Part shown: one piece after another, positions 1 through 64,000 of the stretch
How positions within the stretch are numbered: position 1 is the stretch's first letter
Layout: each line of letters opens with the position of its first letter
Assembly: GCA_052171195.1 (NCBI GenBank)
Contig: JBQMZB010000002.1
Coordinates: 1,276 to 65,275 of the forward strand
Length of the DNA stretch: 64,000 nt
From: Bacillales bacterium
Lineage (GTDB): Bacteria; Bacillota_I; Bacilli_A; RFN20; CAG-826
Direction of reading: 5' to 3'
Made by a program: the position numbers and the translations under genes
The notes under the pieces: generated by a model
What the model was told of the DNA's origin: nothing
The model's database searches: none
The model's input: the letters and a program-made list of their open reading frames with translations, nothing else

Positions 1-9
1 GCTGCTTCA

Positions 10-504
10 ATGCTGATTACATCCGCTATTATGCCTTTATTTGCTCATGTTCCTTTATTCGGAATAATTCAATTAAGTGTTTCTTTACAAGTTTCTTTCT
101 TTTTAACATTAGCGTTATTTAATATAAAGAAGAATGGATCTTTACTTATAATTGTTTTATTTTCATCAATGGTTCAGGTTTTTATAGCTCCAATCATGTT
201 TTTTATAAGTATCAGTTCAGCTTTAATAATTGAGTTATTTGCATTATGTTTTAAAGATGGATTTAAAAACAAATTAGTAAGATATATTTCAACATTTTTA
301 TATATTCTTTTACAAATGCCTTTAGTATATATCTTTTATAAATTATTAAATAAAGGCTTACCTATTTATTTTAAAGATATTAATTATTTATATGCTTCTT
401 TAATCTTTATAGGTATTATTCTTTTACATATAATTGGAATTTTACTTGGGGAATTAGTCAGTAAAGAATTAAAAAAAGCAGGAGTTATTAAATTTAAAAA
501 TTAA
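10..504 (+). CDS. Polytopic membrane protein, possibly the substrate-specific (S) component of the downstream ECF transporter; may be truncated at the 5' end by the window edge
   Basis: 164 aa, about 5-6 hydrophobic helices, sits directly upstream of EcfT-like and fused EcfA genes; no diagnostic motif seen. Confidence 0.35.
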   Translation: MLITSAIMPLFAHVPLFGIIQLSVSLQVSFFLTLALFNIKKNGSLLIIVLFSSMVQVFIAPIMFFISISSALIIELFALCFKDGFKNKLVRYISTFLYILLQMPLVYIFYKLLNKGLPIYFKDINYLYASLIFIGIILLHIIGILLGELVSKELKKAGVIKFKN

Positions 505-506
505 AG

Positions 507-1193
507 ATGTTTAAATTAAGAAAAAGTTTAATATATCCACTATTTTTAATATTTTCTTCAATCAGTATATTTATAATAGGATTAATAAATATAAGTTCAT
601 TTTATTGTTATATATATTTAACAATAATTTTATTAATACTTATTATTTTTAAAATGTATAAAACTATTCTTAAACTTTTACCTATTACTATATTTTTATC
701 TCTTATTTATTTTCTAACTACCTTTTTAATTGAACATAATGTAGAAAATTCAATTAAAAGTATATACCGTGTATTAACTATAATTTTATCTATTGTACCA
801 AGTTTTTATATTTCTTTATCAGAACTTATTCGTATATTAAAAAAGAGAAAAATACCACCATATATAATAATAGGTATATTAATTACATTTAATTTTTTTC
901 CTATTTTAAAAGAGGAAAAAAAGCAAATCAGAAATTCAATGAAAATAAGAAACATAAAATGTTATAAGAATTTTTATCGAGTTATGATTGTACCATTCGT
1001 ATATCAAATGATAAATATAAGTGATAAATTATCTTTATCTTTAGAATCTAGATGTTTTTCAAATAATATAAAATATCTTGGATATAAAAATATTAAAGCA
1101 AAAATAAAAGATTATATTTATTTTATAATATTTCTACTTATTCTTATTTTTTCTATATCTTATAAAATCTATGAGGTAATTCTATGTCGTTAA
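507..1193 (+). CDS. ECF transporter transmembrane (T) component, CbiQ/EcfT family
   Basis: 228 aa multi-TM protein immediately upstream of, and overlapping, the tandem ABC ATPase gene; size and position typical of EcfT. Confidence 0.5.
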   Translation: MFKLRKSLIYPLFLIFSSISIFIIGLINISSFYCYIYLTIILLILIIFKMYKTILKLLPITIFLSLIYFLTTFLIEHNVENSIKSIYRVLTIILSIVPSFYISLSELIRILKKRKIPPYIIIGILITFNFFPILKEEKKQIRNSMKIRNIKCYKNFYRVMIVPFVYQMINISDKLSLSLESRCFSNNIKYLGYKNIKAKIKDYIYFIIFLLILIFSISYKIYEVILCR

Positions 1194-2614
1194 TTATTAA
1201 AGATTTATATTTTAAATATGAAGAAAATGATAATTATCTTTTAGATAATATTAACCTTAATTTTAACGAAGGTGAAATATATTTATTATATGGCAACAGT
1301 GGAGAAGGGAAATCTAGCTTTATTAACTTAATAAATGGAATTATTCCTTTTTATAAAGAGGGAATATTTAAAGGAGAAATATTATTAGATAATCAAGATA
1401 TTTTTAAATTAAAATTTAATGAAATTTCAAAATTAATTGGGACAGTTTTCCAAGATGTAGATACTCAGATTATTAATGATTATATTGATGATGAATTAAG
1501 TTTTGGCTTAGAAAATTTAAACTATGATCCTAGCTATATTGAATTAAAAGTTAAAGAAAGTTGTAATAAATTAGGCTTTAAAGAAGATTATTTAACTAAA
1601 GTTTTAAGCGGAGGAGAAAAAGAAAGACTTATTATTACTTCAGTTACTTTACTTAATAGAAAAGTATTAATTTTAGATGAACCTTTAGCAAATTTAGATC
1701 AAAAAAACACTGATAAAATATTAAAATATTTAAAAGAAAAATGTGTAAAAGAGAAATTAATAATTTTAATTATCGAACATCGTTTAGATTTTTTACTTCC
1801 TTACGTAAACAATATTTATAAATTAGAAAACAAGAATATTAATAAAATAGAAAAAGAAAAGTTAGTTAATGATATATATAACAATCAAGTTTATTATCAT
1901 AATAAAATTATTAATCATGAATCTTTAAATAAAAAAGAATTAATTAGATTAGAAAATATATCATATAAGAAAAATAAGAAAACTATCTTAAAAAATATAA
2001 ATTTAATAATTAATCAAAATGAAAATATATTATTATTAGGCTTTAATGGATGTGGGAAAACTACTTTATCAAAAATTATAGCTAAATTAATTAAACCAAG
2101 TTCAGGAAAAATATATTCAACTTTTAAAAAAGGGAGAAAATTTTATCAAGATGTTAGCTATCTTTTTCAAAATCCTTCTCATCAATTATTTATGAACACT
2201 GTTGAAAAAGAATTAAGTCTAGGAAGTATTGATAAAGAATATGAAAATAAATTAATTAAATTATTTAATTTAGAAAAGATTTTAAATAAACATCCTTATA
2301 GTTTAAGCCAGGGTGAAAAAAGAAAAATAGCTTTATTGACTATGCTTTTAAAAGAATGTAAACTTTTAATTTTAGATGAACCAAGTGTTGGACAAGATGA
2401 TTCTAATTTATTTAAAATGTTAGATATTATAAGTGAAAGATGTAAAGAAAAAAATATTACTTTAATAGTGATAACTCATGATATTAGAGTTATGTATAAG
2501 CTTTCAGATAAGGCAGTATGGATTAAAGATGGAAGTATTTATAAAGAAGGTAATAATAAATTAATTAAAGAATATCTTGATAGTATAACTAATCTTTCTA
2601 TTAATAATATTTAA
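1184..2614 (+). CDS. ECF/cobalt-type ABC transporter ATPase, fused tandem EcfA1-EcfA2 (two nucleotide-binding domains)
   Basis: Two Walker A motifs (GNSGEGKSS and GFNGCGKTT), two ABC signature motifs (LSGGEKERL and LSQGEKRKI) and two Walker B motifs (ILDEP) in one 476 aa protein. Confidence 0.8.
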   Translation: MSLIIKDLYFKYEENDNYLLDNINLNFNEGEIYLLYGNSGEGKSSFINLINGIIPFYKEGIFKGEILLDNQDIFKLKFNEISKLIGTVFQDVDTQIINDYIDDELSFGLENLNYDPSYIELKVKESCNKLGFKEDYLTKVLSGGEKERLIITSVTLLNRKVLILDEPLANLDQKNTDKILKYLKEKCVKEKLIILIIEHRLDFLLPYVNNIYKLENKNINKIEKEKLVNDIYNNQVYYHNKIINHESLNKKELIRLENISYKKNKKTILKNINLIINQNENILLLGFNGCGKTTLSKIIAKLIKPSSGKIYSTFKKGRKFYQDVSYLFQNPSHQLFMNTVEKELSLGSIDKEYENKLIKLFNLEKILNKHPYSLSQGEKRKIALLTMLLKECKLLILDEPSVGQDDSNLFKMLDIISERCKEKNITLIVITHDIRVMYKLSDKAVWIKDGSIYKEGNNKLIKEYLDSITNLSINNI

Positions 2615-2672
2615 TTTATTATCAAGATATTAAATATATTTAATGATATAGTCGAAGCTAAATTAAAATAAT

Positions 2673-2700
2673 TTGCTTATATCCTAGAAAAGTGTATAAT
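2673..2700 (+). promoter_or_regulatory. Sigma-70-like promoter for the tRNA-fMet gene
   Basis: -35 TTGCTT, 16 nt spacer, extended -10 TGTATAAT ending about 7 nt before the tRNA 5' end. Confidence 0.4.
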
Positions 2701-2707
2701 ATTTAAC

Positions 2708-2784
2708 AGCGGGGTAGAGCAGCCTGGTAGCTTGTCGGGCTCATAACCCGAAGGTCGGAAGTTCAAATCTTCCCCCCGCAACCA
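2708..2784 (+). tRNA. tRNA-fMet (anticodon CAT), initiator type
   Basis: Near-identical to E. coli initiator tRNA (GGGGTAGAGCAGCCTGGTAGCT.GTCGGGCTCATAACCCGAAGGTCG...CCCCCGCAACCA); 1:72 mismatch and three G-C pairs in the anticodon stem. Confidence 0.85.
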
Positions 2785-2794
2785 ATTGAATATT

Positions 2795-2830
2795 ACAGTT
2801 CTTCAAAGAACTGTTTTTTTATTTTTTTTA
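2795..2830 (+). terminator. Rho-independent terminator after tRNA-fMet
   Basis: Hairpin ACAGTTCTT-CAA-AGAACTGT followed by a T-run of more than 15 nt. Confidence 0.6.
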
Positions 2831-3252
2831 AAAATACCATTTTTTAATAGTTTTTTTATATATTTACTTATAACAATTTATAGATTGAATTAGCTTATAT
2901 GCTATGGATAGTATAACCATTGATGTTGTATGTAACTAGAGTTATTATCTTTTTGATTATAACAAAGTTAACTGAATTATTATCACTCAAAAAAATTTTG
3001 TTAGAAATAACATATATAATAAAACAAAGAAGTATATAGCAAGAATAGAAAGTGTTAAAAGGATTTTTTGGTATGTATAAAAATATTTATAAGATTAAAC
3101 GAAGTATATTGACAATTATATTATAAGGAAACAGTATATAAGTATGATTCTATAGATGGAAGATTATTTATTGTTACTAAAGATGGATATGTAGCATCAT
3201 ATTATTATGTAAAGAAAGGATTCTGGTATTATACAGAAAAAGAAAAAAGAGT

Positions 3253-3738
3253 ATGGCAAGCAATTTAAAACAATTAAAACCTATGTGTTGTCCAGTTTGT
3301 GATAAATTTTATTTTACTAAATTAACAAAAGAAGAAATAGCAAAAGGTGAAACTCCAAATCAACAACAGTGTTATGAATGTGGATGGTTCTATGATTTAG
3401 AACAAGTAGTTAATCCTGATCTTAAGCACGAAACTAACGAAATGTCTTTAAATGAATATAAAGAATGGTATGCATATAAAATAAAAGAAAATCGTAAATG
3501 GGAGTATTATCAGGACTTTGTTGGTGAACCTGAGCCACATAAATGCCCAGTTTGTGGTGAATATGAATTCAAAGATGGCCTTAGTTATGATATTTGTCGA
3601 GTCTGTGGGTGTCAAGATGATGGAATGGAAATTGATCCATATGATGAAAATGGTGGCCCATCTGAGGAGTTTATAAAATACAAAGAATGGTTTGAAGAAC
3701 AAAGAAAATTAAATCCTAAATTCAAAAAACGTTGGTAA
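3253..3738 (+). CDS. CPCC-family cysteine-rich protein with two zinc-ribbon-like Cys clusters
   Basis: 161 aa with CPVCDKF..CYECGW and CPVCGEY..CRVCGC motifs; isolated gene with long AT-rich flanks; local GC higher than surroundings. Confidence 0.55.
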   Translation: MASNLKQLKPMCCPVCDKFYFTKLTKEEIAKGETPNQQQCYECGWFYDLEQVVNPDLKHETNEMSLNEYKEWYAYKIKENRKWEYYQDFVGEPEPHKCPVCGEYEFKDGLSYDICRVCGCQDDGMEIDPYDENGGPSEEFIKYKEWFEEQRKLNPKFKKRW

Positions 3739-3907
3739 AAAACACAATAATATAATCAAAAATTAAATTTTTGTTAAAACTAATTTAAGACACTAACAAA
3801 GATTTTTTTTATCAATTTTTTATATTTATATAATAAAATTATATATATTTAATCTTAAAAAAATAGTAACAGTGGTTTTTGTTATTATATTAATGTAAAA
3901 TTAAAAC

Positions 3908-4672
3908 ATGAATGAATTACAAGTTTTAAATATTTCTAAAACGTTCAAATTATCAAAGAAACAACAATTATCTTCAAAAATAGATTCTAAAATTTTAACG
4001 GCGGTAGATGATGTTTCTTTTTCTTTATCAAAAGGAAAAATTTATGGTTTATTAGGTCCTAATGGTGCTGGTAAAACTACTACTCTAAGAATAATTTCAT
4101 CCTTAATAGCTCCGAATAAAGGTAGTGTTTTATATAATGGAAAAGATATTAACGAAGATATTTTAGAATATCGAAGGAAAGTAGGATTTTTAACAAGTGA
4201 ACTTAAATTAGATGATTTTTTTACTCCAGACTATACCTTTTACTATATGTCTAAATTATATGGTATAAATGATAAAGAAATTTCTAAAAGAAAAGAAGAA
4301 TTATTTAAACGTTTTGGAATAGATAATTTTAAACATGTCAAAATTAAAGAATTATCTACTGGTATGAAACAAAAAGTTTCATTAGCAATTTCTTTATGTC
4401 ATGATCCAGAGATTATTATTTTTGATGAACCTACAAATGGACTTGATATAATTGCATCTCGGGATGTTGATGAATTTCTTCGTTCTTTTAAAGGTGGTAA
4501 TAAAGTTGTTTTGATTTCTACACATATTTTTTCATTAGTAGAAAAATTATGTGATGATGTAGGAATAATTGTAAACGGAAAATTAATAATAAATGATACT
4601 TTAGAAAACATAAAAAATGGAAATTCACTTGAAGATGCTTTCTTTAAAATTACGGAAGGTATATTGAAATAA
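3908..4672 (+). CDS. ABC transporter ATP-binding protein (ABC-2/NatA-like)
   Basis: Walker A GPNGAGKTT, signature LSTGMKQKVSLA, Walker B IIFDEPTNGLD. Confidence 0.85.
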   Translation: MNELQVLNISKTFKLSKKQQLSSKIDSKILTAVDDVSFSLSKGKIYGLLGPNGAGKTTTLRIISSLIAPNKGSVLYNGKDINEDILEYRRKVGFLTSELKLDDFFTPDYTFYYMSKLYGINDKEISKRKEELFKRFGIDNFKHVKIKELSTGMKQKVSLAISLCHDPEIIIFDEPTNGLDIIASRDVDEFLRSFKGGNKVVLISTHIFSLVEKLCDDVGIIVNGKLIINDTLENIKNGNSLEDAFFKITEGILK

Positions 4673-5874
4673 TGAAAAATATTAAAATTATTTTTTTAAA
4701 AGAATTAAAAAGAATATTTACAGATAAAAGAATGCTTTTAGCGTTATTTTTACCTGGATTATTAATTTTTATTATTTATACATCTATGGGAAATTTAATG
4801 AAAAAAGTAGCTATTTCAAATAATGTATTAGAAAATACCACATATCATATTGCATACACAGATAATTTTTCTAATGACAAAAACAAAAAAGAACCTATTT
4901 TATTAACATATTTAGAAAATTATATAAAATCAGAAAATAGTAAAGAAACCTCGAATAAGTTAAATAAAATAAGAATAACAAGAAATTCAAGTGGAGAGAT
5001 TGATGAAAATGATATTAATAAACTTAAAGAAGGAAAATACTCTTTAATTTTATCCTTTTCTGATGATTTTGAAGAAAATATATATGATCCTGAAAAAATA
5101 ACAACAACAAATCTTAATTATATTTATGATGGTGAAAATAAAATATCTAATCATATTCATTTATTAACCAAATCTTTATTCAATCCTGCATATAGTAAAG
5201 CTTATTATTCATTATCTGACAAAAATATTAGTACAGGGAATTACATGCTCAATAGGATATCTTCAACGATTATTCCTATGTTAACAATTAGTCTACTTTA
5301 CTCTAGTGTTATTTCAATTTGTCCTGAATCATTTGCAGGTGAAAAAGAAAGAGGTACTTTAGCTAATTTACTTCTTACTCCAATTAGAAGGACTGAGTTA
5401 ATTTCAGGAAAAGTTTTAGCATTAGCTCTGACTGCAATTGTTTCTGGATTATTTAGTTTTATCGGAATGATTAGTTCATTCCCAAAAATGATAGCGGATA
5501 CACATCTATCTTTTTCTTTTATATCAATGTTATTAATATTATTAGTTATTATTTCAACTTTAATTTTATTTGTAACTTTTGGTACTTTTATTTCTTCATT
5601 AGCAAAAACAACAAAAGAAGCTATTAGTTATTTAGGACCATTTTCAATTATTTTTATGCTTTTAGCTATATTACCTTCATTAATTAAAACAAGTAGTATT
5701 CAATATTCTTTTATTCCTTTTATAAATGTATCATTATGTATTTCTAATATTATTATGGGTAACGGGTTAGCTCCATTATTCTTATTAATTACTATTCTTG
5801 TTAATTCTTTATTGACTGGAATGATGATATTTTTAACAACAAAAATATTCAAAAATGAAAAATTTATAATTTAA
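4672..5874 (+). CDS. ABC-2 family transporter permease (NatB-like)
   Basis: 400 aa, N-terminal TM helix, large extracytoplasmic loop, C-terminal cluster of TM helices; start overlaps the ATPase stop (ATGA), suggesting translational coupling. Confidence 0.7.
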   Translation: MKNIKIIFLKELKRIFTDKRMLLALFLPGLLIFIIYTSMGNLMKKVAISNNVLENTTYHIAYTDNFSNDKNKKEPILLTYLENYIKSENSKETSNKLNKIRITRNSSGEIDENDINKLKEGKYSLILSFSDDFEENIYDPEKITTTNLNYIYDGENKISNHIHLLTKSLFNPAYSKAYYSLSDKNISTGNYMLNRISSTIIPMLTISLLYSSVISICPESFAGEKERGTLANLLLTPIRRTELISGKVLALALTAIVSGLFSFIGMISSFPKMIADTHLSFSFISMLLILLVIISTLILFVTFGTFISSLAKTTKEAISYLGPFSIIFMLLAILPSLIKTSSIQYSFIPFINVSLCISNIIMGNGLAPLFLLITILVNSLLTGMMIFLTTKIFKNEKFII

Positions 5875-5888
5875 AAGATGGTTAAATC

Positions 5889-6506
5889 ATGGAAAAAGTT
5901 ATTGGTAAAAGACATTCTTCAATGTCTGGAATTATATTTAATTGTTTTCTTTTGGTTGTATTCGTTTTATTATTGTGTGTTGCAATTATATGTTTCATTA
6001 ATGATGAATATCAAAGAGAAATTTATTTTTATAACTTGAATCTTGGTTATGGTAATAGAGTTTATCCTGAAAAACCAGACGCTAAAATCGCGATTGTAAT
6101 TATAGTAACAATAGTTATCGATTTTTTTATCATATTATTTTCTGTTATTGCATGTAAAAATGATGCACAAAAAGAAGAGAATGTAATAATTTATAATAAA
6201 AAAAATAAAAAATTAAAAATTTTAGATGGTTATGAATATGTTATTGTATCTTTAAAAGATATAGTATCACTAAATTATCTTAATCAACATTATCATGTTC
6301 ATAAACCTTTTGATAAAAACAGAGTATTACCAATGATTATCCCATATTCTACTAGTTATGGCAAAATAGAATTTGAGATTATTGGAAAAGATAAAAAAAA
6401 TTATTTTGTTTCATCTAATGAAGTTGAATATGTAACGGAAGTCTACGAAGAAATTATTGCATTAATAGAATCGCTAAAAGAGAAAGCATATATATCATCT
6501 AATTAG
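5889..6506 (+). CDS. Hypothetical membrane protein
   Basis: 205 aa ORF with two hydrophobic segments; no recognisable motif. Confidence 0.4.
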   Translation: MEKVIGKRHSSMSGIIFNCFLLVVFVLLLCVAIICFINDEYQREIYFYNLNLGYGNRVYPEKPDAKIAIVIIVTIVIDFFIILFSVIACKNDAQKEENVIIYNKKNKKLKILDGYEYVIVSLKDIVSLNYLNQHYHVHKPFDKNRVLPMIIPYSTSYGKIEFEIIGKDKKNYFVSSNEVEYVTEVYEEIIALIESLKEKAYISSN

Positions 6507-6555
6507 AATATTGAAATATTGTAGACTTTCTTTGATAATGTTAAAATAGTATATA

Positions 6556-7365
6556 ATGAAAAAAAGTGATAAGAAAAGTAGAACTATTTATTATTCAAAT
6601 ATATACGAAGATGATTTTGATACAACTAATTTAGAAAGAATAGATATTCCTGATAATTATTCTTATTATAGAAAAAAAGGTATAAAAGGATTTTTTCAAG
6701 ATTTTTTATATTATTTTTTAGCAAAACCTGTATTATCATGTTATTGTTTTTTTAAAGGCATTAGAGTAGTTAATAGAAAACAATTAAAAATATTAAGAAA
6801 ATGTAATCAAGGATGTTTTTTATATGGGAATCATGTAAGTAAAACTGATGCTTTTAAACTCCAAAGTTATATTATACATAGAAGAGTAAATATTCTTGGA
6901 TATACGGATGCTTTAGCTATTAATAAATTAGTTAGTTATCTTGTTAAATCATTTGGATATTTAGCACTTCCTAATAATTTTAACGATCTTAAAAGAGTTA
7001 AAGAACTTCAAGAAGCGATGAAATTTTATGTTGATAAAAAACAACATATTTTAATTTACCCAGAAGCACATATATGGCCTTATTATACAAAAATAAGAGA
7101 TTTTAAAAGTGGAAGTTTTTACTATCCTGCTAAATTTAACAAACCAATAATGCCATTTGTTACAACTTTTAAAAAAGTATGGTGGAGAAAAAAACCTGTT
7201 GAAAGAATAATTTTTGGAGATTTAATTTACCCAAAAAATGAATTAAATGATAAAGATAATCGTAATTATTTAAAAGAAAAATGCTATCAAGAGATGTTAA
7301 AATTATCTAACATTTACAAACAATGTGAATATATTAAATATATAGATAGGAACAGTTTACAATGA
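6556..7365 (+). CDS. Lysophospholipid/glycerolipid acyltransferase (PlsC/LPLAT family)
   Basis: H-X4-D catalytic motif (NHVSKTD) and a downstream PEAH-like block (IYPEAHIW), typical of 1-acyl-sn-glycerol-3-phosphate acyltransferases. Confidence 0.6.
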   Translation: MKKSDKKSRTIYYSNIYEDDFDTTNLERIDIPDNYSYYRKKGIKGFFQDFLYYFLAKPVLSCYCFFKGIRVVNRKQLKILRKCNQGCFLYGNHVSKTDAFKLQSYIIHRRVNILGYTDALAINKLVSYLVKSFGYLALPNNFNDLKRVKELQEAMKFYVDKKQHILIYPEAHIWPYYTKIRDFKSGSFYYPAKFNKPIMPFVTTFKKVWWRKKPVERIIFGDLIYPKNELNDKDNRNYLKEKCYQEMLKLSNIYKQCEYIKYIDRNSLQ

Positions 7366-8657
7366 ATTTTGATAAAATAATTCTTTATTGTGATATTACT
7401 ATTTTACTTGCTTATATCATAGTTATTTTAAATCTATGGTATTATATTCTTTTTTATATTTTAACTTTTAAAAAAATCAAATTTAAAAAAGAACCAAAAC
7501 GTAAAAATAATTTTTGCGTAATTATTCCTGCAAGAAATGAAGGAAGTGTAATTGAAAATATTTTAAAGTCGTTAAAGAAACAAACTTATGATCCAGATTT
7601 TTTTAAAGTGTATGTGATTGTTGAAGATGAAAATGATTTGTCAGTTAATAAGTGCAAACAGTTTAATTATAATTATTTTGTTCGTAAAGATTTAGAAAAT
7701 AAGCACACGAAAGGTTTTGCTATTCAAGAACTTATAAACTCTTTTAATGAAGAAGAAAAAAGTAAAATCGACGCTTACATGATTTTTGATGCTGATAATT
7801 TAATGGATGAAAATTATCTTGAGAGAATGAACGTTTTAAAAGAAAATGGTTATCAAGTTGGATTTGGTTATAGAAATTTTACAAACGCTAATAAAAATCT
7901 TTCTACATCCTGCAGTGCAGTGTTATTTGATATTACTAATTCGCTTATTTCAAAAGGAAGATGTATATTATTTAAAAAAATAATGTTGAATGGAACAGGA
8001 TATTTTATTGATAGAAAAATAATTGATGATTGTAATGGATGGATATTTACAGGACTAACTGAAGATGTTCAATTGTCTGTATATTGCACTTATCATAATA
8101 TCGCCATGGGATATGATGAAAATGTTCAATATTATGATGAACAACCTGAAAATTTTAAAATTATTCATAAACAACATATTAGATGGATTTTTGGATTCTT
8201 AGAAAATAGAATGAAATTTCAAAATAAAATACCTGATTATAAATCTAATAATAGATTTATTTATAATGTATGTAAGTTTGAATATAATGCATGTTTTTGG
8301 CCTGTTGTTAGTTATGTTATATTATCTTTAATAGCATATATTGTAGAAATTATTTTATTAATTACTAGTTTTTTTATAAATCCTAACGCATTATTAAATA
8401 TATTTCTACATTCAATTATTCCATTTAGCTCTTTATATGGTTTATTTTTTATTTCATGTCTACACACTTTAATATCTAACCATAAAAAAATGCATTTAAG
8501 CTTTATCAAAGCATTTATTACTTTATTTATATATCCGTTTTTCTTCTTTGATTTTCTCAGCGCTTTTTTTGATGGATTAACTCATAAAGATAAAAGAAAA
8601 GTTTGGTCTACTATACCTCATAAAGGAGACATAGATAAAACTATATTTAAAGAATGA
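7362..8657 (+). CDS. Processive family-2 glycosyltransferase, membrane-anchored (likely glycolipid synthase)
   Basis: GT2 N-terminal IIPARNEG..E, DAD (FDADN), TED (GLTEDVQLS) and Q-x-x-R-W (KQHIRW) motifs, plus C-terminal TM helices; start overlaps the upstream acyltransferase. Confidence 0.7.
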   Translation: MNFDKIILYCDITILLAYIIVILNLWYYILFYILTFKKIKFKKEPKRKNNFCVIIPARNEGSVIENILKSLKKQTYDPDFFKVYVIVEDENDLSVNKCKQFNYNYFVRKDLENKHTKGFAIQELINSFNEEEKSKIDAYMIFDADNLMDENYLERMNVLKENGYQVGFGYRNFTNANKNLSTSCSAVLFDITNSLISKGRCILFKKIMLNGTGYFIDRKIIDDCNGWIFTGLTEDVQLSVYCTYHNIAMGYDENVQYYDEQPENFKIIHKQHIRWIFGFLENRMKFQNKIPDYKSNNRFIYNVCKFEYNACFWPVVSYVILSLIAYIVEIILLITSFFINPNALLNIFLHSIIPFSSLYGLFFISCLHTLISNHKKMHLSFIKAFITLFIYPFFFFDFLSAFFDGLTHKDKRKVWSTIPHKGDIDKTIFKE

Positions 8658-8705
8658 AAATAATTTATTTTATATTTAATTGTATTTAAAGTATAATTTT
8701 GATAT

Positions 8706-8781
8706 GCCAACTTAGCTTAGCTGGTAGAGCAATTCATTCGTAATGAATAGGTCGTAGGTTCAAATCCTATAGTTGGCACCA
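8706..8781 (+). tRNA. tRNA-Thr (anticodon CGT)
   Basis: Cloverleaf: acceptor GCCAACT/AGTTGGC, anticodon loop TTCGTAA, T-loop TTCAAAT, CCA encoded. Confidence 0.8.
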
Positions 8782-8880
8782 ACATAAATTATAAAATAAT
8801 ATATATTTTATTATTCTTATAATATAATTATAATATAATCTATAAATTGAATGATTTATTATTTATTAAAGGAGATTTCA

Positions 8881-9495
8881 ATGAAAAAAACTGGAAGTGA
8901 AGAGATTAAAATTAAAGTAAATACTAGAAGGTTTGAAATTAATAACAATAAACTTGTTAGAATTTTCTATATCATAATGAGTGTTGTTTTCTTTGCTCAA
9001 TTAATTTTCTTTGCCATAAGTGCTAGAAATATTGACACATTTTATGGTGGAGTTATGACCTGTGTATTTATTATCGGATACATGATTATTGCTTTCTTAA
9101 CTATTAAAAGGAATCAAGAAAACACTTTTATATCATTATTATATTTGGTATTAATTTACTCTATCCCTTGCGGATGGATAGGAATTAGTTATAGTTTTGC
9201 ACATAACTATGATTTACTTAGAAGTGTTTATGATTATATTCAATTTGGTGTCTGTTTAAGCGCTATTATAATAGCTATTCTTGGTATTAATTATTATTAT
9301 CGCAATAATATGAAACTTTCTTCTTTATTAGCTATTATTTCTATCATTATATCTATTATTTGCTTGATTTTAGGTGGGACAAACGAAATATTAAAGGCTT
9401 CTTCAAAACAATATTATCCTTTAGTAGGTATCGGTTTCCTTGTTGAAGCAGTTATTGGTTTCTTACCTCTTAGTTATCTATTTAAGACTGTTTAA
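8881..9495 (+). CDS. Hypothetical polytopic membrane protein
   Basis: ORF with RBS AAAGGAG 7 nt before the ATG at 8881; about 6 hydrophobic helices; the upstream in-frame ATG at 8851 lacks an RBS. Confidence 0.45.
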   Translation: MKKTGSEEIKIKVNTRRFEINNNKLVRIFYIIMSVVFFAQLIFFAISARNIDTFYGGVMTCVFIIGYMIIAFLTIKRNQENTFISLLYLVLIYSIPCGWIGISYSFAHNYDLLRSVYDYIQFGVCLSAIIIAILGINYYYRNNMKLSSLLAIISIIISIICLILGGTNEILKASSKQYYPLVGIGFLVEAVIGFLPLSYLFKTV

Positions 9496-9581
9496 TCTAA
9501 TTATTAAAATAAGGAATAAATTTATTCCTTATTTTTTTAAAATTAATTATTAAGATATTTCCAATATTTTTTATTTTACTC

Positions 9582-9610
9582 TTGATATTAAGATACAAAT
9601 ATGACATAAT
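9582..9610 (+). promoter_or_regulatory. Sigma-70-like promoter for tRNA-Val
   Basis: -35 TTGATA, 17 nt spacer, -10 CATAAT, about 12 nt before the tRNA 5' end. Confidence 0.4.
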
Positions 9611-9622
9611 CATTAAGGTTAT

Positions 9623-9698
9623 GGGCGTTTAGCTCAGCTGGGAGAGCATCTGTTTGACGTACAGAAGGTCATAGGTTCGATCCCTATAGCGCCCACCA
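9623..9698 (+). tRNA. tRNA-Val (anticodon GAC)
   Basis: GGGCGTTTAGCTCAGCTGGGAGAGC..anticodon loop TTGACGT..TTCGATCC..AGCGCCCACCA. Confidence 0.85.
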
Positions 9699-9708
9699 AC
9701 TTTATTAA

Positions 9709-9735
9709 ATCTCGACTAAGGTCGATTTTTTTTAT
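9709..9735 (+). terminator. Rho-independent terminator after tRNA-Val
   Basis: Hairpin TCGAC-TAAG-GTCGA followed by T8. Confidence 0.55.
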
Positions 9736-9781
9736 ATCATTTTTCTTTATTATTAATTAATAAATATCTATAATAAAAATT

Positions 9782-10393
9782 ATGAAAAATTTTTTTAAGC
9801 ATTTAAATACGATTACAAAACATAGAACTAAAGTATTTTTAAACGGTGTTAAAGTTGGAATTGGATTTCAAACTTTTTTTCATGATTTATCAAAATTTAG
9901 TAAAGAAGAATATTTTAAATCTTGTAAATATTATCAAGGTTATTCATCTCCAGTATTTAAAGAGAGATTAGATAATAAATATTTTAGCTATATAGCAAAA
10001 CATCATACGGGTAGAAATAAACATCATTGGGAATATTGGGTAGACTTTTTTAAAGGACATTTAATTGTTAAAACTATGCCATTTAAATATGCATTAGAGT
10101 ATGTAATTGATGTAATAAGTGCATCTCAAACTTATAATTCAAAGAAATTTAATAAAGATATGCCATATTTATATGTATTAGATAAAGTTAATCATTATTA
10201 TATGAGCAAAGCTAGTAAAGAATTTATTTTATGGTGTTTAGAAGAATATAAAAATCATGGTTTTAAGGCAATTAAAAAGAAAATCGCTTATAAAAAGTAT
10301 AAAAATATTATGGAAATAAATGAAGAAGTTGAATATTTTAAGTTAACTTTAACCAAATTCGATTTAATAAAAGAAGATAATAAAACTTATTAA
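9782..10393 (+). CDS. Hypothetical protein with a conserved His cluster (possible metal-binding)
   Basis: 203 aa; HHTGRNKHHWEYW block; no confident family assignment. Confidence 0.4.
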   Translation: MKNFFKHLNTITKHRTKVFLNGVKVGIGFQTFFHDLSKFSKEEYFKSCKYYQGYSSPVFKERLDNKYFSYIAKHHTGRNKHHWEYWVDFFKGHLIVKTMPFKYALEYVIDVISASQTYNSKKFNKDMPYLYVLDKVNHYYMSKASKEFILWCLEEYKNHGFKAIKKKIAYKKYKNIMEINEEVEYFKLTLTKFDLIKEDNKTY

Positions 10394-10477
10394 AATTTTT
10401 AAAATATTTTATAACAATTTCATAGATTATAAACTTTTTTTAGTATAAAATATATTACATATAAGTGAGGTTTTTAT

Positions 10478-12205
10478 ATGGAAAAAGATAATCTTGGAAA
10501 CATTGTAATTATAATATCTTCAATCATTGTAGCTATTATAGTTTTGATAGGAATAATCATTATTTTAGATAAATATTTTTTAGGAAAAAGAAGATGTAAG
10601 CGTCAATATAAAGAAGCTGAAAGAAATTTTTCTTATTATAAATCAGTATTATCTAATAAAGATTATCAAGTAATTCAAAGATTACAAATTATTAGTGGTA
10701 CAAATCTTGTATATAGTGATGTATATTCAACTTTTTACACTAAATATAATGAAATTAAAGATAATGAAGAAAAAGCATATATTGATGTTTTAGATAAACT
10801 TAATAAATATTTATCTAAATCTGATGTTAAAAAATTTAAAAAATTATATCGTGATTCAGAAATTGTATTTAAAAATTATGAAGACAGCGTTAACACTTTT
10901 AATGATGAAATAATGATGGTTATTAAACCTGAAGAAGAAGCTAATCATTCTAGCATGGATTTAAAAGACTTATTTAAAGAATTAAAATCCAAATATAATG
11001 CCAATGAAGAAGAATTGCAATTCGTTAATGATACTTTTGTTAGAGTATTTGATCAAATCGATCAACATTTTATTAAATTTTCAAAATTAATTGATCAAGC
11101 AAATTATGAAGAAGCAAATAGCATCCTACCAGTTATTAAAAATGTAATTGATGTATGTAATGATTTAATTGATAAAACTCCAATTATTATTAAAAGAGTT
11201 ATAGAGATTGTGCCTCAAGAAATTGAAGAAATTAATGAACATTATAATATCTTAATTAATAAACAATTTCCTTTAAAACACTTAAAATTTGAAGAATTAA
11301 ATAATGAATGTGATTCTACCCTTAATAAATTACGTAAAGATTTAAAAGAACTTAAAATCTCTCATATTGATGAAAAACTTGATGAAATTGAAAATAAAAT
11401 CAATTTAATGGAAGAATTTTTCTTAAAAGAGGAAGAAAATTATCTTATATTTAATGAAAATTCTGAAAGAATTTATGATGATTTTAATAAATTAGAAGAT
11501 GAATTTATCGTTGTTAAAAATAATTTAAATAAATATTCAAAATATTATATTGTTGATGATAATCACCTTAACGAGTTAGAACAAATTCATAATGAACTTG
11601 AAGATGTTAGTAAAGATAAGAGGAGATTAGACAACTATATTCATAGTCTTGTTAAAACTCCATATTCAAATTTAGTTGAAAAAATGAAGGATTTAGAAAC
11701 AGGTACTTTTAATTTAAATAACCATTTCTCTAAATTTAAAGATTATTTAGCATCATTAAAGACAGACACAGAAGAATCTTTTAATTATATAAATGAAAAT
11801 TTCTTTAATTTGAAAGAACATGAGGCTTATTTAAGAAATTTCTTTAATGAAGAATATAGTAATAAATTTAATTCTGAAATTGATAAATGTTATAAACTAA
11901 TTGATGATGTATATAATCTTTTAAAAACTGTACCTATTAATGTTAATAAAGTTTTAGAAACTAGAAATGAACTTGAAGAAAAAATTAACACCTTATTTAC
12001 AAGAATAGATAATGATGTTAAATATAGAGATTTAACTGAAAAAGAAATCATGTTCATGAATAAAGAAAGAGTTAAATTTAGTGATGTTAATGTCCAATTA
12101 TTGCAAGCAGAATCTTTATTTATTAACGGAGATTTTGAACAAGCTTTTCAAGCCTGTGAAACAATTTCTAAACAAATTGAAGATAAAGATAATTTGGAGA
12201 ATTAA
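10478..12205 (+). CDS. ezrA: Septation ring formation regulator EzrA
   Basis: 575 aa with a single N-terminal TM helix then long coiled-coil repeats; conserved synteny with ezrA-(iscS/nifZ)-thiI as in Bacillus. Confidence 0.7.
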   Translation: MEKDNLGNIVIIISSIIVAIIVLIGIIIILDKYFLGKRRCKRQYKEAERNFSYYKSVLSNKDYQVIQRLQIISGTNLVYSDVYSTFYTKYNEIKDNEEKAYIDVLDKLNKYLSKSDVKKFKKLYRDSEIVFKNYEDSVNTFNDEIMMVIKPEEEANHSSMDLKDLFKELKSKYNANEEELQFVNDTFVRVFDQIDQHFIKFSKLIDQANYEEANSILPVIKNVIDVCNDLIDKTPIIIKRVIEIVPQEIEEINEHYNILINKQFPLKHLKFEELNNECDSTLNKLRKDLKELKISHIDEKLDEIENKINLMEEFFLKEEENYLIFNENSERIYDDFNKLEDEFIVVKNNLNKYSKYYIVDDNHLNELEQIHNELEDVSKDKRRLDNYIHSLVKTPYSNLVEKMKDLETGTFNLNNHFSKFKDYLASLKTDTEESFNYINENFFNLKEHEAYLRNFFNEEYSNKFNSEIDKCYKLIDDVYNLLKTVPINVNKVLETRNELEEKINTLFTRIDNDVKYRDLTEKEIMFMNKERVKFSDVNVQLLQAESLFINGDFEQAFQACETISKQIEDKDNLEN

Positions 12206-12208
12206 TTA

Positions 12209-13330
12209 GTGATTTATTTTGATAATGCTTCAACTACGAAACCATTTTCAAAAGTCTTAGACCTATATCTTGATTCATGTAATAATTATTTTTATAATCC
12301 TCACTCAATCCATTTTAAAGCAATGGAAGTTGATAATTTAATTTTAAAAGAAAAAAATAAAATATTAAACCTTTTAAAATTAAAGAATACTGATTATGAT
12401 ATCGTATTCACAAGTGGAGCGACTGAGTCAAACAATTTAGCCTTACTTTATTATAAAGATAATTATAAAAAATTTGATTTTTTATTAACTTCTAAATTAG
12501 AACATTCAAGTGTTAATAAATATCTTGAATCTTTAGATTATAATATTTTTAATATAGAATATGTTAAATATAACGAAGAGAAAGAAATTGATTTAATTGA
12601 TTTAAAAGAAAAAGTAAAAGATAAAAAAATATTTTTATCTTTAATGAGTGTTAATAATGAAGTAGGTTTAATTAACCCTTTAAATAAAATTAAAGAAATT
12701 ATCAATCAAGAATCTCTTATTATGTGTGATAATGTTCAAGGTATAGCTAAATATAATTTTGATTTATCTATCTGTGATTTAATTGTTATATCAGGACATA
12801 AAATACATGGTTTAAAAGGTATTGGCGCCTTAATTTATAAAAAGAAATTGAATTTAAAACCTCTTATATATGGAGGTGGTCAACAAAATAATATTAGAAG
12901 TGGAACATTAGATTATCCTTTAATTTTATCTTTAAGATATGCTTTAGAGTTAAGTTTAAATAAAAACAATGAGTCATTATTTAATATTAAAAAAATACAA
13001 GATTATCTTTTTAATGAATTAAATAATATTGAAGGTATAAAAATTCATAAATTTAAATCTATGTCACCTTACATAATTAATTTTTCTTTAATTAATAAAA
13101 AAGCTTCTGTAGTAGTAGAAGCTTTATCAAATGAAGATATTTTTGTTAATAGTGTTAGCGCTTGTAATTCAAAAACAGTAGCGTATAGTTATGTTTTAAA
13201 AGAATTAGGCTATAATGAAAATGAATGTAAAAATCCAATTAGATTATCTTTAAGTTACGAAAACACTCTTGAGGAAGCTAAGATATTTATCGAAAAATTA
13301 AAATTTATTTTAAATAATATAAGGAGTTAA
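12209..13330 (+). CDS. Cysteine desulfurase (class V aminotransferase, NifS/IscS/NifZ-like), probable sulfur donor for ThiI
   Basis: GTG start; FTSGATESNN, the PLP-lysine region (SGHKIHGLKGIGAL) and the catalytic-Cys region (SVSACNS); lies between ezrA and thiI. Confidence 0.8.
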   Translation: MIYFDNASTTKPFSKVLDLYLDSCNNYFYNPHSIHFKAMEVDNLILKEKNKILNLLKLKNTDYDIVFTSGATESNNLALLYYKDNYKKFDFLLTSKLEHSSVNKYLESLDYNIFNIEYVKYNEEKEIDLIDLKEKVKDKKIFLSLMSVNNEVGLINPLNKIKEIINQESLIMCDNVQGIAKYNFDLSICDLIVISGHKIHGLKGIGALIYKKKLNLKPLIYGGGQQNNIRSGTLDYPLILSLRYALELSLNKNNESLFNIKKIQDYLFNELNNIEGIKIHKFKSMSPYIINFSLINKKASVVVEALSNEDIFVNSVSACNSKTVAYSYVLKELGYNENECKNPIRLSLSYENTLEEAKIFIEKLKFILNNIRS

Positions 13331-13332
13331 GT

Positions 13333-14502
13333 ATGAATTATAATTCAATTATGGTTAGATTTGGTGAATTAAGCACCAAAGGTAAAAATAAAAAAGATTT
13401 TATTAATTCTTTAGCACGAAGTATTAGACAAAACTTAATTGATTTTAAAGATTTGTATGAAATGAATGTACGACATGACCATATATATCTTAATTTAAAA
13501 GAAATGAATTTACCCTTAATTGATAATTTAAAAAATATCCCAGGAATGTATAGTTTTTCTTTATGTTTAAAACTTGAAGATGTTTATGATGTTGATGAAT
13601 TGAAAGAAATTTGTTTAAAAGAAATTAAAAATGAAGAAGGCAAAAGTTTTAAGATTAAATCAAAAAGAGTAGATAAATCTTTTCCATACACTAGTGATGA
13701 TATTATTAAAGAAGTTGCATCTCATATTTTAAAAAACACTGATTTAAAAGTTGATGTTCATAAACCTGATATTTTATTATCAATTGAAGTTCATCAAGAT
13801 GGTATCTATGTTTTTACAAATACGATTAAAGGTATAGGTGGTTATCCAAAAGGATCTATTGGAAGAGGATTAATGATGTTAAGTGGAGGAATTGATTCTC
13901 CAGTTGCTTCTTATTTATTAATGAAAAGAGGCGTAGAACTTTCATTTATTCATTTTTCAGCTCCTCCATATACGAATAGAGGTGTAATTTTAAAATTACA
14001 AGATATCTTATCTGAATTAAATATTTATCAAAATAAAATTAATTTATATGTAATAAATTTTACTAAGTTACAACTTAAAATATATGAAGCTAGTGATGAA
14101 GGCTATCCAATTACTATTATGCGAAGAATGATGTATAGAATTGCTTCTAAAGTAGCTAACAAACTTCATGTTCCGATAATTGCTAGCGGAGAAAGTATAG
14201 GACAAGTTGCTTCACAAACTCTTGAAAGTTTAAGTGTAATTAATTCTGTTACAAATTATCCAATAATTAGACCATTAGCCACAATGGATAAACTAGAAAT
14301 TATAGATATTTCTAAAAAAATAAATACATATGATATAAGTATTAGACCATTTGAAGATTGTTGCACAATATTTAATCCTGTAAGACCTAAAACTTCTCCC
14401 AAAGAAGATATCTGTCTTAAAATTGAAGAAAAAATTAATTATGAAGAATTAATTAATGAATGTTTAGACACAATGGAAAAAATAATTATTAAAAAAGAAT
14501 AA
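13333..14502 (+). CDS. thiI: tRNA 4-thiouridine(8) synthase ThiI
   Basis: N-terminal THUMP-like region followed by the PP-loop SGGIDSPVA; 389 aa. Confidence 0.85.
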   Translation: MNYNSIMVRFGELSTKGKNKKDFINSLARSIRQNLIDFKDLYEMNVRHDHIYLNLKEMNLPLIDNLKNIPGMYSFSLCLKLEDVYDVDELKEICLKEIKNEEGKSFKIKSKRVDKSFPYTSDDIIKEVASHILKNTDLKVDVHKPDILLSIEVHQDGIYVFTNTIKGIGGYPKGSIGRGLMMLSGGIDSPVASYLLMKRGVELSFIHFSAPPYTNRGVILKLQDILSELNIYQNKINLYVINFTKLQLKIYEASDEGYPITIMRRMMYRIASKVANKLHVPIIASGESIGQVASQTLESLSVINSVTNYPIIRPLATMDKLEIIDISKKINTYDISIRPFEDCCTIFNPVRPKTSPKEDICLKIEEKINYEELINECLDTMEKIIIKKE

Positions 14503-14525
14503 GGTATATATTAAAAATAGTAAAA

Positions 14526-14560
14526 TAAAATCTCATCTAAATTAGATGAGATTTTTAATA
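14526..14560. terminator. Bidirectional rho-independent terminator between thiI (+) and rplT (-)
   Basis: Perfect hairpin AAATCTCATCTAA-ATT-AGATGAGATTT flanked by A/T runs on both sides. Confidence 0.55.
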
Positions 14561-14576
14561 TATTAATTATTGATAA

Positions 14577-14924
14577 TTAAGCTTTTTTAACAATTTCTAC
14601 TAATTGTTTAAAGTTTTCTGGTTCATGAATAGCAATTTCACTTAACATTTTACGGTTTAAATCGATATTTAATACTTTTAAACCATGCATAAATTTGCTA
14701 TATGAAATATCATGTAATCTGCAAGCAGCGTTGATACGTTTAATCCATAATTTACGATAATCATTTTTAAGATCTCTTCTTGAAATATAAGCGTATCTTT
14801 TACTTCTCATTACTTGTTCTTTAGCAGTTTTGAAAAGTAAATGTTTGCTTCCGAAATATCCTTTAGCTTGTTTTAAAATTTTCTTTCTTCTTAAATGAGT
14901 TACATTTCCACCTTTAACACGCAT
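14577..14924 (-). CDS. rplT: 50S ribosomal protein L20
   Basis: [19 protein letters not shown]...[19 protein letters not shown], canonical L20. Confidence 0.95.
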
Positions 14925-14938
14925 TTATCTTTTCCTCC

Positions 14939-15133
14939 TTATTTTTGAATGAGATATTTAATTCTTTTGTAATCTGAAGCAGATACAAGAGTTTTCTTTT
15001 GTAAGTGCTTTTTTTGTTTTGTAGTCTTATTTTTCATTAAGTGACCTACATAAGCATGATTTCTTTTTAATTTACCATTAGCGGTAAGTTTGACTCTTTT
15101 TAAAAGAGCACGTCTTGATTTCATTTTTGGCAT
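14939..15133 (-). CDS. rpmI: 50S ribosomal protein L35
   Basis: [24 protein letters not shown]..., canonical L35, 64 aa. Confidence 0.9.
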
Positions 15134-15150
15134 AATTTACTCCTTACTCC

Positions 15151-15720
15151 TTATTTTTTAGTCTTGCTATTAACTATACATGTGAGGGTTCTTCCTTCAA
15201 GGGAAGGTTTCTTTTCACAAGTTCCATAATCAGCAACGTAGTCTAAGAATTTGTTTAACACTGCTTCACCAACTTCAATGTGAGCCATTTGTCTTCCTTT
15301 AAATCTAAGACAAACCTTTAATTTATCTCCGTCTTCAAGAAATTTAATCGCATTTTTGACTTTAGTTAATAAATCGTGTTCACCTATTTGAGGTGTTAAT
15401 TGAACTTCTTTAGTTTTAATAATTTTAGCTTTAGAAGTTTTACGATTTAATTTTTCTTTCTTTTGTTGTTCGAAACGATATTTACCATAATTTATAATTT
15501 TACAAACTGGTGGTTTACCATTTGGAGCAACGCATAATAAATCTAAATCATATTCCTCGGCTTTTTTTAAAGCATCACGCTTTGACATAGTACCTAATTG
15601 TTCCCCATCAGGTCCTATAAGTCTTACTTCTGGGAATTTAATTTTCTCATTTACGATATCACCATTATACTTATCGTATTTTGGTTTTTTCTCGCTTGGA
15701 TTAAAGATTACTTTATTTAT
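15151..15720 (-). CDS. infC: Translation initiation factor IF-3 (probable AUU start; the ORF-track GTG start at 15753 is likely upstream of the true start)
   Basis: EVRLIGPDGEQLG...; order infC-rpmI-rplT; the ORF-track N-terminus contains AGGAGG inside it, 9 nt upstream of an in-frame ATT, matching the conserved AUU start of infC. Confidence 0.85.
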   Translation of the reverse strand: MNKVIFNPSEKKPKYDKYNGDIVNEKIKFPEVRLIGPDGEQLGTMSKRDALKKAEEYDLDLLCVAPNGKPPVCKIINYGKYRFEQQKKEKLNRKTSKAKIIKTKEVQLTPQIGEHDLLTKVKNAIKFLEDGDKLKVCLRFKGRQMAHIEVGEAVLNKFLDYVADYGTCEKKPSLEGRTLTCIVNSKTKK

Positions 15721-16058
15721 AAATATATTCCTCCTATATAAATAAAAAAACACACTGACTTAGAAGTAGTGCGCATCTAGAATATAAAATAAATATATTG
15801 TAGCTATTTGACCAATTTATTAAGATAAATCTGGTGAGTATTGCGCAACTCTTTCTACGTACTTATAGATAATACATTGTTTAATCATAGAAATCAACAA
15901 GATAATTAGAAAAATTACTATATTTAAACATAAACAAATAATAATATTTAAATATATATAAAATTTAGATAAATATTTATTAAATAATATGATATATTTA
16001 ATATGTATTTATAAATAATAACAATATATTTTATATATTTAAATAAAGAGGTTTATCG

Positions 16059-16847
16059 ATGGAAAATGAAAAAACAATAGCGTTGTTAATTGATGGTGAT
16101 AATATTTCTTATAAATATTTACCTACGATTATTAGTGAATTAAATAAACAAGGTAAAATTGTAATCAAAAGAGTTTATGGTGATTTTTCTAATAAAATTT
16201 TATCTGCTTGGAAAAAACAAGCTTTAAAATATAGTTTAAATTGTATTCATAGTTTTGCATTTACTACGAATAAATCCTCTACCGATAGCGCTTTAATCGT
16301 TGATTGTATGGATATTTTATATAGAAATGATGTTGATATTTATTGTATCTGTTCAAGTGATAGTGATTTTATTCATTTAGTTCAAAGAATAAAAGAAGAC
16401 AATAAACAAGTTTTAGGAATGGGAGAAGAGAAAACTATTGAAGCTTTTAAAGGAGCAGTAGATAGATTCTATCCTTTAGGAGTTATTAAAAATTACAAAA
16501 AAACTGGTAATAATAATATTTCTAAGAAAATATCTGATATTTTAAAAAATAAAGATGAAATAGAAGAAATAAATTTAAATGGAAATAATATTGAAGATTT
16601 ATATAAAGTATTCGTATATTATGTAAATGAACTTACAGAAAAAGAAGAATCTGTTCATTTATCTAATTTATCTACATATTTATATAAACAACATCCTGAA
16701 TTTGATATTAGAAGTTATAAATTATCTAAACCTTTAGATTTACTTAAAAAATATCAAGACACGTTTGAAGTTATTTCTCTTAAAAGTGTAAATGATCCAA
16801 GTAAAGTAAGTCTTTATGTTAAATTAAAAGGAAAGAATAATGCTTAA
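16059..16847 (+). CDS. NYN-domain (LabA-like) protein with C-terminal extension
   Basis: IALLIDGDNIS...VYGDFS...CSSDSDF pattern of acidic residues typical of NYN/PIN-like RNases. Confidence 0.55.
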   Translation: MENEKTIALLIDGDNISYKYLPTIISELNKQGKIVIKRVYGDFSNKILSAWKKQALKYSLNCIHSFAFTTNKSSTDSALIVDCMDILYRNDVDIYCICSSDSDFIHLVQRIKEDNKQVLGMGEEKTIEAFKGAVDRFYPLGVIKNYKKTGNNNISKKISDILKNKDEIEEINLNGNNIEDLYKVFVYYVNELTEKEESVHLSNLSTYLYKQHPEFDIRSYKLSKPLDLLKKYQDTFEVISLKSVNDPSKVSLYVKLKGKNNA

Positions 16848-17757
16848 TTTTTTACTTGATTCATGTGAAACATGTCCTAGATATCCTGGATACTGGCCTG
16901 ATTATGGTAACGCTTGGCATGCATGGGATAGTCATGTTTTAGCGCTTGTAATACCTGGTTTAATATTATGTGTTTTCTTTTTTTCACTAGGAATTAAATT
17001 AAGATATAAAATAAAAAAAGCTAATCTAGTATATTTTTTACTTGGCTTATTTTTACTTATCTTTGAAATATATAAACAATTTACATATAACAAAATAAGA
17101 GGTTTTGATCATTTTAATGGTTATGCTTTTGAAATATTTCCATTTCAGTTGTGTTCAATTCCTATGTTTATTGCGTTAATTATGCCTTTTATTAAGGTAG
17201 GAAATAAAAGAGATACTTTAATAGCTTTTGTTGGAGTATACGCGACAATTGGAGGAACTGTTACGATTTTCTATAATCAAAAGGCTCTTTTTTGGTGGAA
17301 TGATATTGGAATTTATATTCATACAATTACATGGCATTTAGTACTTATGATGTTAGGATTATTTTCTATTACCTATCTTAAAATAGGGAAGGGACATTTT
17401 TTAAGAAATTTAAAAATATATTTTAATACCTTAGTTATTTTTATATCTTTTACTTTAATAGCACAATTTATTAATTTTATTGTACCTTTTGTTTTAGGTA
17501 GATGTAACTGTATGGCTTTTAATGCAAATATGTTTTATATTTCGATGTATTATCCTTCCACAATATGGCCATTAAAACAATTATGGGAGCTTTCACCTGG
17601 TCCTTTAGGATATGGCTGGGTTTTAGCATATTTAGTATATCTTTTAGCACTCACTATATTTAGTTTTTTAGTTATGATAATCTATTATATTTTATATAGA
17701 TTATTCTCTAAATTTAAATTTAAATATAGAGTCTCTCATCTTAAAATACAAAATTAA
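16840..17757 (+). CDS. Integral membrane protein (YwaF/TMEM164-like)
   Basis: 305 aa, about 7-8 TM helices, overlaps the upstream stop; assignment by general resemblance only. Confidence 0.4.
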   Translation: MLNFLLDSCETCPRYPGYWPDYGNAWHAWDSHVLALVIPGLILCVFFFSLGIKLRYKIKKANLVYFLLGLFLLIFEIYKQFTYNKIRGFDHFNGYAFEIFPFQLCSIPMFIALIMPFIKVGNKRDTLIAFVGVYATIGGTVTIFYNQKALFWWNDIGIYIHTITWHLVLMMLGLFSITYLKIGKGHFLRNLKIYFNTLVIFISFTLIAQFINFIVPFVLGRCNCMAFNANMFYISMYYPSTIWPLKQLWELSPGPLGYGWVLAYLVYLLALTIFSFLVMIIYYILYRLFSKFKFKYRVSHLKIQN

Positions 17758-17857
17758 ATAAATACCTCCTTATAAAATTGAATTATTTTATTTTTTTTAG
17801 CACTCTATATTGCAAAGTGCTAAAACGAGTATATAATAATATTAAGGAGGTAATTTT

Positions 17858-19978
17858 ATGAATAATCAAGGTTATCAAAATTATGATCAAGATGAAAATA
17901 TTCTTGAAAAATTTGGTCGAAATATTAATATAGCAGTTAAAAGTAATAAAATTGATCCTGTCATCGGTAGAGATGAAGAAATAAGAAAAATTATTACTGT
18001 TTTAGCTAGAAAAACTAAAAATAATGTTATTTTACTTGGAGAACCTGGTGTTGGTAAAACAGCAATTATTGAAGGTTTAGTTCAAAGAATTGTAAATCAA
18101 GATGTTCCTTTAACTTTAAAAGATAAAATAATTTATGAATTAGATATGGGTTCATTAATTGCAGGAGCTAAATATCAAGGAGAATTCGAAGATAGATTAA
18201 AATCTGTCTTAAAGAAGATTAAAGAAAGCGAAGGCAAAATAATATTATTTATTGATGAAATTCATTTGATAGTAGGTGCTGGTAGAAGTCAAGGAGCAAT
18301 GGATGCTTCAAATATGTTAAAACCTATGTTGGCTAGAGGTGATATCCTTTGTATTGGAGCAACAACTTTAAAAGAATATCAAAATTATATTGAAAAAGAT
18401 CGAGCACTAGAAAGAAGATTTCAACCAGTTTATGTAAATGAACCAACTAAGGAAGATACTTTATCTATTCTTAGAGGTTTAAAAGATAGATTTGAAACCC
18501 ATCACGGAGTTAAGATTTTAGATAATGCTTTAATTGCAGCGGTTAACTATTCAATTAGATATATACCTAATAGATTTTTACCAGATAAAGCAATTGATTT
18601 AATTGATGAAGCTTGCGCTGAATGTAAAGTTGAAATTGAATCTATGCCTTCAATTTTAGATGAGGTTAAAAGAAAAATTAGACAACTTGAAATAGAAAGA
18701 TTTTCTCTTCAAAATGATAAAGATGAACAATCTAAAATAAGATTAAATAAAATAGAAAATGAATTAGATAAAATTCATAAAGAAGATGATGAATTAACAA
18801 AAAATTGGCTACAAGAAAAAGAAAAAATTACTTATATCAAAAAATTAAAGAAAGAAATTGAACATGAAAAATTTATTCTTCAACAAGCTTACAATGAAGG
18901 AGATTTTAAGAAAAGTAGTGAAATACAATATAAAACAATTCCTAATTTAGAAAATAAATTAAATGAATTATCTAAAGTTGATCCAAATAAAAAAATTAAT
19001 TTATTAAGTGATATTGTAACTGAAAATAACATTGCTTCAATTGTAGCAAAAATGACTAATATTCCTGTATCTAAAATTATTAAAGGTGATAAGGAAAAAG
19101 TATTAAACTTATTTAATATTTTAAATGAAAGAGTTATAGGTCAAGATAATGCATTAAGATTAATTAGTAATTCTATTTTAAGACAAAGAGCAGGAATTAA
19201 AGATTTTAATAGACCAATTGGAAGTTTCTTATTTTTAGGTCCAACGGGTGTTGGAAAAACTGAAGTTGCTAAAGCACTTGCAAGCGCCTTATTTGATGAT
19301 GAGAAAAAAATTATACGTTTAGATATGAGCGAATATATGGAAAAATATAGTGTATCTAGATTATTAGGAGCTCCTCCGGGATATATTGGCTATGAAGAAG
19401 GAGGTCAACTTACTGAACCTGTAAGACATAATCCTTATAGTATTGTGTTATTTGATGAAATAGAAAAAGCTAATCCAGAAATATTTAATTTATTACTCCA
19501 AATTATGGATGATGGAAGACTAACCGATAGTCAAGGTAGATTAGTAGATTTTAAAAATACGATTATCATTATGACTTCAAATTTAGGAGGAGAAGAATTA
19601 TTAAATGATAATAATTTCGATATTAAAGGAATTCTTGAATCAAGATTTAAACCAGAATTTTTAAATAGAATTGATGAAATTGTTACTTTCTCTGGCTTAA
19701 ATAAAGAAGTACAAATTAAAATAGTTGAGAAAATATTAAAAGATTTAAAATTAAGATTAGCAGAACAATATTATTTAGTTGATTTCACTGATAATATCAA
19801 ACAATATATATTAGATCAATCATTTTCATTTAAATATGGAGCAAGACCAATTAAAAGATTTATTCAACATGATATAGAAACTTTCTTAGCAGAAAAAATT
19901 ATTAAAGAAGAGATTTTACCAAATAAAAATTATATTTTAGATGTCAAAAATAAAGAATATATATTAGATGAAAAATAA
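17858..19978 (+). CDS. clpB: ATP-dependent chaperone ClpB lacking the N-terminal domain (Mollicutes-type)
   Basis: Two AAA+ modules (GEPGVGKT and GPTGVGKT, each with Walker B), a long coiled-coil M-domain between them, and a start just before AAA-1; 706 aa. Confidence 0.85.
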   Translation: MNNQGYQNYDQDENILEKFGRNINIAVKSNKIDPVIGRDEEIRKIITVLARKTKNNVILLGEPGVGKTAIIEGLVQRIVNQDVPLTLKDKIIYELDMGSLIAGAKYQGEFEDRLKSVLKKIKESEGKIILFIDEIHLIVGAGRSQGAMDASNMLKPMLARGDILCIGATTLKEYQNYIEKDRALERRFQPVYVNEPTKEDTLSILRGLKDRFETHHGVKILDNALIAAVNYSIRYIPNRFLPDKAIDLIDEACAECKVEIESMPSILDEVKRKIRQLEIERFSLQNDKDEQSKIRLNKIENELDKIHKEDDELTKNWLQEKEKITYIKKLKKEIEHEKFILQQAYNEGDFKKSSEIQYKTIPNLENKLNELSKVDPNKKINLLSDIVTENNIASIVAKMTNIPVSKIIKGDKEKVLNLFNILNERVIGQDNALRLISNSILRQRAGIKDFNRPIGSFLFLGPTGVGKTEVAKALASALFDDEKKIIRLDMSEYMEKYSVSRLLGAPPGYIGYEEGGQLTEPVRHNPYSIVLFDEIEKANPEIFNLLLQIMDDGRLTDSQGRLVDFKNTIIIMTSNLGGEELLNDNNFDIKGILESRFKPEFLNRIDEIVTFSGLNKEVQIKIVEKILKDLKLRLAEQYYLVDFTDNIKQYILDQSFSFKYGARPIKRFIQHDIETFLAEKIIKEEILPNKNYILDVKNKEYILDEK

Positions 19979-20025
19979 TATAAATTATTCTTTTAATTTA
20001 AAGTCCATAACTTTATAATGAAGTT

Positions 20026-21114
20026 ATGGATTTTTTATCTTTGATAAAACTTATAATTACAAATCCCGCTTTATTTATAACAACAATCTCTATTATAGGA
20101 GTGATTTTTATTAACGGATGGACTGATGCTCCAAACGCAATTGCAACCGCAATTTCCACAAGAGCAATTAAACCTAAAAACGCTATTATTATGGCTTCTA
20201 TTTTTAATTTTTTAGGTGTTTTAGTTATGTTTTTTATAAGTAAGGCGGTTAGTGAAACTATTTTCAATATAGTAGATTTTAAAGAAAATTATAATGTTGC
20301 CTTAGTCTCTTTATGTTCAGGAATGATAGGAGTAGTTTTGTGGGGTATTTTAGCGTGGGCGTTTGGAATTCCTAGCAGTGAATCGCATGCTTTAATAGCT
20401 GGAATAACTGGAGCAGGACTTGCAGCCAAAGTATTAGGATATAAAGATATAGAAGTTAAATTTTCTATTAATTCACCTTGGACATTTGTTCTTTATGGTT
20501 TATTTTTAGGGTGTATATTTGGTTTTGTAGTCGGTTTTCTCTTTAATAAATTATTAGTACTTATTTGTTATAAAATGAATAGAAATAAGACAAAAAAATT
20601 CTTTAAATGGGCTGAAATTGTAAGTGGAGGTGCCATGGCTTTTGTGCATGGAGCCCAAGATGGATTAAAATTTATTGGTGTTTTTTTCTTAGCTTTAGAA
20701 TTAACAAATAAAATGAACGGGAATCCTTCATTAAATTTAACTAACACTAATTCATTTTGGTATTTGGCTTTAATTGTTTCCTTAATTATGGGAGTAGGTA
20801 CTTCTATTGGAGGATATAAAATTATTAAAAAAGTTGGAATGAGTATGGCGAGATTAGATTTACATGAAGGCTTTTTAACTGATGCTGTAAGTGCATTAGG
20901 TATATTCTTAGCTACATTTTTTGGAATTCCAGTTTCTACAACTCAAGTAAAAACTTTTTCAATCTTAGGAGTTGGTTCTACCAAAGGATTAAATAAGGTT
21001 AATTGGAAGATTGGTTTGGAGATGGTTTTAACTTGGATATGTACTTTCCCTGGTGCTGGGTTAGTTGGATTTATTTTAACTTTAATATTTTTAAAATTAT
21101 TAAAATTTGCTTAA
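20026..21114 (+). CDS. pitA: Inorganic phosphate transporter, PiT family
   Basis: GWTDAPNAIATAIST matches the PiT signature (GxxDxxNAIAT) at the N-terminus, repeated in the C-terminal half; 362 aa polytopic. Confidence 0.85.
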   Translation: MDFLSLIKLIITNPALFITTISIIGVIFINGWTDAPNAIATAISTRAIKPKNAIIMASIFNFLGVLVMFFISKAVSETIFNIVDFKENYNVALVSLCSGMIGVVLWGILAWAFGIPSSESHALIAGITGAGLAAKVLGYKDIEVKFSINSPWTFVLYGLFLGCIFGFVVGFLFNKLLVLICYKMNRNKTKKFFKWAEIVSGGAMAFVHGAQDGLKFIGVFFLALELTNKMNGNPSLNLTNTNSFWYLALIVSLIMGVGTSIGGYKIIKKVGMSMARLDLHEGFLTDAVSALGIFLATFFGIPVSTTQVKTFSILGVGSTKGLNKVNWKIGLEMVLTWICTFPGAGLVGFILTLIFLKLLKFA

Positions 21115-21129
21115 AAATAGGAGGAATCT

Positions 21130-21762
21130 ATGTTTAATAAAAAGAAAAAAATGAATTACTTTTATCAATGCTTTATTGATTTATTTGAATATTCAATAAA
21201 ATCATTTGATATTTTAAAAACTGATTTGGAAGCATTTAATAAAGATAGTAATCTTTTAGATTTAAAAGAAAAAGTCCATAGTTTAGAGCATGAAGCTGAT
21301 TTAAAAAAAGATAATTTTGAAGAAATTCTTGCTAAAGAATTTATTACTCCAATTGAAAGAGCAGACATCTTTATTTTATTAGATTTAATTGATGATTTAA
21401 TTGATTCAATTGATGATATCGCATATAAAATATATATAAAAAATTATCTTCAACTACCAAAACAAACTAATTTATTTTTAGAAAAATGTTATATTTGTTT
21501 ACAAGATACTTTTAAAGTTTTTAATAATTTTAATAATATTGATAAGAAAGATATAATCACACCTTTAATAAATAAAGTTAAAGAAGATGAATCTAATATG
21601 GATATATTATATGAACAAGCTATACATGAATTATATAGAAATAATGAAGATTTAAGAACTGTTTTACTTTATGAAGATCTTTTATCAAGTTTAGAAATTG
21701 TTACAGATAAATGTAGAGATATTTGCAAAGAAGTATTAATTATTTTATATAAAAACTTATAA
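21130..21762 (+). CDS. Pit accessory protein (DUF47/PhoU-like)
   Basis: 210 aa helical protein immediately downstream of pitA with RBS GGAGGA; conserved pairing. Confidence 0.65.
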   Translation: MFNKKKKMNYFYQCFIDLFEYSIKSFDILKTDLEAFNKDSNLLDLKEKVHSLEHEADLKKDNFEEILAKEFITPIERADIFILLDLIDDLIDSIDDIAYKIYIKNYLQLPKQTNLFLEKCYICLQDTFKVFNNFNNIDKKDIITPLINKVKEDESNMDILYEQAIHELYRNNEDLRTVLLYEDLLSSLEIVTDKCRDICKEVLIILYKNL

Positions 21763-21772
21763 TATTTATTAT

Positions 21773-22303
21773 ATGAAAAAATTTAAACCTATAATTTTAA
21801 AGTTAAAAGATAATTCATATCCAAAAAGAAAGATATTATATGAAAGACTAATTGTTCGGGCTATTATAATTAAGGATGATAAATTAGTTTTTACTAAATA
21901 TCATAGAGATGATATTTTTGCCAACGGAAGTTTTATTGAAACTTGTGGAGGTGGAGTAGAAACTAATGAATATTTAATAGATGCTTTAAAAAGAGAGATT
22001 CAAGAAGAACTTGGCTATAAAATTGAAGTTATTTGTTTATTAGGATTAATAAATGATTATTATAATTTAATTAATAGGAAAAATATTATTTATTATTATT
22101 TAGTTAGAGTTATTTCTAAAACTAACTCTAATAGATTAGAACATGAAATAAGATATGATCTAAAAGAACAAACATTAACTTATGAAGAAGCATTAAATGA
22201 ATATGAAATTAGAAAAGAAGATAAATATGGTTCTTTACTATATCAAAGAGAAATACCCATATTAAAAAAATATAAGGAATATATAAATAAATCGATTAAT
22301 TAA
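21773..22303 (+). CDS. NUDIX hydrolase
   Basis: Nudix box GGGVETNEYLIDALKREIQEELG (Gx5Ex7REuxEExGu). Confidence 0.65.
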   Translation: MKKFKPIILKLKDNSYPKRKILYERLIVRAIIIKDDKLVFTKYHRDDIFANGSFIETCGGGVETNEYLIDALKREIQEELGYKIEVICLLGLINDYYNLINRKNIIYYYLVRVISKTNSNRLEHEIRYDLKEQTLTYEEALNEYEIRKEDKYGSLLYQREIPILKKYKEYINKSIN

Positions 22304-22615
22304 AATATACAATAAAATATAATAATTATTTCTAGATAGGTTAATAATATTTTTAGATAATATTAATGTAGGTATTACTTACCTACCCCCCTTAATAAAA
22401 AATATCCCATGAGGATATTTTTTTATATTTAAAATAAATATTAATTACATTAAATAAGAATTGTATTTCTTAAATAAAATTTAAAATACTTTTAAACTAT
22501 TATCTTATTAATTACATTATTTTTAAATAATAGAAAAATATTGAAAAATTCAACAAATAATTAGTTATAATAATTTATTTTTATGTATAATATATATAAG
22601 AAAGAGATTTTTTTA

Positions 22616-23446
22616 ATGGATTATATTTTATTACGTAATATTTTAATAGAAGAAGGTAACAAATTAAACTTTAACAGTTTACTAGATTTAATTTTAACTT
22701 TTGTGATGTTAGTGTTATTAAATCTTTTTATTATACGCTTTGTAAAAAGACACTCACCAAGAATTATTGCCTTCTTATTATCAATTATTTATTTATTAGC
22801 CTTAATTTATGATATTAAATATCTTTCTAATATCTTAGGAATCTGTTTAATTATTAATTCTCTTATCTCTTTATCTTCAAATTTACCTGAAATTAGAAGT
22901 ATTTTTACAAATAAAGCCAATCCAGAAAAGAAAATTAAACATAACAAAGAAAATCTTGAAATTAAAACATACGATAGAAATTCAATGTATAAAACAATTC
23001 AAGATACTGTTTTATTTTTATCAAAACATAAGATTGGCGCAATCATCACTTTTGAAAGAAGTGATAAATTAGACAACATTATTAAAAATGGAACTACAAT
23101 TAATTGTCCTTTAACATTTGAAATTTTGGTGACAATTTTTTATCCAGGAACTAGACTCCATGATGGCGCAGTTATTATAAGAGATGGAAAAATTCTTGCT
23201 GCATCTGTTTATTATAATCCAACAACTAATCCTCTCCCTGGAAAATATGGTAGCAGACATCGTGCTGCAATAGGGATTAGTGAAATTTGTGACGCTGTTA
23301 CAGTTGTTGTTAGCGAAGAAACTGGAAGAATTTCTATTGCATATGATGGAAATTTAGAATCATATAATCCTGATAATTTTGAAAAAGCATTTAGAAATAT
23401 AATGAACGCTACAGAATCAATTGATATATCAAAAGAAAGAGAATAA
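22616..23446 (+). CDS. cdaA: Diadenylate cyclase CdaA (c-di-AMP synthase), membrane-anchored
   Basis: N-terminal TM helices then a DAC domain: TRLHDGAVIIRDGKI...GSRHRAAIGISEICDAVTVVVSEETGRIS; RBS-supported ATG at 22616 (ORF-track start 22583 is 11 codons upstream). Confidence 0.85.
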   Translation: MDYILLRNILIEEGNKLNFNSLLDLILTFVMLVLLNLFIIRFVKRHSPRIIAFLLSIIYLLALIYDIKYLSNILGICLIINSLISLSSNLPEIRSIFTNKANPEKKIKHNKENLEIKTYDRNSMYKTIQDTVLFLSKHKIGAIITFERSDKLDNIIKNGTTINCPLTFEILVTIFYPGTRLHDGAVIIRDGKILAASVYYNPTTNPLPGKYGSRHRAAIGISEICDAVTVVVSEETGRISIAYDGNLESYNPDNFEKAFRNIMNATESIDISKERE

Positions 23447-23451
23447 AAAGC

Positions 23452-24120
23452 ATGTCTGATGAAAATAAATTTTACGAAGCCCAACCAAAAGTATTTAAAC
23501 TTCAACAATATTATGATTTTATTATTAAAGTCTTATCAATATCGAAAATAGGGTTAGTTTTTTCAAAAGATCCATACGCGATTGATAATTATTTAGAACT
23601 TCAAAATATAGCGATGAAGGAGTTAGAAAACTTTAATAAACTTAAATTTAATCGACCTAATTTTTTTGAAAGAGATATTTATCCAACCCCAAATGTATCA
23701 GTAAGAACTTGTATTTTTGATGAAAATGGAAAAGTTTTACTTGTAAGAGAAAAAGATGAAGGTAAATATTCTCTACCTGGTGGATGGTGCGATCTTTATG
23801 ATTCACCTAGTGAAGCTGCTAAAGCTGAATGTTATCAAGAAGCTGGCGCTAACATAAAAGATTTAAAATTAATCGGAGTAATCAATAGAACACCATTTAA
23901 AAATTTTCCATCTGGAACACCACTTCATAAATCAGTTCCAGAATATGCGATAATTTTTAGAGCAAACCTTGATGGAAAATTAGAAGACCATATGTTTGAA
24001 ACAGATGATGTTGGTTTTTTCTCTATTGATAATTTACCTAAATTTTCTGAAAAAGTTAGTGAAGAAGAAATGATAAGAATCATTACTTCTGCTTATAATA
24101 ATGTTTTAATATTTGATTAA
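23452..24120 (+). CDS. NUDIX hydrolase with N-terminal extension
   Basis: Nudix box GGWCDLYDSPSEAAKAECYQEAG. Confidence 0.65.
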   Translation: MSDENKFYEAQPKVFKLQQYYDFIIKVLSISKIGLVFSKDPYAIDNYLELQNIAMKELENFNKLKFNRPNFFERDIYPTPNVSVRTCIFDENGKVLLVREKDEGKYSLPGGWCDLYDSPSEAAKAECYQEAGANIKDLKLIGVINRTPFKNFPSGTPLHKSVPEYAIIFRANLDGKLEDHMFETDDVGFFSIDNLPKFSEKVSEEEMIRIITSAYNNVLIFD

Positions 24121-24133
24121 TAGGAGGAAAGAA

Positions 24134-24844
24134 ATGTCAAATCATATTAATAACGATGCAAAATTTGCAAAAACTGTATTAATGCCTGGAGATCCTTTAA
24201 GAGCAAAATATATTGCTGAAAATTTCTTAAAAGATTACGAATTAGTTACCAGTGTTAGAGGTATTCTTGGATACACTGGTCATACAAAAGATGGAAAAGA
24301 AATTTCAATTATGGCTAGTGGTATGGGATGTCCTAGCATTGGTATTTATTCCTATGAATTATATAAATTTTATGGAGTAGAAAATATTATTAGAATTGGA
24401 ACTTGCGGTTCATATCAAAAAGAATGTCATGTCGGAGATGTAATTTTAGCTACAAGTGCTTCATCAAATTCTTGCTATGGAAATCAAATTAGCTATAAAA
24501 ATTCACATATGGCACCATGTTCAGATTTCTCTTTATTATTAAAAGCTTATAACAACGCTAATAAATTAAATATGAAAGTACATGTTGGTCCAATCTATAG
24601 CAGTGATGTTTTCTATGATGAAGATCCAGAAACTAATCAACATTTCTCTGATATAGGACTTCTTGGAGTTGAAATGGAATCATATGCTTTATTTATTAAC
24701 GCAATGATATTACATAAAAAAGCTTTATGTATTTTAACTGTCTCTGATTCTTTAATCAGTAAAGATGAAAAAGATTTAACTCAAGAAGAAAGACAAACAG
24801 CCTTAACTAATATGTTTAATTTAGCCTTAACAATGGGTGATTAA
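24134..24844 (+). CDS. deoD: Purine nucleoside phosphorylase, DeoD-type
   Basis: MPGDPLRAKYIAENFL...GMGCPSIGIYS...VEMES; RBS AGGAGGA before the ATG at 24134. Confidence 0.85.
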   Translation: MSNHINNDAKFAKTVLMPGDPLRAKYIAENFLKDYELVTSVRGILGYTGHTKDGKEISIMASGMGCPSIGIYSYELYKFYGVENIIRIGTCGSYQKECHVGDVILATSASSNSCYGNQISYKNSHMAPCSDFSLLLKAYNNANKLNMKVHVGPIYSSDVFYDEDPETNQHFSDIGLLGVEMESYALFINAMILHKKALCILTVSDSLISKDEKDLTQEERQTALTNMFNLALTMGD

Positions 24845-24868
24845 TTAAATTTATAAGTAAATTAGATT

Positions 24869-24900
24869 AAAAGAAAGGGAAGTTTCCCTTTCTTTATTAT
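24869..24900 (+). terminator. Rho-independent terminator after deoD
   Basis: Hairpin AAAGAAAGGGA-AGTT-TCCCTTTCTTT followed by T-rich tail. Confidence 0.55.
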
Positions 24901-24989
24901 TTTTATAAATTAAAATTAATTTATATAGAAAAATAAATTAAAAAAATGGTAAAATATATAAGTCTAAAAATTAATTATGGGAGGGAAAT

Positions 24990-25640
24990 ATGAATAATTT
25001 AGATGATTTAATTAAAATTATTTTTTCAGTAATATCTGTTATACTTGTTCTACTTGTAATCTTTATTATTGTATATCCTTTTATAAAAAAGAAATTATCT
25101 TTTAAATATTTTAAAAGAATATTTTATCATCAAATTTATAAGATAGCTTTATATAAAGACTATCTTTTAATTAATGAATTAGTATTAAAAAATGATGAAG
25201 GTAAAATATGCTCAATAGATCATATTCTTTTTGGTGAAAAATTTATTTATGTTATTAAAGATAGATATTATAGAGGTGCTTTAAGTGGCGAATATAAAGA
25301 TAACATCTGGTTTTTTTATAATAAGAAAAATGTTACAAAAGAAATTCAAAACCCAATGTTATTAAATGAAAAAAGAATTGAAAAACTTGCAAATGTTTTA
25401 CATTATGATAAAGGATTATTCATTTCTATTGTTATAGTTAATAATGATTGCACAGTTAAAAATCTTGATAATTTAAATCAAAATAATTCATATATAGTTA
25501 AGTTAAATAAACTTAAAAAACTTATTAAAAAATTAGAAAAAACTGATATAAGACCAATTAATCAAAAAGAACTTGAAGAAGCTGTTCTTATGATTCATGA
25601 ATTGAAAGGCAAAAAAATTAATGAAGACATCGAAATTTAA
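24990..25640 (+). CDS. Membrane-anchored NERD-domain (nuclease-related) protein
   Basis: N-terminal TM helix; IDHILFGEKFIYVIKDRYY...IWFFY pattern resembling NERD domains. Confidence 0.45.
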   Translation: MNNLDDLIKIIFSVISVILVLLVIFIIVYPFIKKKLSFKYFKRIFYHQIYKIALYKDYLLINELVLKNDEGKICSIDHILFGEKFIYVIKDRYYRGALSGEYKDNIWFFYNKKNVTKEIQNPMLLNEKRIEKLANVLHYDKGLFISIVIVNNDCTVKNLDNLNQNNSYIVKLNKLKKLIKKLEKTDIRPINQKELEEAVLMIHELKGKKINEDIEI

Positions 25641-26817
25641 TGATTTCAAATGTAACATTCAATTTTTATTTAAAGTTTATCAAAACAATTATTCAAGATT
25701 TATTCCAAAATTTGCAATCTACACCTGTATTTTTGTGTTAACTCTTGGATTTAGTTTTTATTCTTTATATCAATTTGTTAATACATATAATTTGTTTTTT
25801 TTCTTTATATATTCTATTTTTAATTTATTTATTATTCCTTTAATTTTAGAATTTTATATTTTAAGAATATTTTCTTTTACCAGTGTTTTATCTACGAATG
25901 ATTATAATGATATTTATGTTCCAAATTTCAATTTAGCTCTTATTAGAGTTATTGGAGCAGGTAAAATTTTTAGTTTAAAATTATTTTATTTCTTTTTATT
26001 TTTAATTTTTGATATATTCTTTGTTATTTTATATGTATATATAATCCCATTTAATAATTATTTAATATTAAATCATTCAATAAATTTTTTAAGTTTATTA
26101 AATAATAAAGAATTAATTATTCAATATTTTAATGCTTATAAAAGTAGTGAAGGTTTTTATCTAACTCATTCTATTAATTATCAACATCTCTATTTTTATA
26201 AAGCAATTATTTTAATTATATATATAATAGATCATCTATTTATTTTAGATTTTTCTAAAGATTCTAAATTAAGTAAATTTAAATTTATTAAAAAAATATT
26301 TCTTATAAGATTTAATGTTATAAAAGAATATTTTTTTGAACATTTTATAGTTATTCTTTTTGCTTTGTTAGCTCCTTTAATAAGTTTTGTATATTTTTAT
26401 GGACTACTTAGAATAAATAATCCTAATTTATCTACCTATGCGATAATGTTTTTATCTAATGTTTTATATTATTTTATAATTTTAAGATTTATTCCTTTAT
26501 TTTTATTTCTAAATAAAGCTTTTCAAATGCGTGCATTTGCAAAAGAGTTAATCATTACTTATAAAAAGAAGAATAAAAATAAAAAAATAAATAAAAATAT
26601 TAATATAAAAGATAATACTTTGGCTCTTCTTACAAAATTTAATAATTCTCCAATTACTTCAAAAGATTATTTTATATCATCACTTTTATATAGTATGGGT
26701 GATTATAACATGTTATTATTAGAAGTTATGATATCTCAAGATATCTTAGATTCATTCAAAATTAAAAATAAAGAAAGAAAAAATGATGATTGTACCGATT
26801 TAATAGAACCTTATTAA
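25621..26817 (+). CDS. Hypothetical polytopic membrane protein (extremely AT-rich, low complexity)
   Basis: 398 aa ORF, many hydrophobic segments, no motif. Confidence 0.35.
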   Translation: MKTSKFNDFKCNIQFLFKVYQNNYSRFIPKFAIYTCIFVLTLGFSFYSLYQFVNTYNLFFFFIYSIFNLFIIPLILEFYILRIFSFTSVLSTNDYNDIYVPNFNLALIRVIGAGKIFSLKLFYFFLFLIFDIFFVILYVYIIPFNNYLILNHSINFLSLLNNKELIIQYFNAYKSSEGFYLTHSINYQHLYFYKAIILIIYIIDHLFILDFSKDSKLSKFKFIKKIFLIRFNVIKEYFFEHFIVILFALLAPLISFVYFYGLLRINNPNLSTYAIMFLSNVLYYFIILRFIPLFLFLNKAFQMRAFAKELIITYKKKNKNKKINKNINIKDNTLALLTKFNNSPITSKDYFISSLLYSMGDYNMLLLEVMISQDILDSFKIKNKERKNDDCTDLIEPY

Positions 26818-26858
26818 TAAAAAAACCTTAACTAAATAGTTAAGGTATGTATGCAGAA

Positions 26859-26932
26859 TGGAGCAGGTGACGGGAATCGAACCCGCGTTCTCACCTTGGC
26901 AAGGTGATGTTCTACCATTGAACCACACCTGC
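26859..26932 (-). tRNA. tRNA-Gly (anticodon GCC)
   Basis: Reverse complement GCAGGTGTGGTTCAATGGTAGAACATCACCTTGCCAAGGTGA...TTCGATTCCCGTCACCTGCTCCA; followed on the minus strand by a hairpin plus T-run terminator at about 26819-26847. Confidence 0.85.
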
Positions 26933-26981
26933 ATGCTTAATTATTATATGTAAATATATTTTTAAAATCAAGGAGTTTTAT

Positions 26982-28640
26982 ATGAATTATTCAAAATTAG
27001 CTAATTTAATATTTCCTAATATTAATTTAACTGTGTTAGATTTAGAAAACAAGTATCCAGCAAGAAATTTAAAAGAAGGAGCAAAAGTTACTAGATTTGC
27101 TCCATCTCCAACTGGTTTTTTACATACTGGATCACTTTTTACCAGTATGATTGCTAAAAAAATAGCGCATGATAGTAAAGGAATTTTCTATACAAGATTA
27201 GAAGATACAGATTCTAAAAGAGAGATTGAAGGAAGCGGAAATCTTTTAATTAAACAATTAAAAGAATTTGATTTATATCCAGATGAAGGATATTTAGGAA
27301 ATAATGAAGAAGGAATTTATGGTCCTTATAAGCAATCTTTTAGAAAAGAAATCTATCAGGTAGTTATTAAAGATATGATAAATAAAGGTATTGCCTATCC
27401 TTGTTTTTTAAGCGAAGAAGATTTAGTTAATTTAAGAAAAAAACAAGAAGAAAATAAAGAAATTACTGGAGTTTATGGAAAATACGCTATTTATAGAGAT
27501 TTAAGTGAAGAAGAATATATTAATTTAATTAATGAAGGTAGACGTTATGTTATAAGATTTAAATCTCAAGGTAATTTTAATAATAAAATTAAAATTAAAG
27601 ATGAAATTAGAGGAGAGCTTGAATTATCTCAAAATGAACAAGATGTTATCATAATGAAATCAGATAAACTACCTACCTATCATTTTGCGCATGTTGTAGA
27701 TGATCATTTTATGCATACTAATTTAGTTACAAGAGGAGAAGAGTGGTTATCTTCATTACCTATTCATCTTGAACTTTTTAAAGCATTAAATTTTAAAGCT
27801 CCAAAATACGCTCATCTTCCTGTTATAATGAAATTAGAAAATAATAATAAAAGAAAATTATCTAAAAGAAAAGACCCAGAAGCAAGTGTTGAATATTTTT
27901 TAAAAGAAGGATATGAACCTCAAGCTTTACTTGTATATTTAATGACTATAGCAAATAGTAATTATGAAGATTTTATTGTTTCAAGTAAAGATTATAATCT
28001 TGATCATTTTAAATTTAATCTTAAAAAGATGAGTTTAGATGGAGCCTTATTTGATAATGAAAAATTAAATTTCTATTCAAAAGAAATTTTATCTAAAATG
28101 GATAAAAAAACTATAAGTAGTAAGGCTTATAAATACGCGAAAGAATATGATAAAAATTTACTTAATTTTATTGAAAAAGATTATTCTAGATTTGAAGAAA
28201 TCATGAATATTGAAAGAGAAAGAAAAAATCCTAGAAAAGATTATGCGAAATATAGTGATATTTATGACGCTATTAAATATTTTGATCATGATATTTATTT
28301 AAAAGAAGTAAAAAAATATTCTTCTTATGAACTTAAAATTAATCAAGAATTAAAAAATAATTTAATTAATGAATATCTTAATATTGTTAAAGATTATTCA
28401 AGTGAACAAGAATGGTTTGAAGATGTTAAAATAGTTGCTTCTAAATTTAATTTCTGTGTAGATAATAAATTATATAAGTTAGATTCATCAAAATATAACG
28501 GAAATATTAATGATGTATGTGAACTTATTCGTGTTGCTATTACCAACCGCAAAGTAAGTTTAAATTTATTTATGATTATGAAGATACTTACTTTAAATGA
28601 AGTAAAAGATAGATTAACTATCTTTCTAAATAATAATTAA
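26982..28640 (+). CDS. gltX: Glutamate--tRNA ligase (class I; long C-terminal anticodon-binding extension)
   Basis: HIGH motif PSPTGFLHTGS, KMSKS motif KLSKRK; 552 aa. Confidence 0.85.
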   Translation: MNYSKLANLIFPNINLTVLDLENKYPARNLKEGAKVTRFAPSPTGFLHTGSLFTSMIAKKIAHDSKGIFYTRLEDTDSKREIEGSGNLLIKQLKEFDLYPDEGYLGNNEEGIYGPYKQSFRKEIYQVVIKDMINKGIAYPCFLSEEDLVNLRKKQEENKEITGVYGKYAIYRDLSEEEYINLINEGRRYVIRFKSQGNFNNKIKIKDEIRGELELSQNEQDVIIMKSDKLPTYHFAHVVDDHFMHTNLVTRGEEWLSSLPIHLELFKALNFKAPKYAHLPVIMKLENNNKRKLSKRKDPEASVEYFLKEGYEPQALLVYLMTIANSNYEDFIVSSKDYNLDHFKFNLKKMSLDGALFDNEKLNFYSKEILSKMDKKTISSKAYKYAKEYDKNLLNFIEKDYSRFEEIMNIERERKNPRKDYAKYSDIYDAIKYFDHDIYLKEVKKYSSYELKINQELKNNLINEYLNIVKDYSSEQEWFEDVKIVASKFNFCVDNKLYKLDSSKYNGNINDVCELIRVAITNRKVSLNLFMIMKILTLNEVKDRLTIFLNNN

Positions 28641-28712
28641 TTATTATTTTAATAATTAATATATAAAATTATATATAGATATTTAATTATATTTTATTTA
28701 TAATTTTATCAT

Positions 28713-28789
28713 GCCTCGTTGGAGAAGCGGCTTAACTCACATCCCTCTCAAGGATGCATTCACGGGTCCGAATCCCGTACGAGGTACCA
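28713..28789 (+). tRNA. tRNA-Glu with CTC anticodon (second Glu isoacceptor; borders the accessory island)
   Basis: Cloverleaf with 3-bp D-stem, closely related to the tRNA-Glu(TTC) at 49037, but the anticodon loop reads CTCTCAA; G1-U72 wobble; CCA encoded. Confidence 0.65.
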
Positions 28790-28928
28790 TTCTTAAGATA
28801 TAAAGATAATACAATAAGTATTGCCTTTTTTTAATTTTTAGCATAATCGTAAAAGTGTAAACGTAAAAAATATCCAGAATCGACAAGTTTATTCGAACTT
28901 TAAATAATATATTCAGGAGGTTCGAATA

Positions 28929-29151
28929 TGGAGAACAATAAATATTTAGAAGAATTCAAGATTGATCTTGTAAAACAGTATCTACAAGGAAAGCAGAAAA
29001 AGATATCTATATAGAATACGGTGTTGCGAAATCTGCAATGTGGGGATGGATATGTAAGTATACAAGCCTTATAGAAAAATCGTAGGATGGTAAAGGCATA
29101 AAAATTACTGAAGAAGAATACATTGACATTTATACCAATATAATTAAACAT
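28929..29151 (+). pseudogene. IS3-family transposase OrfA remnant (frameshifted, truncated)
   Basis: Translates as MENNKYLEEFKIDLVKQYLQGKQKK then, after frameshifts, EYGVAKSAMWGWICKY (HTH of IS3/IS150 OrfA); multiple stops; no OrfB follows. Confidence 0.5.
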
Positions 29152-29242
29152 TTATAAAATAAGCAGGCAGAGTAAAATCTCCCTGCTTTCAAAATGGAAA
29201 ATAATACCGGAAAATGGTATTATATTTTTAGGAGGAAATAAG

Positions 29243-30997
29243 ATGAGCAGTGGTTTTCAATCTCCAATTACAATTAAAGATGCAATAGATAACATCCATA
29301 ATAGACGATTTTTATTACCGGCAATTCAAAGAAAATTTACTTGGTCAAGTAATCAAATTGAGATGCTGTTTGATAGTATTATGCATGGATATCCGATTAA
29401 TTCTTTTATGTTTTGGAAGATAACAGATAATAAAATTAAAAGTGACTATAAATTCTATGAGTTTATAACTAGATATAGAGAATTTTTTTCGGAAAATAAT
29501 AGCGATATTGATACAAAGGGAGTTCCTGATTTCAAAGCAGTCATTGATGGACAACAAAGATTAACAAGCTTATACATTGGCTTAAGAGGTAGTTATGCAT
29601 ATAAAATGCCTAGAAAATGGTGGAAAGATACAGAAGAATGCATTCCTACTAGAGAATTATATTTAAATTTAATTTCACCTATAAATCAAGAATATGATAA
29701 TCAAAAGGAATTTGATTTTAGGTTTCTGTCAAAATTAGATTTAGAGAAATTCGATAAAGATAAAGATACATATTTTTGGTTTAGAGTCGGTGAAGTGTTA
29801 GACCTAGATACTATAAATAAAGTTTATAAATATCTAAATGATAATAAACTAATGGATAATAATTATTCTTCGTATACATTAGTTCAATTATTTCAAGTCA
29901 TTCATAATGACAAGTTAATAAATTATTATCTACAAGAAGAACAAGAAGCTGATAAAGTGCTTGAAATTTTTATTAGGACTAATAGTGGAGGGACACCATT
30001 ATCTTTTTCAGATTTACTTATGTCTATTGCTTCTGCTAATTGGAAACAGATAGATGCTCGTAAGGAAATAGAAAAATTAGTAGAGGAAGTTTATATAATT
30101 GGGCGTCCTGGTTTTATTATTGATAAAGATTTTGTTTTAAAAACTTGTTTAGTGCTCTTTATAGATGATATAAAGTTTAAATTAAAAAATTTTACACATG
30201 AAAATGTTAATGAATTTGAAAATAATTGGGGTAGAGTAAGACAAAGCATAATTGCAGCATTTTCTTTATTCGAATCTTTAGGATTTAATGATAAAACTTT
30301 TAGAGCAAAAAATGCAGCAATTCCAGTAATATATTATATCTACTATAACAATCTAGAAACATCTATTTCTAGTCCAATCTACAAGAATAAAAAAGATAAA
30401 GATAGAATAGCAAAATGGTTAATACTTACGTTTATTAAGTCGGTATTCGGTGGACAAACCGATACCGTTCTAAAGAAAATGAGAGATGTTTTAAAGGAAA
30501 ATTTAAATAAGGACTTTCCGGATAAAGAACTAATGAATGCTTTTAAAAATGATCCAGCAAGAAATTATAGTTTTGATGACGAATTTATAGATGGTTTATT
30601 AGAAGCAGAGAAAGATTCAAATAATGCATATTATATATTGCATTTAATGTATTCGAATTTGGATTTTTCAAACCAAGATTTTCATCAAGACCATTTACAT
30701 CCATCAACCATTTTCACTGACGAGAAAAAGTTTAATAAGTTCATTCCATGTGAAGTACAAGATTTTGCTAAGAAAAGAGAAAACTGGAATGGAGTTGCTA
30801 ATTTACAATTATTAAATGGAAGGCAAAATGAATCTAAGAATGCTAAGTCTCTTAAAGAATGGGCTTATTCGGAAAATAAAACACATGATGATTTATTTCT
30901 ATCTGATGGAATTAGTTTGGAAATAAAAGATTTTAAAGATTTTATTATTGATAGAAAAACAAATATAAAAAAATATATTAAAAGTATTATTGGATAG
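29243..30997 (+). CDS. GmrSD-family type IV (modification-dependent) restriction endonuclease, DUF262 + DUF1524
   Basis: N-terminal DUF262 motifs LPAIQRKFTW and DGQQRLTS; C-terminal DUF1524/HNH-like block HQDHLHPST...NLQLLNGRQNESKNAK. Confidence 0.8.
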   Translation: MSSGFQSPITIKDAIDNIHNRRFLLPAIQRKFTWSSNQIEMLFDSIMHGYPINSFMFWKITDNKIKSDYKFYEFITRYREFFSENNSDIDTKGVPDFKAVIDGQQRLTSLYIGLRGSYAYKMPRKWWKDTEECIPTRELYLNLISPINQEYDNQKEFDFRFLSKLDLEKFDKDKDTYFWFRVGEVLDLDTINKVYKYLNDNKLMDNNYSSYTLVQLFQVIHNDKLINYYLQEEQEADKVLEIFIRTNSGGTPLSFSDLLMSIASANWKQIDARKEIEKLVEEVYIIGRPGFIIDKDFVLKTCLVLFIDDIKFKLKNFTHENVNEFENNWGRVRQSIIAAFSLFESLGFNDKTFRAKNAAIPVIYYIYYNNLETSISSPIYKNKKDKDRIAKWLILTFIKSVFGGQTDTVLKKMRDVLKENLNKDFPDKELMNAFKNDPARNYSFDDEFIDGLLEAEKDSNNAYYILHLMYSNLDFSNQDFHQDHLHPSTIFTDEKKFNKFIPCEVQDFAKKRENWNGVANLQLLNGRQNESKNAKSLKEWAYSENKTHDDLFLSDGISLEIKDFKDFIIDRKTNIKKYIKSIIG

Positions 30998-31426
30998 TTA
31001 AATTATCATCAGACATAGTCCAAAGAAACATCCGCAGCCCAATTGTACATTCATATTTTAAAATTAATAACATGCTACAAAAAAGATAATTTGAGTCATG
31101 TATCAACTCGAATTATCTGGCCAGCAATACATAAAATCTAATTAATCATTCAAACATCATATCTTCTTGTCAGTGCACCATTAATGATGCTCTATTTGTC
31201 ATGCAATTTTAATGTGTTGATTACGATGATGTAGTCATCGCCACTATATTCAAAACATTTCTGTTTTAAAAACTTATTATTGACTTTTTCTAATAGTTAG
31301 TCTCATATTAAGGATACACCATTGAGACATTTTCAATTGATAATCACAATTTAGAAATAAAACTTCTATCAATTATTGATTATTCTCTCAAAATTGATTA
31401 TAATTTACGAGAAAGGATTAATAATT

Positions 31427-32476
31427 ATGAGAAAATTTGATTATTCTAAATTAAAATATCAAGTATGGGATTCTTCAATAATTAATAAAATTGCGCATAT
31501 TCATGAGCTAAAAGGAAGACAAGAACTTTATTTGTCACAAAAACCAGTAGAATTAAATAAATTAGTAGAACTTGTTAAAATTCAAAGTACTGAAGCAAGT
31601 AACGCTATTGAAGGTATAAGAACTACTGATACAAGATTAAAAAAGATTGTTAATGAAATAATAATTCCTAAGAATAGAAATGAAAAAGAAATAGCAGGAT
31701 ATCGAGATGCATTAAACACAATTCATTCAAGTTTTGAATATATTCCATTAACTCCTAACTATATATTACAATTACATCAAATATTATATAGTAAAAATGA
31801 TGAAGTATCATATGGTGGTAAATTTAAAAATACTCAGAATTATATAAGTGCCACTGATAAAAAAGGCAATTTATTTACTTTATTTACTCCAATGTCTCCA
31901 TTTGAAACTCCAATAGCTATTCAAGCATTATGCGATGAATATAATAAAGCTATCGAAAGAAAAGAAGTAGACCCATTAATTTTAATTCCAATATTTATAC
32001 ATGATTTTTTGTGTATTCATCCATTTAACGATGGGAACGGAAGAATGTCTAGATTACTTACTACACTTTTATTATATCGTTCAGGTTATTATGTTGGTAA
32101 ATATATATCACTAGAATTAAAAATTTCTGAACTTAAAGATTTATATTATGATTCGTTATATGAATCACAAATAGGTTGGCATGAAGAAAATGATAATCCA
32201 GCTCCATTTGTAAACTATATATTAAGTATAATTTCAATGGCTTATGATGATTTTGAAAATAAAGTAGAGGTAGTTACTAAAAAACTTAGTGCATATGATA
32301 CTGTTAAAAAAGCAATAGATATGAAACTTGGTAAAATTACTAAATCAGATGTAGCAGAATTATGTCCATTATTATCATTAAGTTCAATTGAAAAAGTATT
32401 AGCTAAAATGGTAGAAGAAGGAAGACTTGAAAAAGGTGGTTCAGGTAAGAATTCATTCTATATTATAAAACTATAA
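31427..32476 (+). CDS. Fic-family protein (AMPylase/adenylyltransferase) with C-terminal winged-helix
   Basis: Fic motif HPFNDGNGRMSRLL (HPFx[DE]GNGRxxR); RBS GAAAGGA before the ATG at 31427. Confidence 0.85.
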   Translation: MRKFDYSKLKYQVWDSSIINKIAHIHELKGRQELYLSQKPVELNKLVELVKIQSTEASNAIEGIRTTDTRLKKIVNEIIIPKNRNEKEIAGYRDALNTIHSSFEYIPLTPNYILQLHQILYSKNDEVSYGGKFKNTQNYISATDKKGNLFTLFTPMSPFETPIAIQALCDEYNKAIERKEVDPLILIPIFIHDFLCIHPFNDGNGRMSRLLTTLLLYRSGYYVGKYISLELKISELKDLYYDSLYESQIGWHEENDNPAPFVNYILSIISMAYDDFENKVEVVTKKLSAYDTVKKAIDMKLGKITKSDVAELCPLLSLSSIEKVLAKMVEEGRLEKGGSGKNSFYIIKL

Positions 32477-33300
32477 CTTTAACTTATTAATACTTTACAT
32501 TTTCGAGATGACTCTCCGCTTCAAGAAACCGAGACGTTATATAAATTAGAAATTTTATAATCATTTAAAATAAATTTAACATCAACTTGTACTTTTCACT
32601 TGTATTTTTGGTGTACAGTATAATTTTATCTAATTTTTCTTTATTTATTTTATTTTATATAAATTGATATTGATTAGTTTGGATGTTTTTTTTAATTAGA
32701 ATATCAAGAAACAGTTTTGCTAATTAATCTAGCATTTTACGATAGAAAAGATATTGATTTAAATATATGTTTATTTTGTACATTTGTTATATGTAATACT
32801 TTTGACTTTATTATATATAACACTTTTTAAGCATAAAATACAAATATTTATTACCACTTAAATTAATATAAGTGGAAAATACCCAAGTTTTAAATAAAAT
32901 AGTAAATATTATAAGAATATTTTTAATTTTACATAAACATATAAAATTAAAATATGCTACAATAATTATGCGCAATGAGAATATTTCTGGGTGTAGATCC
33001 TTCGTTGCGCAAAACTATAGGTATACCCCCTTTTTTATTGATGAACAGCATGTCTACAATTATTACTAAAATAACTTGTGTATTTTCTAATTTTTATTGT
33101 ATACTATAAATGCGCAACGAAGATAACCACGTCATATGGTTCCACCCAAAAAGGTCTAAATAATTAGATCTGAGTAGGATTATGTATACCGATAGTACGA
33201 CGAACGTACTGAAATGAAAGAAGATTATTATTTAATAACAGGGATAATTCTATCTGTTTTACGTTCTTTATCATTTCAATTAGAAAGGAGTATAAGAAAA

Positions 33301-34007
33301 TGAAATACTAATTTTTTGATTTAGAGTGTTCTAATTGTTTTGGAGGTAATAATAAGGTATGTGAATTTGGTGCTATTGTTACAGATGAAAATTTTAAGAT
33401 TGTTAAAAAAATTGATTTACCGATGAATCCTGGTAAAGGTAAATCGTGCAGATTTGATACTTCTATATATAAAAGAAACCCAGGTTTTAAGTGGGCTTAT
33501 GATTTTGATTATTATTTTAATAGTCCTAAGTTTCCTGAATTCTACAAACAAATTAAAAACATTATGGAAGATAAAGATACTGTTGTGTTTGGATATGCTG
33601 TAGATAATGATATTAGATATCTAAATAGTGCTTGTATGCAATATAATCTGAAACCTATATCTTATATTGCATACGATGTTAAATTAATTAAAGAATCTTG
33701 TTTTAAAAAGAAACAAAAAGTTAAAGGTTTAAAAGGAGCTTTTTTAGAATTGTGCGGGTTGAAAAAGTTATTTAGCTTGACACCACATCTTTCTATAGAT
33801 GATTCTAAGATGACGATGATGATTTTTAAGCAAATCTGCAAAAATATGACAATTTCTGTAGTTGAAATTTTAGATTTATGTAATAACTGCAAAATAGATT
33901 CTATTAAATATATAGAAAAATATGAAATACAACAAAAGGAAAAATTATTACATCCAGAAAAATATATTAAAAAAAGAAAAATAAATACAAATTGTAAAAC
34001 CGCTTGA
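33301..34007 (+). pseudogene. DnaQ-like DEDDh 3'-5' exonuclease gene interrupted by an in-frame TAA at codon 4 (or using an unidentified non-canonical start)
   Basis: ATG 33301 with RBS GAAAGGAG, then MKY-TAA-FFDLECSN (Exo I DxE), YAVDNDIRYL (Exo II), HLSIDDSKM (Exo III H-x4-D), all in one frame with the ORF-track ORF 33423..34007. Confidence 0.55.
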
Positions 34008-34267
34008 AAAACTTCTACAAAGATTATTAGCAATATTAGATATTAAAAATAACAATTATATCTAATAAGTTAAAATCAGTAGAAAAAAGCGAATATAACG
34101 CTAGATTATCTAAAAAATAATAATCTATCCACTTATAATCAAGCTCCTGATTTTAACTATTTATTTGAATTAAATGATAGTAAAAATAGGTAATTATCTA
34201 AACTTAAATATATATTTATGATTTAAATTAGTATATCCCAAGATTTAATATAAGGAAGGAATAAATT

Positions 34268-36781
34268 ATGAACTTAGAGTTTAATCTAAAATTATCTTCA
34301 TATAAAGATATTAATGAAGATTTCTTAAATATACTTCGTGATGATGAATATCATGATGTTAAAATATCAACAACTAAAAAAAATATTGAAATAGATAAAA
34401 AAGATTCGAGGTATATCAGCTCTCTAAAAAATGTTAAAATTATTTATAAAAAAGAAGATGGTGGTATTCTTATTTTAATTGGAAACCTTCAATGTGATTT
34501 TAAAGATCCGTTTGGTGGAGCTTTCTTTTTAAAAAAATATGTACAAGAAACTACTGAATTTGAAGATGTAAAAGGAGTTAATGCTAAATTAAAATTTGGT
34601 AATATGTATTTTCCAACATCAATAGAATATATGCGAGATTATATGCAAGATTTGGTAGAAGATCCTAATTTTGAATTTAACATAAGTCAATTTGATGAAT
34701 TTATGGAAATTTTTGAATTCTATAAAAAACTATCTGATGAATTAAATAATAATTTTTCTTATAAAATTAATGGTATTTCTAAAGAATATTACTTTATCCA
34801 ACCTAATGTAAAAGAATTTGACTCTAATTCGGTAAAAGAAGTAAAAGATCAAAATGGAGTTATCAAAGGATATAAAATAGATAATAGTGACTATGTTCTT
34901 TTAAAAAATTATGTCAAAGATCAAGTTAAAGAACTTGTAGATATAAGAATTTCTGGTGGAGCAGATGAAATATCGAGAATAAGAAGAGTTGGTCTAGATA
35001 ATATCTATCTAAGCAATTCCTCAAGAGTTAGTGAAAAAGAAGTTAAATATTTAAAACAGTTCATAATTTATAATATTGTTATTATGAAAAATGAAGTTGT
35101 AATTTCTGGTGAATTAAAATCATCAGCAGATTACAAAGAACGATATGAATATTTAAATCTATATGATATGGGGCAAAAGATAAAAATTGAATCTGTTGAC
35201 AATTCGTTAAGATTAATTAATCAAGGTGCAACTGGCGCTGCTTCAAATTTATTACAATATTTAATTGGTGATGTTAAAATGCCAAATAATATTCATAGAA
35301 CAAGTAAGATTAAAGAAAAATATATGGAAGGTTTAAATGAATCTCAAAGAAAAGCTTTCTTAATGTCTATTGATGGGAGCCCAGTATCACTTATTAAAGG
35401 TCCTCCAGGAACAGGTAAAACACATGTAATAAACTCAATTGTTCAATATATAACAAAAGAATTGGGTGAAAAGGTTATCATATCATCTCAAACTCATATT
35501 GCAATTGATAATGTCTTAGATAAATTGGTGGAAAACTACGATTTAATTATTCCGAATAGAATTACAAACAGAAGAAATAAATATAGTGGTGACTATATTG
35601 ATGATACATTATATAAAATTTGGGGAGTAAATTTTTTTAAATATAATGCAAAATGTTCAGATTTAAAGTTAAAGAAAAATATGGAAGAATCTGTTATAAA
35701 ATTTGATGGTGAAAAAAAATTCTCATATTCAGAAACAAATGAAAGATGTGATTTTTCTGTTATAGGAGCTACAACAACTACTAGCGCAATAGCTGGAAAA
35801 AAAGGGTTAGAAGTTCTTAAAGGTTTTGATTGGTTAATTATAGATGAAGTTTCAAAATGTCCAATTACAGAAGTATTACGATACATTCCTTATGTAAATA
35901 GAATAATTATGGTCGGTGATGATTTCCAATTAGCGCCTTTACTTGAATTTTCTAAAGAAGATGTGAAAGGATTACCATCATATAACGAAGAATTATTTCA
36001 AAAACTTCAAACAATCTATGAACAATCTGTTTTTTCAAAAGTACTTAATAAGGCTAAAGATTCAAATAGATTAGTATTACTAAATGAAAACTATAGGTCA
36101 GTTAATCAAGTATTAAAAACATACAATGTGTTTTATGATGGTGCTCTCAAAGGAAAAAGAGAAGATATATGCCCTTCAAAAGTTCATATATATCAATCTG
36201 GAGATATAGATTATGATTCAAAAGATGTAATGTTTGTTGAAGTGGTTGGAGGACAAGAAGTTAAAGAAGGTACATCAAGAGTTAACGTTCAAGAAATTGA
36301 AGCCACTGCTTATATATTAAAAGATTTAATAAAATACACTATTAACCCTGAAAAAGTTACCGTTTCTGCAATATTCCCGTATGCTGCACAAATTAATCAC
36401 TTTCATAAAAATAATATTCAACTAATTAATCAAGCTAAGAAAGTATTTAAATCTTTCGAGATTGACACTATTGATGCTTTCCAAGGAAAAGAAACAGATA
36501 TAGTTCTTGTTAATACCGTTGTTGCAGATTCATCACAAAAAAACTTTTTAAATGATTTTAGACGAATTAATGTTTCTATGTCAAGAGCGAGAGATAAGTT
36601 AATATTATTTGGAAACAGTATGGTACTTAAAAAGATAAAGATGAAAATAAATGGTGGTCATGAAAGACAATATTTTGAGCAAATAATCAATTATATTTCA
36701 TCACATGGCAATTTTATTAGATATGAAGGAGGAAATGTTAATAGTGGAAATACACGCAAAAGTAAGATTAAACTTGCCTAA
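34268..36781 (+). CDS. Upf1/DNA2-like superfamily-1 helicase with about 370 aa N-terminal domain of unknown function
   Basis: Motif I GPPGTGKTH, Ia SSQTHIAIDNV, II LIIDEVSK, then DAFQGKETDIVLV and VSMSRARDKLILFG (motifs V/VI of Upf1-like helicases); no similarity recognised in the N-terminal third. Confidence 0.8.
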   Translation: MNLEFNLKLSSYKDINEDFLNILRDDEYHDVKISTTKKNIEIDKKDSRYISSLKNVKIIYKKEDGGILILIGNLQCDFKDPFGGAFFLKKYVQETTEFEDVKGVNAKLKFGNMYFPTSIEYMRDYMQDLVEDPNFEFNISQFDEFMEIFEFYKKLSDELNNNFSYKINGISKEYYFIQPNVKEFDSNSVKEVKDQNGVIKGYKIDNSDYVLLKNYVKDQVKELVDIRISGGADEISRIRRVGLDNIYLSNSSRVSEKEVKYLKQFIIYNIVIMKNEVVISGELKSSADYKERYEYLNLYDMGQKIKIESVDNSLRLINQGATGAASNLLQYLIGDVKMPNNIHRTSKIKEKYMEGLNESQRKAFLMSIDGSPVSLIKGPPGTGKTHVINSIVQYITKELGEKVIISSQTHIAIDNVLDKLVENYDLIIPNRITNRRNKYSGDYIDDTLYKIWGVNFFKYNAKCSDLKLKKNMEESVIKFDGEKKFSYSETNERCDFSVIGATTTTSAIAGKKGLEVLKGFDWLIIDEVSKCPITEVLRYIPYVNRIIMVGDDFQLAPLLEFSKEDVKGLPSYNEELFQKLQTIYEQSVFSKVLNKAKDSNRLVLLNENYRSVNQVLKTYNVFYDGALKGKREDICPSKVHIYQSGDIDYDSKDVMFVEVVGGQEVKEGTSRVNVQEIEATAYILKDLIKYTINPEKVTVSAIFPYAAQINHFHKNNIQLINQAKKVFKSFEIDTIDAFQGKETDIVLVNTVVADSSQKNFLNDFRRINVSMSRARDKLILFGNSMVLKKIKMKINGGHERQYFEQIINYISSHGNFIRYEGGNVNSGNTRKSKIKLA

Positions 36782-38192
36782 AACTTTGTATAAATTAACT
36801 TTAAAATACAATACTTTTGAAAAAGCTACATATGATTCGTATATAATTGCTTGTTTAGTTGCAAATACTAAAAAAGAAGAACAAGCTTATAAATATATAG
36901 ATGAAATTACAGGTAAAGGATCATTAAATTCTCATTTTAAAAAGCTATATGATAGTATTTCGAAATTTACAAAAGATCAGATAAATGATATTCTTGTAAA
37001 TTCCTTATTTCCAATCACTGTTATAAATAAAGAACATTGTTTTGAGTACTATCAAATATTTGATGTAACAAAAATGGGGAACAAAGTCTATGAAGGGAAT
37101 CTTATTGACAACCTAGAAGATATTAGAAAAATAATTTTACCTGTTGATAAAGATATTAAATTTGTAAGTTTAGATTATATTCAAGAAGATGGTGAATTAA
37201 AACGTGATAATTACAACGCGATATTTAGTAAAGAAGGAATAAAAGTTGATCTTTTAGATGGAAAGTATTGTTCAATAAGTAAGGAAGATTTTTCTACTGT
37301 ATATAAAAATGATATTGATACATTAGATGGTTATTTAGGATCTATAGGAGAAACTATATCTGATGGAAACTGGAATGTCCTTTCTAAAGAAATTATAAAT
37401 ACTTTTAAAAATGAACGATATAAATTTAACGATTCTAAAGGTAGACATTGTGTTTTAACAAATGATTTTATTAAAACGTACGAAATTATCAAGGTATTTG
37501 ATTTGTATTTTTACAAACGAAACAAATTTATGTTCGATAAAAATAGTAAAGCACTTTGTGAAGATGCGGTAGAATATCTTTTCAGCTCTAAAAATATCAA
37601 CGAATATAAAACAAAATATTTAATAAACTTATTATCTTATGTTGATGATAAAATTAAACAACAAGTTGTTCAGTATATATTAGATAGAAAAGATTCTAAA
37701 GAAATAAGCCAACTCGGATTAAGTTTAATTAAATCAGGTTTAGAAAAGGGATGGGAAAAAGATATTCTTATTTCAATTAAGAAACAAATTTCATCATCAG
37801 ACTTACAATATCTTTATAGATTAAATAAAGATTTAGGATTTGAAGTAGAGGATTTACTTAATATTGATAAAACCGATCTAAACGAAGAAGACTTAAAGAA
37901 AATAAACAAATATTTATGCGACAAAGAAAATATATTAAGACAAATAAATTTATGGATTGGTGAAATTACGAATTCAGGTATTAGAGAACAGATTAAAGCT
38001 TTAAAAAAATCTGATCTTAAAATTAGAGTTAAAAAATTTGTTGATAAGCGTACTGGACATAATAAGTTAGATTATAAAAGTATGGATATGAATAGACTTA
38101 AAAAAGAATATGAAGAAATTAAATACTTCTATAATGAAGATTTTAATTTAATTAAAAAAGAAATTTCAAAACTAAATGTGCATTCTGTATAA
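36705..38192 (+). CDS. Hypothetical protein, partner 2 of the helicase module (overlaps the helicase 3' end)
   Basis: 495 aa ORF overlapping the helicase stop by about 75 nt; strong AAGGAGG inside the overlap, so the real start is probably at about 36717-36729; no recognisable domain. Confidence 0.5.
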   Translation: MAILLDMKEEMLIVEIHAKVRLNLPKTLYKLTLKYNTFEKATYDSYIIACLVANTKKEEQAYKYIDEITGKGSLNSHFKKLYDSISKFTKDQINDILVNSLFPITVINKEHCFEYYQIFDVTKMGNKVYEGNLIDNLEDIRKIILPVDKDIKFVSLDYIQEDGELKRDNYNAIFSKEGIKVDLLDGKYCSISKEDFSTVYKNDIDTLDGYLGSIGETISDGNWNVLSKEIINTFKNERYKFNDSKGRHCVLTNDFIKTYEIIKVFDLYFYKRNKFMFDKNSKALCEDAVEYLFSSKNINEYKTKYLINLLSYVDDKIKQQVVQYILDRKDSKEISQLGLSLIKSGLEKGWEKDILISIKKQISSSDLQYLYRLNKDLGFEVEDLLNIDKTDLNEEDLKKINKYLCDKENILRQINLWIGEITNSGIREQIKALKKSDLKIRVKKFVDKRTGHNKLDYKSMDMNRLKKEYEEIKYFYNEDFNLIKKEISKLNVHSV

Positions 38193-38387
38193 AATGATAC
38201 TTATAATAATTAATAAATAACAACCTTAATAAAAACGTTGTTTAAATTTTACATCATTGATGTATTGTATTACATTGTTCTATAACAAATGATAAAATAT
38301 TATATAATATATTTAATAATTATATTTCTTTAATTATAATTTATTAAGAAATAATAAATAAATAAATAAATACAAAAGGAAATTATT

Positions 38388-39176
38388 ATGATTACATGTG
38401 AACCAACTAAAAATTTATCAGGAATAATTGTCAGAGGTACTATGGATGATTTTGAAGAATTAGTTGATAGTATCCATAGAATGGCCATAGGTGATGTTCT
38501 TGAAAAACCTAAAAATATTGATTATTATTACGAAATAAAAAATAGACTATTAGGTTTATGCTACGATATTAGAAAAGCTGCGATGGGACATAGGGATGTA
38601 GAACTTGTTGACGTACATTTCAGCGAATTTTTAAATGTATATAATAAAAATAAATTACCTAAGAAAGAAATATATTTTTCATTTAATATTATAATTACAG
38701 AGGCTTTATTTCTTGCATTAGCTGTACCTGAAATTTATCAAAGACAACGTTTATGTTACAGTGGATTCCCTAAAAGTATTCCTCCAAAATATAATTTAAA
38801 AGCACCTGAATGTTATCTTTTTTACAAAGATAGAGCATTAATTAATTCGTTATTAACTAAATTCCTTGTTGTTATCGGTAAAATACTTGGAGAAGAAGAA
38901 TTTTATAAGTTGTATAGTAAATTAGATTATGATTATATGTATATTTTTCATGATTATTTTACACCTTATGTTGATAAATGTAATTTAGAGTATTTAAATA
39001 CTCCATATGAAAAAAGAAAAACAAAACTTAAGCATATTATGAAGAGATTTATGAGGAATAATGAATCTTATATATCATTTAAAAATAAATTTGAATATCT
39101 AGCCAGAATAGATAAATGTAATGTAAATGATTTAAGCCAGTACTATTTCATTTATCCTTATGTTATAGAATGGTAA
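38388..39176 (+). CDS. Hypothetical protein, partner 3 of the helicase module
   Basis: 262 aa ORF with RBS AAAGGAAA; one internal hydrophobic helix; no recognisable domain. Confidence 0.5.
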   Translation: MITCEPTKNLSGIIVRGTMDDFEELVDSIHRMAIGDVLEKPKNIDYYYEIKNRLLGLCYDIRKAAMGHRDVELVDVHFSEFLNVYNKNKLPKKEIYFSFNIIITEALFLALAVPEIYQRQRLCYSGFPKSIPPKYNLKAPECYLFYKDRALINSLLTKFLVVIGKILGEEEFYKLYSKLDYDYMYIFHDYFTPYVDKCNLEYLNTPYEKRKTKLKHIMKRFMRNNESYISFKNKFEYLARIDKCNVNDLSQYYFIYPYVIEW

Positions 39177-49157: not shown

Positions 49158-49290
49158 TAAAAAATATATTAAAGATTAATAATAATTTATATTGAGTTCT
49201 AATTAAAAATATAGTAGTATTATATCAGTTGATTAAATCAATGTTGTAGGATGCCTCAGGGCGTTCTTATTTTTTTAAAAGGGAGCGATT

Positions 49291-49749
49291 GTGGAATCAA
49301 TAAATGTAGTAAAAGACAAAATTGAATCAAAACTAAATTCTATGGGTTATTCCCTCTATTCTTTTAAAATTATTAATGGAAAAGAAAAAATTCTAGAAAT
49401 AATTATAGATAGAGAAGAACCGATTGATTTAGATTCTATTAGTATAGTAAGTGAAGAAATTAATAATTTATTAGATAATAATGATTTTATTAATGAATCT
49501 TATCTTCTTGATATCTCATCCTTAGGAGTTGAGAAACCAATAGATATTTCTAATTTTAAAAAATATATAAATAAATATATCAATATTCATTTATTAAATC
49601 CTTATGAAGGGGAAAGTTATATTGAGGGATATTTAACTAATGTTGAAGAAAATTATATAACCTTGCAATATTTTAAAAAAGGAAGAAAAGTGAATATAAA
49701 TTTTGAAAAAAATAATATTGATAAAGCGCGTTTAGCAATTAAATTTTAG
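49291..49749 (+). CDS. rimP: Ribosome maturation factor RimP
   Basis: GTG start with RBS AAGGGAG; 152 aa; position immediately upstream of nusA. Confidence 0.75.
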   Translation: MESINVVKDKIESKLNSMGYSLYSFKIINGKEKILEIIIDREEPIDLDSISIVSEEINNLLDNNDFINESYLLDISSLGVEKPIDISNFKKYINKYINIHLLNPYEGESYIEGYLTNVEENYITLQYFKKGRKVNINFEKNNIDKARLAIKF

Positions 49750-49757
49750 GAGAATAT

Positions 49758-51539
49758 ATGAATAAAAATAGCAAACAATTCTTAGAAGCGATTAGTAGTC
49801 TTGTTGAAACAAAAGGTTTAAGTGAAGAAATTATAGTTCAAGCACTTGAAACATCTTTTAAATCCACTTTTAATAAGAAATTATCTGATGATTTATTAAT
49901 TATTAATAAAGCTAAAAGAAATAAAGGGAAAAAAGATTCTAATATCAAAATCGATAAAACAAATAAACTTCCAGACGCATTGATTGATTGTTTTATTGAT
50001 CTTAAAAAAGGAAAAATTAAAATTGTTAGAAAATGGGAAATCGTTAAAGAAGATGATTTAGAAGATGATTTTATCCAAATTAGTGATCTTGATGAAAGAG
50101 TTGCATCTAACAAGAAATTAAAACTAGGTGATTTTTTCGAAGAACCTTTAGACTATACAACCTTAACTAAAGGTTATGTTGAAAAATTTATTTCAACTTA
50201 TAAACAAATTATTACTCTTGCTGAAAAAGAAAGTGTTTTATCAATGATTGAACCAATTATAGGTAAACTCACTACTGTTGAAGTTGATAAATGTGATAAA
50301 CACTCTGTTATCGTTAACTTGAATAAAACAACTGTTACAATGTATCGTAAAGATTTAATTGGTAAAGAAGATTTTAAACAAGGTGAAAATATTAAAGTTT
50401 ATGTATGCGGAATCTTAAAAGATGCTGCCAAAGGTAATAGCCTTATTCATTGCTCAAGAACCTGTCCTGAATTTTTAGGCAAATTATTTGAAAATGAAGT
50501 TCATGAAATTTATGATGGTACAGTAAAAATCGCAAAGATTGCACGTGTTGCAGGACAAAGAAGTAAAGTTGCTGTTTATAGTGAAGATAGTAATGTCGAT
50601 GCAACTGGAGCATGTATTGGAGCTAACGGCGGAAGAATTCAAGCTGTTGTTTCTCAATTAGGAAATGATAGAAATAGTAAAGAAAAAATAGATGTTATTG
50701 AATATAGTGAAAATGTTGGAGTTCTTTTAAGAGAAGCGTTAAAACCAGGTCAAGTTATCGGTATCAAAATAGATAATACCCCAAACGGAGACATTGCAAC
50801 AGTAGTATGCACTAACGAAACTAAACAAGCTGCAATTGGCTTAAAAGGAATCAATGTTATTTTATCTAAACAACTTACTGGCTTAAAAGAAATAAACATT
50901 ATAGATGAAACAGAAGCAGAAGAAAATAAAGTTAATTACACTTTAATGGAAGTCTTTGAAGAAGAAGCAAAAGAACTCTTAAAGAATAAATTCAGGGAAA
51001 GATCATTAGAATACGCTAAGAAAAATTATGGTGATATTGAGATAATCGATACAGCCAAAACTGAAAATGTCAGTATTAAAGATGAAATTGAAGAAGAAAT
51101 TGAATCGCCTGTTTCTGAACAATTAGTAGAAAAAGAGTTAGAAACTAGTAAAGAACAAGTTGATAATAAAAAAATTGAAGAAGAAATTGAAGAAGAAATT
51201 AAAGTAGCTCCAGTTAAGAAAACTAAGGTTGAAGAACCTGTTGAATATCACGAAGTTAAAACTACTACAACATTAGATGAATTAGAAGCATCACTTGAAT
51301 CAGTTAAAAATAGTGATAAAAACCAAAAAAATAAATTTAATAAAAAGAAAAAGAAAGCATCAACTAACAATGATGATGATTCATCAATATTAAGTAATGT
51401 CAAAAGTGCTGAAAAAATGTCTATTTATACTGAACAAGAGTTAGAAGAATTAGAACAAGATGACGATTTTGATTTTGATCTTGATGATGAAGATGATTAT
51501 TCAGATTATGACACAGATGAATATTACGAAGATAACTAG
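49758..51539 (+). CDS. nusA: Transcription termination/antitermination factor NusA with about 200 aa acidic low-complexity C-terminal tail
   Basis: N-terminal domain, S1 and two KH regions (GxxG: CIGANGGRIQA, AIGLKGINV), then an EEIEEEIE/DDEDD-rich tail. Confidence 0.9.
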   Translation: MNKNSKQFLEAISSLVETKGLSEEIIVQALETSFKSTFNKKLSDDLLIINKAKRNKGKKDSNIKIDKTNKLPDALIDCFIDLKKGKIKIVRKWEIVKEDDLEDDFIQISDLDERVASNKKLKLGDFFEEPLDYTTLTKGYVEKFISTYKQIITLAEKESVLSMIEPIIGKLTTVEVDKCDKHSVIVNLNKTTVTMYRKDLIGKEDFKQGENIKVYVCGILKDAAKGNSLIHCSRTCPEFLGKLFENEVHEIYDGTVKIAKIARVAGQRSKVAVYSEDSNVDATGACIGANGGRIQAVVSQLGNDRNSKEKIDVIEYSENVGVLLREALKPGQVIGIKIDNTPNGDIATVVCTNETKQAAIGLKGINVILSKQLTGLKEINIIDETEAEENKVNYTLMEVFEEEAKELLKNKFRERSLEYAKKNYGDIEIIDTAKTENVSIKDEIEEEIESPVSEQLVEKELETSKEQVDNKKIEEEIEEEIKVAPVKKTKVEEPVEYHEVKTTTTLDELEASLESVKNSDKNQKNKFNKKKKKASTNNDDDSSILSNVKSAEKMSIYTEQELEELEQDDDFDFDLDDEDDYSDYDTDEYYEDN

Positions 51540-51549
51540 GTAAAAAAAT

Positions 51550-51816
51550 ATGAAAAAAATTCCATTAAGAAAATGTTTAGCATCAAATATGGTTTATCCA
51601 AAAAAAGAACTTTTTAGAGTTGTTATAACACCAGAAAAAAGTGTCCTTTTAGATGTTACTGGAAAAATTAATGGAAGAGGTGCATATATTCATATGGATA
51701 AAGATTCTGTTGATATTGCTAAAAAAACTAAATGTTTAGATAAAGCATTAAAAACAGAAATACCAGAAAAAATATATATTAAAATGATGTATTATATAGA
51801 AAATGGAGGAGTATAA
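51550..51816 (+). CDS. ylxR: YlxR/RnpM family RNA-binding protein (DUF448)
   Basis: PLRKCLASN...GRGAYIH motif; 88 aa between nusA and infB. Confidence 0.75.
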   Translation: MKKIPLRKCLASNMVYPKKELFRVVITPEKSVLLDVTGKINGRGAYIHMDKDSVDIAKKTKCLDKALKTEIPEKIYIKMMYYIENGGV

Positions 51817-53645
51817 TGAAAGATAAAAATTTTGAACGTGAGACTAATATTAGTTATAAGAAAAATAAACCTAAAAAAACAGCAAAGGTAAATAATGGGG
51901 TCTTTATTTATACAACTTCATTAACTGTTGCGGAATTAGCTAAAAAAATTGATGTACAACCTAGTGATATAATTAAAAAATTATTTTTAAAGAAAAAACT
52001 AGTTACTATTAATCAATACCTTGATGATGAAACTATTGGTGAATTATGCTTAGAATTTGGCTATGATTTTAAAAAAGAAGAAGTTGTTGACGCTGACAAT
52101 TTTGAAAATATTGTTATTGAAGATAATCCTAAAGATTTAGTTAGCAGACCTTCAGTTGTTACCATTATGGGTCACGTAGATCATGGTAAAACTACTTTAA
52201 TCGACGCTATTAGAAATAGTAATTTAACTGCCGGGGAATTTGGTGGTATTTCTCAAGAAATCGGTGCATACCAAAAATCTTTTAAAAATCATAAAATAAC
52301 ATTTATTGACACACCTGGGCATAGTGCGTTTAGTGCTATGAGAGCAAGAGGAGCAAGTGTCACCGATATTGTAATTTTAGTTGTAGCTGCTGATGATGGT
52401 GTTATGCCTCAAACAGTAGAAGCAATTGATCACGCTAAAGCAGCTGGTGTTCCTATTATTGTTGCAGCTAATAAGATAGATGCTCCAGGAAGCAATCCTA
52501 AAAAAGTAATCGAACAATTAATGATGCATGACGTAATATCTGAAGAATATGGTGGTGATGTTATGGTATGTAATATCAGCGCTAAAAAGAAAGAAGGAAT
52601 AGATAATTTATTAGATTGTGTCTTACTTCAAGCAGAAATGTTAGAATTAAAAGCTAATCCAAAACGTTTCGCTTTAGGAACAGTTTTAGAAGCAGAATTA
52701 GATAAAGGAGAAGGTCCAAAAGCAACTTTACTTATCCAAAATGGTACTTTGACAAATAAAGATTTTGTTATTGTTGGTACTACTTATGGTAAAGTTAGAA
52801 GAATGACTAATGAATTTTCTCAAGTTATTAAAACCGCTGGTCCTTCAACTCCTGTAAGTGTAATCGGATTATCTGAAGTTCCTTTAGCAGGTGATAGATT
52901 TATCGCTGTTAATGATGAAAAACAAGCTAAAGATATCGCTGAAAGAAGAAAATTGAAAAAAATTGATGAAGAACGTAAGAATACTGCAAGTATTTCTTCT
53001 TTGGAAGATGTTTATAAAAAAATTAATGAAGATAATATGACAACAATTAATATTGTTTTAAAAGCAGATTCTACAGGTAGTGCTGAGGCAGTTAAAACAA
53101 GTTTAGAAAAATTAAATAATGATAATGTTAAGATTAACACTATCCGTGCAGCAGCTGGTTCTATTAGTGAAAGTGATATTTTACTTGCAAGTGCTTCAAA
53201 AGCGATTGTATACGGATTTAATGTAAGACCATCCGCAATGATTAAAAAGAAAGCGGAAGAAGAACACGTTGAAATAAGATTACATCGTATTATTTATGCT
53301 TTAATAGAAGAAATGCAAGATGCTATAAAAGGTATGCTAAAAAAAGAAGAAGTTGAAAAAGTTACAGGTCAAGCAGAAGTTAGAAACGTATTTAAAGTAA
53401 CAAAAGTAGGTTTAATTGCTGGTTCTTATGTTATAGATGGCACTATTAAACGTGATTCTTTATGTCGTGTTTTAAGAGATGGTGCTATTGTTTATGAAGG
53501 AAAAATTGATAATCTAAAAAGATTTAAAGATGATGCAAAAGAAGTAGCTACTGGTTTTGAATGTGGTATCAAAATCGAAAACTATAATGATGTTAAAGAA
53601 AATGATATTATTGAAACATATGAAATGGTAGAAAAAAATGGCTAA
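51816..53645 (+). CDS. infB: Translation initiation factor IF-2
   Basis: G-domain [19 protein letters not shown]; C-terminal beta-barrels; 609 aa. Confidence 0.95.
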
Positions 53646-53970
53646 TCGTGGTGAAAGAATTAAATCTATAATTTCAAAAAATATTAAAGAAATTTGTGAA
53701 TTTGAACTTAAAAATGAAAGTATTGACTTTTTTACTATAACAGATATTGATGTAAGTGATGATTATAGTTACGCAAAAGTATTCGTTTCATTTTTCCAAA
53801 ATAAACAAAACAATATTGATAGATTAAATCGTGCAAAAGGTTATGTTAGATCATCTCTTGCTAAAAAAATGGATACTAGAAGAGTTCCGCAAATTAATTT
53901 TATTTTAGATGATAGCATGGAAAAGCAACAAGAGTTTGAATCCTTTATTGAAAGAATAAAAAATAAATAA
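53638..53970 (+). CDS. rbfA: Ribosome-binding factor A
   Basis: 110 aa, overlaps the infB stop; canonical position. Confidence 0.85.
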   Translation: MANRGERIKSIISKNIKEICEFELKNESIDFFTITDIDVSDDYSYAKVFVSFFQNKQNNIDRLNRAKGYVRSSLAKKMDTRRVPQINFILDDSMEKQQEFESFIERIKNK

Positions 53971-53974
53971 AATA

Positions 53975-55105
53975 TTATTTAATTTTATTATTAACTTTTA
54001 AGATTAAAGTGTTGTTATCTAATATAAAATTTAACTTTTTAAACTCTTGTAAATAAATAATATTATTTGAAGTTATTATATAAGGGTTATATTTAAAATA
54101 TAAAATGTTTATTATTTCTTTTACAAAATAATAGACATTTTTTTTATCATTAATTTTCTTAATATCAATTTTAAAAATCCTATTTTCTATATTTTCATAT
54201 AAATATATTAATCCTATTATTTTATTATTTTCATAAAAAATTAGATGTTTTAAATCATTATTTATTTCGTAATTCTTATTATCAAAGTAATTAATTTCTT
54301 CTATTAAATCATTATAAAAACGTACAATTTTAAAATATATATCGCTATTTTCTAATTTAATTTCTTGATGTGAAAAAAATAAATCTAACTTATCATAATT
54401 TAATAACATATTTTCAAAATTTGATTGACTAGTTGAATAGTTTTTATATATATCTTTTAATACATTTTTAATATCTTCTCTTTTGGTTTTTTTATCATTT
54501 GGGCAATTCGATAAAAACAATGGAATATTTTCTTCTTCACAAAGAAGTTTTAAATCATCTTCATTAGTTAAAATTAGAGGTCTTATAAAGGTGATATTAT
54601 CTTTTGAAAGGTGCATTTTTGGTGAAAATGTTTCTATTTTTCCACCATATATTTGATTTAATAATAAAGTTTCTAAAGCATCATCAACATGATGTCCAAA
54701 AGCTACCTTATTGCAATTAATTTTTTGAGAATAATTATCAATTATAGATTTTTTCATTTTTGAACAAATTGAACAAGAAAGTAAATTTGTCTTATTTATT
54801 TGCTGATGTTCTTTTAAAATACTATATACATCTCTGCCATCTATTATCTCTAAATTATAATTTTTAGAAGAAAAATATTTTTTTATTTCTTTAAAATCAT
54901 TGTTAGGAAAACCTAAATCTATTAAACAAGGGAAGATTTCATAATCTATTTTACTATATCTTTTATACATATCTAATAAATAAAATAAAGACATACTATC
55001 TTTTCCGCCTGATATACCGATACAAATCTTGTCTTGAGAATTGATTAAATTAAAGTTTTTATCTGCTTTTTTAACTTGTGAGAGAAGTTTTCTAATAATT
55101 TTCAT
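53975..55105 (-). CDS. PP-loop ATPase of the TtcA/TtuA family (tRNA 2-thiolation) with C-terminal extension
   Basis: PP-loop SGGKDS, paired Cys motifs CSICS and NCPND, central AFGHHVDDALETLLLNQIYGG and IRPL blocks, as in TtcA. Confidence 0.65.
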   Translation of the reverse strand: MKIIRKLLSQVKKADKNFNLINSQDKICIGISGGKDSMSLFYLLDMYKRYSKIDYEIFPCLIDLGFPNNDFKEIKKYFSSKNYNLEIIDGRDVYSILKEHQQINKTNLLSCSICSKMKKSIIDNYSQKINCNKVAFGHHVDDALETLLLNQIYGGKIETFSPKMHLSKDNITFIRPLILTNEDDLKLLCEEENIPLFLSNCPNDKKTKREDIKNVLKDIYKNYSTSQSNFENMLLNYDKLDLFFSHQEIKLENSDIYFKIVRFYNDLIEEINYFDNKNYEINNDLKHLIFYENNKIIGLIYLYENIENRIFKIDIKKINDKKNVYYFVKEIINILYFKYNPYIITSNNIIYLQEFKKLNFILDNNTLILKVNNKIK

Positions 55106-55149
55106 AAGTATTTTACTTTCTTTTTGATTATATCATCTATATAATAAAC

Positions 55150-56070
55150 ATGGTAAAAAATATGGAAGTAATTAAATTTAAAAGTTATAAAGATATAAAC
55201 TTAAACATTGATAATTTATCAATTATATTAGGATGTTTTGATGGTATTCATGTTGGTCATAGAAACTTAATTGAATTTGCTAAATTTGATAAAAATGATA
55301 ATCCCTTGGCTATCGTAACTTTTTCTGAATCATTATCTTGTGATAAAAAATGTTTAACAAGTGTTGAACAAAGAATTAATTTATTGAGTTCTTTAGATGT
55401 TGATTATTTATTTATCGTTGAATGTGATGAAGATTTTTTTAAGTTATCTTATATCGATTATATTAACAAGTTTTTAAAAAAAATTAATCCATCCACAATT
55501 TATTTAGGTAAAAATTTTAGATTTGGTTTAAATGATCAAGGTGATATCTATGATTTAAAACTTAATTTTAACAATGTTAAAGCCTTAGATTATGTTAAAG
55601 ATAATTGTAACAATATAATAAGTAACTCTATTATCAAAGAAAAAATCTTAATTGGTGAAGTTGAAGAAGCAAATTTACTTTTAGGAAGAAAATTTTCTAT
55701 TAAAGGAGAAATTATTAAAGGTTTAGGTAATGGAACTAAAATAGGATTTAAAACTGCTAATTTATATTTAAATTTACCTTATGTAATTCCGAAAAATGGA
55801 GTATATATTACCAAAGTAGAAATTGATGGCACTTTTTATAATTCAATAACAAATATAGGCTTTCATCCTTCAATTGATAAACTTGATAAAATATCAATAG
55901 AAACACACATTTTAAATTTTGATAAAGATTTATATAATAAAAAAATAAATTTATATTTTTATAAGTATTTAAGAGATGAAAAACAATTTTTAAATCTTAA
56001 TGACCTTATTAAACAAATAGAATTAGATATTAAAGAAGCTGATAATTATTTTAAATATAAGAATAAATAA
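55150..56070 (+). CDS. ribF: Bifunctional riboflavin kinase / FMN adenylyltransferase
   Basis: N-terminal GCFDGIHVGH (nucleotidyltransferase) and a C-terminal riboflavin kinase block; 306 aa. Confidence 0.8.
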   Translation: MVKNMEVIKFKSYKDINLNIDNLSIILGCFDGIHVGHRNLIEFAKFDKNDNPLAIVTFSESLSCDKKCLTSVEQRINLLSSLDVDYLFIVECDEDFFKLSYIDYINKFLKKINPSTIYLGKNFRFGLNDQGDIYDLKLNFNNVKALDYVKDNCNNIISNSIIKEKILIGEVEEANLLLGRKFSIKGEIIKGLGNGTKIGFKTANLYLNLPYVIPKNGVYITKVEIDGTFYNSITNIGFHPSIDKLDKISIETHILNFDKDLYNKKINLYFYKYLRDEKQFLNLNDLIKQIELDIKEADNYFKYKNK

Positions 56071-56229
56071 TTAATAAATATTAGAAACCTTACAATTTTT
56101 ATAAAATATTTTTAAATTCTTGTTTGATTTTACGTATTAAAAATGTATAATTAATTGTACGTTTTACCAAGGTTTTGAAAATCCCAACCAATTCCATAGT
56201 TAAACGCTTATATATTAGAAAGGGAAAAT

Positions 56230-56496
56230 ATGATTACAAAAGAAAACAAAATTAAGTTAGTTAAAGAATTTGGAAAAAACGAAAAAGACACAGGAAGTGT
56301 TGAATTCCAAATTGCATTATTAACTCAACAAATCAAAGATCTTACCGAACACGTTAAAAATAATGGTAAAGATAGTATCGCTCGCAGAGGATTACTTATC
56401 AAAGTCGGTAAAAGAAAATCTTTATTAAGGTATCTTGAAAGAACTAATCGTGATTCTTACATTGAAGTCTTATCAAAATTAGGATTAAGAAAATAA
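56230..56496 (+). CDS. rpsO: 30S ribosomal protein S15
   Basis: DTGSVEFQIALLTQQIKDLTEHVKNNGKDSIARRGLLIKVGKRKSLLRYL, canonical S15. Confidence 0.95.
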   Translation: MITKENKIKLVKEFGKNEKDTGSVEFQIALLTQQIKDLTEHVKNNGKDSIARRGLLIKVGKRKSLLRYLERTNRDSYIEVLSKLGLRK

Positions 56497-56520
56497 ACTT
56501 CTGAAAAGAAGTTTTTTTAT
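56496..56520 (+). terminator. Rho-independent terminator after rpsO
   Basis: Hairpin AACTTC-TGAAA-AGAAGTT plus T7. Confidence 0.6.
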
Positions 56521-56562
56521 TTGCTAGTTATTTTATAGTATTTTTATGGTATTATTTTACAT

Positions 56563-58311
56563 ATGAATTCAACTTTTAATTCATTAAAAAAATACAAAAA
56601 AGAGGTTATCCTTGGCCCATTTTTTAAAACATTTGAAGTTATTTTTGAACTATTAATACCTTTTTTTGTAAAAATAATGATTGATAAAGGAATTCCTTTA
56701 GCCAAAAATAATGATTATTCATTACTTATTAAAAATGGTTTAATTGTTTTAACTTTTGTTATTTTTGGTTTTTTTTCAACCTTAATTTGTCAATATTTTT
56801 CTTCTGTTGCAAGCCAAGGTTATGGTACTAATTTAAGAAATGAAGTTTTTAGAAAAATAAGTAATGTTAAAACTGAAGAATTTATTAATTTTGGTAAAGG
56901 TAATTTATTAAATTTAATTAATAATGATATAAATCATCTTCAATTAGCGGTCGCTATGTTGATTAGACTTGTTATAAGAGCTCCTGCATTGGTAATAGGT
57001 AGTTTAATCTGTACATTTTTTATAAATAAGATAATTATGTTGTTTTATTTATTAATTATTATAATTGTATCTATTTTTTTATTTATAATTTTTAAGCTTA
57101 ATTCAAAAAAATATTTTAAATTACAAGAAAGAAATGATGAAATTGCAATAAAAACTAGTGATGTTGTCAAAGGATTAAAATTTATAAAAAGCTATAATAA
57201 AGAAGAATATGAATATAATGATTATAAAAAAAGATCACTTGGATATTTAAAAGAAACATATCTCTCTTCATTTTTTAACTCTCTTTTAAATCCTTTTAAT
57301 TTATTTATTATAAATATAGCCATTATATTAACTTTTTATTTAATTTTTAAAAAGATAGATAATATAGATTTAAATATTTCTAAAGGAAGTATTATTGCTT
57401 TAGTTACTTATTTAAATCAAATTTTAATTGCTTTAATAGTAGTAAATAATTTGATTGTTATATTTAATAAGGCTTATGTTTCTAAAAAAAGAGTTAATAA
57501 TTTTTTAAATAACGCTAAAGAAGAAGATTATTTAGACGGAATTAAAACATTTAAAAATGAATCTAAATATATATTAGAATTTAAGGATGTATGTTTTAGT
57601 TATAAAAATAATGATAATTATGTTTTAAAAAATATTAATTTTAAAGTTAAAAATAAAAGCAATATAGGAATAATTGGTGGTACCGGAAGTGGGAAATCTT
57701 CTATTATTAAATTAATAGATAGATTATATAATCCTTCTAAAGGAGAAATTTTATATTATAATATCCCAATTAATCAAATAAATCTTAATGAATATAGAAA
57801 ACAAATTTCTATTGTTTTTCAAAATAGTTTTTTATTAAACACATCAATAAAAGAAAATTTAATGATGGATAATTTGGATTTAAGTGAAGAAGAAATTTTA
57901 AATACATTAGATAAAACTTCATCAAAAAAATTTGTTTTAAATTATGATGACAAATTAAATCATGAATTATCAATGAATGGTAATAATTTATCAGGAGGTC
58001 AAAAGCAAAGATTATCAATTAGTAGAGCTCTCCTTAAAAAAGCCAATTTAATTATTTTTGATGATTGTGATAATGCATTAGATTATATTACAGCAAGTAA
58101 AATAAGAGATAATTTATTTAAAGAAAAATCTTTAACTAAAATATTCGTTTCCCAAAGAATTGAAACAATATTGAATTGTGATGAAATTATCGTCTTAGAT
58201 AAAGGTCAAATAGTATCAACTGGTAATCATGAATATCTAATAAATAACTGTCCAGTTTATAAAGAAATTTATGATTCTCAAAAGAAGGATTTAATCAATG
58301 AAGATATTTAA
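56563..58311 (+). CDS. ABC exporter, fused permease-ATPase (type I exporter, half-transporter 1)
   Basis: 6-TM N-terminal domain; Walker A GGTGSGKSS, signature LSGGQKQRLS, Walker B IIFDD. Confidence 0.8.
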   Translation: MNSTFNSLKKYKKEVILGPFFKTFEVIFELLIPFFVKIMIDKGIPLAKNNDYSLLIKNGLIVLTFVIFGFFSTLICQYFSSVASQGYGTNLRNEVFRKISNVKTEEFINFGKGNLLNLINNDINHLQLAVAMLIRLVIRAPALVIGSLICTFFINKIIMLFYLLIIIIVSIFLFIIFKLNSKKYFKLQERNDEIAIKTSDVVKGLKFIKSYNKEEYEYNDYKKRSLGYLKETYLSSFFNSLLNPFNLFIINIAIILTFYLIFKKIDNIDLNISKGSIIALVTYLNQILIALIVVNNLIVIFNKAYVSKKRVNNFLNNAKEEDYLDGIKTFKNESKYILEFKDVCFSYKNNDNYVLKNINFKVKNKSNIGIIGGTGSGKSSIIKLIDRLYNPSKGEILYYNIPINQINLNEYRKQISIVFQNSFLLNTSIKENLMMDNLDLSEEEILNTLDKTSSKKFVLNYDDKLNHELSMNGNNLSGGQKQRLSISRALLKKANLIIFDDCDNALDYITASKIRDNLFKEKSLTKIFVSQRIETILNCDEIIVLDKGQIVSTGNHEYLINNCPVYKEIYDSQKKDLINEDI

Positions 58312-60013
58312 TATATTTTTTAAAAAAACATTTTATTTTTTAATTATTATAATAATATCTAGTTTATTATATATAATTTCTTCTTTATATATTCCTTTTA
58401 TCATCGGTAAAATAATCGATAGTATCTTTATAAATGACTCAAAACTTTTAACTTATATTTTAATCTATTTATTTATTCTTTTAATTTCAACTTTATTTAA
58501 TTTTATTTTCGAATATGTTTTATATATTTATGTTGAGAAGATATCAAAATACCTTAAGGATAAATTATTTCATAAAATTTTAAATTTAAAAGTAAGTAAT
58601 ATCGATAATATTAAAGAATCAAAACTATCATCAATAATAATAAATGATGTTGATAATTTTACTACAGCAATTAGATCTTTTTTCAAGAATTTTATAAACG
58701 GAATCCTTACTTTAATAATTACTTTTATTTTAATGTTTTATATTAATTATTTATTAGCGTTAATTGTATTGATATTAACTCCAATTGCTTTATTATCTAG
58801 TTATAAAATAGCGAAAAAAAGCGTTAAATATTATAAAAGATGTGCAGAATTAAATGATAAATTGATGATTTTATCAAATGAAAATATTAATAATAATTAT
58901 TTGATAAAATCATATAATTACCAAAATATATTAAATAATAAATATAATAAAATTAATGATGAATTAAATAAAAATGGACAAAAAGCTCAGTTTATCTCAA
59001 GTCTTGTTAATCCTTCTACGAGATTGATTAATAATTTTATATATATCTTATTAACATTTGTTGGTTGTTTTTTAGTAGTTTTAAATTTTAAGAATTTTTC
59101 CATAGGATTATTAAGTGCCTTCCTTCAATATGCAATGAAGTTTTCAAAACCATTAAACGAAATTTCATCCTGCATCAATGAAATAGAGTTAGGCTATACC
59201 TCATATCAAAGAATTAATAATATTTTAGAAGAAGGTGATGAATTAAACTCGAATAAAAATATTTTTATTAAAGATGATATAAAAACTATTGAGTTTAAAG
59301 ATGTCAGTTTTTCTTATGATAATAAACGTAATGTTATAAAATCATTGAATTTTACTATCCATAAAGGAGAAAAAATAGCAATAGTAGGACCAACTGGGAG
59401 TGGGAAGACCACTATTATTAATTTAATATTAGGTTTTTATGAACCTTGCAAAGGAAAAATATTAATAAATAATGAGGATATAAGTCAAGTTAATATTCAT
59501 AACTATCGAACTTTTTTTAAAACTGTCTTGCAAGAAAGTTGGATTTTTCATGATTCCGTTATAAATAATATTACTTATGGACTTGATTCATATTCGCTAA
59601 ATGAAGTAGTTGATGCATGTAAAAAAGTTAGTAGTTATGAATTTATCAATAGATTACCTAATAAATTTAATAGTGTTATAGATGAACATTTAAATTTATC
59701 AATTGGTGAAAAACAGTTAATAAATATTTCAAGAGCTATTTTAAATAAACCAGAAATTTATATTTTTGATGAAATGACTTCAAATATAGACACAAGAAAT
59801 GAAATTAAAATAATGAATTCTTTTTTCAATATTATGAAAACAAATACATCAATTATTATTGCCCATAGATTATCTACGATTAAAAGCTGTGATAAAATTT
59901 ATTTTGTTAAAGATGGAGAAATAATAGAGCAAGGAACCCACCAAGAATTATTAAATAAAAAAGGTAATTATTATAAAATGTATAACTCGCAATTTAAATT
60001 ACATTCTAAATAA
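58298..60013 (+). CDS. ABC exporter, fused permease-ATPase (half-transporter 2; likely heterodimer partner)
   Basis: Walker A GPTGSGKTT, degenerate signature LSIGEKQLI, Walker B IFDEMTS; overlaps the upstream gene. Confidence 0.8.
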   Translation: MKIFNIFFKKTFYFLIIIIISSLLYIISSLYIPFIIGKIIDSIFINDSKLLTYILIYLFILLISTLFNFIFEYVLYIYVEKISKYLKDKLFHKILNLKVSNIDNIKESKLSSIIINDVDNFTTAIRSFFKNFINGILTLIITFILMFYINYLLALIVLILTPIALLSSYKIAKKSVKYYKRCAELNDKLMILSNENINNNYLIKSYNYQNILNNKYNKINDELNKNGQKAQFISSLVNPSTRLINNFIYILLTFVGCFLVVLNFKNFSIGLLSAFLQYAMKFSKPLNEISSCINEIELGYTSYQRINNILEEGDELNSNKNIFIKDDIKTIEFKDVSFSYDNKRNVIKSLNFTIHKGEKIAIVGPTGSGKTTIINLILGFYEPCKGKILINNEDISQVNIHNYRTFFKTVLQESWIFHDSVINNITYGLDSYSLNEVVDACKKVSSYEFINRLPNKFNSVIDEHLNLSIGEKQLINISRAILNKPEIYIFDEMTSNIDTRNEIKIMNSFFNIMKTNTSIIIAHRLSTIKSCDKIYFVKDGEIIEQGTHQELLNKKGNYYKMYNSQFKLHSK

Positions 60014-60118
60014 CAAAATAATAATCAAATTTATGAATAAATACTATTTTTCATAGAAAATAAACCATAAAAGTTGTATCATTAATTGATTGAAATTATA
60101 AATGAGGAAAAACGAATT

Positions 60119-62308
60119 ATGGAAAAGAAAGTATATGAATTAGAGTTTTTTAACAAAACGATTAGGGTTGAACTTAATCAATTAGCAAAACAAGCAGATG
60201 GTAGTGCTTTAGTAAGATTAAATGATACAACTGTATTATCTACAGTATGTTGTTCTGATAATCCAAAGGAAGGAGATTTCTTTCCTTTAACAATTGAATA
60301 TAAGGAAAAACAATACGCTTTAGGAAAAATCCCTGGTGGTTTTTTAAGAAGAGAGGGAAGAGCAGGAGAGCATGGAACATTAACCGCAAGATTAATTGAT
60401 AGACCAATAAGACCAATGTTTCCTGAAGGATTTAGAAACGAAGTTCAAATTATTAACACTGTTTTAAGTTGTGATTTAGATTCAACACCTGAAATGACTG
60501 CAATGTTTGGTAGTTCACTTGTTTTAGGAATTAGTGATATTCCTTTTGATGGACCAATAGCAGGAGTTTATGTTGGAAGAGTCGATGGGAAATTAATTAT
60601 AAATCCTACCATTGAAGAAAGAAAAAAATCAGATCTTAATCTTGCTGTTGCAGGTAGTATTGACGCTATTAACATGGTTGAAGCTGGAGCTCAAGAATTA
60701 AGTGAAGAAGAAATGCTTGATGCTTTAATGTTTGGTCATGAAGCTATCAAAAAATTATGTGAGTTTCAAAAACAAATTATTAAAGAAGTTGGTAAAGAAA
60801 AAAGAGAAATATCTTTATTTACACCAGATATAGAAATTAAAAATGATATTTATGGAAGAATTTATCAAAAAATGGTCCAATCAATTTCTATTTTTGATAA
60901 ATTAGAAAGACAAAATGCCATTGATTCTCTTAAAAATATCATTATCGAAGATTATGATTCAAGAGAATATAAAAACGAAAAAGAACATTTCAAAACAATG
61001 TTAATGGTTAATGATATTTTAGAAAATATGATTGCCGATGAAGTTAGAAGATTAATTACCGAAGAAAAAATAAGACCTGATGGAAGAAGAATTGATGAAA
61101 TCAGACCTTTATTTGCTGAAGTTGATTTATTACCATTGGTTCACGGAAGTGCTTTATTTACCAGAGGACAAACTCAAGTTCTTTCTGTTGTTACTTTAGG
61201 TACAAAAGAAGATGAACAAATAATAGATGATTTATCTCCAGAAAGTGAAAAGAAATGGTTACATCATTATAATTTCCCTCCATTTTCCGTTGGAGAAATT
61301 GGTAGAATGAGTGGTCCAGGAAGAAGAGAAATTGGTCATGGAGCATTAGGTGAAAGAAGTTTAAGTTATGTTTTACCTTCATATGAAGAGTTCCCTTATA
61401 CAATCAGGGCAGTTGCTGAAGTTTTAGAAAGTAACGGATCTTCTTCACAAGCTTCAATATGTGCCTCATGTATGGCACTTATGGCTGCCGGTGTACCAAT
61501 TAAAGGTATAGTTAGTGGTATCGCTATGGGATTAATTACTTCAGGTCCACTTGATGGAAAACATCCATACACTATTTTAACTGATATTCAAGGCTTAGAA
61601 GATCACTTTGGAGATATGGATTTTAAAGTAAGCGGAACTGAAAAAGGTATCACTGCATTACAAATGGATATTAAAATTAAAGGAATATCTAGAGAAATCT
61701 TAAAAGAAGCTTTAGAACAAGCAAATAAAGCAAGAGCTGAAATTAGACAAGTCATGGAAAAAGCAATTTCTAAACCAAGAGAAGAACTTGCTCCAACAGC
61801 TCCAAAATTTGATACATTCTATATTGATTCAGATAAAATTAGAGAAGTTATTGGTACAGGCGGGAAAGTCATTAATGAAATTATTGCATCTTGCAATGAT
61901 GTTAGAATCGATATTGAAGATGATGGAAAAGTAACTATTTATCATTATGATAGAGAATCAATTAATAAAGCTAAAAATATTATTCAAAACATTGTACGTG
62001 TTGCAGAAGTAGGCGAAATTTACGATGGAGTTGTAACTCGTGTTGAAGAATATGGTGCTTTTGTTAATTTATTTGGTGATACTGATGGGTTATGCCATGT
62101 TTCAAGACTTTCATGGGAATATGTAAAAGATGCTCATGATGTTGTTAGAGTTGGTGAAAATATTAAAGTTAAAGTAATTGATATTGATGAACATGGAAAA
62201 TTAAAATTATCTCATAAAGAATTTTTAGAAAAGAAAGAAGAAACCGATAAAAATAACAAAGAAGAATCAAAAAACGTTAAACATGGTTTCTTCAAAAGAA
62301 GAAAATAA
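60119..62308 (+). CDS. pnp: Polyribonucleotide nucleotidyltransferase (PNPase)
   Basis: Two RNase PH domains, KH (GxxG: VIGTGGKVI) and S1 domains; RBS TGAGGAAAA before the ATG at 60119 (ORF-track start 60086 is 11 codons upstream). Confidence 0.9.
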
Positions 62309-62412
62309 TTATTATTTTTAATTATATAAATAAAATAACAAAGTAATTTAATTTATTTTGTTATTTTTTTATGTTATTATAATTTTAGAATTTTTAAATA
62401 GAGGAATATAAT

Positions 62413-64000
62413 ATGGACAAAATTAAAATTTTAGCGCTAGGTGGTTTAGATGAAGACGGAAAGAATCTATACGTTATTGAAATAAATAATGATATTTTTG
62501 TTTTTAATGCTGGTTTTAAATATCCAAACAAACACACACCTGGAATTGATTTCATTATTGCTAATTTTAATTATTTAATTGAAAATAAAGATAGAATAAA
62601 AGGCTATATTTTGCCAAAAGCAAAAAAGAATAGTTTTGGTGCTCTTCCTTATATTTATAAACATTGTCCTGCTCCAATATATTGTACTTCCCTAACTAAG
62701 AAATATCTTTTAGAATTCGCTACTCATTATCATCAAGAATCTGATTTTGAATTTAATTTAATAAATTTACCTTCTACTATTAAAATTAATAACCATGAGT
62801 TTATTTTCTTTTCAACTTGCGCTTCTATGCCGTTGACTTTTGGTTTTTGTTTAAGAACTAGTCTTGGGAATGTCGTTTATTCTGGTGATTTTATTGTTGA
62901 ATATAGTAATGAAAAATTCTTCAAACTTGATTTAAATACTGTAGGTAAAATTGCTGAAGAATCAACATTGATTCTTATGAATGAATCAAGAAATTCTAGC
63001 GTGAAAGGATATTGTTCCCCAAACCATCGTTTATATCCTTTTTTTGAAAAAAGTTTTAATGATGCACAAGGAAGATGTTTTGTTGGATTAAGTAGCGATA
63101 ATCTTTATCATTTAAATGAGTTTTTTAAAGCATGTAATGATTTTAACCGACAAGTATGTTTTTACGATGAAGATACTAAAAAACTATATGACTTAAATAA
63201 AACTGGAGAACAATATTTTCCTAACATTACTATATCTCCATTATCTGAAGTTTTAAGAATAAAAGGGAAAGAACTTGTAATTTTAATTACCGGAGAAGAT
63301 GAAGAATTATATGATAAAATCTCTTTATTAGCCAATAATGAAAATGAAGCTAAACATGTTAGATTAACTCCAAATGACACTTTTATTTTAGCTTCAACAC
63401 CTAGCGATAACACTGAAATGATTGCTACATCAACAATCGATGAAGTTTATAAAACAGGATGTAATGTTAAATATATTCAAAAGAAAATGCTTCAAAAAAT
63501 GCATGCTTGCGAAGAAGATTTGAAAATGCTTATAAGCTTATTAAAACCAAAGTATTATTTCCCTATTGAAGGTTATTATGTTAATCTTTTGGATAACGCT
63601 AAAATTGCTTTTGGAATGGGCTTAAATTTATCGCATAACAATATATTTTTATTAGATAATGGACAAACAATTGAATTAACCAAAGATAGTTGTAACATTG
63701 ATTTTTCTAACAAATTAAAAGTTGAAACTGGAGATGTTATGATTGATGGAATTGGTGTCGGAGATGTTGTTAATGAAATTATTATCGATCGTACTAAATT
63801 AAGTGAAGATGGGGTTATAATTTTTGGTTCTGCCATTTCTAAATCACAAAGGAAAATAATTTGTGGACCAGATTTACAAATGAGAGGATTTTTATTTTTA
63901 AAGGACAAAGATGCTGATAATCTTTTAAAAGAATTACTTAATATGTATGTTGAAAATATTGAAAAATGGCTTGAAACTACTGATAATTTCGACAATTTAG
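62413..64000 (+). CDS. RNase J-like metallo-beta-lactamase/beta-CASP protein, 3'-partial, apparently lacking the HxHxDH motif
   Basis: RBS AGAGGAA; KILALGGLDEDGKNLYVIEINNDIFVFNAGFKYP matches the RNase J N-terminus; motif II reads GYILPKAKKNSFGALPY where RNase J has THGHEDHIGALPY; no stop before the window end. Confidence 0.65.
   Translation, partial: MDKIKILALGGLDEDGKNLYVIEINNDIFVFNAGFKYPNKHTPGIDFIIANFNYLIENKDRIKGYILPKAKKNSFGALPYIYKHCPAPIYCTSLTKKYLLEFATHYHQESDFEFNLINLPSTIKINNHEFIFFSTCASMPLTFGFCLRTSLGNVVYSGDFIVEYSNEKFFKLDLNTVGKIAEESTLILMNESRNSSVKGYCSPNHRLYPFFEKSFNDAQGRCFVGLSSDNLYHLNEFFKACNDFNRQVCFYDEDTKKLYDLNKTGEQYFPNITISPLSEVLRIKGKELVILITGEDEELYDKISLLANNENEAKHVRLTPNDTFILASTPSDNTEMIATSTIDEVYKTGCNVKYIQKKMLQKMHACEEDLKMLISLLKPKYYFPIEGYYVNLLDNAKIAFGMGLNLSHNNIFLLDNGQTIELTKDSCNIDFSNKLKVETGDVMIDGIGVGDVVNEIIIDRTKLSEDGVIIFGSAISKSQRKIICGPDLQMRGFLFLKDKDADNLLKELLNMYVENIEKWLETTDNFDNL

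Follow-up and report, generated by a model that had tools for sequence, protein, structure and literature searches.

We consider, at a probability of roughly three in four, that the window (the whole stretch of 64,000 nucleotides analyzed here) contains a genuine DEDDh exonuclease pseudogene that died in two steps, in which the tail of the protein was lost first and a recent nonsense mutation at codon 4 followed. The stop codon itself is ordinary, whereas the module beside it and its RNA elements merit separate attention. As a routine correction of the annotation, 33300-34267 should be flagged as a pseudogene, and the 194-aa 'hypothetical protein' called within it recognized as the tail of a broken exonuclease.

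The exonuclease gene is interrupted at an invariant leucine codon

From position 33300 the plus strand of the window reads ATG AAA TAC TAA TTT TTT GAT TTA GAG TGT TCT AAT, which by direct reading gives a start codon (33300-33302) and a residual mini-ORF, MKY-stop (33300-33311), closed by TAA at 33309-33311. A Shine-Dalgarno sequence, AAAGGAG (33284-33290, plus strand), lies 9 nt 5′ of the ATG and aligns with that of the intact gene in L001, the closest relative; the 40 nt before the start, Shine-Dalgarno sequence included, are nearly identical in both. An earlier note on this DNA had correctly read MKY followed by TAA at codon 4, with coordinates that are one base too high for the stop (33310-33312), and had placed the ATG at 33301, from where translation would be out of frame. 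Its description of an open frame past the TAA with three DnaQ-family motifs was borne out: the frame reads through 231 codons as far as TGA at 34005-34007, and the DnaQ-like DEDDh exonuclease domain that it encodes (codons 5-235, 33312-34004, plus strand) is intact in frame and untranslatable from the start codon.

Alignment of the segment MKY-x-FFDLE with 39 orthologues, a check that the note had proposed, showed that it is conserved without the stop: position 4 is Leu in 39/39, L4, F5, F6, D7 and E9 are invariant, and all N-termini read MK(Y/F/x)LFFD. Codon 4 is TTA or TTG in each of the six orthologous DNAs inspected (L001, L003, L004, L005, L007 and L088), and the region around it reads ATGAAATACTTATTTTTTGAC in L001 versus ATGAAATACTAATTTTTTGAT in the window. 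Read against these sequences, the TAA is a single T-to-A transversion at 33310 within the TTA codon of Leu4. Since the orthologues carry Leu at codon 4 and the 5′ UTR and Shine-Dalgarno sequence are shared with L001, the stop lies in a mutated orthologous start region and does not mark an alternative start. The gene has, accordingly, a premature stop at an orthologous sense codon with its start retained.

The next usable start is Met42 (33423), which has no Shine-Dalgarno sequence and no AGGAG upstream and whose product lacks both Exo I carboxylates, so that no active exonuclease should be made from it. Translation would now yield Met-Lys-Tyr alone. The 194-aa ORF that begins at Met42 (33423-34007, plus strand), without Exo I, is an annotation artefact shared by the ORF lister and NCBI, where the product is entered as 'MAG: hypothetical protein ACTTID_02400 [Bacillales bacterium]'; that the ORF track starts at this internal Met and drops Exo I had been seen before. 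The 194-aa product and the 837-aa helicase encoded downstream have two NCBI accessions each, which for the former means that at least two deposited assemblies are without an ORF extending 5′ of Met42; the two MAG records concerned include the proteins MGP1413957.1 and MGP1546900.1. A scan of JGI metagenomes for a DNA pattern that left codon 4 free (NNN) yielded 0 matches, and the best match to the locus in GTDB representative genomes, in which a second copy was sought, was 46-58% identical.

The family has a DnaQ-like fold and a divergent sequence

The window frame contains FFDLECSN (D7, E9), VDNDIRYL (D104) and HLSIDDSKM (H163, D168) in the correct order. These five residues are invariant across 39-41 orthologues, and all 23 family-invariant residues besides Leu4, the five among them, are kept in the window copy. 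The read-through product scored 22.7 bits against Pfam RNase_T (PF00929), for which the cut-off is 24, with model positions 2-164 of 164 aligned; a precomputed PF00929 match exists in three homologues, and the PADLOC DEDDh model gave 22.8 bits, aligned over the full domain. A search of 5.8 billion proteins yielded 61 relatives, nearly all of 313-338 aa, the best being 70% identical.

For structural comparison the window copy was represented through P0002, its closest intact relative, an orthologue for which AlphaFold returned a model with a pLDDT of 90.5. Foldseek matched this model to the DnaQ domain of S. thermophilus (8h18, E 5e-8) and to Pol III epsilon, 3′hExo, ExoI, Cas2-DEDDh and SaDinG (2gui, 1w0h and 2ido included), each at a probability of 1.0 and with TM values of up to 0.8 on target. 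At the level of the predicted structure, the RNase H-like DnaQ fold of the family is established. In sequence, all solved members are distant from the family, judging by its best PDB sequence match (E 0.011). Two closer assignments were rejected, namely DNA polymerase III epsilon proper (17 bits against equivalog NF004964, with a cut-off of 236) and the CRISPR-associated Cas2-DEDDh (no cas genes nearby, and a PADLOC DEDDh match at just the score given above).

The C-terminal domain is frameshifted and decayed

In the relatives, residues 250-325 are folded, according to the P0002 model, into a small beta-alpha-beta-alpha-beta domain. Its assignment as BRCT was tried, and weak BRCT or BRCT_2 matches (E 1e-3 to 3e-2) were found in two of 29 members; a PDB profile search with the domain returned nothing convincing, and the label 'BRCT-like' is unproven.

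Orthologues are 315-338 aa long, and the window frame ends about 95 codons short of them. By tblastn and frameshift-aware alignment of P0002, P0004 and P0008 with 33300-34290, a whole gene of about 330 aa is recognizable up to 34268. When aligned with the codons of L001, L003 and L007, the TGA at 34005-34007 (plus strand) arises from a 1-nt deletion in the conserved Trp236 codon, which puts the following sequence in frame -1 (TGG AGA AAC TTC in L001 versus TGA AAA ACT TCT in the window); TGG AAA AAC thereby turned into TGA AAA AC. The same alignments identify 34008-34267 (plus strand) as a decayed remnant of the C-terminal alpha/beta domain, with TAG at 34028 and 34037, a +1 frameshift near 34085, and TAA at 34191, 34224 and 34251. 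The 3′ part has at least 7 lesions in about 265 nt, versus 1 in the 705 nt of the exonuclease domain; multiple disabling lesions and the loss of a domain are added to the premature stop. Neither the incomplete length of the open frame nor the remnant in the next 260 nt had been mentioned in the earlier note.

Genetic code 4 (TGA as Trp) was also considered. A conserved Trp stands exactly where the window has the TGA at 34005, which is also the point at which P0005 ends, yet this code was rejected because of the accompanying frameshift, the later TAG and TAA stops, the further stops and frameshift of L007 and the five long ORFs that TGA closes in the window.

In L007 (283-1250) the C-terminal domain was lost by other mutations: the codon for the same Trp has been substituted (TGG to TGA), and a TAG, one further stop and a frameshift are present as well. 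The exonuclease ORF left there, of 226 aa, has an intact start, the helicase is intact, and the exonuclease is 61% identical to the window copy and closer to P0004. As judged from these lesions and identities, the loss in L007 is independent of that in the window. A third disrupted copy, cut after residue 111, was observed in L031 (6001-6327), an uncultured Bacillales MAG, with no helicase nearby.

Probable order and timing of the two losses

Measured against L001, dN/dS was 0.10 for exonuclease codons 5-235, 0.10 for the helicase and 0.16 for protein X, the product of the gene that follows the helicase; dS is saturated (1.3-1.8), which makes these values rough. At the lesion density of the 3′ part, simple arithmetic predicts about 19 lesions in the 705-nt exonuclease domain, where 1 was observed, and an old truncation followed by a recent knock-out of codon 4 is therefore the simplest history. 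The dN/dS of 0.10, together with the retention of all other invariant residues, argues that the TAA is very recent. A very recent nonsense mutation making a pseudogene was among the explanations offered in the earlier note. The invariant Leu4, the TTA or TTG of six orthologous DNAs, the 5′ UTR and Shine-Dalgarno sequence of the L001 type and at least 7 further lesions bear out the pseudogene; the dating fits the TAA and fails for the gene as a whole, which had been truncated long before.

From these data we infer the order of events and the past activity of the truncated enzyme as follows. In intact relatives the gene encodes a protein of about 330 aa, made of the exonuclease and the small C-terminal alpha/beta domain, and stands first in an operon with the helicase and X. 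The 1-nt deletion in the Trp236 codon would then have cut off the C-terminal domain, leaving it to decay freely, while purifying selection appears to have continued on the 235-codon exonuclease domain, whose truncated product presumably still worked as an enzyme. Very recently, the T-to-A change at 33310 would have converted the TTA of Leu4 to TAA.

The other explanation that fares best, though an unlikely one, is that the TAA stems from a mistake in sequencing or assembly, or from a minority allele fixed in the MAG consensus, and that the organism makes an active truncated exonuclease of 235 aa. The sequence does derive from a MAG, the exonuclease domain looks fully selected by its dN/dS and its invariant residues, L007 offers a natural truncated version of 226 aa with an intact start, and the signs that date the TAA as recent would also arise from an error. 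Single-base substitutions are, however, rare in assembled consensus, and the change is a T-to-A substitution, not a change in homopolymer length, in a context that is not prone to length errors. Moreover, the identical 194-aa call, which needs a block 5′ of Met42, has its two NCBI accessions, which may or may not be independent records, beside the two of the helicase.

Far less probable is that the whole gene has long been dead and that its lesions cluster in the 3′ third by chance. Lesions are indeed many when the whole gene is counted, and the window exonuclease domain is slightly more diverged than its sisters, its identity to nine outgroups lying 2-6 points below that of the sister sequences. 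This would nevertheless leave one lesion where about 19 are expected, in a domain that has kept every invariant residue other than Leu4 and whose dN/dS equals that of the intact helicase.

Recoding, whether by stop read-through, a suppressor tRNA, reassigned stops or the non-canonical initiation just past the TAA that had been proposed earlier, is the most improbable explanation of all: the start signals are intact and the frame past the TAA is open for 231 codons, but no in-frame ATG, GTG or TTG was found between 33312 and 33422 (before Met42), the one TTG close by (33316) lies in another frame that closes after two codons, the invariant L4, F5, F6, D7 and E9 span the TAA, the Shine-Dalgarno sequence would stand 21 nt from codon 5, TAA is the normal stop in this window of about 23% G+C (closing 37 of 46 long ORFs, with TGA closing 5), none of the window's 7 tRNAs is a suppressor, and the TGA at 34005 does not read as Trp under code 4, as set out above. 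A programmed frameshift or reinitiation after the MKY-stop was rejected for lack of an in-frame start, the TTG at 33316 leading to a stop as described.

A helicase and protein X form the constant core of the locus

The exonuclease pseudogene is followed on the plus strand by an intact gene with its own Shine-Dalgarno sequence (34268-36781), which encodes an SF1 helicase of 837 aa, Upf1/MkoA-like (AAA_11/AAA_12) by Pfam, NCBIfam and PADLOC, and then by an intact gene for protein X (36744-38192, plus strand; 482 aa from GTG 36744, the start given by NCBI and by the family consensus). The start of X is ambiguous between this GTG and ATG 36705 (495 aa, ORF lister), and both overlap the 3′ end of the helicase gene, as in all relatives. 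The helicase is 80% identical over its full length to that of L001, and X is 69% identical. Protein X has about 97 cluster relatives; it had no match in Pfam, NCBIfam, PADLOC or PHROG and no PDB sequence match, and its model (pLDDT 91) had no fold match in the PDB, the best Foldseek E being 0.07.

The order exonuclease-helicase-X is kept in L001, L003, L007 and L092, with genes that overlap or abut, and the exonuclease gene stands directly after X in Acholeplasma laidlawii (L088) and in L095, L097, L104, L109 and L112. That the association of exonuclease and helicase is kept through rearrangement argues for a functional link. Helicase and X adjoin in every locus that could be judged, and the exonuclease is adjacent to them in about 12 of some 28 distinct loci. 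Elsewhere, the gene in the slot before the helicase encodes a protein of 462 aa, one of 114 aa or one of 140 aa, the last sometimes joined by a CNYRCTYC radical-SAM enzyme, and 80 loci of the exonuclease family in GTDB representative genomes are without this helicase. The constant core is thus the 837-aa SF1 helicase with the 480-aa protein X, and the exonuclease is facultative. The earlier note had taken the exonuclease for a possible fourth component of a helicase module; the link stands by synteny, as that of a facultative partner to a two-gene core and not of an obligatory fourth member.

Several loci showed particular arrangements. In A. laidlawii (CP103951, a culturable organism; L088 3162-9401) we observed E1 (2813-2873 of L088) and E2 (2931-3044), the RNA elements described below, followed by the genes of a 148-aa protein and a radical-SAM enzyme and then by those of the helicase, X and the exonuclease. 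The radical-SAM enzyme has the viperin-like CNYRCTYC motif, and the same family occurs beside exonuclease homologues in L074 and L005/L006, where the helicase is absent. In two close relatives, L093 (508-1896) and L094 (150-3283), the 462-aa protein occupies the slot of the exonuclease, and in L094 a Fic-domain gene lies just 5′ of E1, as in the window.

The core was found in defence islands of gut and rumen Bacilli, Clostridia and Acholeplasma. In the window, the island of 10.7 kb (28800-39359) lies between gltX with tRNA-Glu(CTC) (26982-28789) and housekeeping genes from 39359, and contains a GmrSD/HEC-05 enzyme (29243-30997), SoFic (31376-32476), the exonuclease pseudogene, the helicase, protein X and a DUF6904 protein; the last, downstream, is not conserved beside the module. 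The tRNA-Glu(CTC) gene (28713-28789) follows gltX directly and flanks the island, and no att-type repeat of its end (≥12 nt) was found at the far side. Outside the island, at 24990-26817 and 5′ of a tRNA-Gly gene and gltX, the gene of a NERD-domain protein (216 aa) overlaps that of a 398-aa protein without family match; the two may be another small defence pair.

A conserved pair of RNA elements precedes the helicase-X operon

Two elements lie on the plus strand between SoFic and the dead exonuclease gene, and the pair was seen 5′ of every helicase-X operon examined. The first, E1 (32969-33033), is small-RNA-like, with a hairpin (TGCGCAATGA / TCGTTGCGCA) and segments complementary to the second; a -10-like TGcTACAAT precedes it at 32955-32963. 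Its covariance model (R2) scored 86.6 bits in the window and recurs 5′ of helicase-X operons in 15 loci. The second, E2 (33111-33216), is a structured 5′ leader with four hairpins, whose model (R1) scored 106.2 bits in the window and matched the plus strand of 20 helicase-X loci. Before E2 stands a degenerate sigma70-like promoter (CTTGTGT at 33074-33080 and TATACT at 33100-33105; TTGACA-17-TAtAAT in relatives), and several relatives have a hairpin and T-run terminator between E1 and E2. The models also match both elements 5′ of distant helicase-X operons (A. laidlawii, L103, L105 and L107), and neither gave a match in loci with the exonuclease only.

The stretch 32940-33300 has 68-82% nucleotide identity to 13 loci whose X proteins are just 37-70% identical. 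In the window the first 12 nt of E2 can pair without mismatch with the 3′ arm of E1, and perfect complementarity of the first 12-16 nt of E2 to E1 was found in 14 of 14 loci, despite at least 9 sequence variants. When the hairpin of E1, three hairpins of E2 and two helices between E1 and E2 were scored together over ten sequences, 94.7% of the cells were paired, as compared with about 30% for slid partners; double changes occurred in 14 of 42 pairs, and 0 of 500 shuffles reached this result. An alternative 13-bp helix, to which E1 contributes its 3′ arm and E2 its 5′ end, was 99% paired with four covarying pairs, RNAalifold gave 8 covarying pairs on E2, and invariant G-U pairs place E2 on the plus strand. 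Since single-sequence folds were no better than shuffles (z -1.6 for E1 and -0.5 for E2, not significant), the structural case for both elements rests on covariation. Rfam 15 gave 0 matches at E≤1 in 32300-34400, and at the gathering score it yielded tRNAs only over the whole window.

Collectively, the pairing patterns suggest that E1 is a small RNA that would base-pair to the operon mRNA at its 5′ end and gate expression; as an alternative, E1 and E2 could form a single switching leader with no separate E1 RNA. In L001 (9600-9815) E2 is intact and E1 is degenerate, so the small-RNA partner can be lost from an intact operon. The small ORFs that overlap the RNA region of the window (32872-33069, 32947-33051 and 32975-33109) are spurious.

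A possible RNA-controlled module and the place of the exonuclease in it

We tentatively propose, as an idea somewhat more likely to fail than to hold, that the dead exonuclease is the trace of an immune-like module, so far undescribed and under RNA control, that consists of E1, E2, a swappable first gene, the SF1 helicase and protein X. In intact relatives, helicase, X and exonuclease would be co-expressed under control of the RNA pair, the exonuclease plausibly trimming 3′ ends that the helicase exposes and its C-terminal domain plausibly serving to dock it onto a partner. The docking domain would have been lost first in the window, with the catalytic domain just silenced, and helicase, X, E1 and E2 left intact. 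Loss of the exonuclease has probably left the core module functional, by analogy with natural loci that have none. A defence role of the operon, and hence of the module, is suggested by its neighbours and by the MkoA-like score of the helicase.

If this proposal is right, the window and L007 are natural experiments in which the exonuclease has been shed repeatedly while the core of helicase, X and RNA was kept, and the C-terminal docking domain is the first part of the exonuclease to go. That two independent lineages have lost the exonuclease step by step would in this way provide a hypothesis on which parts are essential. Should the core be anti-phage, it would represent a rare helicase-based system under dedicated RNA control, and A. 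laidlawii (CP103951) has a full version of the module in an organism that can be cultured.

Comparison with known systems

With the DnaQ-like DEDDh exonucleases (epsilon, 8h18, Cas2-DEDDh 8fy9/8fyc, 3′hExo/ERI1 and ExoI) the family shares the DxE, NDxxY and Hx4D motifs and the fold, at just 11-18% sequence identity. It differs from them in having its own C-terminal alpha/beta domain and a Cys-rich ECSNC motif, and the window copy differs further in being a pseudogene.

Mokosh systems consist of the MkoA helicase and the MkoB PLD nuclease, or of the fused MkoC. The core of the 837-aa helicase resembles MkoA (237 bits against the PADLOC model, E 1e-70), and the setting in a defence island is shared. 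The match is, however, limited to the helicase core (residues 275-813 versus model positions 540-1101), no PLD domain was found in the exonuclease, X or flanking genes, and the partners, X and the DEDDh exonuclease, match no PADLOC system model. Assignment to Mokosh was rejected, the MkoB PLD nuclease not having been found. The literature was searched for a defence system that combines DEDDh and helicase, or a Upf1-like protein and ncRNA, and nothing matching was found; no description of the helicase module or of its RNA elements appears to exist in the libraries and literature searched.

Pairing of a DEDDh 3′-5′ exonuclease with a helicase is also seen in WRN and in the DinG of S. aureus, in which the DEDDh domain is fused to the helicase (PMC12345164); SaDinG structures (8zef, 9ii8) are among the fold matches. 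Unlike SaDinG, the locus described here encodes separate proteins and its helicase is SF1 of the Upf1 type, not SF2 DinG, and in contrast to both pairings its exonuclease is dispensable and mobile in position within the operon.

In type I toxin-antitoxin loci, such as par of pAD1, a small RNA is complementary to an mRNA leader. E1 and E2 would resemble such RNA pairs in that a short RNA with its own predicted promoter and terminator is complementary to, and co-varies with, the 5′ end of a neighbouring mRNA. They differ from them in lying in tandem on the same strand and in preceding an operon that encodes a helicase and not a small toxin peptide.

Follow-up and report, generated by a model that had tools for sequence, protein, structure and literature searches.

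The helicase gene described here and the open reading frame that overlaps its end lie in a 64,000-nt stretch of a contig from a Bacillales bacterium, referred to throughout as the window. Both belong to an island whose content comprises a GmrSD/HEC-05 gene, a Fic/SoFic-like gene, the helicase-ORF2 module and a gene for a DUF6904 protein (Table 1). The co-location with GmrSD and Fic genes that had been noticed from the sequence was borne out by the profile matches. Direct repeats marking att sites were not found at the ends of the island, and the 824-bp gap at 32477-33299, searched for structured RNA, gave no Rfam match and a fold z-score of -1.86, which is not significant.

Table 1. Features of the island and of the helicase (nucleotide positions are those of the window; aa, residues of the helicase).
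Feature	Position	Strand	Basis or remark
tRNA-Glu(ctc)	28713-28789	+	Left edge of the ~10.5-kb island; ARAGORN, Rfam
GmrSD/HEC-05 gene	29243-30997		In island; PADLOC HEC-05 8e-206
Fic/SoFic-like gene	31376-32476		In island; SoFic 2.7e-38
DEDDh (RNase T-type) 3'-5' exonuclease remnant	33300-34007	+	tblastn, local DEDDh HMM
Upf1-like SF1B helicase gene, 837 aa	34268-36781	+	ORF; stop TAA 36779-36781
Helicase, beta-rich domain	aa 1-135		Type unrecognised
Helicase, probable barrel and stalk	aa ~160-345		As in Sen1/SETX/ZNFX1
Helicase, two RecA domains	aa ~350-815		Walker A K384, Walker B D526/E527
Shine-Dalgarno AAGGAGG	36726-36732	+	Inside helicase coding region, 11 nt 5' of ORF2 GTG
ORF2, 482 aa	36744-38192	+	GTG 36744 is the homologous and NCBI-annotated start
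DUF6904 gene, 262 aa	38388-39176	+	Pfam PF21845 3.8e-46; neighbour, not module component
Exonuclease III gene	39359-40123		Follows island

The helicase displays the SF1 motifs GPPGTGKT (residue 378), DEVSK (residue 526), AFQGKE (residue 737) and SMSRARDKL (residue 770), as the original prediction had stated, and Pfam matches to AAA_11 (4.4e-25) and AAA_12 (1.4e-31) agree with this reading. Having both RecA domains and the SF1 motifs, the protein is a member of the Upf1-like SF1B helicases (AAA_11/AAA_12; COG1112), and its nearest solved structures are Upf1 (9.5e-26), Sen1 and DNA2 (2.5e-21) and IGHMBP2. Its C-terminus extends only about 25 residues beyond motif VI. The region preceding the motor had been regarded as a novel domain; part of it is probably the normal accessory barrel and stalk of the Upf1 type. 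The beta-rich first 135 residues match no recognised type and have a mean identity of 44% between loci as against 66% in the core. Homologues of the helicase are 57-80% identical in the alignment, which was built from a full-length homologue search (a search with the N-terminal region only gave mainly fragments). At E<=1e-100 the full-length search gave more than 400 helicase clusters.

ORF2 extends from 36705 to 38192 (495 aa) under the mechanical ORF rule, and the refined start shortens it to 482 aa, leaving a 38-nt overlap with the helicase gene in another frame. The overlap and the ribosome-binding sequence inside it, both reported earlier, were confirmed, and in related loci the two genes overlap by 32-41 nt at their called starts; the helicase and ORF2 are probably translationally coupled. 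The N-terminal half of the ORF2 protein is beta-rich and the C-terminal half helical; its N-terminus is conserved and includes a GKGSLN loop. Neither Pfam, PADLOC 2.0, NCBIfam, PHROGs nor the PDB sequences contained a match, a catalytic motif was not recognisable, and the predicted model (pLDDT 90.9) had no convincing structural match in the PDB. The motif HxKxxxxD is absent from the helicase, ORF2 and the DUF6904 protein alike, and the earlier observation that ORF2 lacks known effector motifs is upheld by these searches.

The two genes are inseparable in the genomes surveyed. A full-length helicase orthologue lies directly upstream of ORF2 in all 47 loci found with ORF2 as the seed, and ORF2 was present in each of four look-ups seeded with the helicase, so that the idea of these two genes as a conserved unit, adjacent and overlapping, has stood. 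The helicase and ORF2 are the invariant core of a rare gene module in Bacillota. The pair is carried, patchily, by 38 of 185,579 species representatives, belonging to the Clostridia, Bacilli, Acholeplasmataceae, Anaeroplasmataceae and Christensenellales together with a few metagenome-assembled genomes (MAGs) binned elsewhere; most of the loci are from MAGs, which are open to errors of binning or assembly. The hosts are Bacillota-type gut and rumen organisms, and the cultured carriers are Acholeplasma laidlawii and [Mycoplasma] testudinis. Neither the phage collection nor the plasmid collection searched contained the pair. Across 42 loci, mean identity is 60% for the helicase and 39% for ORF2, with the helicase the higher of the two in every case. 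The pair matches no named system in the libraries searched, and a search of the literature found no description of it.

Upstream of the helicase, outside the region 34268-39176 to which the original prediction was confined, lies a recurrent partner that had been missed. This is a decayed gene for a DEDDh 3'-5' exonuclease, of which the NCBI annotation retains only an internal 194-aa ORF (33423-34007). The 334-aa protein of one related locus (L010), where the order is DEDDh-helicase-ORF2, aligns to the remnant by tblastn with 54% identity over residues 6-226 (E 2e-86); an RNase_T+DEDDh_C protein from another (L008) does so at 1e-24, and a local DEDDh HMM scores 5e-77, with weak matches to the PADLOC DEDDh and PHROG exonuclease profiles. 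Intact homologues in other loci match RNase_T, DEDDh_C and PADLOC DEDDh (1.2e-10). In the window, an in-frame TAA occupies codon 4 (33309-33311; translation MKY*FFDLEC), just 5' of the FFDLE exonuclease motif, and the last ~108 residues of the closest homologue have no counterpart. An intact frame spanning Exo motifs I-III is consequently lacking, since motif I lies between the stop and ATG 33423, the earliest start that could be used. Judged from these alignments, the window appears to hold the DEDDh-helicase-ORF2 form of the module with its DEDDh gene inactivated, although the TAA could be a sequence error. With its exonuclease broken, the copy of the module in the window might have lost its activity or might function in another way.

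In other genomes the pair is accompanied by a varied set of accessory genes, defined by local clustering and HMMs, among which the DEDDh exonuclease is the commonest. Its gene either overlaps the start of the helicase gene or lies 4-18 nt downstream of ORF2, and in the present lineage it is placed upstream of the helicase. A prokaryotic viperin, pVip (NCBIfam viperin_w_prok 250.8 bits, cut-off 180; PADLOC pVip 4.9e-73), was found in seven loci (L001, L014, L027, L029, L035, L044 and L049); in three of these its 3' end overlaps the start of the helicase gene by 3-10 nt. The A. laidlawii locus combines several such genes in the order C1-pVip-helicase-ORF2-DEDDh, C1 being one of the families of small accessory proteins; in [Mycoplasma] testudinis, which uses genetic code 4, the order is helicase-ORF2-DEDDh. 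In another example, ten loci have a CARF-only gene (PADLOC CARF2 7e-78) and a sigma-70-like gene directly upstream of the helicase, the sigma-70-like assignment being weak (E 3e-5, far under the cut-off). For a 477-aa accessory protein, neither PDB sequences nor Pfam gave a profile match, and its two invariant Rx4H motifs suggest that it may be HEPN-like. Further recurrent partners are a ThiC-like radical-SAM enzyme and small proteins to which no function is assigned, and other genes in related loci encode NYN+OST-HTH, ADP-ribosylglycohydrolase and Fic proteins. Two ideas about these families were discarded. Enzymes of queuosine or Dpd-type DNA modification (QueC/D/E/FolE) had been considered for the small, 210-aa, 295-aa and radical-SAM genes, for which Pfam, NCBIfam and PADLOC returned viperin, CARF, sigma-like and ThiC-like matches; hidden homology among the accessory families, such as C1 or C2 representing the DEDDh C-terminal domain or part of the 477-aa protein, was not seen, all pairwise hhalign probabilities being 2% or less.

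The wider surroundings of the pair also include defence genes. Matches of the PADLOC type at most 3 kb away in other loci include DrmC, Hhe, HerA, DRT, GajB, SoFic, mad3/8, IetA and WYL, and SLFN/AlbA, toxin-antitoxin pairs and GmrSD were also encountered. Flanking genes vary between loci, and genes for transposases and recombinases were seen near some of them.

Taken as a whole, these data are best explained by a rare, previously undescribed module in which a helicase-ORF2 core is served by exchangeable accessory genes, a reading to which, together with the mechanism proposed for it, a probability of roughly 0.55 is given. According to this mechanism, the helicase and ORF2 would form a complex that engages the nucleic acid of the invader, perhaps its RNA, by means of an ATP-driven 5'-3' motor; ORF2 and the N-terminal domain of the helicase, which evolve faster, would act as the sensor or specificity components, and the associated nuclease or viperin would execute or reinforce a block to phage gene expression. 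The strong hint of phage or mobile-element defence in the original prediction has gained from the company that the pair keeps, in the window and in other genomes; a defence role is accordingly rather likely, on the strength of gene context. RNA as the target and the division of labour just outlined are more tentative. Some bias toward RNA is suggested by the nearest helicase cores (Upf1, Sen1 and IGHMBP2) and by partner families with RNA roles, including viperin, NYN+OST-HTH and the Rx4H protein. The substrate may be either RNA or DNA, because the Upf1-like helicases include DNA enzymes such as DNA2 and IGHMBP2; DEDDh enzymes, too, can act on DNA or RNA. The role given to ORF2 is a guess, since neither an active site nor a related fold can be recognised in this protein, and the accessory genes might be defence genes in their own right that happen to cluster beside the pair.

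The strongest competitor denies the pair an immune role. On this view it would work for the cell or for a mobile element, for example in the turnover or quality control of RNA, in repair or in maintaining an integrated element, and would be found in variable regions only as an accessory. The helicase is indeed as strongly conserved as housekeeping enzymes are, its relatives Upf1, Sen1 and DNA2 have cellular roles, and transposase or recombinase genes are close by in some loci. A function of this kind is nonetheless unlikely for a pair that is so sparsely scattered over several classes, that is missing from the collections of phages and plasmids and has different flanks at each locus, and that shares operons with genes for pVip and CARF proteins, components devoted to antiviral defence. 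A more specific proposal takes the pair as an inducible effector of cyclic-oligoadenylate signalling, which the CARF protein and the sigma-like factor would induce, along with adjacent viperin or exonuclease genes, once infection has been sensed by type III CRISPR or a comparable system. The ten loci with both genes directly upstream of the helicase speak for such a relay; these genes are, however, absent from most loci, the window included (a Pfam and PADLOC scan of proteins encoded at 26982-40123 gave no CARF or SAVED match), and the sigma assignment is weak. As a general explanation the proposal is improbable, and it describes a lineage-specific layer at best.

If the helicase-ORF2 module is immune, it would be the second bacterial defence family built on a Upf1-type helicase, after Mokosh, and one whose obligatory partner combines a confidently predicted fold with the lack of a convincing PDB relative. 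Its operon links would join chain-terminator chemistry, ISG20-like exonucleases and cyclic-nucleotide signalling, which are now separate themes, and it would offer a compact model for an SF1B motor that hands its target to exchangeable effectors. The two cultured carriers make the idea testable. As for the window itself, the module is real, its boundaries were misdrawn, and the local copy is minus the exonuclease.

Mokosh, reportedly described by Millman et al. in 2022, is the known system most like the module. Both are built on a Upf1-like (COG1112) SF1 helicase with a homologous core, both usually have a nuclease partner, and for Mokosh, too, RNA or a replication intermediate has been put forward as the target. 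In PADLOC, the helicase core matches MkoA (1.3e-70 and 1.5e-57) and MkoC (1.2e-31). The MkoA match is limited to this core (residues 275-813 against profile positions 540-1101), and the N-terminal regions are unlike. In contrast to type I (MkoA/MkoB), there is no gene for a PLD nuclease beside the helicase, ORF2 does not match MkoB, and the Pfam scan found no Ser/Thr kinase domain in the helicase; in contrast to type II, the helicase is without a C-terminal PLD, the MkoC match covering helicase positions only, with no HKD motif. The invariant partner in all 51 loci is an unrelated protein of ~480 aa, the nuclease, when present, is an exchangeable DEDDh (or Rx4H or NYN) protein, and the pair is confined to gut and rumen organisms of the Bacillota type. 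With neither a kinase nor a PLD domain among the Pfam and PADLOC matches and no HxKxxxxD motif in any of the three proteins, it is very improbable that the module is Mokosh of either type or a degenerate form of it.

The gene that follows ORF2 is an unrelated neighbour of the module. Its product, said earlier to be domain-less, matches the DUF6904 profile over its full length (positions 1-238 of 238; 158.2 bits, cut-off 27) and is named a DUF6904 family protein by NCBI. No papers and no PDB sequence match were found for this family, the phage and plasmid collections held no homologue, and a metagenome pattern scan gave no relative. A single defence operon of helicase, ORF2 and DUF6904 genes, as originally envisaged, is hardly credible: the three genes do follow one another on the same strand of the window, with no predicted terminator between the last two, but ORF2 is separated from the DUF6904 gene by 195 nt of A+T-rich sequence containing promoter-like hexamers, the recurrent neighbours of the pair are other genes, and DUF6904 adjoins the pair in one of 51 loci, that of the window, and in none of the other 50. 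The original prediction had named a failure of the three genes to co-occur in other genomes as grounds for giving it up, and it is therefore given up for the third gene.

Among the remaining helicase systems, the original impression that the gene content is distinct has proved sound, PADLOC 2.0 having returned no significant match of helicase plus partner to its models of Hachiman, Gabija, Nhi, Hna, Zorya, Druantia, Shango, DISARM or Dpd. The matches of the helicase outside Mokosh are weak, partial and of the P-loop kind (DpdJ, 4e-9 over 60 aa; PDC-S37, PDC-S68, mad8 and IetA). Hachiman (HamA nuclease with HamB helicase) and similar systems resemble the pair in having two genes, a helicase and a partner without recognisable domains at first description, and in a likely logic whereby a helicase sensor controls an effector. 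Seven loci share a bona fide pVip with established pVip loci; neither the window nor most of the loci with the pair contain one, and pVips as described in PADLOC stand alone or are paired with a kinase, not with a helicase-ORF2 pair. ISG20-like DEDDh enzymes of bacteria have recently been reported to defend against RNA phages (PMC13344964). The most far-reaching form of the hypothesis would make the pair the core of a new anti-phage family acting on phage RNA, with ORF2 as sensor, with interchangeable effectors (an ISG20-like DEDDh enzyme, viperin, or an RNase of the tandem Rx4H or the NYN kind) and with a CARF/sigma relay in some lineages, a counterpart of Upf1/MOV10/ZNFX1 RNA surveillance and an inducible antiviral set that parallels the interferon-stimulated genes; in so complete a form it is doubtful. 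The analogy is one of parts only, and ORF2 has no counterpart in eukaryotes. Part by part, the likeness to UPF1, MOV10, ZNFX1 and SETX is seen in the helicase, whose core and putative N-terminal accessory subdomains are, among solved structures, closest to those of Upf1, Sen1/SETX and ZNFX1, and the likeness to human viperin and ISG20 in the operon partners of related loci, a viperin and a DEDDh exonuclease of the same enzyme classes.

The conserved unit in this island is a pair of genes, a Upf1-like SF1B helicase and its overlapping partner ORF2, and not the trio of the original prediction, which had added a third ORF (DUF6904) to form one defence module. The underlying sequence observation was confirmed as a whole. 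In a window of very low G+C content (about 23%) that reads well with code 11, all three predicted ORFs are present on the + strand, and the helicase carries the motifs claimed for it, namely GPPGTGKT (aa 378), DEVSK (aa 526), AFQGKE (aa 737) and SMSRARDKL (aa 770). It belongs to the Pfam families AAA_11 and AAA_12, and the solved proteins closest to it are Upf1, Sen1, DNA2 and IGHMBP2. The strong AAGGAGG said to lie within the overlap is found within the coding frame of the helicase (36726-36732), 11 nt before GTG 36744, which is the start of ORF2 in its homologues and in the NCBI annotation. From this GTG, ORF2 comprises 482 aa and overlaps the helicase (stop codon TAA, 36779-36781) by 38 nt, out of frame.

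Loci carrying the pair were gathered through ORF2 homologues (12) and through a scan of one genome per species (38). Wherever ORF2 was complete (47/47 loci), a helicase orthologue lay directly upstream, its alignment spanning the whole protein together with the N-terminal region, and at the called starts the two genes shared 32-41 nt. The reverse test, seeded with the helicase, recovered ORF2 in four of four loci, with overlaps of 38-41 nt. A DUF6904 homologue, in contrast, was missing from all 50 of the other loci. The helicase-partner module within a defence island therefore stands, whereas the proposed composition and boundaries do not, the three-gene neighbourhood not being conserved across genomes. 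In the window, ORF2 and the DUF6904 gene are separated by an A+T-rich spacer of 195 nt with promoter-like hexamers, and the latter is apparently transcribed separately. Homologues of the DUF6904 protein were absent from phage and plasmid collections, it had no sequence match in the PDB, and the literature searched made no mention of it.

ORF2 homologues form 97 clusters at 90% identity, nearly all of about 480 aa and lacking any Pfam domain. Searched exhaustively with a profile, 1.84 billion representatives yielded only 128 clusters, all of the same length or fragments, with no fusions among them. Across 42 loci, mean identity is 60% for the helicase and 39% for ORF2, the helicase being the higher in every locus; within the helicase, aa 1-135 average 44% and the core 66%.

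Outside the coordinates of the original prediction, upstream of the helicase, lies a homologue of DEDDh (RNase T-type 3'-5') exonucleases, to which aa 6-226 of the 334-aa protein of another carrier, L010, align with 54% identity (33312-33974). The window gene begins MKY*FFDLEC, where homologues have MKYLFFD; its TAA at codon 4 immediately precedes exonuclease motif I, and nothing in it corresponds to the C-terminal ~108 aa of the L010 protein. NCBI annotates only an internal-ATG ORF of 194 aa, as a hypothetical protein. The early stop and missing C-terminus indicate that the window holds the module in its DEDDh-helicase-ORF2 form, with the exonuclease gene, its third partner, decayed; the only alternative is an assembly error. 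Intact versions occur in two cultured hosts, Acholeplasma laidlawii and [Mycoplasma] testudinis. The gap preceding the remnant, which had no Rfam match and a fold z-score of -1.86, may be debris of lost genes. Flanking direct repeats and an integrase gene were sought at the island ends, and none were found.

Features of the window and of other loci carrying the pair (L numbers)
Feature	Position or loci	Strand	Length	Remarks
tRNA-Glu(ctc)	28713-28789			between gltX and the GmrSD/Fic/helicase island, immediately before it
GmrSD-type gene	29243-30997; L052 12729-14438			near pair, two loci
Fic-family gene	31376-32476; L033 7059-8117; L045 1873-2928; L054 12917-13435			near pair, four loci
ORF-free gap	32477-33299		824 bp	Fic gene to DEDDh remnant; locally G+C-richer patches
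Hairpin-like gcgcaa...ttgcgc	32970-33010			partial reverse complement at 33112-33122
DEDDh remnant	33300 (ATG) to 34007			TAA 33309-33311
Helicase	34268-36781	+	837 aa	
ORF2, mechanical start rule	36705-38192	+	495 aa	
Third ORF (DUF6904)	38388-39176	+	262 aa	
Exonuclease III	39359-40123			after island end
Intact version, A. laidlawii	L001, CP103951 1420011-1437444			C1 (small proteins)-pVip (viperin)-helicase-ORF2-DEDDh
Intact version, [M.] testudinis	L051, JHXT01000011			helicase-ORF2-DEDDh; code 4
DEDDh exonuclease	14/51 first loci, L051, L052			RNase_T + DEDDh_C; PADLOC DEDDh 1.2e-10
Radical-SAM protein	L001, L027, L029		~285 aa	ends 3-10 nt inside helicase start
CARF-only protein	ten loci: L028 (3854-5400, with next), L032, L037, L038, L039, L044, L045, L048, L049, L050		~210 aa	PADLOC CARF2 7e-78
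Sigma-70-like protein	adjoins CARF gene, same loci		~295 aa	weak region 3-4 similarity; C-terminal HTH
Rx4H protein	six distinct loci: L006 (4080-5513), L014, L017, L018, L053, L054		477 aa	directly upstream
ThiC-like radical-SAM + 185-aa protein	L032 3741-5451; L037 10384-11490; L039 2482-4196			three loci
Two small families	12/51 and 10/51 first loci		~140 aa; ~115 aa	no assignment
NYN + OST-HTH; ADP-ribosylglycohydrolase; Fic	scattered loci

Accessory families were defined by clustering flanking ORFs and re-searching the loci with HMMs built from the clusters. The recurrent genes lie on the same strand as the core, often within a few bases, and pairwise comparison detected no relatedness among the families. 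The DEDDh gene, for example, overlaps the helicase start in L008 and L013, precedes it by 14 nt in L010, follows ORF2 by 4-18 nt in L001, L015, L020 and L024, and elsewhere lies further upstream. The ~285-aa radical-SAM protein is a prokaryotic viperin (NCBIfam, 250.8 bits versus a cut-off of 180; PADLOC pVip, 4.9e-73). The 477-aa family matched nothing in any library searched, and profile searches did not bear out a HEPN assignment; its two invariant Rx4H motifs (in L006, R86-H91 and R256-H261) hint at a tandem HEPN RNase. The CARF and sigma-70-like genes form a conserved pair directly upstream of the helicase and may relay a cyclic-oligoadenylate signal to transcription. Finally, the ThiC-like enzyme (Pfam ThiC_Rad_SAM, 3e-92, but short of the NCBIfam ThiC cut-offs) might produce a modified base or nucleotide; a ThiC homologue is unusual in operons of this kind, and the 185-aa protein paired with it has no assignment.

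With 38 carriers among 185,579 species representatives the pair is rare, and it is absent from phage and plasmid collections. The carriers are Bacillota-type organisms of gut and rumen, spread through several classes, apart from a few MAGs that were binned elsewhere. Flanking genes vary from locus to locus, and many are defence genes, including a DISARM-like drmC beside the A. laidlawii copy, SLFN/AlbA ATPases, toxin-antitoxin pairs, SNF2/methylase modules, HerA, Hhe, DRT, GajB, SoFic and GmrSD. The GmrSD-type and Fic neighbours predicted in the window are both real (PADLOC HEC-05, 8e-206; SoFic, 2.7e-38). This density is qualitative, contextual evidence.

Genes for viperin and CARF proteins are also linked to the pair directly in operons, and together with the context this is best read as a role in conflicts with mobile elements such as phages, with a probability of about 0.6. 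RNA as the target is suggested by the Upf1/Sen1-type core and by several of the partners (viperin, NYN+OST-HTH, Rx4H motifs, RNase T-family DEDDh), and a recent paper (PMC13344964) reported that ISG20-like DEDDh enzymes of bacteria block RNA phages. This is not proof, since the helicase is also close to DNA2 and IGHMBP2, and DNA too can be degraded by DEDDh enzymes. In a working model, helicase and ORF2 would form a complex at a ratio fixed by coupled translation; ORF2, which evolves faster, and the N-terminal domain of the helicase would provide recognition, the helicase motor translocation, and a nuclease or viperin, each exchangeable, would deliver or reinforce the kill.

No description of the pair came up in the literature searches, and the module is apparently undescribed. 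The structural model of ORF2 is confident and has no convincing relative in fold, the sharing of operons with viperin, DEDDh and CARF genes is unusual, and the two cultured hosts make direct tests possible of a role so far inferred. As originally proposed, the module does not fit the familiar helicase systems: Mokosh apart, no helicase-containing system in PADLOC 2.0 matched, and NCBIfam gave only sub-threshold matches to the helicase core (IGHMBP2-family, 'PLuB' and ProA helicases). Mokosh, the nearest named system, is defined by a COG1112 helicase and a PLD nuclease, and in type I the helicase also bears a kinase domain. The core matches MkoA at 1.3e-70 (PADLOC), but both PLD and kinase are absent here and the invariant partner, ORF2, is unrelated to MkoB; the pair is best grouped with the helicase-based defence modules, Mokosh standing nearest.
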